From assembly GCF_963506605.1 (NCBI RefSeq), contig NC_083277.1:16678001-16742000 (forward strand): a stretch of 64,000 bases of DNA, written 5' to 3'. Positions 1 through 64,000 of this stretch are shown in pieces. Source of the DNA: Zootoca vivipara. Its lineage: Eukaryota. Position numbers and translations under genes: made by a program. Within the stretch, counting starts at the first letter, position 1, and each line of letters opens with the position of its first letter. A model generated the notes under the pieces. The model did no database searches and had not been told where the DNA came from. It saw only the letters and a program-made list of their open reading frames with translations.

Positions 1-12887: not shown

Positions 12888-13611
12888 AACTCCCATGAGC
12901 CTCAGCCAGTATGGCCAATGGTCAGAGTTTATGGGACCTGTAATTCAGCAACACCTGCAGGGCCATAGGTATTCTACCCCTGGACTAAACAGCTTGGAAC
13001 TGGATTCCTGACAGTCTGCTTCCATACGTACCTGCCCAATTCTTAAAGCTTTCTTCAGTGGCTCCATTCAATGTCCCTACTTTCGAAGGTGGGTGGCAAG
13101 CCAACAAGAGACTGTATTTTTAGTCGGGGTGCCTCATGTCTGGAACTCTCTCCCTTGTTTATAGTTGCCAATTCCCTTGGAGATTTTACATGAACATCTG
13201 GAAAAGTGGATTTCTTCTCCCCTTTAGCTATCGACGGGATATTTTCCTAACTTTTGTTACTCAACCAACCTGCTGACTCTTTTATCTGCATAAGGCCCCA
13301 TCTGCAATATACATTGGAAGCAGGATCGTACCACTTTATACAGTCATGGCTTCCCCCAGGGAACCCTGGGAAATGTTGTCTATTAAGGGTTGTGAGAGGA
13401 GACCCCATATTCCCTCACGGGGCTACACTTCTCAAAGTCATTTAACAATCCTGCTCCCTTCCTGGGGAACTCTGGGAAGTGTAGCGCTGAGAGGGGAATA
13501 GGGGTCTCTTAGTAACTCTAAATGTCCTTAGCAAACTACATTGCCCAGGATTCTTTGGGGAGAAGCCATGGCTGTTTGAAGTGGTACCAGATACTGCATT
13601 ACATGTCTTGT

Positions 13612-13969
13612 GTAAAGGTAAAGGTAAAGGGACCCCTGACCATTAGGTCCAGTCATGGAAGACTCTGGCCTGCGAGCCTCATCTTGCTTTATTGGCCGAG
13701 GGAGCTGGCGTACAGCTTCCGGGTCATGTGGCCAGCATGACTAAGCCGCTTCTGGCGCACCAGAGCAGTGCACGGAAACGCCGTTTACCTTCCCACTGTA
13801 GTGGTACCTATTTATCTACTTGCACTTTGATGTGCTTTCAAACTGCTAGGTTGGCAGGAGCTGGGACCAAGCAACGGGAGCTCACCCTGTTGCAGGGATT
13901 CGAACCGCCGACCTTCTGATCGGCAAGCCCTAGGCTCTGTGGTTTAACCCACAGCACCACCCGTGTCCC
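13612..13969 (-). mobile_element. Sauria/Squam1 SINE
   Basis: tRNA-like head (GGTTCGAATCC B box on minus), (ACCTTT)n tail, approximately 15-bp imperfect TSD. Confidence 0.9.
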
Positions 13970-14394
13970 TACATTCCTTGTGTAGATGGGGCCTAATCAA
14001 GGGTGGGGAATAGGTGGCCCTCCAGATGTTGCTAGACTTGAGTCATTCCTGACTACTGACTATGCTGGCTGGGGGTAACGGGTCACAGGTTGTCCATCCT
14101 TGGTTTAAATCTTGGGGTGTTTTATATCAACGATTTCATATTTTTATAATGTTTGACATAGTGGAAATCCTGGTGACTGAGAGGGTAACAATATTTTCAA
14201 TCAAGAAAATGACGATTTCTCCATATGGGGAAAAAAGAAAACTGGAGGAAAGATGTTCTTTGCGCTACACTCCCATTTCAGTTCGCAATATATTATGATT
14301 ATTTCACATATATAACCTGCCCGTCCTCTGCAAGGTGTGCACAGGTTCTAGTGATACAGTAACCCATCTTCCATAAGGACTGGAGGGTGTAGGA

Positions 14395-14646
14395 CAGGGG
14401 TCAGCAAACTTTTTCAGCAGGGGGCCGGTCCACTGTCCCTCAGACCTTGTGGGGGGGCCGGACTATATTTTGAAAAAAAATACTGAACGAATTCCTATGC
14501 CCCACAAATAACCCAGAGATGCATTTTAAATAAAAGGACACATTCTACTCATGTAAAAACAGGCTGATTCCTGGACCGTCCGTGGGCCGGATTTAGAAGG
14601 CGATTGGGCTGCATCCGGCCCCCGGGCCTTAGTTTGGGGACCCCTG
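14395..14646. mobile_element. hAT MITE
   Basis: TIRs CAGGGGTC...GACCCCTG, 8-bp TSD GTGTAGGA. Confidence 0.9.
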
Positions 14647-15107
14647 GTGTAGGAGCTGTTATGTTGACTTACCCGGTAGTTGTATTCAACTAAATCTTCC
14701 TCAGGGTAGGCCCGTTGAAGTTTAAAGAACCTTAGTTAGTAATTTCCATTCATTTCAGCAGGTCTTCTTTGTGTGAAACTAACTGCCAATGTAAAAATAG
14801 TATCGAGTCCCTTGAATCAAATGGGACAGTGTGGTGGCATAAACTGAAGTAAATATAAACCACAATCCAACCAAAATTAACCACTTTTAATCCCCATTAT
14901 TTCCAGGGACAGATGCTTAAATTGCTCCCCAATGAAATCTTATCAAATGGATCTTTAAAACGCTTAATTTTGTCTGGACAAAATTGTATTCCACCCAAAA
15001 AATTTTGCTGGTTCCATTTGACTACTTTCTCCCAACTCCCAACAAGATCCTTTCTTTCTCTCCATCCTTACTGATACTTACCTGTGAAAAAAAGCCTTTC
15101 TCTTAAT

Positions 15108-15160
15108 TCACAGCTCCTCCCTTTCATATTGCTGTGTGGATAAGACATCTTCTTGGATTT
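15108..15160 (-). CDS. Cholinesterase-like gene A, terminal coding exon (EIQEDVLSTQQYEREEL*)
   Basis: Polypyrimidine tract plus AG at 15162/15161, phase 1 matching the preceding exon, TGA at 15110-15108, followed by a canonical donor CAG|GTAAGT at 15082/15081. Confidence 0.65.
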
Positions 15161-15599
15161 CTTTTTAATGGCAAATGAAGGAGGAAAGGAAATTATTATT
15201 ATTAGCAGTAGTATTTTGATTTCTAAATTATTATGATTAATAATACCCGCCCTTCCCTGTAAGATCCCAGGGTGGGTTACAACAATGAATTTTTTTAATC
15301 AAAAATTGCTTTCAACAAATTAAAGTCGCGAATATATGGTAAAATAAGAACGTAAGAATGTGCTAAAAATAAGAACATATATCTCCCAGGTGTCTAAGAG
15401 CAGCATAAAAAGTTGTGTTTTCAGCAGATGACAAAAACTAGGTAATGAAGGTGCCAGATGCAAACACACTTCTGTGGGGAGGGAATTCTACAACTTAGGG
15501 CTGCCTCAGAGAAGTTCCCTTCTCCTGGGCCACCACCACCACACTGAGCTTCTGATCTATTTTTTATTTTATTTAAAAAAATATTTACATTTCCCTCAC

Positions 15600-15925
15600 C
15601 CATATGAGCCCGGACAGTGAGGTCTAGCTCCGAGGGCCTTCTGGCGGTTCCCTCACTGCGAGAAGTGAGGTTACAGGGAACTAGGCAGAGGGCCTTCTCG
15701 GTAGTGGCACCCGTCCTGTGGAAAATCCTCCCATCAGATGTCAAGGAAATAAACAACTACCTGACTTTTAGAAGACATCTGAAGGCAGCCCTGTTTAGGG
15801 AAGTTTTTAATGTCTGATGTTTTATCCTATTTTTAATCTTTTGTTGGAAGCCGCCCAGAGTGGCTGGGGAAACCCAGACAGAAGGGTGGGGTATCAATGA
15901 TGATGATGACGATGATGATGATGAA
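15600..15925 (+). mobile_element. L2 LINE 3' fragment
   Basis: Homologous to 12365-12887; (GAT)n tail. Confidence 0.8.
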
Positions 15926-16289
15926 ATACAATAAAATGCACATAAAACAATGCAAAATAAATATAAAAATGACTGAAAGCAACTGAATAAGCCTGTCAGC
16001 ATAAATAAAGACCTTCAAGAGATATCTGAGGTGAGAATGAGCTACCCAAGCGAATATGTGTGCGAGTGAGAAATTTGTTCATATAAAACCCAAATCACTG
16101 TGTTTTAACTGGAAAAAAGCCATGCTTGAATGGTGGTGGGGGACATTTCTTAGAATCGTAGAGTTGGAAGGGACCCAAGGGTCATCTAGTCCAACCCCCT
16201 GCAATGCAGAAATCTCAGCTGAAGCATCCATGACAGGTGACCATTGCAAGGAAAGCTTTTGGCCCTGTCTGTTCCCCCTTTCCACTCAC

Positions 16290-16453
16290 CTGGCTTTGAT
16301 GCCCCTGATGGGAGTGTCTTCCAAAAACTGCACTGCTGAGCCGGCGATGGCTCCATCACACGGGGTGGCTCCGTGTTGAGGACAAAGAAGTTCTGCTGTG
16401 CCGGGTCATAGATGGGCCATTTTGTTCCATTGACATTGGAAGGAGTCGGGTTG
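16290..16453 (-). CDS. Cholinesterase-like gene A, coding exon 2 (164 nt)
   Basis: ttcctactcAG acceptor; translates (G)NPTPSNVNGTKWPIYDPAQQNFFVLNTEPPRVMEPSPAQQCSFWKTLPSGASKP; donor CAG|GTGAGT. Homologous to the BCHE/ACHE NP..WP.Y..C.FW exon. Confidence 0.92.
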
Positions 16454-16752
16454 CTGAGTAGGAAGCAAAGAAATCATTGTACTGTATACATAGCACTGGT
16501 TCTGTGTGAGGCACACAATACACTACTTTGCTTTCTTAAAACAGTGTTATGACAGGTGTGGAGTGCTGCCACCACCACCACCACCACCAACAACAAATTT
16601 ATTACCTGTAAACATCCCCCCCATCTGACAGGGTTTCCGAAACAACAATGTTGAGTATCAGTGAAATACTTTAGTCGTGTTCATAATTAAGCTAGTTTAA
16701 TGTCATTGATTTTTGGGGAGGGATAACAGGTCTCCCATTTTCATCATCGTCA

Positions 16753-17348
16753 CATGGGCATACCCAGGATCAAAGCTAGGGGGGCACACCAGCCACGCCC
16801 CCAGCCACCCGATTGGCTAGCTGGCAATGACATGGCCAGGATCCCCCCAGGAGGCATGGTCAACGTCCACACACCCCAGAGGAAAGGGGGCCGTTTGCAA
16901 GGCAGCACACAGAGCCACCCGTGCTTGCACTCCTGCCTTGCCCGCTCCTTTAATGGCAGCGGTGACTAAAACGAGGCAAGAAGCTGCCTCCGTTGAAGGA
17001 AACCTGGAACTGGACCTGGGCTAACTTCAGCCCACACTCTTTCAAGTCACAGCGAGCACAGCACAGAAAGTGCTGCCCCACAATGCTCCACGACACTTCA
17101 TTATGCAAATGAAGAGCCACGGAACATTGTGGGGCAGCACTTTCTGTGCTGTGCTCGCTGTGACTTGAAGGAGTGTGGGCTGAAGTTAGCCCAGGTCCAG
17201 GTCTAGGTTTTTTCAACGGAGGCAGCTTTGCTGCTGCTGCTGCCGTTTCGCTTCAGCCAAGCAGGCTGAGGCGGAGCACAGCAGGCACTGTCCCTGCCTG
17301 TCCTCTCCAGCTGCCCTGCTTCCAGCTGCCCTGCTAGGTACACCCATG
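16753..17348. mobile_element. Non-autonomous hAT element with a long internal fold-back
   Basis: TIRs CATGGGCATACC/GGTACACCCATG, 8-bp TSD CATCGTCA, internal inverted repeat 16981-17228. Confidence 0.8.
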
Positions 17349-18767
17349 CATCGTCAGCTATATATTCTAAACTTGGGTTAGAGCCCATTGAGCCAAAGAC
17401 TAACAAGGCTGTCATTTCACAAATGCATATAGAGGAGGAACAAAGATGATTTCCAGTTAAAAGAGCAACCGTTTCCTTTTTACAGACCGCAGAGACCAAT
17501 GGATCTGTGATTCCATAATAAGAGACAGATTTGTGCACTTTCTGAGAAATCTGGTATATACAAAGAGTACACTGTGAAACTCAAGATGGGAAGGCATTCC
17601 TAATATTTCAGAAAGTCCAAAATATTGGCTCTTTTTGATAACTAGATGGGAGTACTATTTCTGATTATGTTAATCCAATTTCCTTTTTAAAATTTATTTT
17701 AGACCAACCAGGCAGTAATCAAATGTGTTAAATTACTATAATGTAACATATACTATTTTTCTTTCTTTCAATGTACATTTTCTTTATTGCAGTTTTATTT
17801 CATGGACTAGCATGCATTGTTTGTATTTGTATTTATTTGCAGTTATAAACAGTGGTTCATACAGCTGTTTTTTGTTTTTTTACCACCCCTGCCCCTGCAA
17901 AGCACCAAATGTCTTTTTAATTACATTTCACATTTTAGTCCCCACCAATGGCCATGTGGTTTTGGAGGCCTGTTCTGTCAATGTTAAGTATGTAATAAAA
18001 CTATGCCTGGTTGATTGAGAAGTAGTGATTTTCTTGTCTGTTTGATTCTCTCGTACACGAGTTGTCAGCTTGTCCATTAAAATATCCATTTCTTTTTTGT
18101 GATATCCAGAAATTGCATTATAGCTAACTCGTGTATGTGCATGTGTGTACTTTGTACAAAATCTCAAAATGCTCTGCTTTCACACTAATCGGTTGTGCGC
18201 TATCCCCAACAAAAATTGCCTGTTAATTGTGCAACTCTGCACTTGCATAAACAACTCTTCTTGCAATCAGTGTTATCAGTGCATAGCAGCTTCCGGAGGT
18301 TTTGCGTGCTCATCATGATTTTCAATTAGCGACCACCTGCCTCAGCCCACAAGAGAAGGAAGTGTGGAATTATAGAATAAGTACTACAATAGCTACCTCA
18401 GTATAAAGAAATGCAAGCTAGATCCAGAGAGGCGGAGATAATGACATTATTCATAATTAGAATGCACACAAATTATGAAATCAGCTAAAATTTTGAACGC
18501 TGAGAATATTAGAAATGCTTCCTAATCTTAGTTCGTTTGCGTGTTTTTTCACTATTTTTATTCACTTTTACACATCAAAAAAGAAAAAGAAAAAACCCAT
18601 CACCAAAAAGAGAAAAGAAAAGAAAAAGAGGAAAGAAAACTCAATATATCAACTAATATTCTCCTAATATTGAAATAATAATCGTCTTTTCTGTCAACCA
18701 GACTTCCCGTCTACTCCCCACCTCAAATTCTCATTGTTTATACACTGCCATAGCATGACAAGTTCTA

Positions 18768-18955
18768 CAGTGGTACCTTGGGTTACAGACACTTGGGTTA
18801 AGAACTTTGCTTCAGGATAAGAATGGAAATTGTGCGCCAGCGGTACAGCGGTAGCAGGAGGCTCCATTAGCGAAAGCACGCCTCAGGTTAAGAACTGTTT
18901 CAGGTTAAGAACAGACCTCTGGAACGAATTAAGTTATTAACCCGAGGTATCGCTG
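18768..18955. mobile_element. Tc1/mariner (Tigger-like) MITE
   Basis: TA|CAGTGGTACCT...AGGTATCGCTG|TA. Confidence 0.8.
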
Positions 18956-18957
18956 TA

Positions 18958-19350
18958 TTAGAAGGCTGATTGCCGAAGAATTGATGCTTTTGAATTATGG
19001 TGCTGGAGAGTCTTGAGAGTCCCATGGACTGCAAGAAGATCAAACCTATCCATTCTGAAGGAAATCAGCCCTGAGTGCTCACTAGAAGGACAGATCCTGA
19101 AGCTGAGGCTCCAATACTTTGGCCACCTCATGAGAAAAGAAGACTCCCTGGAAAAGACCCTGATGTTGGGAAAGATGGAGGGCACAAGGAGAAGGGGACG
19201 ACAGAGGATGAGATGGTTGGACAGTGTTCTCGAAGCTACCAACATGAGTTTGACCAAACTGCGGGAGGCAGTGGAAGACAGGAGTGCCTGGCGTGCTCTG
19301 GTCCATGGGGTCACGAAGAGTCGGACACGACTAAACGACTAAACAACAAC
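18958..19350 (+). mobile_element. BovB (RTE) LINE 3' fragment
   Basis: RIDAFELWCWR..RVPWTARRSNLSILKEI...LVHGVTKSRTRLND with (CAA)n tail. Confidence 0.92.
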
Positions 19351-20081
19351 ATCACTGCTGTATTAAAGTTTGATAATCTTTGATTTGTCTTATCTTTTTC
19401 ATCATACTTAAAACTACTGCTGAAATTATTCGAATGCTGCAACTGACCTTAAACTATAATTGTTATTTTTCAAATAAGTTTCAAAGACTTCCTGTCTTGA
19501 AATAAATACCTATTTTGGTTTTTTCCCCTTTCCCCTCTGACAAGCTATCTAGTTCTGCATATTCGGCCAATTTTTGAATCCATTCTGATCTCCACGGAAC
19601 ACATCCTAATCTTAGTTTGAGGTTGGCTTTTATACAGGCCACCCTCAACTTACCATAGCCAAAACGCATTGGGTTCAGTAGCGGGCGGGATTGACAAAGT
19701 ATTCCCCCCCCCCGGGACACCCACCTACTTTCCACCCCCTTTTATTTTTATTTGCCAAATGTGTAAAGCTGAATGCCAGATAATTAGTGTCCCTATTTTC
19801 CAGGGACACTGCTGGATTTACAGAAGCCGTCCCAGTTTCTGATGTGACCCTGGAATGTCCTGCTTTTCCTTATGACATCCCTATTTTCATGGGAGAAATT
19901 TTGGAGGGTGTGGAGTTATGTGACCCGCCCCCCCCCCAAGCCAAGGAGATGAGTAACTATACAACATTTAGAAGACATCTGAAGGCAGCTCTGCATAGGG
20001 AAGATTTTAAATGCTTAATGTTTTATTGTGTTTTTTAATATATGTTGGAAGCCTGCCAGAGTGTCTGGGGCAACCCAGTCA

Positions 20082-20211
20082 NNNNNNNNNNNNNNNNNNN
20101 NNNNNNNNNNNNNNNNNNNNNNNNNNNNNNNNNNNNNNNNNNNNNNNNNNNNNNNNNNNNNNNNNNNNNNNNNNNNNNNNNNNNNNNNNNNNNNNNNNNN
20201 NNNNNNNNNNN
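20082..20211. other. Assembly gap
   Basis: Run of N. Confidence 1.
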
Positions 20212-20414
20212 CTATTTTCACCAGAGAAATGTTGGGTATGGAATGCTCACAAGTTAAATGCGCATAAATTGTGGGTTACCTGTAAGTTTCATGTTTTCAA
20301 TCTCAAAGCAATAGACAAGTCTTTTGGCTAAGTCGCCATACTCCTAGAGAAGCGACTGTCTTTGTGCTGTTGAGGCAAGGGTGACCGAAAGGAGAAACCA
20401 AAAAGTTCTCTTAC

Positions 20415-21910
20415 CCGCTTCGGGCAAACTCTGCCCAGTACCGCATGACACGGGGGATGAGCTCCAACTCTGCCTTGGTGTGGTTTTCCTTGGTTCCTTT
20501 CAAGAGCGTCAAAGTTCCGAAAACATACGGGACCTCCGCTCCGTGGATGGCCCCCAGCCATTCAGGCCAAACAGAGCCAGTGCTGCGGTGGCGGAAAGTA
20601 TAGACATACACAGGGCTTCCAGCCTCTGTCACCGCTTTGGCGACATCCACGAGTGGGCACACGAAAAAGTAATCGCCGCAGGCTTTTGCCATGGCTGAAC
20701 GGTACCTTGCTGGGCCTTCGGGTTCTGCCTGACTGTACCTCTCAGCTGCAGCTTTGATGAAGTCACTGGTTGCGTCGCGGACGGTGATCTGCAGCCCCTT
20801 CAACAGTTGCTCCCGGGTCAAGAGGCAGTCTTTGGTCGTGTTCAAAAAAGGGCTTGCATATACGACGAAGGCAGACCCTTCATCGGAGGTGGTACCGATC
20901 ACGATAGGCTTAGCCGTGAAGTTCTTGGATTCTAGAAGCTTCCGCGGATCATCGGGGAGGAAATCCCCATCTGTTGTCGGTGCAAATGGTAGATTCAGAA
21001 CCACCGTGGGGTCCACAACAAGGAACTGGGCGGTTTGGAACTCTGATGCGTTCTTTCCCTGCAAGCAACTCACCAAAGCAGGGACCTCTTCTTGAGCACA
21101 GCCCATCTTCTTGGCCAGCTTCTTACTTCTTCTTCTGGCCTCCTCAGGATTCAGCCAAGCCCAGACTGCAACGGAAGCTCCACTCTCTAGCACAGCACGA
21201 TGGAAAAGAGGCTGGCTCCCTGGCGAGAGGAGGTGAAACGCAACAGAGGCTGCTCCAGCACTCACGCCAAAAATGGTTATCCGAGTAGGGTCTCCACCAA
21301 AGGCAGCTGCATTATGCTTCACCCAAGACATGGCTAGCTGCTGGTCCATCAGGCCCATGTTCCCTGGGACAGCTGGTGGCAACGAAAGGAAGCCTAGAGG
21401 CCCTAGGCGGTAATTCATGGAGACCACAATGACATTCTCGGCAGCAGCTAGGAATGCTGCGTCGTACAGCACCAGGGAGCTTGTGCCAGCAAAATAGGCC
21501 CCACCATAGATCCAGACAAGGACAGCGGCTGGCTTGGAGGGCCGAGGATGGGGCACCCAGACGTTGAGGTAGAGGCAGTCCTCTGAGAGGGGCGTGTTGG
21601 CAGTCCATGTTTCGGCATCCGGAGGTCCGGAAATAACTACCTGGGGGCAGGAATTGCTGAAGTTGGTGGCCTCCAAGACTTGGCTCCATGGCTGACGAGG
21701 AACGGGCTTCTGGAAGCGCAGTTTGCCTACAGGGGGCTCAGCGTAGGGGATGCCTAAAAAGGCCGTGACATTGCCAGAGCCAGACGGGAGACGCTTTCCC
21801 TGGACAGAGCCACTGCTGGTCACCACCACTAAGTCATCTTCAGCGGCAGAGCTGGATCCCACCAGCAAAAGGATGAGGCACAAGATCCAAGGAAGGAGAT
21901 GGGGGGCCAT
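20415..21910 (-). CDS. Cholinesterase-like carboxylesterase gene A, large coding exon 1
   Basis: Signal peptide, FLGIPYAEPP, SEDCLYLNVW, GGAY oxyanion loop, GVSAG nucleophile, DEG acid, GAIHGAE His. Acceptor 8 nt before ATG (exon start 21918); phase-2 donor GG|GTAAGA. Confidence 0.95.
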
Positions 21911-22573
21911 TGCAGCAGCTGAAAGGGAAACGTCCCAGAAATTGTAGAATACACAAAATACGATATTTCAGAAGGATCAGTCGGTTGGCCCATCTAGATC
22001 AGGATGCCAATGGGAAGCTCAAAAACTGGATCTGAGCACAACAACACTCTTCCTACTTGTGATTCCCAGCAACTGGTTTTCAGAGGAATAACACCTCTGA
22101 ATAGCCGAGGTAGAATTTCTTATTTTAAAGCCTACTTTTGGTTTTGAAGGACAGCTAGCTCGAAAGTGAAGAGCAGGGGAGTTGGAACCTATTCTTCCTC
22201 TTGAGGGCCGCATTCCCACAGTGGTAATCTTCCAGGGGCCACCGGCAGTGATCAGGGCTGGAGCCAAAAGTTAGCAGGGTGTCTCTCAATCTCACTTTCT
22301 GCAATCCCCTTTTATTTCTCCCCAACCCTGCTTCCTCTCCTTGCCACCCTGCTTTGCATGCAGGAGGTACAAGGTTCAATCCCCAGCATCTTCAGGTAGA
22401 CCTGGGAAGGACTCCTGTTAGAGACGCTGGGCAGCTGTTGCCGTCAATGTAGCTTAGTGCAATGTAGCTTAGGCAAGACTAAGCTAAATGGACCAACCGA
22501 GCCACATCCACTTGGTGAAATTTCTCCCATCACCTGAGGCATGTGTGCATCTCCTAAGACAGCACAGACTCAC

Positions 22574-22680
22574 CTCTCTTTTTTCCCTGGTGGTTTTTCT
22601 GTAATTGTTCTCAGCGTGTTCGTAGTCTCCCTTGCTCCCTTGGAAAGGGTTTCGAGAGACTGGTTGCAATGATTTCAAGA
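22574..22680 (-). other. Candidate non-coding 5' exon of gene A (5' limit uncertain)
   Basis: Donor GAG|GTGAGTCTGT, matched upstream of the other three paralogs. Confidence 0.45.
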
Positions 22681-23047
22681 ACAGTGATTCATCAAGTTAC
22701 ATATACAGAGTGGGAGGAGACTACATAACAAACGAAATGTTGTTCCAGGTGAAATGGGGTAGTTGAGAAAGATTTCTCATTTGTGTGCAAGAGTTCTCTG
22801 CCATGAGGCATGAGATCCTTTTGCACAAGTGCAAAGATGCAAGAGTGTATTGGGAAGTTTTTAATGCTTGATGTTTTAGTGTGTGTGTGTGTGTGTCCTG
22901 ACTGGCGATATTCCTGTCTGGCGATATTCGCCCCTCCTTTCCTGAAGTTTGTACTTTACTTCTTTTTATTAGCTGTTTTACAATTCATATGTATTTATTA
23001 TCTAAACTTCACTATCATTAATCTTCCAGTAACTATTATATTTCATT

Positions 23048-23140
23048 AAAAAAAAAATATCCTTCCAGTAGCACCTTAGAGACCAACTAAGTTTGTCATT
23101 GGTATGAGCTTTCATGTGCATGCACACTTCTTCAGATACC
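23048..23140 (-). mobile_element. Penelope-like terminal fragment with a hammerhead core (23101-23140)
   Basis: Minus strand reads GGTAT CTGAAGA AGTGTGCATGCACAT GAAA GCTC ATACC. Confidence 0.75.
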
Positions 23141-23639
23141 TGAAGAATCAAATCCTGCCCGCAACTACATGCAAGGGTAATACTTTGATAGATAATCCAC
23201 CAGCGGTTTCCATTCTTCCTTAAACATTTCGTCATTATGCCTTCTTAGTTTGGCAATTAATTCAGCCATTTCAACATAGCCCATCAGTTTCATAAGCCAT
23301 TCCTCTGGTGTTTTATGATGTTTTTATATGTGTTGGAACTGACCAGAGTGGCAGAGGGAACTCTCCTAGAGGGGGGATGATGATGATTGCTGAGCACCAT
23401 GCCAGATTTGACGGGAGTGCATGAGCTGCTTTTATTCCATACTGTTTTCAGTTAAGAACTGCCTCTTTCACAGCATTTGAACTGCTGCCATTGTTAGGTC
23501 CACCCTGCAACGAAGGACAGGGAGAAGCCCAAGAGAGCCTCTTAGACCTCTTTTGTTGCCCACACTGCAATGCAGGAGCCCCGCAGGGCTGCCACTGTGT
23601 CTTACTCTCTGGTAGATGCTGCCAGTACCTACCCACTTA

Positions 23640-24970
23640 CTCCTGCGTATCCAGATGGGTAGGATCCATGATGCACTAAATTGGCATCTGTCAGTCTCAG
23701 GAGATGATGGAGGCGTGAGCCTTTGGGGTGAAGCCAAAACTGTTTGAAGGTTGCAGCACCTACTGTGGCTGTAGAGACCAATATGGGAGATAAACGTTTG
23801 TTGCAGCTGGAGAAGACGAAGGCATCCAGTTATGTTCCTGCAGATGCACCATGGCCTTTCTTCTCTCTGCCCTCCTCCCAGAGGTCATTTCTCCTCTGTC
23901 CATTGCTATGAATACATGGCCTGCCTGCCTGCCTCCAAGCACTGCAGTCATCTGCAAGGGATTCCCACATGGCAGGGTTGATGTTGCCATTTGGAGACAT
24001 CTTTGTCGGTCTGCCAATGGGCCTGGTACTTGAAGCCCCATAGAGCATATCCTTGGGCAGTGATGGGCAACCTTTTGAGCTTGGTGCGTCAAAATACAGC
24101 AAAAAAACGAGCATAACTTGGGTGGTGTGTCACTTCGAGAAAAAAAACCCTAATTTCGCGATATTTATAGTTTGAATAACAAAAATGTATAATTGTAATA
24201 TATAACTGTATTTAATAAACCAAAAACTAATTATTTAACCAAACCAAAAAACCCTTATTTATCACAAAGTGCCCAGAGTTGTTGAGCTTTTTTTGGGGGG
24301 GAGCTGCTGATCAAAGGTTTGGAGGTTTTTTGGGGGGGGCTTGCAAAAGTTGCTGTGCTTTTGGGGGGGGATGCCCCAAAGCTGCTGCACTTTTTTGGGG
24401 GGGAAAGAGAACAGAAATAAATGATAAATAATACCTTCCCTGGAACTAACACGCAGCACCGACATAGTCTGCTAAAGCGCCAAAAAACCCAGCACAGAAC
24501 AGGTTAAAAACCGAACGCTGTTATACCCAATCATAGTCTGCCAAAGCGCCAGAAAAACAGCACAGAAAGGGTTAAAAAACCAATCTGGCTACCAGCAACA
24601 ACAAGAAAAAGGGATCCAGGTTTTAACAGCGGAGACAAGCTGTAGTGGAGACAAGCTGTAGCAGGAGTGGGAGAACAAATGGGGGGGAAGAAACAACAGC
24701 GTGAATGGGCCGATGGGGCTCGTGCCAGCAGTGTGGGCTCTGTGTGTCACGTCTGACATGCGTGTCATAGGTTCGCCATCACTGTCCTTGGGGACCCTGC
24801 TGTCTTCCATTGTGTGGTCATGACCAAGCCAGCGTAGATGTCACTGACATAGGAGTGTAAACATGCTGGGAATGTGGGCTTGGGAGAGCGCATTTGTTTT
24901 AAACTCTTTCCTGTCCGGCGATATTCAAAATCTTCCTGACGCAGCGCATGTGGAAGGCATTGAGGTGTTG
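23640..24970 (-). mobile_element. Decayed RTE-type LINE interrupted by a hAT element
   Basis: RT C-terminal remnants (RVPKD/MLYG, WESLADDCSAWRQ) are continuous across the 24058-24784 insertion. Confidence 0.6.
24058..24784. mobile_element. Non-autonomous hAT transposon
   Basis: TIRs CAGTGATGGGCAACC/GGTTCGCCATCACTG, 8-bp TSD TCCTTGGG. Confidence 0.9.
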
Positions 24971-25008
24971 CTAATACCACCTGCTCCAAATTACCATACT
25001 TTTCTGTG

Positions 25009-25368
25009 TATAAAGGTAAAGGTAAACGGACCCCTGACCATTAGGTCCAGTCGTGACCGACTCTGGGGTTGCGGCGCTCATCTCGCGTTATTGGCCGAGG
25101 GAGCCGGCATGCAGCTTCCAGGTCATGTGGCCAGCATGACAAAGCCGCTTCTGGCAAACCAGAGCAGCACACGGAAATGCCGTTTACCTTCCCGCCGGAG
25201 CGGTACCTATTTATATACTTGCACTTTGACATGGTTTCGAACTGCTAGGTTGGCAGGAGCTGGGACTGAGCAACGGGAGCTCACCCCATTGCAGGGATTC
25301 GAACCGCCGACCTTCTGATTGGCAAGCCCTAGGCTCAGTGGTTTAACCCACAGCACCACCTGCGTCCC
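25009..25368 (-). mobile_element. Sauria/Squam1 SINE
   Basis: Homologous to 13612-13969; TSD TTTCTGTGTATAA. Confidence 0.9.
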
Positions 25369-37952: not shown

Positions 37953-39406
37953 ATGTTGTGCCGAGTATTTTCATGCCTGTTTCTGCTGGGCCTCAGTTTC
38001 GCCTCTGAGGAAGATGTTCTGGTGATCACAAGCAGCGGTCCCATACGGGGCAAACGCCTCATGACAGATTCTGGTGCGGTGACAGCTTTCTTGGGAATCC
38101 CCTATGCTGAACCTCCTGTGGGGAAGCTACGATTTCAAAAACCATGTCCTCACCAGCCTTGGAACCACACCCTGAACGCCACCAGCTTTGGCAATACCTG
38201 CCACCAAGGGAGTATAGAACTTTCCGGCTATCGTGCGGAACAAAACTCAGAATCCACCTTCTCTGAAGACTGCCTCTTCCTCAATGTCTGGGTGCCTCAT
38301 CCCCGACCCTCTTCGCCAGCTCGTGCCTTCGTCTGGATCCATGGAGGGGGTTTTCTCAATGGGTCTGGCTCCATCGATAGGAGCTTCCTAGCTGCCACTG
38401 AGAATATCATCGTGGCTTCTATGAACTACCGCCTAGGTGCCTTGGGATTCCTCTCGCTACCCCCAGAGGCTCCGGGGAATGCTGGTTTGTGGGACCAACA
38501 CCTGGCGTTGAGTTGGCTGAGGGAAAACATGGCCGCCTTTGGAGGGCATCCAACTTGGCTCACCCTGGGCGGTCAAAGTGCTGGGGCTGCCTCGGTTGGT
38601 TTCCACCTTCTCTCGCCGGCAAGTCAGGCTCTATTTGACCAGGCCACTTTACAAAGCGGCGCTGCGATTTCCCCCTGGGCTTGGGTGAGGCCCGAGAAGG
38701 CTGCCATCAGAGGGCGAACCCTGGGCCGGATTTTAGGCTGCGCCGAGGATGACGACAGGGCTGTAGTCCGATGCCTGCAGAAGAAGGGCCCAGGGGAGAT
38801 GATGAAGAACTTGCCTATCCTCAGTCATAAAACTTTGGTGGGTTTCCCTTTTGTGCCCACGACCGATGGGGAGTTCCTTCCGGATGCCCCTCGGAAACTT
38901 CTGGAAGCTGGGCGATTCTTGGAGAAACCCTTCCTGACCGGCTTCACCCATGATGAAGGCACCCTCTTCCTCTCAGGAAATGCCCCTGGTTTCAGCCTAT
39001 ACAACGACAGCTTGATTAACCACGAGCAACTCTTGGAGGGCCTCCGTTTGATGGTCCCAGAGGCACCTGAAGTTATCATCAAAACCGCAGCAACCGTCTA
39101 CAGTCAGGAGGAGCACGGGGAAGAACGATATCGAAACGCCTTGATCAAAGCTTCTGGAGACTACCTTTTCTTGTGCCCTGTGGCTGTGGTGGCCACCCGT
39201 ATGGCAGAAGCCCAAAGCCTGGCATTTGCCTACTCCTTCACTCACCAGCCCTCCTTTGTAACCGTCTCCGACTGGGTTGGAGTGCCCCATTGCTCCGAGC
39301 TGCCCTTTCTGTTTGGTGACCCACTATCTACGTCGGGATACACAGAGGCAGAGGGGACCCTGAGCCAAAGGGTTATGAGCTACTGGGGACAGTTTGTAAG
39401 GACCGG
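37953..39406 (+). CDS. Cholinesterase-like carboxylesterase gene B, large coding exon 1
   Basis: Signal peptide, GIPYAEPP, SEDCLFLNVW, HGGGF, GQSAG, DEG, GVPHCSE. Acceptor at 37944 (ATG 8 nt into the exon); phase-2 donor GG|GTAAGT. Candidate 5'UTR exon donor at 35695. Confidence 0.95.
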
Positions 39407-40823
39407 GTAAGTGATTCCTCCAGTCTTTAGCACTGCCAACAGAAGAGCTGGTCCTTGGTCTCTCTGAATAGCAAGCTCCCCATTTGGGTATTCTTTCTCT
39501 TCCCCATTTTGAGAACAAGACTTCGTACGCTCTGAACATTCAAAGCACCCCCCCAAGGGATCCTGGGAACTGCAAATTACTCTTCATTTAAGCTACAATT
39601 ATCAGCACCCTGAACAAACTAGAGTTCCCAGGATTCTTTGGGGCTGGGGAGGAGATGTGTTCCAAATGTAGAGTGTGCATGCAGCCCAAATTTCTTGGCT
39701 TTGCTTATCATAATCAGCGATGGCCTGAACTGGCAGAACAGCAACAATCTTTGCTTTGCCCCCTCCACATTTTATACACCACTTTTCCAGGCAAAGCCTA
39801 CGCAAAGTGGCTTAAAAAAATAAAGAAGTGTGTGGGGGGAATCAACATTTCTTCTAAAAACAGAAAATAAGGAGGAAGGAAGGGTCATCGTTTTATTTAC
39901 TGTATTTATTTTTTGAAAAAGCTCTGGGCTTGCTATTGTGAGTTGTTGTATTGAGAGTATTGCAGGATCGTAAACGGGTTTGGTTATGTTCATGTTATCT
40001 TATCAAGGCCAGGAAAAGCAAACCAGCAAAAAGTTAAACAAGGCCTTGCTTTGAGCAACAGTGCACGTTGATTTAGGCATTTCCCCCGGTCCGTTTACTT
40101 TCATTCATTTGCATACTTACCGCTTACATCGTTATGTGGCTTAATGCTTTGGAAAGCTGCACTCTTGCAAAGCACTTTGAAACGTATTATCACGCACCAC
40201 CCCAGTCTCTGAGAATCCAGGGGTTCCCGTGCTTACCTAGGGTTCAGTTTCCTTGGACTGAAGGTCAGCGGCTGCTGTGGCATTTTTAGGATAAAGTTAA
40301 ACCTATACAACCCGAGCACAAGATGGAGGGGCTCGCAGCATTCACCCCTCAAAAGACCGTGCTTCTCCATTCTTTGCAGGCACACAGCAATTACGACTGT
40401 GTGGTGGACTCTAGATACATATAAAAAACGCTGTGAAAATACCATTTTTAAAAAGGCGTCTTGAAAAATGCATTTGCCTAAAGCTCACCATTGCCGTCTA
40501 GTGTCACATTTGTATAATGCGCTTAAAACGCACTTAAAACATTATATTTGCAGCTGTGTAGCTGTAGCTGAGTCCTGTGTCTCCAGCTTCCAGCCTGCTT
40601 CCAACTTCCTCAAACACAACTCCAGCTACCGTAATCCTACCCGGCAGCTGAGTGACAGGGGGTTGAGGAAAGACACACCCATTTGCACTTTGTCACAGAG
40701 CAACTTCCATGGTTGTGCTGATTGTGGCGCTTAACTAGTGGAGTTTTATGACATTTCCTCACTTGATTTTTTATCTCAGTCTTATTCCTTTTACTGATTG
40801 GTGACGTTTGCTTCCCCTCACAG

Positions 40824-40963
40824 GTCTCCTGGTGATGGAGAATGGCCTGTCTACACAGGAGAGAATTTCTTCCGCATTACCACAGAGCCAGCTCAGGGCG
40901 AGGAGGTGTCGCCCACCCGTTACTGTGGCTTCTGGGTGTGGCTAGCCACGGAAGGATTTAAGG
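40824..40963 (+). CDS. Gene B coding exon 2
   Basis: cttcccctcacAG acceptor; SPGDGEWPVYTGENFFRITTEP...RYCGFW; the 3' boundary uses a weak donor G|GTCGGG. Confidence 0.8.
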
Positions 40964-41259
40964 GTCGGGAAGAGTACAATTTCGGGCTGGCGGGTGGTGG
41001 GAGTTGGAAGATACCACAGCCCAGTCAGATAACCCTCCTGTTCAATGTAATTTGGGAGCATCTGTCTGTCTTGCCCCACCCATGCCAGCCAGTCACTTGA
41101 TGGGCACCAACACACTCCATGATACTGTGCATGAAGTGTTGGGTGCAAGTGCTGCTTTGGGGTGCTGTACCTCATCCATTTGCCACCCCTGTCTCATTTC
41201 CCGATCTAAAGAGCATTCTTCTGGAAAAGTTATACAGCAATCTGTTTAATGCCAAGGAT

Positions 41260-42270
41260 GCGTTTCCGAGCACAATTCAAAGTGTTGGCACTGACCTTTA
41301 AACCCCTAAATGGCCTCGGCTCAGTATACCTGAAGGAGCGTCTCCACCCCCATCGTCCAGCCCGGATACTGAGGTTCTCCTCCAAGGGTCTATTTGGGGG
41401 TTCCCCCACTGTGAGAAGTGAGTTTACAGGGAACCAGGCAGAGGGCCTTCTCGGTAGTGGTGCCCACCCTGTGAAATGCCATCCCAGCAGGTGTCAAGGA
41501 AATAAACAACTACAGTGGTACCTCAGGTTACAGACCATAGCTGCCAAGTCTCCCGTTTTTCATAGGGAACCCCCCCCCCTATTTTAAACTGTTTCCTGCT
41601 GGCAGCCCAGATTGGGAAAAATCCCGTAAATCTCCCAGATTTCCTACCTGCCAGGGAGGCTCCATTTTGGGTCCTGGCGCTGCCCTATTTCTGGTGCCCA
41701 GACATGGGTAGCGCGGCACTGGAAGTCGCTTCTACACATGTCCGATGCCACTCCGCCCATGCCTGGGCACCGAAAATCGGGTAGAGCGGCACCGGAAGTT
41801 GCTTCTACGCCTGTCCGGACATGCATAGAAGCGACTTCTGGTGCCGTGCTACTGCTGATCCCGCATTTTTCAGTGGGAGACTTGGCAGCTATGTTACAGA
41901 CGCTTCAGGTTACAGACTCCGCTAACCCAGAAATAGTACCTTGGGTTAAGAACTTTGCTTCAGGATGAGAACAGAAATCATGCTCTGGTGGCGGCAGCGG
42001 GAGGCCCCATTAGCTAAAGTGGTACCTCAGGTTAAGAACAGTTTCAGGTTAAGAACGGACCTCCAGAACGAATTAAGTTCTTAACCCGAGGTACCACTGT
42101 GCTGTATTTGACTTTTAGAAGACACCTGAAGGCATCGCTGTTCAGGGAAGTTTTTGGTGGTTGATGTTTTATTGTGTTTTTAATATTTTTCTGGGAGCCG
42201 CCCAGAGTGGCTGGGGGAACCCAGTCAGATGGGCGGCATATAAATATCATCATCATCATCATCATCATTT
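41260..42270 (+). mobile_element. L2 fragment containing a Tc1 MITE (41513-42099), which contains a hAT MITE (41536-41893)
   Basis: L2 is continuous either side of the insertion; Tc1 TIR CAGTGGTACCTC; inner TIR CATAGCTGCCAAG with TSD TTACAGAC. Confidence 0.85.
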
Positions 42271-42738
42271 CTGCCTGCCTGCATATGCAGATGGTGCTTT
42301 CTAAGGTCACCTCCTATTGGGGCAGACTTCCTGACATTGTAGGTCTATGTACACAGCCTAACACCAACCCTCTAGTCCTCCAAGCAGAGAGGTAAGAAAT
42401 GGGTTTTCACCAGACGCAAGAAGCCTGTTAGTGTTGTTATGCTTCCAAGGGGAGGGTGTGTGTGTCCATAACTAAGGTGCCACCACAGAAAAGGCTCTCA
42501 TTTTTATCCCTGCAGAATGAGCAACATTCACTGGTGCAGGCACAAGCGGAGCCAGCCCCCTCCTATCAATCTCAGATGGTTGGTATGAGGAGAGGAGGCC
42601 CACAATTTTCCATTAGTTTCAGAATGGTTCAATACCAGGAATAATTGACCCTGCAATGCAAATGAGAATACAATTTGCAACCCCAGCATTTTTCCTACTG
42701 CAGCTTCCTTTACCTAAACATGTCTTCCTGTTTTCCAG

Positions 42739-42779
42739 ACTCTGACCTGATGGCTGAAGAAAGAGACTCTGATTGGTAA
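42739..42779 (+). CDS. Gene B candidate terminal coding exon (DSDLMAEERDSDW*)
   Basis: Strong acceptor tcttcctgttttccAG, phase 1, short acidic tail like those of paralogs A and C. Confidence 0.5.
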
Positions 42780-43607
42780 AAGTATCTGGAAATGGATGGT
42801 GCAGATTTCACTTTAAAATGCAACTATCCTCCTTCTTCTACTATCCCGAATCTCAGCCAAGCCATGTGGATTCATGCCTGTCGATTATACTTTGTGTGTG
42901 ACTATCTTGAGGATCTCACTTTTCACAGAAAAACAAGAGAGAGAAAGAAGTGTTTTCAGACGCATTAAGTCATTAACAACAGCTTTAAAATATGATTTCA
43001 GCCCTTGCTCTTAAGATTCCACAGCCACAAGCAAATAAAAGGAGCCAGCAGCAACTTTTGAGAACTTTTGGAGTCTGGTGATTATTTTCTTTTTATTATC
43101 CCTCCACCCACAATTTTTCCAGTTAAAAAGAAAAAAAAAAGTAAATTGTGAAGCGAAGTTACAATTCCTGCACATACTCTTCCTGTTTCTCGGTTCCTCT
43201 TTCAGACAGAGACTCCAAAACAAACAAACAATCCTCCATTTACAGGTAACATCTTCACTCCAATTCATGCAGGGGATTTCTCCTGCCCATCACTCACTCT
43301 CTGCAAATACTTCTACCTCTTGCTTCCCTGTTCCTCAGCTTGGATTTCCTCCTGATCTCCGCTGGGGGACTTTCCCTCTTGCTTCACATGACGCCTTTTG
43401 ACCATTCAGCCAATCAGGGCTGTATCAGAATTCTTCTTGCACCCAGGCACTCCCTGGTCCCCCCTGAGCAATTCCTGCCAAGCCTCCCTCAGCTGCTTCA
43501 CTCTCTTGAATCAGATAGAACCCTATTTCCTCCCATCAGTTCTCGCCGTGTGCCATGGAGTTACAAGAAGTGAGGCTTCCTGAAGTTCCATCATTGTCTT
43601 TCCCAGA

Positions 43608-43730
43608 TTCATAGAATCATGGAATTGCACAGAGTTGGAAGGGAGCCTGAGGATCATCTTAGTCCCATGCAGGGATCGAACCTGTGACCTTGGCGTTATC
43701 AGCACCACGCTCTAACCAACTGAGCTATCC
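43608..43730 (-). mobile_element. Squam3-type SINE (tRNA-Ile-like head, CR1 tail)
   Basis: Minus strand GGATAGCTCAGTTGGTTAGAGCGTGGTGCTGATAACGCCAAGGTCACAGGTTCGATCCC followed by a CR1 tail. Confidence 0.8.
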
Positions 43731-43835
43731 AATGGAGAGTAGGGCAGTACCATTTATTTACCCAGGTTCTCATTGCTTCTTTTTTTAAAAAAAGTGAGAG
43801 TGTGAGTACAAATAAACTTTTGACATAACTTGGTG

Positions 43836-44145
43836 GAAGAAGAAGAAGAAGAAGAAGAAGAAGAAGAAGAAGAAGAAGAAGAAGAAGAAGAAGAAGAAGA
43901 GGAGGAGGAGGAGTTTGGATTTGATATCCCGCTTTATCACTACCCGAAGGAGTCTCAAAGCGGCTAACAATCTCCTTTCCCCTCCTCCCCCACAAAAAAC
44001 ACCCTGTGAGGTGGGTGGGGCTGAGAGACTTCAAAGAAGTGTGACTAGCCCAAGGTCACCCAGCAGCTGCATGTGGAGGAGCGGAGACGCGAACCCGGTC
44101 CCCCAGATTACGAGTCTACCGCTCTTAACCACTACACCACACTGG
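43836..44145 (-). mobile_element. SINE/LINE-like element with an expanded (CTT)n tail
   Basis: tRNA-like head at ~44080-44145 on minus (GTGTAGTGGTTAAGAGCGG); (AAG)n 43836-43900. Confidence 0.65.
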
Positions 44146-44661
44146 CTCTCACTGGTGGAAGGCCAGCAAGCCCAGGGGCCAGCAGCCAATGACACTTAAC
44201 ACACTGCCAAAAGCCAATAGGAAAGGTGGAATAAAAATATATTAAATAAAGAACCAAAATATGTTCAGGAACCCTTCTCTTCTGAGCGCTGTGAGGTTGC
44301 AGATCTCCCTTCAAACTCCACATCAAAGTAAGTCTCTGTTTCCCACTGTCTTTGATCCCGGTACTGGACTTCCACCTTGTCAGTACAAGGCTGTGGATAC
44401 AGGAGAATCAAGACTGTTTTGGGCTGCTGTGAACCCCTCCATTGTAGGCTTAGGTTGTGTCCCTTCCACCTCTCCAGTTCTATGATTCTAAGATTCTAAC
44501 GATACACATAAATAAACCATACGTCATAAAGACACCACAGTCTCTGCTTGACCTCACTTCCAAAAGGAAACACAAACTCTGGGTCGGCGCCTGAAACCCT
44601 GCTTCAAGACTCGGGTGGCATGCAACAATATTTAAAATAAGATACACTCCTATGTATCTGA

Positions 44662-45014
44662 GGGACCCAGGTGGCGCTGTGGTTAAATCACTGAGCCTAG
44701 GGCTTGCTGATCAGAAGGTCGGCGGTTCGAATCCCTGTGACGGGGTGAGCTCCCGTTGCTTGGTCCCAGCTCCTGCCAACCTAGCAGTTCGAAAGCATGT
44801 CAAAATGCAAGTAGATAAATAGGAACCGCTACAGCGGGAAGGTAAACGGTGTTTCCATGTGCTGCTCTGGTTTGCCAGAAGCAGCTTTGTCATGCTGGCC
44901 ACATGACCGGAAGCTATACGCCGGCTCCCTCGGCCAATAATGCGAGATGAGCGCACAACCCCAGAGTCGGTCACGACTGGACCTAATGGTCAGGGGTCCC
45001 TTTACCTTTACCTT
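44662..45014 (+). mobile_element. Sauria/Squam1 SINE
   Basis: A/B boxes and (ACCTTT)n tail; flanking repeat TACACTCCTATG. Confidence 0.9.
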
Positions 45015-46665
45015 ACACTCCTATGAACATACGAGCCTTCCAGATCAAGCCCTAGGCCCATCTAGTCCAGCATCCTGTTCTCACTGTGGCCAACCAGATG
45101 CCCCGAAGTAGGACTTGAGCACAAGAATGCTCTCCCCACCTGGTATTCAGAGTCCCACTGCCCCCATTGGTGGGGACACACACAGCATAGTCATCATTCC
45201 CCTGATAGCCTTGGACAGGGACTCCTTTTTTTCTCCCAAAGCCACAAGGTTGCATATCAGCGATGCTAATAATAATAATAATAATATAATAATTTGTTAT
45301 TTATAGCCCGCCCATCTGGCTGGGTTTCCCCAGCCACTCTGGGCGGCTTCCAACAGAATATTAAAATACAATAGTCTATTAATCATTAAAAGGATTGGGA
45401 ATCCATCACACTGTAGCAAAGCAAAGCCTCCTAGTCATGGACTTCCACCTTGCCAATCTTCCAGCATCCTCCCACTCTTTGGACAGAGCCTGAGAGATCA
45501 ATGCTGTTTTCAGTTAGCATAGTTACTCTCTGTTGTTTGTGAGCATTGCAGGGATCACACTGGTCACATCTGCATTTTGTTTCCCCCTTTGGCCGGAGCT
45601 GGGATCAGGAGTGGAAAACAACTCATTAAGGAGATGGGAGGTGAGACCTTACAATTAGGAAAATCCATTTGCTTTTGAAGAATTGATTTGGATCTAGGCT
45701 TGCATACCTCTAATTCTGAAACAATGTCAATGGTTGACTGTTCAAGTCGGTTGCAGGAATCTATGCAATTCCTGTGTTTAAGGAAACCCTGGCTGATCTT
45801 TTCCTTGGACTGCTGTTTCTCTGAACTACAACAGCTACACATAGCTTTAACCCAAGCCTTTGGGTGTGGGTGTGAGAAAGCGGGGAAAGCGGGATGTGAT
45901 GCCCATTCTGTCATTTAGGACCCAGAAGCCCTCCCCTCTTTGCAGGTTTTCCAAAGGTCTAGTGACTTGCCCTTGAATTATTTTGCTTCAGGTAGGTGGT
46001 TTAATGTTGCACTCCAAATCACACTTACTAGGCACTAAGTGTCATCAATCCCAGAAGATCTTACTTCTGAACAGGGATGGTGAGTCTGTCCATATCAGTT
46101 TCTCTCTGGTTCTCATTTTTCCAACCATAAATTCGGTTCTCCACATTTTGCATCCATTTGCATTTATAAAGACATTGCCACAGAAATTAAGTAGTAGTAT
46201 AGTAGGAATTTCTCATATATATTTTTATAAGCAGTTCTGACTGATTAATTTTTTTTTGGGGGGGGAACAATTTGCCTAATATATTTTATGCTATTTTATG
46301 CTCTTTTCACTAAGATCCTCACTTCTTTCCACTTTCCACTAATACATCCATTTACGTAAGCATGGCTGGGTTAGATAACTGTACCACAAAATTCAGACAA
46401 GTGCAGATTTCAAAGAAGAGCTGTGTTTCAACTTTAAATGCATACTGGATAGATAGAATTTCTCCTCCATTCCCAAGAAAAAGGTCCCAACAACATCCCA
46501 TATGGCAAACATGGTAGTTCTAACCATGTCTAGTCAGGAGTAAGTCCTATTGAATTAATGTGGCTTACGCCTAGGCACAGCTTTCATCTATGTACGTTTA
46601 CTCAAAAGTAAGATAAAAAAAATTCCTTCAGTAGCACCTTAAAGACCAACTAAGTTTTTATTTTG

Positions 46666-46703
46666 GTATGAGCTTTCGTGTGCATGCACACTTCTTCAGA
46701 TAC
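46666..46703 (-). ncRNA. Minimal type I hammerhead ribozyme motif
   Basis: Reverse complement of 46977-47014. Confidence 0.7.
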
Positions 46704-46976
46704 ACTTGAAACAGAAGAGTCAGACCCTTATGACTGCAATTGGTCCTGCGGGGAAGAAGCAAGGGCTAAGGCGCTAAGGGCTGAGGCGCTAAGGGCTGAT
46801 GCATGATCAAGCTTTCTTTAGCGCCTCAGCCCTTGCTTTTTCCCTGCAGGACCAATTGCAGTCATCAGCAGTCGTTAACAGCCATCTACAGGTTTACCAC
46901 TCCCATCAGCCCATCACCCATTCCCACCCCCCCACCCTCTGTATATACATAAGGGTCTGACTCTTCTGTTTCAAGT

Positions 46977-47014
46977 GTATCTGAAGAAGTGTGCATGCAC
47001 ACGAAAGCTCATAC
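46977..47014 (+). ncRNA. Minimal type I hammerhead ribozyme motif
   Basis: GUAU-CUGAAGA-A-GUGUGCAUGCACAC-GAAA-GC-UC-AUAC: stem I GUAU/AUAC, palindromic stem II, minimal palindromic stem III. Confidence 0.72.
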
Positions 47015-47998
47015 CAAAATAAAACCTTAGTTGGTCTTTAAGGTGCTACTGAAGGAATTTTTTTATTTTGCTTCGACTCAGACCAACACGGCTACCTACC
47101 TGTTACTCAAAAGTAAGTTCAGCTGAGTTTCCAGGGGCATTTTGCCATCAGACAGCCTAGCATGTCCCTGTGACATAAATCCTGGACGAACAATGTGAAT
47201 GAAGGCTCTCTATTACCTACCCACCACCACCTCTGTTTCTGGAAAGAGCCTTGTTCTGGGAAAAAGAACTGTTGCTTTAAGAAACATTGGGAACCCTAGA
47301 GCAAAACAGCAATTGCACATCAAGGGAGCACACAGAGTCAGAACTCAAACTTGTGGATAGATGTACAAGGCAATCCCCATGCATGCTTACTCAAGGGTAA
47401 GTTTTACTGTGTTCGATGGAGATTGTATCAATATAAACAAGTTATATTAAGAGTTATGGACATTTCCAAAAGGGGAGTTAAAACCTTTGTAATATTCATT
47501 AGTCTCTTGATCTGCAGTGAAAGAATTAAATTAATCACTGCCACCTGATGCACCTCCAAGCATGTTTGCATTTCTGCTGCAATTTAGGGGGGAAATAGGA
47601 ACATAGACATACATAAAGAATGTAGAAATGAGTGATTAAATTTTATTCCTAGACAGAAAAATGGGCTATCGAGCAGGAAATGGCTAGAATAACTGGTCTC
47701 CCAAACCTCCTGAATAGCTGAGCCTTGGAACATATAAACCTGGAGAAAATGTGTTAAATTTATTTGATTTCCCACCTTTCTAACAATGTAAATGGAGCCC
47801 GGTGCAGAGTCAGCCCAGGTTGCTGAGTGAGGGACCTCATGGCTTGTTTGCAGAAGGCATTCAAGGTCCATGATCTGTGTTGCCCTTGTGGGGCTTTAGG
47901 GAAGAACCGCAGAGCAGGGCAGAGCGGCGGATCATTGAGAGAGAAAGGACCTGCCTCTTACCGAATGTAACTTTTAAAATCCCCTTCTAGCTGCTGCA

Positions 47999-49497
47999 AT
48001 GCCTGGTCTCCTCTCTTCACTCCGCTACGTTCTCATTCTCCTCCTCCTCTTTTCACCTGCCTCTGGCTCTGCCCCTGGCGATGACACCGTGGTGGTCACC
48101 AAAAGTGGCCCCATCAAGGGCAAGCATGTTCCAGCTGGCTCTGGCTCTGTGACGGCCTACTTGGGTATCCCCTATGCTGAGCCCCCTGTGGGGAAATTGC
48201 GTTTCCAGAAGCCCCTTGCACATCAGCCGTGGAGCCAAGTCTTGGAAGCCACCAGCTATGGCAACTCTTGCCCCCACTTTGTTATTTCTGGCATCCCTGA
48301 TGCAGCCATGTGGGCAGCCAATACACCACAGTCAGAAGACTGCCTCTTTCTCAACACCTGGGTTCCCCACCCGCGTCCCTCTACACCAACCCCTGTCCTT
48401 GTTTTCATTCACGGAGGGGGATTTTTCACTGGGACATCTTCCCTGGACTTGTACAAAGGGGCATCCTTAGCTTCTACTGAGAGAGTGATAGTTGTCAGCA
48501 TGAATTATCGCCTGGGGATGCTAGGCTTCCTGACCATGCCACCAGCAGCTCCAGGAAACTTGGGCTTGCTAGACCAACAGCTGGCTCTGAGATGGGTCAA
48601 TGAGAATGCCGCCGCCTTTGGAGGAGATCCGACTCGGGTGACCATATTTGGCCACAGTGCCGGAGCAGCGTCAGTGGGTTTCCACCTCCTTTCACCAGGC
48701 AGCCAGACCCTTTTTGCCCAAGCTGTGATTCAGAGTGGATCTCCCAATGCCATCTGGGCTTGGATGAGTCCTGAGGAAGCCAAGCAAAAATCCCTTGCTA
48801 TCACCCAGCTGCTGGGCTGTGCTGATGGCGACGATAGCGCTGTGATGAGCTGCCTACAGGCGAAAGATGCCACAGAATTCTCTCCACAGGAAATACTCTT
48901 CCTTGAGAAAAGCAAATATCTTATCGATCTCCCTGTGATACCAACAACAGATGGAGATTTCCTGCCTGACGACCCTCAGAAGCTTCTGGAGTCTGGGAAC
49001 ATCAAGATCAAGCCAATCCTCATTGGTTTTACCTCCGACGAAGGGTCCACCTTTCTGCCGTTTAGTTTTCCTGGCATCGAGCGCCACCACTTCACCCAGG
49101 AGCTACTACTGAAAGGGATACGGATGGCAATACGAAATGCGAAGGAAGAAGTTGTCCAGGCTGTGGCGCAGGAGTACAGCAGCAAGGAAGGCCAGGATCC
49201 AGCTCGGTACCACAGCGCCTTGTCACAGTCCTTTGGCGATTACTTCTTTGCGTGCCCAATGGATGAATTCGCTAAGAAGCTGGAAGAAGCTGGAAGCCCT
49301 GTGTACACTTACTACTTCAAGCACCACACCTCAGGCTCTGTTTGGCCTGAGTGGATTGGCGCACCCCACGGCGCTGAGCTGCCTTACTTGTTTGGAACCC
49401 TCGAGACAGCTTTGGCCATCAATCAAACTTACACAGAAGCTGAGGCTGATCTGAGCCGCAGGGTGATGCGATACTGGGCAGAGTTTTCCAGAAGTGG
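47999..49497 (+). CDS. Cholinesterase-like carboxylesterase gene C, large coding exon 1
   Basis: Signal peptide, GIPYAEPP, SEDCLFLN, HGGGF, GHSAG, DEG, GAPHGAE. Exon starts 47991 (AG|CTGCTGCAATG, identical to gene A); phase-2 donor GG|GTAAGG. Candidate 5'UTR donor at 46079. Confidence 0.95.
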
Positions 49498-49699
49498 GTA
49501 AGGCATTACCTTTTCCTCTCTTGTGCTTCACCTTTATACAGAAGGCAAGCCCTTTCAACCCTTAAAGCTACCTTCCCCAACCTGATACCCTCCAATATGT
49601 TTTTGACTGCCATTCCTATTATGCCTATTGAACATGGAGCTGGTGGGAATTGTAACTGAGAACATTTGGAGATCACCAGGTTTGGGAAGTGTACAATGA

Positions 49700-50380
49700 G
49701 ATCATAGAATCATAGAATTGTAGGGTTGGAAGCAACCCCCTGCAATGCAGGAATCTCAGCTAAAGTATCCATGACAGATGGCCATCCAACCTCCAAGGAA
49801 AGAGAGACCAGAACCTCCCGAGCAGAGATGTTGTGTGTGGTTGTGTAGCTTGCTATCATCTCTCCTCTCAGTCTCCTCTTTTCTAGGCTAAACATACCCA
49901 GCTCCTTCAACCGGTCCTCATAAGATTTGGCTTCCTAACCCTTGATCATCTTGGTTGCCCTCCTCTGCACACACCCCAGCTTCTTAAATTGTGGCACCCA
50001 GAATTGGACACAGTATCCCAGGTGTGGTCTGACTAAGATACTATTGGCACTATTTCTTCCCTTGAGCGGGACGCTATACTTCTGTTTTTGTAGCCTAGAA
50101 TAGCATTAGCCTTTTTTTGTGGGCTGCTGTTGACTCATGTTAAGCTTGCGGTCCACTAAGACCTCTAGATCCTTTTCGCATGCACTGCTACCGGTAGTAA
50201 GCCAGGTGTCCTGCATCTTATATTTGCACATCTGGTTCTTCCTGCCTAAGTGCAGAACCTTACATTTGTCCCTGTTGAACTTGGGCCCAGTTCTCCAACC
50301 TGTCAAGGTCATTCTGAATTCTGATCATGTCTTCTGTGGCATTAGCTAACCCTCCCAGTTTGGTGTCATCTGCAAATCCG
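49700..50380 (-). mobile_element. Decayed CR1 LINE
   Basis: KELGMFSLEKRRLRG, FNRDKCKVLHLG, EKDLEVLVDRKLNMSQQ. Confidence 0.85.
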
Positions 50381-50567
50381 ACTGTTCCTGTGAATATCTG
50401 GCCTTCAGAATTCTCCAGCTCTCACTGGCTCTGTTTCGCTCCTCAAGTGGTTTTTTTGCCTGACTGGGATATATCCCCAAACTCTGATAATGCCTTTTGC
50501 CTGGATGGAAGATGGAGAGCAGTATATTAGTGTTTAGAGCTATATATTTGTTTTACATCCTCTGCAG

Positions 50568-50713
50568 GAAACCAACGGGGTCAGCTGCCAGTGAGGTAGA
50601 GTGGCCGCTCTATAATGCCACACAGCAAAACTTCTTCTACCTAAGCACTGAGCCAACCCAGGTTGTGGACAGGTCACCTGTGCAACACTGCACTTTCTTC
50701 AATACACTGACAA
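50568..50713 (+). CDS. Gene C coding exon 2
   Basis: ctctgcAG acceptor; KPTGSAASEVEWPLYNATQQNFFYLSTEP...QHCTFFNTLT; donor A|GTAAGC (phase 1). Confidence 0.92.
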
Positions 50714-51232
50714 GTAAGCTCTGTTCTTTGCCTTGCAGTATAGGTGTGTGTGGACTGCGGTGGGGGCTAAGACCTCATAAGACAAATGCTTCTAATTCCT
50801 CAGTACATAACACCTGTACTGTAACTGACATCACCTACACCTGAAAGGAGATGCTACTATCCCTGGACTTCTAGAACAGGGATTGCCAATGTGATGACCA
50901 TGGGTGCAATGGCGTGGGTGCCCATGGGTGTACTCTCTACCCCTCCATCCTTTGGCCATAAGATGGTAAGTGAGGTTACCTTTTGCCCTGTGAAAAGCCA
51001 AGAACTGAAGGAGGAAGCTGGAAGATTGAGACTCTTTCCCACTTCCTGTCTCACTTCTATGAGAAGAAACCAGAGCTGGGGTAGTGGCCATGGCACTCAC
51101 TCAAAAATCCAGATGTGGATATATGCCTAAATACCTAGGTCAGTGACCCTTGTTCCAGAGTCTTCAACGTCTCATTTCCAGATTCAAATTTCCCTCCGGT
51201 TTTCTTTCTTTCTGATTCCCCTTCTTCTACAG

Positions 51233-51300
51233 ACAAATTGAAAGAGGATTCTGCTGCTTCACACAAGGAGGAGGACGAGACAAAGGAATCCACAACTTAA
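51233..51300 (+). CDS. Gene C terminal coding exon (NKLKEDSAASHKEEDETKESTT*)
   Basis: Long polypyrimidine tract plus tacAG, phase 1 in frame, TAA at 51298-51300. Confidence 0.75.
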
Positions 51301-51654
51301 TAGAGGAAATCTCCATGAAAGGTCATTAGGACTACAGAGGAAATGTTGGAGCTGGGGAGTATAGAAAGATGAATGAATGAACAGAGAATGAATAGGTAGA
51401 CCACATCAAACAGTTGAGAGGAGGACATTTTCTCCCCTCTCTGTCATCCGGCTTAATGGTTTGCATGGCCCACAGCTAAAACGGCTTCTTTCTGCAACCT
51501 GTGTCTGGATCCATGTTTTAAATGCGAACATCTGTCCCTTTCCCCATATCAGGAAGGTTTTGTGCTGCAGCCCAAAGGGAGCTGAAGTACTGTAAATGAG
51601 TGCTTTCTCTTGTTACCCTCTTACTCAGCTCTCCACATTTCCACATGCTGAGAT

Positions 51655-52020
51655 GTGGGTGGCATTGTGGTCTAAACCACCAAGCCTCTTGGGCTTGCCG
51701 ATCACAAGGTCGGCAGTTTGAATCCCTACGACGGAGTGAGCTCCCATTGCTCTGTCCCAGTTCCTGCCAATCTAGTAGTTTGAAAGCACGCTAGTGCAAG
51801 TAGATAAATGGGTACCGCTGTGGCGGGAAGGTAAACGGCGTTTCTGTGTGCTATGCTTTCCGTCACCGTGTCCCGTTGCACCAGAAGTGATTTAGTCCTG
51901 CTGGCCACAGGATCCAGAAAAGCTTTCCCTTGGCCTGAAAGCGGAGATGAGCGCCACACCCCATAGTATGATTCGACAGGACTTAACCATCTAGGGATCC
52001 TTTACCTTTGCCTTTACCTT
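51655..52020 (+). mobile_element. Sauria/Squam1 SINE
   Basis: Homology to the other copies; (ACCTTT) tail. Confidence 0.85.
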
Positions 52021-53603
52021 ACATTTGCACATAAATTTGCTATATATATATATCCTCATGAAAATTCATCAGCATTATAATGCTAATTTATTCTAATACA
52101 CTTTTTTTTGTCTGCAGCTTTGCCTAACACACACATTTTTTTGGCTAAACATATTTCTCTCATTCATGCCTATATTGCAATCTGACCAAACCCCACTCAT
52201 CTTTTCAACAGGTGTTGCCTGACTTTGTGTCCCTCAAGAATAAAGCATTATTACCAAGTGACCTAGAAGAAAACCTGACAAGATATTCTGGGACTCCCAT
52301 GCTGATAAAGACCCACTGCTTCCTGTGACCTTAACACGCTCACAACCAATTGAAAACACACCTTTTATGTGTCTGCGAAATTTTGAGCTTCTAACAAAGT
52401 AACTGTTCTGCCATTTTGAGAAGTGGGTTTCAAGCTCTTTGGCAGTTGTAGATTCCTGAGACATCTAATATACATTTCCTTTTGATATTAGCAAAGTTTA
52501 AGTTACTTTTGCTTTGGTCCTGATGAGTGATAGTTTGATTCCTGTAGTTCAAAGCTAACAACTTCATTCTTCCACCCCCCCCCCCCAATAATAATCATAA
52601 TACCATAATGCCATGCCTCTCTCACAGTAAGATAACCTTAAGGCTTCAGGAAACAAAGATCACCAGTTTAGTCATTTCTCATTAGGGTTATATTCTTTCA
52701 CCAACCAACTGAACAAAGTAAATGACATAGGAAATAGACAGGAACTTGTGGGAAAAAGACGATAGAACAAATCCATGTCGGTGTTATAAGAAATTGCTCA
52801 ACCCCTTTCCTCTCCTTTACGATGCATTGGCTAAAATGAGTACAAACCCGCTCGATTTTCAATGGTTAGCTAGTTCTCCAAATTCCAGCAATAAACTCTA
52901 CACCCTCAAGGAACCAAAACATGCTTCGCTTCAGGACACAGATGCCCCTCTTCCTCCCTTTCTTACTTTAGTGTCAGTTCTGTGGCAATATTGTCACACC
53001 CACTTTCTGTAGACTTTTGGGAATAGTTAGGGATTCTTTTACTCTTTAAATCAAGGTGTGTTGGTGTGGCAAGAGCTGCTGCCTGCCTATACTGTAGGGT
53101 CATTTTGCTGTCTGAAGCGGCACCCATATATTCTGAAACTTTCATTTCATGTAATAAACCAGTCTTTCTTTGCTCCTCTTGTGTATGAGTTCTCTTGCGG
53201 GGTGTTATAAAATCATATTGGGGGGGGGGGTTTGCAGGACACCATTATTAATGAACAGAGAGGGGTGACAGAATTTGACAGCTGCAATACCCAGAATCCT
53301 GTTCAATGCCATCTTCCCTGTCTCCCCACCCCTCCAGCTAGGACGAGACCCTGCCTGAAGGAAGGCTTAAGGATCTGCATATGCACAACAGTTAGCATAA
53401 ACTCACACATTTCCCCTCTCCACCTCCCCTCCGCCCAGAACAAAACAATGTTTCCAGAAGAAGGGGGGGGAAAACCGCCCAAATCCAAAGTTAAACTTTT
53501 CTACTCAAGTTAATAATACAGCCTATTATATGTTCTCTTACCATGAAATCTCTATCCGCTGCCTCTGTATTAGAATTGCTGTTTTATATCTTAGAACTGT
53601 ATA

Positions 53604-54187
53604 TGTCAGGACTGCTACCTTTTAATTAGAAATCCCTGCATTAGGTATGTTTTCCAGGTATATTTTCTGTATGAACCCTGTATGATCCCAACCCACCTGA
53701 ACCTTGCCCTACTACCACCCTATACCCATTCAAGGACACACGGACAATAGAGGGATTAGCTGGAACAACTTTATTCAAATAAATTGCCATCCTCAACGTA
53801 GCCCACCCTTCCATGGCCTGGAGGAAAACACTGCCGGGCGGACTTCCACCCCATGGAAATCGCCAGGAACTGCCCCACCTCTGCACCCATCTCGACTGAT
53901 TGCCCTTCCTGCCAAACAACAGGGAGCACCATCAGCGACAGGAGAAGAGCGATTGACATCTCTCCATCTGAAAGGAAAAGTCATCTCCGCACCCAGCTAA
54001 TCCGATCCCCCACCCGTTGCCCTTGTCTCCCCCTCCCTCCCAGTCCAGAGATTTCCATGCAGGGACAGGAGGGTATATAAGGGGACTTTACCATTTCCTG
54101 GGGTTCCTTCCTTCTTTCCAGAGGCAGGGACCCTACAGCTGTAGCTTTGCATTCTGCAATAAAGGGATCAGTTTGTTTTTCCTGACA
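53604..54187 (+). mobile_element. Candidate solo LTR
   Basis: TGTCAGGA...TCCTGACA termini, TATATAA ~54075, AATAAA ~54158; no TSD confirmed. Confidence 0.4.
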
Positions 54188-54603
54188 GCATTGTGTGGTC
54201 TCTGTCATTTTCCCGGCGGAGCTGAACTTAGTGCAAATTTTGGAGCTTCCGACCCGCGTCTGTCCTTCTTAAAAGGCAACGCATTTTGGGGTACATTTTT
54301 CATAACAGGGGAAAAGGTTAGCACATATTCATGCCGTAACTCTAGCAAAAAGATCCTGAAATCCTTTCGGCTTAATTTTGGGAGTCTGCACAGAAGACAT
54401 GTGGCTGTCAGGCACGCCTGTGGTTGCAGGCTAAGGAAAACACCACACCCACCATCATGATGTCTGTGTTGGGAGATTCATTCCCCGTGTGCAGTCAGTC
54501 ATGGGTTTGTTGTCTATCACATGACTGGGCATGTGTTTTCATTCCACAGAGTGGGAAGTGACGTAGACAGGATGTCTGTCCTACTGTGTTCCTGAAGTGG
54601 AAC

Positions 54604-55092
54604 TGTTGTAAGCCAAAAATGGCTTATCTTCTGAGTTAGCCAATAAAACTCAGAGACAAGAGGAGTTAGGAGTCCATTATGTTTATTGCAAAGCAATAAG
54701 GTTACAGTCGAATCTTTTCGGAATACTGGAACCCCGCCCAAAGGCCAGGCAGGGGTATTTATAACATTTCAGACAAAGGATTTCAATTTAACCAATCACA
54801 TAAATCATTACATCATTTAATATTTAATATTCATCACCTCATTTCATATTTAATATGTACGTCATTACCTAATCTAATACGCATGCGCAATAAGCGTTGC
54901 TAACTAAACTTTGATTCTTACTGTGATCTGTTACATATTGTTAGTTTGCATGTATGGGAACCTGTGTTACGTGTGGATGTAACAATTTATGTTCTAGTTT
55001 ATGAATTGCTTCTTTGTGATTTACGTATTAGCTGACCTTCTATCCCAGTAGGGACGGCTTCTTGCTGAATCATCAGTTTCTTTAAAGCAACA
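54604..55092 (-). mobile_element. Candidate solo LTR
   Basis: TGTTG...CAACA termini; TATA-like and AATAAA motifs in LTR order on minus; no TSD confirmed. Confidence 0.35.
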
Positions 55093-55121
55093 GGTTACCA
55101 TAATTCACTAATATAAGCATA

Positions 55122-56187
55122 CTAGTGTTGTTCAGCCCGTTTAGAAAACGGGCGCTAGAGGATATGTGAGAGCGTGCGCGCGGCTGCTGGTTGGGAGGTT
55201 GGGGGAAGAGTGAGAGCGGAGGGAATCGGCGTTTCCGCGCAGGCGCGCACGCTGCTCCGTAACCCATCTCACTGAATCCTTACTTGAAATCTCGGAGCAG
55301 GACACGGGAGCGTGCGCGCGCGGGTGCTGGTTGGGAGGTTGAAATCAAGAGAGGGTTGGGCGGGGCAGAGGGCAGGGGAGAAGCGGGCAGGGTCCTGCCT
55401 GCTCCTAGGCGGGGCTTCCACACCTCGTCAGTGTGTGAGGCTTGAGACAAATACTGTAAGGTACTACCATAATGAGTGGCGATAACAATTACAAAGGCAA
55501 ACGGGCTTTCTGGGACGGTGGCAACGGAGCGGGTATCTTTTCTGCACTTGAGGGGAGCCGCGCTCATGGGAGAAAGGTGTCTCTCTTCCCCCACCTCCAG
55601 TACGACGGCGAAGTTTGTTTTGTCTTGGGGGGATGAGCCTCCCTCCCTCCTTCACACCCTGAGTCGCTGACTTTCCCAGGAGCAGTCACCCGCTTTCGCC
55701 CCATTGTGAACCCGGCGGGCGGCGGCACCATCCCGACTACATCCACGGCGACCCTCCCTGCCTTCAAGACGGCTTTGTCAGAGGCACAGCGATCTGCGTC
55801 CCGAGGAGCGCATGGTGTTGGGCGGCTGGGCTGGCTGAGTGGGTGGGTGGGGGCACCGTCCCTTGACGGAGGCAGTTCCGCCGACGAAATGGTAGGCAGA
55901 GGGGTGGGGGGACTTGATGCTAGTCGCCGGTGGCCGGGGAGGGTAGGAGGGGGGGAAAGCAGCCTTCTCCTCCTCACGCTTTAGCGCAACTGCAGTGAGG
56001 TGCTTGTCCGGCCGGGAGCAGCGGTTGGCAGAGGGGTGGGGGGGTGGGGAGAGCGCGCTCGTCCAATCCCTGTGTCCCTGGTTGTCTCTGCTGTCCAATC
56101 CCTGTGTCCCTGGGGGACATGCGCAGTGACCCAGGGACACACGGGACAGCTTGGACGCAGGGACAACTTGGACATTATTATATAGGA
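55122..56187 (-). mobile_element. Non-autonomous Helitron (1066 bp)
   Basis: Minus strand starts A|TCCTATATAATAA and ends GCCCGTTT-TCT-AAACGGGC hairpin, 10 nt, CTAG|T; no TSD. Confidence 0.85.
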
Positions 56188-57619
56188 TTCCAGGATTTAT
56201 AGGGAATTACATTATTAACTTAATTGGGGCCCTTTGGGCCCCTGCTACAGAACTGTTATTCCTTTGTTCTTTCTCTTTGCTGTATGATGCTAGAGAGAGG
56301 GGGAGCCATGTTCCAGTGCTCTGTGTGTGTTTATATGTAAATAAACTAGCTTAGCCAGAATGCTGAGTTGCTGTGGTCTGTGTCACAGCCCTGCCTGGGC
56401 CTGTACAGCACCACTGGACGTTTTCAAGGTCGATTGGTGCTGCACCAATGACACGTTGTATCCCAGGCTGCAGCTCCTCTCAGGTTGCCAGCTGGATACT
56501 TGCTATTCCCTTCTCAAAGGACACAGACCAGGATGTGATTTAAAAACAACAAGTTTAGTTTATTGATTGTTACATAAGCGTGCGGTTACTGGATTGAGAA
56601 TCTTGTTGTACATGAACTTGAAATGTTACCTATACCGGCCTATTACCTCTAATTATAAATTACCGGCCTATTACTGCTAAAGTCACCTAAGTAAATATTT
56701 ATTAATAAGCTCACAACTCTGTATCCCGTCTGTATGTTCCTACCCTCCAATACACCACCTAGCTCTCTGCCTCTCACGAACTAACCAACTCTGACTCACT
56801 AGCTCACTCACTGTCTCAACTCCAACTCCAACTGACTAACTCCAACTGACTAACTGCCACTCGGGAGGGGTTTTTATCCCTGGGCTGAGCCCGCCCCCGA
56901 GGGTTCTATCTGCTCCAAGCTTAACCCCTTACACGCTGGGGCTTGTCTAGGTGGCGAATCGCCACAGTCTGTTACACAACTGTGCAAATATCTGCAGATG
57001 CTAAGAGTGTGTTGATGCACTACATCAATCACTAGAGGTCCTGAGGCTGAGGAAGGCTCAGAAGCTCCCGAACGATCGCCCAGGAAACAGGGAACATGCC
57101 AGTCGGGCATGTGTCCCTGCCAGGGTCCTACTCGTGAGTAGGCCGTTTCCCTGACACTCTGATGTCATGTGATTAAGAGTTGGGTAGCCTCACCTACAGT
57201 CCTTTATGGATCCAGCCTGGCTGGTTTCCCTATCCTTGAGGCAGATGTGCCTCAAGAACTGGGGTGTACCAGGGAGGGAACCTAAAAACAAACAAACAGC
57301 AATTCACATTTTCCTAGAAAACACAGAACATGTTCAAAGCCAGGGCTCGGAAGGTGAATGACTGCAGCTTGTTTGCGGAAAGAACCCCAAGGTCAGCAAA
57401 CAGAGCTGTCCTCTTTGTGCTGGTTAGCAGCACAGCTTTTTTTAAAAAATCTCTTTTGGGAATTGTTGAGCAGTAGAGAGAAACCAAAGAGACAGCGCGC
57501 TCCTACTGTGCCCTTAACTGAAAAAGGGAAAGTTTATAATAAATGTGGTTGCTATGTTATAGACAAATATGTGTCCCTCGCAATGCGGCGGTGTGGTGCC
57601 ACAACATTTATTTAAGCTG

Positions 57620-57705
<86 letters not shown>
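57620..57705. repeat. Compound (GT)n(GA)n microsatellite
   Basis: Direct reading. Confidence 0.95.
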
Positions 57706-57706
<1 letters not shown>

Positions 57707-57899
57707 TCATAGAACAGAATCATAGAGCTGGGCCATGATGATCATCTAGTCCAACCCCCGGCAATGTGAGGCTCAAACCCACAACCTTGAGATTAAGAGT
57801 TTCATGCTCTACCGATATGTACTAGATAATTATTATTTTTAGTGGAACACTGCCTGCTTTATTTATTTAGTAGTATTTGGCAGAGTGATGCAATATTGA

Positions 57900-59010
57900 G
57901 CAGAGTTTGCCAGAAGTGGAACGCATTAAGTGTCCTTCTCAAATGTACAATGACTATTATCTTCCAGAGGGTGGTCACATTCAGGTGGTGATTCAGTCTC
58001 CAGCAAGAGTTCAGGTTCAATGCAAGAGTCAAGTTAAAATATACCTCCCCCCAAAAACTGGAAGCATTTTTGCTTGGGTTGATGGGAGAAGAGATTACAA
58101 AAGCAGACCAAAGACTATTTATGTAAGCCACCACTGCAGCAAGAATTCTTTTAGTCCAAAGGTGGAAACCACAAGAGCTACCAACGATCGAGGAGTGGCA
58201 GATGGAGATGATGGACAATGCAGAGTTAGCCAAACTGACTGTGAGGATCCGGAACCAAGGCGGTCAGAAATTCCAGAGAGATTGGAGTAAATTTATTGAG
58301 TACCTGAGAGACTATTGCAAAAAATGTGAAGACACTTCCAGGATTGATATGAATCAGGCATGTCAAACCTGCGGCCCTCCAGATGTTTTGGACTACAATT
58401 CCCATCTTCCCCAACCACTGGTCCTGCTAGCTAGGGATCATGGGAGTTGTAGGCGAAAACATCTAGAGGGCCACAGTTTGGGGGGATGCCTGTAATAGAC
58501 ACAGTGGGTCCAAGTGGTGGTGGGAACAGCGAGCAGAGTTTATATAATAACAAAATGCAAACAGTGCCGTTTGCAATGATTCAGTTAATTCTCAAATGCA
58601 TGCCAAACAAGCACAATAACCGCTGCAATCGGTGAAAATAGCACTATAATTTTCACATAGCTGAGTAAATTAAAACATGTAGTGGGACAAACTGCCTAAC
58701 TATTTTATCCTTCTGCCACTGTAAGCTCTGGTCCATAGAAGCTTATGCTATGGTATATTTGGCCTATAAGCCGCTGCAACATAATATAAAAATAGTATCT
58801 GACCATGGATAATAGAAGGACTTGAGATGTATTACTGAAGGACAGAAACTGAGAGCAGAAATGTGTATATAACTGATCAGGAAATTAGAAACCAGTTGAA
58901 GAGAGGGAGGGAAGTCACGAGCTCGGCGGAGCAAATGTTTTAGAAATGGCTATTATAATGTTTTTATATTTTATGTTTTCCTTTTATTAATAAAAATAAT
59001 AAAAATTATA
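57900..59010 (+). mobile_element. Decayed L1 3' end, interrupted at 58355-58778
   Basis: EAFLLG..TTAARILL..W..ELPTIEEW..AELAKLT..WSKFIEYL ORF2 C-terminus; A-rich tail ~58990. Confidence 0.75.
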
Positions 59011-59077
59011 TGAAAAAGAGAGACAGTCACGGTTCCTGGCAGACCCTGGAGGGCTCCAGGTGGAGTTCAGGCTAGGA

Positions 59078-59486
59078 CAGGGGTCAGCAAACTGTTTCAG
59101 CAGGGGGCCGGTCCACTGTCCCTCAGACGTTGTGGGGGGCCGGACTATCTTTTGAAAAAATATATGAACGAATTCCTGAAAAAAATATGAACGAATTCCT
59201 GAAAAAAATATGAACGAATTCCTATGCCCCACAAATAACCCAGAGATGCATTTTAAATAAAAGGACACATTCTACTCATGTAAAAACATGCTGATTCCTG
59301 GACCGCCCGCGGGCCGGATTGAGAAGGCGATTGGGGACCCTGGGCTAGGGCAGGCATCCCCAAACTTCGGCCCTCCAGATGTTTTGGACTACAATTCCCA
59401 TCATCCCTGACCACTGGTCCTGTTAGCTAGGGACCATGGGAGTTGTAGGCCAAAACATCTGGAGGGCCGCAGTTTGGGGATGCCTG
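59078..59486. mobile_element. Two adjacent hAT MITEs (59078-59342 and 59351-59486)
   Basis: TIRs of both families; TSD GGCTAGG(A/G) occurs three times. Confidence 0.88.
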
Positions 59487-60208
59487 GGCTAGGGACTCAC
59501 ACACAAAGTCAAGGTGCGTATAAAATATACATTTGAAGCACATTCAAAGCACATTCCTTCCCTCAAACAATTCTGGGCACTGCAGTAAACCCCTCCCAGT
59601 GTTGCAATTCTAGGCTTGCCATACATCAGGAAAATTCCTGACATGTTCTGATTTTCGGGTTTAAAAATGGCATCCGATGGGCAAAGCAGTGGTAACAGCT
59701 CAAAAAGCTGGTAGAAATTCCTAGGTGTCATGAGTTTTACTTTTTGAAATTTGGCAACCCTAGCTGGAGCTCCCTCTTGCAATGCACCCCAGTTGCTATT
59801 GCAACATCTCTGCTGCCACCTGCTGGTTGGAGGTCCTTGCTAAGCTGCTATCAAATTATGGATCTGGAAGGACCTTACTCATTGGTTGCATCCCCAACTG
59901 ACTGTGAGAAAAGCCTGATGGGACAGGCTTCCATTGGCGTATCTGGATCTTTGGAGAAGCTAGAGCATTCTAGATTAGAATCTATTTGTGTATTAATCCC
60001 TATTTTCTTAATCTGTTTCCAACCCACTAGTTGTTAGTCGAATAAACCTCATTGCCTGCACATCCCTTAGGAATGGGTGTATATTGTTGGAAAGCTGCTT
60101 CTCAAAAATCCAAAATCCCTGTATTTGTGGACATTTGTATCACTCCATGGCCAAAGGACAGAAGGATTGTAATACCTTTGGGCTGAATCCTTTAAAGTTC
60201 TGCTCAGA

Positions 60209-60810
60209 GTAAAGGTAAAGGCACCCGTGACCAGTCGTGACCAACTCTAGGGTTGTGGCACTCATCTCGCGTTATTGGCCGAGGGAGCTGGCGTACAACT
60301 TCCAGGTCCATACCTGCCAAGTTCCGGCCTGAGAAATAAGGGACTGGACCGGAAGTAGCAGACCGGAAGTAGCGCTGCCGCCATTTTGGAACTGGGCAAA
60401 GCAGCATCAAAAGTCACTTCTGAGCATGCTCCGCCCAGTTCCAAAATGGCCGCTGCACCAGAATAAACCGGGAAAAAACAAAAAAAATCCGATTTTTTGG
60501 CTGGGGACAGCTGGAAAAACGGGGGATTCCCGGGGAATACGGGAGACTTGGCAGCTATGTCCAGGTCATGTGGCCAGCATGACAAAGCCACTTCTGGCGA
60601 ACCAGAGCAGCGCACGGAAACACTGTTTACCTTCCCACTGTAGCGGTACCTATTTATCTACTTGCACTTTGATGTGCTTTCGAACTGCTAGGTTGGCAGG
60701 AGCTGGGACCGAGCAACAGGAGCTCACAACGTCGCGGGGATTCGAACCGCTGACCTTCTGATCGGCAAAGCCCTAGGCTTTGTGGTTTAACCCACAGCAC
60801 CACCCGCGTC
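60209..60810 (-). mobile_element. Sauria SINE with a nested hAT MITE (60309-60559)
   Basis: SINE is continuous across the insert; inner TSD TCCAGGTC. Confidence 0.9.
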
Positions 60811-62541
60811 TACTCAGAGAAGACACATGGAACTCTGTGTCTACTACTGAGTTCCATGTGTACTGAGTAGTACTCAGTGTCTACTCAGAGTAGACACATG
60901 GAAATCAATGGTCCTATCTTAGTCTTGTCCTTTAATGGTAGTGGGTCTCCTCTGAGTATAACTTATTTTGGAGGCAGCCCTTTCCCCCCCCCCGTACCTT
61001 CTCCCAATTTATGTAAAAGCAAGGTCTCTCTGACCCCTGGCCTACATTCGGATCCTGCCAAGATGTAGCCTCCTCCCACTGGGTGAATAAAGCCAGTCGG
61101 TCATTGACTTTTGCTTACGTACAGATGAGCAGATGCTCCCATGCCCAGGTGTTTTTCATACGAGAGTCTGGATCCTCAGCGGTACCTAACTTTCCTCTTC
61201 AGAGTGGGCTGCAGGGGATACTGAGGAGCAGGAACATCCACCAGGGTGAGTCTGTAAGCAACAGAAATGTGATGTGAGCTGGCCATGGGGCATAACTCAG
61301 AACATTACCAAAAGTTGAAATTACAACAAGCCTACACCACAAATCAGAGTGTCTCTTAAAATGGATGAGAATGGGGGAATGTTCTCTGGAGAACAGGTAA
61401 ACAATCTGCCATAGGAAAGGAAATCAGAAACTTGAGTTCTAGCAGTGTCAATGTTGTTGCTTCCCCCCCTTTTTTGGGGGGGGGGTTGGATTTGTCTTTG
61501 GCGATTTCCATGATAACCCCTTATACCCAGTTACCCGTTGCATTCATAATTTAGAGGAACCAAAACTTCTGTTAAATAAAATAGGACTTAATAACTATAT
61601 ATGCTTAGGATAGTACAGGGACTAGAAACCATCAAAATATCAGGAAAAACTGGACAGTGTCTCCTGGCACCTTAAAGAGTTTTCATTGCGTGGACAGGCA
61701 GAGTCCCCCAAACCCCAGGCGACCCCTGAGCGGAATGATGACTCAAGACAACTTGCTATGGGATTAAAATTGGCCACAACTTTATTAAGATTCAGATGTA
61801 GGGAGACCTTGGCTCAGGCATTGGGTGTTTATCCCTCCCAGTCCCCAGCCGGGGATCTGGGAGACTTCAGGATTATCCAGAATGTGTGGGATTGGGCTGG
61901 CTCTGGAGAACATATGTTCAAGCAGAGAGCCCGCCCCCTGTTTGCCACCTCTGGAGGGGAGAGCAATGACAACCTTTTGGCATACGGCCAATGCCTCCCC
62001 TCTAGACCCCTAGTATCGCTGCCGCAAAGGGGGCGTGGGACACAGCTCCACGCCCCCCCCCCATTTAGGAAGATAGACTAAAGGATTCCGCCCAAAGCCT
62101 GAAACCCCAAAGTTGTGACGTATTGGTACGGGAAAGGCGAAACCTGCCAGTGCAGGAAAATCCCTTTCCGGCCCTTCAACAGTGGCCCTAATGTAGCAGC
62201 GCCCGCGTACCTGTGGAAAAGAGGTTAACCTGCAAAAGAAGACTTAAACAAGGATGTGGAGGGTGGGAGAAGCTCTGGAGCAGATTGCCGCTTCCCAGGT
62301 AAGATTCACCTTCTGTTGTGTGGGCTGTATACTCCCTCCCCTTACGTGGCCAATCCCCTGGGAACACCTCCCCAGGCAGGATTGGACAATTGGCTGGGGT
62401 AGGTGGAGAGCCCAGGTATCCAGCCTGGGGAGGATACAGCCAGTCCGAACTACCAAGTCGCTGCTCTGGGATCCAGGGGGCTGCGCGCGACCAAGCAAAA
62501 GTTGTCCCCCATTTAATGTGGGGAGCGGTCATTGTGGTATA

Positions 62542-62762
62542 CAATGGAACCTCGGTTTATGAATTTTCGGTTTACGAACACCGCGGACCCATCTGGAACG
62601 GATGAATTCACTTTCCACTACTTTCGATGGGAAAGTTCGCTTCAGTTTATGAACGCTTCAGTTTATGAACAGACTTCCGGAACCAATTACACCCATGCTT
62701 CGGGAAAGTACACTTCAATTTATGAACAGAACCAATTGTGTTCATAAACCGAGGTACCACTG
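62542..62762. mobile_element. Tc1/mariner MITE (short version of the 29783 family)
   Basis: TA|CAATGGAACCTCGGTTTATG...CATAAACCGAGGTACCACTG|TA. Confidence 0.85.
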
Positions 62763-62926
62763 TATGTTCTTTTGTAGGCAGGGACATACAAAAAGCAGAT
62801 TTGTTTGATACTGACCCTTCCATTTGGGTTTCTTCTTGTATTCAACATTGTTGCATTATTCTAATGTCTCATATTCTAATGTTTCCCACCACGCCCCTAT
62901 TTCTGATTTGTTCAGCTGCAGCTGCC

Positions 62927-64000
62927 ATGCTTCATTTTTGGACTTTACCCTCCTCCTTCTGTCTCCTGCTCTTCCTCCTGCCTTCCAGCTCTGCCTCTGA
63001 TGATGATGATACTGTGGTGGTCACCAGCAGTGGTCCCATTAAAGGCAAAATACTCCCAGCTGGCACTGGCTCTGTGACCGCCTACCTCGGCATCCCCTAT
63101 GCTGAGCCCCCCGTGGGAAAACTGCGCTTCCAGAAGCCAGTTCCACATCAGCCATGGAGCCAGGCATTGGAGGCCACCACCTTTGGCAACTCTTGCCATC
63201 AGTTAAACATCGAACAAATGCCATTTTCAGAGCTATATGATGCTAACACACCACTTTCAGAGGACTGCCTCTTCCTCAACATCTGGGTGCCCCACCCACG
63301 GCCAGTCACACCAGTGCCCATCCTCCTATGGATCTATGGCGGGGGTTTTATCATGGGCACAGCCTCTCTGGATATGTACAATGGGGCCTTGTTAGCAGCT
63401 ACAGAGAATGTCATTGTGGCCTCCATGAATTACCGCCTGGGGAGTCTGGGTTTCCTGTACCTGCCCCCAGATGCCCCAGGAAACGTTGGCTTGTGGGACC
63501 AACATCTGGCTCTGAAGTGGGTGAGTGAGAACGCAGCTGTGTTTGGTGGTGATGCAGCTCGGATAACTCTCCTTGGCGAAAGTGCTGGAGGAGCCGCAGT
63601 TGGTTTCCACCTGCTTTCACCGGCAAGTCAACCCCTTTTTGCCCGTGCTGTGCTTCAGAGTGGGGTTCCCAATGCTCCCTGGGGTTGGAAGAATCCTGAA
63701 AATGCCCTAAGAGATTCAGTGATAGTGAGTCGCCTAATGGGGTGTCATGAAGCTAACCACAGTGCTATGGTAAGCTGCCTACAGGGGATGGAAATGAACA
63801 GCAAAACGTTTGCTGCCTTGCAAGCTTTCTTATCATTGACAACGGATGGGGAGTTCCTCCCAGATGATCCCCCAAAGAGGCTGGAGATTGGTCTTGTTCA
63901 CGGCAAACCCATTCTCGCTGGTGTCACTGCTGATGAAGGGTCAACTACGGTATTTTTTATGTATCCTAACATGACATTGAAGGATGGAAAACTGACCTGG
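62927..64000 (+). CDS. Cholinesterase-like carboxylesterase gene D, large coding exon 1 (truncated by the window end; 358 open codons)
   Basis: Manual translation MLHFWTLPSSFCLLLFLLPSSSASDDDDTVVVTSSGPIKG...GIPYAEPP...SEDCLFLNIW...YGGGF...GESAG...DEG; GCCATG Kozak context after a ttcAG acceptor. Candidate 5'UTR donor at 61245. Confidence 0.95.
   Translation, partial: MLHFWTLPSSFCLLLFLLPSSSASDDDDTVVVTSSGPIKGKILPAGTGSVTAYLGIPYAEPPVGKLRFQKPVPHQPWSQALEATTFGNSCHQLNIEQMPFSELYDANTPLSEDCLFLNIWVPHPRPVTPVPILLWIYGGGFIMGTASLDMYNGALLAATENVIVASMNYRLGSLGFLYLPPDAPGNVGLWDQHLALKWVSENAAVFGGDAARITLLGESAGGAAVGFHLLSPASQPLFARAVLQSGVPNAPWGWKNPENALRDSVIVSRLMGCHEANHSAMVSCLQGMEMNSKTFAALQAFLSLTTDGEFLPDDPPKRLEIGLVHGKPILAGVTADEGSTTVFFMYPNMTLKDGKLTW

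What the first reader, a model, noticed from the sequence alone, without database searches (positions are those of the whole stretch)
15082..15160. Gene A appears to end in an ER-retention-like signal (REEL) with an intron just after the stop
Seen: a hidden 79-nt exon gives ...EIQEDVLSTQQYEREEL* in the correct phase, then CAG|GTAAGT 26 nt after the stop. Known: KDEL-like xxEL termini retain microsomal carboxylesterases (HIEL/HTEL) in the ER, cholinesterases are secreted or anchored, and stops less than 50 nt before the last junction escape NMD. Inference: a cholinesterase-type gene has convergently become an ER-lumenal esterase while its paralogs remain secreted.
Basis: partly seen in the sequence, partly recalled or inferred. 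Interest (0 to 1): 0.7.

Follow-up and report, generated by a model that had tools for sequence, protein, structure and literature searches.

The report
Lizard cholinesterase-like enzyme with ER-retrieval tag
One member of a lizard cluster of cholinesterase-like genes ends in a short tag (REEL), kept in related form by its counterparts in 8 of 10 lizard genera examined, that likely holds the enzyme inside the cell's endoplasmic reticulum like a liver detoxifying esterase, while the eight neighbouring copies lack the tag and are probably secreted.

Summary
The 79-nt exon (15160-15082, minus strand) is spliced exactly as proposed: RNA contigs join 16290>15160 and 15082>12164. It is not hidden, because the spliced 570-aa product is identical to RefSeq XP_034963146.2 (Zootoca vivipara). 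The intron after the stop is an ordinary 3'UTR intron, 26 nt downstream.

The new part is comparative. Gene A belongs to a well-supported squamate clade within the reptile cholinesterase-like family. [KR]xEL-stop ends 20 of 52 clade records (8 of 10 genera) and 0 of 164 other family records; the eight paralogs in this genome also lack it. The tail upstream drifts and takes deletions. AREEL has been shown to interact with human KDELR1 as strongly as AKDEL.

Best reading: a KDEL-receptor retrieval tag gained once, early in squamates, on an existing acidic tail exon. That would give an ER-lumen serine esterase that works like CES1/CES2 but descends from the cholinesterase line. Several choline-site residues (D70, E197, Y440) are changed.

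Against: localisation is untested, many gecko copies have degraded tags, and Podarcis has annotated tag-less isoforms. Verdict: new variant of a known kind, moderate interest.

The parts
20415..21910 (-). Gene A large coding exon: signal peptide and esterase domain; triad S217, E344, H456
16290..16453 (-). Gene A second coding exon (end of the esterase fold, Cys540); donor in phase 1
15082..15160 (-). 79-nt tail exon: 17-residue acidic tail ending REEL, stop, 26 nt of UTR; further in-frame acceptors at 15151 and 15148 match the starts of Podarcis isoforms
15108..15122 (-). REEL codons and TGA stop (predicted KDEL-receptor retrieval signal)
12165..15081 (-). 3'UTR intron, 2917 nt, GT-AG, starting 26 nt after the stop
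   Evidence: joint 12164/15082
11765..12164 (-). Non-coding last exon; contigs reach 11963 (a repeat follows); AATAAA signals at 11779-11770; terminal status inferred
37953..42780 (+). Paralog B (tail ends DSDW, no tag); coordinates approximate
47999..51300 (+). Paralog C (tail ends ESTT, no tag); coordinates approximate
62927..64000 (+). Start of paralog D (continues beyond the window; tail ends ATQT, no tag); start approximate

Best explanation
Gene A encodes a signal-peptide-bearing cholinesterase-like serine esterase whose spliced tail exon ends in REEL, a tag that likely binds the KDEL receptor in the Golgi and returns the enzyme to the ER lumen, where it would act as a broad-specificity, CES1/CES2-like esterase while its tag-less neighbours are probably secreted. 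Shown: exon use, protein sequence, intact triad, no hydrophobic anchor, clade-restricted conservation of [KR]xEL-stop. Inferred: receptor binding, ER residence, substrate range, and a single gain on the stem of a squamate clade by placing Leu-stop after a K-x-E that several paralog tails carry at the same position.
For: Junctions in RNA contigs and identity with RefSeq XP_034963146.2. Clade A has SH-like support 100 and SH-aLRT 100 on a tree built with the last 35 residues of each full protein removed. [KRH]xEL-stop ends 20 of 52 clade-A records and 0 of 164 others; 8 of 10 genera with complete tails have at least one such copy. In 12 hand-picked clade-A tails aligned on the C-terminus, -2 is E in 12, -4 is K/R in 12 and -1 is L in 10, while the commonest residue at -5 and at -6 occurs in only 4 of 12. 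The motif survives deletions just upstream (Zootoca versus Podarcis; Hemicordylus P0135). None of the 8 paralogs in this genome has the tag, and all 8 have signal-like N-termini. Raykhel 2007 (PMC2140024, parts 2-4 of 7 read): AREEL gives a BiFC signal with KDELR1 not different from AKDEL, all KXEL variants gave signal, and any residue but Pro works at -3. No hydrophobic segment at the C-terminus; residues 549-570 have pLDDT under 50, which fits a free tail. Three KDEL-receptor genes are present. D70, E197, G117 and Y440 (BChE numbering) are replaced and the acyl pocket is aliphatic.
Against: No localisation, secretion or activity data exist here. 26 of the 46 clade-A records with a complete tail lack the tag, and Heteronotia (0 of 5) and Gekko (0 of 2) have none, mostly KPEM/KQEP with Pro at -3 or -1. 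Podarcis records include 4 ending PGI and 3 intron read-through forms. One X6 contig seems one letter short just upstream of the exon, which would shift the frame if real (inferred). Records are not independent (isoforms, close species), so the Fisher p overstates the case. K-x-E is present in several paralog tails, so only two steps were needed. Raykhel found that many proteins stay in the ER without their motif, and Gerondopoulos 2021 (PMC8248988, passages) cautions that BiFC inflates affinity. W82 is kept, so some choline-ester activity is possible.
Confidence: 0.72

Rival explanations
1. The tag is real but leaky or switchable: the tail exon, made internal by the 3'UTR intron, is included for an ER form and bypassed for a secreted form, so gene A makes both.
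For: Tag-less isoforms are annotated in three Podarcis species (PGI in 4 records, read-through in 3). The stop lies in a non-terminal exon. Gecko duplicates carry weak or broken versions.
Against: In this species the X1 and X2 contigs run unbroken through the exon at depth 73 and 57, and no skip joint was among those listed (59 joints not shown). No acceptor giving GI-stop lies in either intron. Contigs drop rare variants.
Confidence: 0.15
2. REEL is an incidental end of an acidic, lysine-rich tail; the protein is secreted like its paralogs and the clade-wide EL is inherited drift.
For: Paralog tails have K-x-E at the same position. The tag is lost in many gecko copies, and the whole clade was not found in anguimorph, iguanian, snake or Tiliqua records.
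Against: Leu and the stop position are held across geckos, a cordylid, an amphisbaenian and lacertids while the tail upstream changes, whereas paralog stops wander. The motif is one with tested receptor interaction, so retrieval would follow even if it arose by chance.
Confidence: 0.09
3. The xxEL end is an old remnant (for example of the AChE/BChE T-peptide end, or ancestral to the whole cholinesterase-like family) that the paralogs lost, not a convergent gain.
For: Three turtle isoform records end PKEL and an alligator record ends IRDL. AChE T peptides end in xDL/xEL-like tetrapeptides (recalled, not confirmed).
Against: The sister clade, clade B, the tuatara, alligator and all turtle records lack [KR]xEL (0 of 164), so ancestry needs several more losses than a single gain. 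The tail has none of the aromatic residues of a T peptide (compare P0229 and P0235). The turtle PKEL has Pro at -4 and occurs in minor isoforms.
Confidence: 0.04

Closest known systems
Mammalian microsomal carboxylesterases CES1/CES2 with HXEL tags, and secreted rodent Ces1c (PMC5818367, passages read)
   Same: Signal peptide, soluble alpha/beta-hydrolase esterase, C-terminal xxEL; a tandem cluster in which tagged and untagged copies coexist.
   Different: Gene A is in the cholinesterase line (best solved relatives are BChE, E about 1e-160), has one 1.5-kb coding exon rather than many small ones, and uses [KR]xEL, not HXEL. This lizard has its own CES genes ending HGEL, HTEL, RTEL, RTEL, so gene A adds to them rather than replacing them.
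Butyrylcholinesterase / acetylcholinesterase
   Same: Fold, triad, W82, W231, W430, six Cys at the disulfide positions, and the layout of one large exon, one short exon and one tail exon; the large exon aligns end to end with those of this genome's BCHE and ACHE.
   Different: No T (tetramer) or H (GPI) peptide; D70, E197, G117, Y440 replaced; separate BCHE (C5) and ACHE (C13) genes exist at 48% and 45% identity.
Reptile 'cholinesterase-like / acetylcholinesterase-like' tandem family (RefSeq names; amplification in lepidosaurs was noted by Chatonnet et al. 2017, recalled, paper not held)
   Same: Member; 9 genes in a roughly 120-kb cluster beside phostensin.
   Different: Only clade A carries [KR]xEL; no description of this tag was found in the searches made.
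Human ER-lumen proteins with KDEL variants (REEL, KEEL, KAEL; PMC2140024)
   Same: Same tetrapeptides at a free C-terminus.
   Different: Tested only with human receptors and reporter proteins.

Membership tests
KDEL-receptor-retrieved ER-lumen proteins | N-terminal signal peptide, no membrane anchor | tested here: met
   Most hydrophobic 19-mers start at residues 1-5; C-terminal 60 residues are hydrophilic; 7 N-glycan sequons. Hydropathy only, no signal-peptide predictor.
KDEL-receptor-retrieved ER-lumen proteins | Functional-type tetrapeptide at the true C-terminus of the spliced product | tested here: met
   Junctions, RefSeq identity, AREEL comparable to AKDEL with KDELR1
KDEL-receptor-retrieved ER-lumen proteins | Motif conserved independently of the upstream tail | tested here: met
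   20 of 52 versus 0 of 164 records; 8 of 10 genera; losses in gecko copies
KDEL-receptor-retrieved ER-lumen proteins | Steady-state ER residence that depends on the motif | not testable with these tools
   Needs cell experiments
Cholinesterases (AChE/BChE proper) | Ser-Glu-His triad and cholinesterase fold | tested here: met
   S217, E344, H456; PF00135 E 1e-154; model pLDDT 89
Cholinesterases (AChE/BChE proper) | Choline-site and gorge residues W82, D70, E197, Y440, G116-G117 | tested here: not met
   W82 kept; D70 to Ile, E197 to Val, Y440 to Ala, G117 to Ala; D70 and Y440 are mostly replaced across clade A. D70 lies near a small gap, so its column is less sure.
Cholinesterases (AChE/BChE proper) | T or H C-terminal peptide; orthology to ACHE or BCHE | tested here: not met
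   Acidic 17-residue tail; separate ACHE and BCHE genes fall outside the family in the trees
Cholinesterases (AChE/BChE proper) | Preferential hydrolysis of choline esters, physostigmine sensitivity | not testable with these tools
   Needs an enzyme assay
CES1/CES2 carboxylesterases | Orthology and multi-exon gene structure | tested here: not met
   True CES genes lie on C6 and C1 as many short exons; gene A is closer to BChE. No tree with CES was built.
CES1/CES2 carboxylesterases | HXEL retrieval signal | tested here: not met
   REEL/KxEL instead; same receptor class
Reptile cholinesterase-like tandem family | Groups with RefSeq cholinesterase-like proteins of squamates and turtles, apart from ACHE/BCHE; tandem array | tested here: met

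The most novel reading that the evidence does not exclude
Squamates re-invented, from a cholinesterase-type ancestor, the retained-versus-secreted division of labour of mammalian carboxylesterase clusters: clade A gained an ER tag once near the root of squamates, the tag exon can be bypassed to release a secreted form, and gecko duplicates tuned or dropped the tag copy by copy.
Probability: 0.25. Interest if true: 0.58.

Novelty: new variant of a known kind. Interest (0 to 1): 0.42.

Why it matters
Vertebrate cholinesterase-line enzymes are thought of as secreted or surface-anchored. An ER-resident one would be a clear case of convergence on the microsomal carboxylesterase design, and it gives a first functional handle on an unstudied reptile gene cluster. 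It could affect how lizard esterase assays are read in pesticide ecotoxicology, where tissue 'cholinesterase' and 'carboxylesterase' activities are assigned by analogy to mammals. It is cheaply testable. The mechanism itself (KDEL retrieval; gain and loss of the tag within esterase clusters) is well known, which caps the interest.

Tried and rejected
'Hidden exon': rejected, the RefSeq model already contains it. 'Gene A replaces lost CES genes': rejected, four CES tail exons ending xxEL are in the genome. Raw reads X21 and X22 (about 6% of each run read) showed no depth in the bin holding the exon, so they say nothing on splicing; tissue unknown. No holder was on record as RNA; X1, X2, X5 and X6 are guessed RNA, and their GT-AG joins support that. 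X7 and X10 (other organisms) gave no usable junction in the rows shown. Search for an acceptor giving the Podarcis GI-stop end: none within gene A. Pfam on five short ORFs found nothing. The 50%-cluster representative search returned mostly unnamed distant esterases; 5 of those printed (500-760 aa) end in xxEL, but it gave no named outgroup closer than turtles and alligator. A complex prediction with a KDEL receptor was prepared and not run: only stand-in receptors from other species were complete, and a pass would follow from solved KDELR-peptide structures. Literature: no paper describing this tag or this clade turned up in searches (listings and abstract starts only). The library lacks most subscription papers, including the 2017 cholinesterase-amplification paper, so absence from print is not established. 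Supplementary tables of Raykhel 2007 (per-motif localisation values) were not read. Earlier findings of the scan: none returned.

Full report
Setting. The window holds a phostensin gene followed by the start of a tandem array of cholinesterase-like genes: gene A on the minus strand and B, C and D on the plus strand. The genome search shows 9 such genes within about 120 kb of contig C2, plus two single genes at 48% and 45% identity whose translations I read as BCHE and ACHE from their acyl-pocket and gorge residues. The spliced gene A product is letter for letter RefSeq XP_034963146.2 of Zootoca vivipara.

Observation. Gene A's coding exons are 21910-20415, 16453-16290 and 15160-15082. The third is 79 nt, entered in phase 1, and encodes a 17-residue tail ending REEL; the stop is at 15110-15108 and a CAG|GTAAGT donor follows 26 nt later. 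Contigs of runs X1 and X2 (one study, guessed RNA) join 16290>15160 and 15082>12164 as single records with no differences over these exons. X5 and X6, from two other studies, fit the same structure. For X5 this rests on bin-depth arithmetic. The X6 contig has 91 instead of 92 letters between its listed pieces, best read as a one-letter loss just before the donor at 16290, an error or an allele. Two raw-read runs did not cover the exon. The last exon begins at 12164 and has AATAAA signals near 11779; that it is terminal is inferred, since contigs stop at a repeat. With the stop 26 nt before the last junction the mRNA should escape NMD (recalled 50-55-nt rule).

Is the ending more than chance? 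In the window, 12 of 4289 six-frame stops follow such a motif. The stronger test is comparative. From two homolog searches and one cluster listing I had 216 cholinesterase-like records. A FastTree of 117 rows (107 of these records plus 10 genes of this genome) and an IQ-TREE of 51 rows built with the last 35 residues of each full protein removed both give gene A a clade with support 100. It contains lacertids, Rhineura, Hemicordylus and geckos; records not in the tree were assigned by best hit. [KRH]xEL-stop ends 20 of 52 clade-A records (20 of the 46 with a complete tail) and 0 of 164 others; the only other EL ends are 3 turtle isoforms ending PKEL. By genus, 8 of 10 have at least one tagged copy: Zootoca REEL, Podarcis KEEL, Rhineura KEEL, Hemicordylus KQEL/KEEL, Eublepharis KREL, Euleptes KQEL, Sphaerodactylus KQEL/KEEL, Paroedura KAEL; Heteronotia and Gekko have none. 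In 12 hand-picked tails aligned on the C-terminus, -4 is K/R in 12, -2 is E in 12 and -1 is L in 10, while the commonest residue at -5 and at -6 occurs in 4 of 12, and deletions occur just upstream without disturbing the end. The records are not independent, so I give no weight to the Fisher p-value. The eight paralogs of this genome end DSDW, ESTT, ATQT, ATQT, SGTV, SGTV, LGTG and ETRI (from genomic exons matched to annotated orthologs, not from RNA), and all have signal-like N-termini.

Origin. The tail exon is homologous across the squamate genes, and several paralog tails have K-x-E at the same position followed by further residues. The simplest history is one gain of Leu-stop on the stem of clade A, then losses in gecko duplicates; the 51-row tree needs 5 changes in all, and the count alone cannot tell gain from loss. 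Polarity rests on the absence of the tag from the sister clade, clade B, tuatara, turtles and alligator. Because geckos, a cordylid and lacertoids share it, the gain is near the root of squamates. No anguimorph, iguanian, snake or Tiliqua record fell in clade A although many of their paralogs were retrieved, which suggests loss but could be an annotation gap.

Would REEL work? Raykhel 2007 (PMC2140024; parts 2-4 of 7 read, supplements not) reports that AREEL gives a KDELR1 signal not different from AKDEL, that all KXEL variants gave signal, that Pro is not tolerated at -3, and that M and I are weaker at -1. The lacertid, amphisbaenian, cordylid and many gecko ends are thus of the working type, and the gecko KPEM/KPEI ends are predicted not to work. 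Gerondopoulos 2021 (PMC8248988, passages) describes capture of a free C-terminus with acidic -2/-3 and K/R/H at -4, gives -5 only a modulating role, and warns that BiFC can overstate binding. The protein has an N-terminal hydrophobic segment, no C-terminal anchor and 7 sequons; the model leaves residues 549-570 at low confidence, consistent with a free tail. Three KDEL-receptor genes are present. Binding and localisation were not tested.

What enzyme? The closest solved structures are BChE. The triad (S217, E344, H456) and W82, W231 and W430 are kept, the acyl pocket is aliphatic as in BChE, but D70, E197, G117 and Y440 are replaced and these sites vary across the clade (residue roles from PMC3045457 passages, and from recall for D70 and E197). 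This points to a broad-specificity esterase rather than a synaptic cholinesterase (inference). Mammalian CES1/CES2 use HXEL for ER retention and rodent Ces1c lacks it and is secreted (PMC5818367 passages); gene A would mirror that design. It does not replace CES: four CES tail exons in this genome end HGEL, HTEL, RTEL and RTEL.

Against and rivals. 26 of 46 complete clade-A records lack the tag. Podarcis annotation includes 4 records ending PGI and 3 intron read-through forms, so a secreted isoform may exist; in this species no skip joint was among those listed and no acceptor giving that end was found. Chance retention of an inherited ending and ancestral origin are less likely for the reasons given in the rival entries.

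Verdict. Observation confirmed; interpretation supported at sequence level and untested at cell level. Works like a microsomal carboxylesterase (about 0.72); it is not a member of CES1/CES2 nor an AChE or BChE proper. I found no description of this tag in searches, but the library misses most subscription papers. New variant of a known kind; interest 0.42.

Noticed in passing
window 3362-5251 (-): Phostensin (PF13916, PF13914; PPP1R18-like) lies next to the cluster; in mammals PPP1R18 is an MHC-region gene (recalled), so the cholinesterase-like array may sit in the lizard MHC region.
   Followed up: partly
L005 / G000:C2:16781093-16782526 and L006 / 16790136-16791569: Paralog F has no serine at the nucleophile elbow (GLGEG) and paralog G has a shifted elbow (GLGSG) in open frames: possibly catalytically dead esterase-fold proteins.
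   Followed up: partly
window 16305-16292 (-), run X6: One contig appears one letter short here (inferred). The shifted frame would read through the tail exon into the UTR exon and stop at another xxEL (YVEL); probably coincidence.
   Followed up: partly
window 15160, 15151, 15148 (-): Three in-frame AG acceptors at the start of the tail exon; Podarcis isoforms begin at the second and third, and all keep the tag.
   Followed up: yes
P0012, P0021, P0023-P0026, P0035, P0154 (gecko records): Clade A is amplified in geckos, with tails ranging from KAEL/KQEL to KPEM, KPEI, KQEP and KQEQ, a natural series for testing retrieval strength.
   Followed up: partly
family-wide: No clade-A record from anguimorphs, iguanians, snakes or Tiliqua among 216 records; possible loss in Toxicofera and skinks.
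   Followed up: partly
P0086, P0148, P0151 (turtles): Minor turtle isoforms of another cholinesterase-like clade end PKEL; perhaps an independent weak tag or chance.
   Followed up: no
L017-L020 (G000:C6 near 48.2 Mb; C1 near 110.7 Mb): Four true CES tail exons ending HGEL, HTEL, RTEL and RTEL; the C1 and one C6 exon are nearly identical, suggesting a recent duplication or an assembly duplicate.
   Followed up: no
window 37953-39407 (+): Paralog B is a separate, deep clade (sister to a tuatara record) that lacks W82 and Y128 and keeps GGQSAG across squamates.
   Followed up: no
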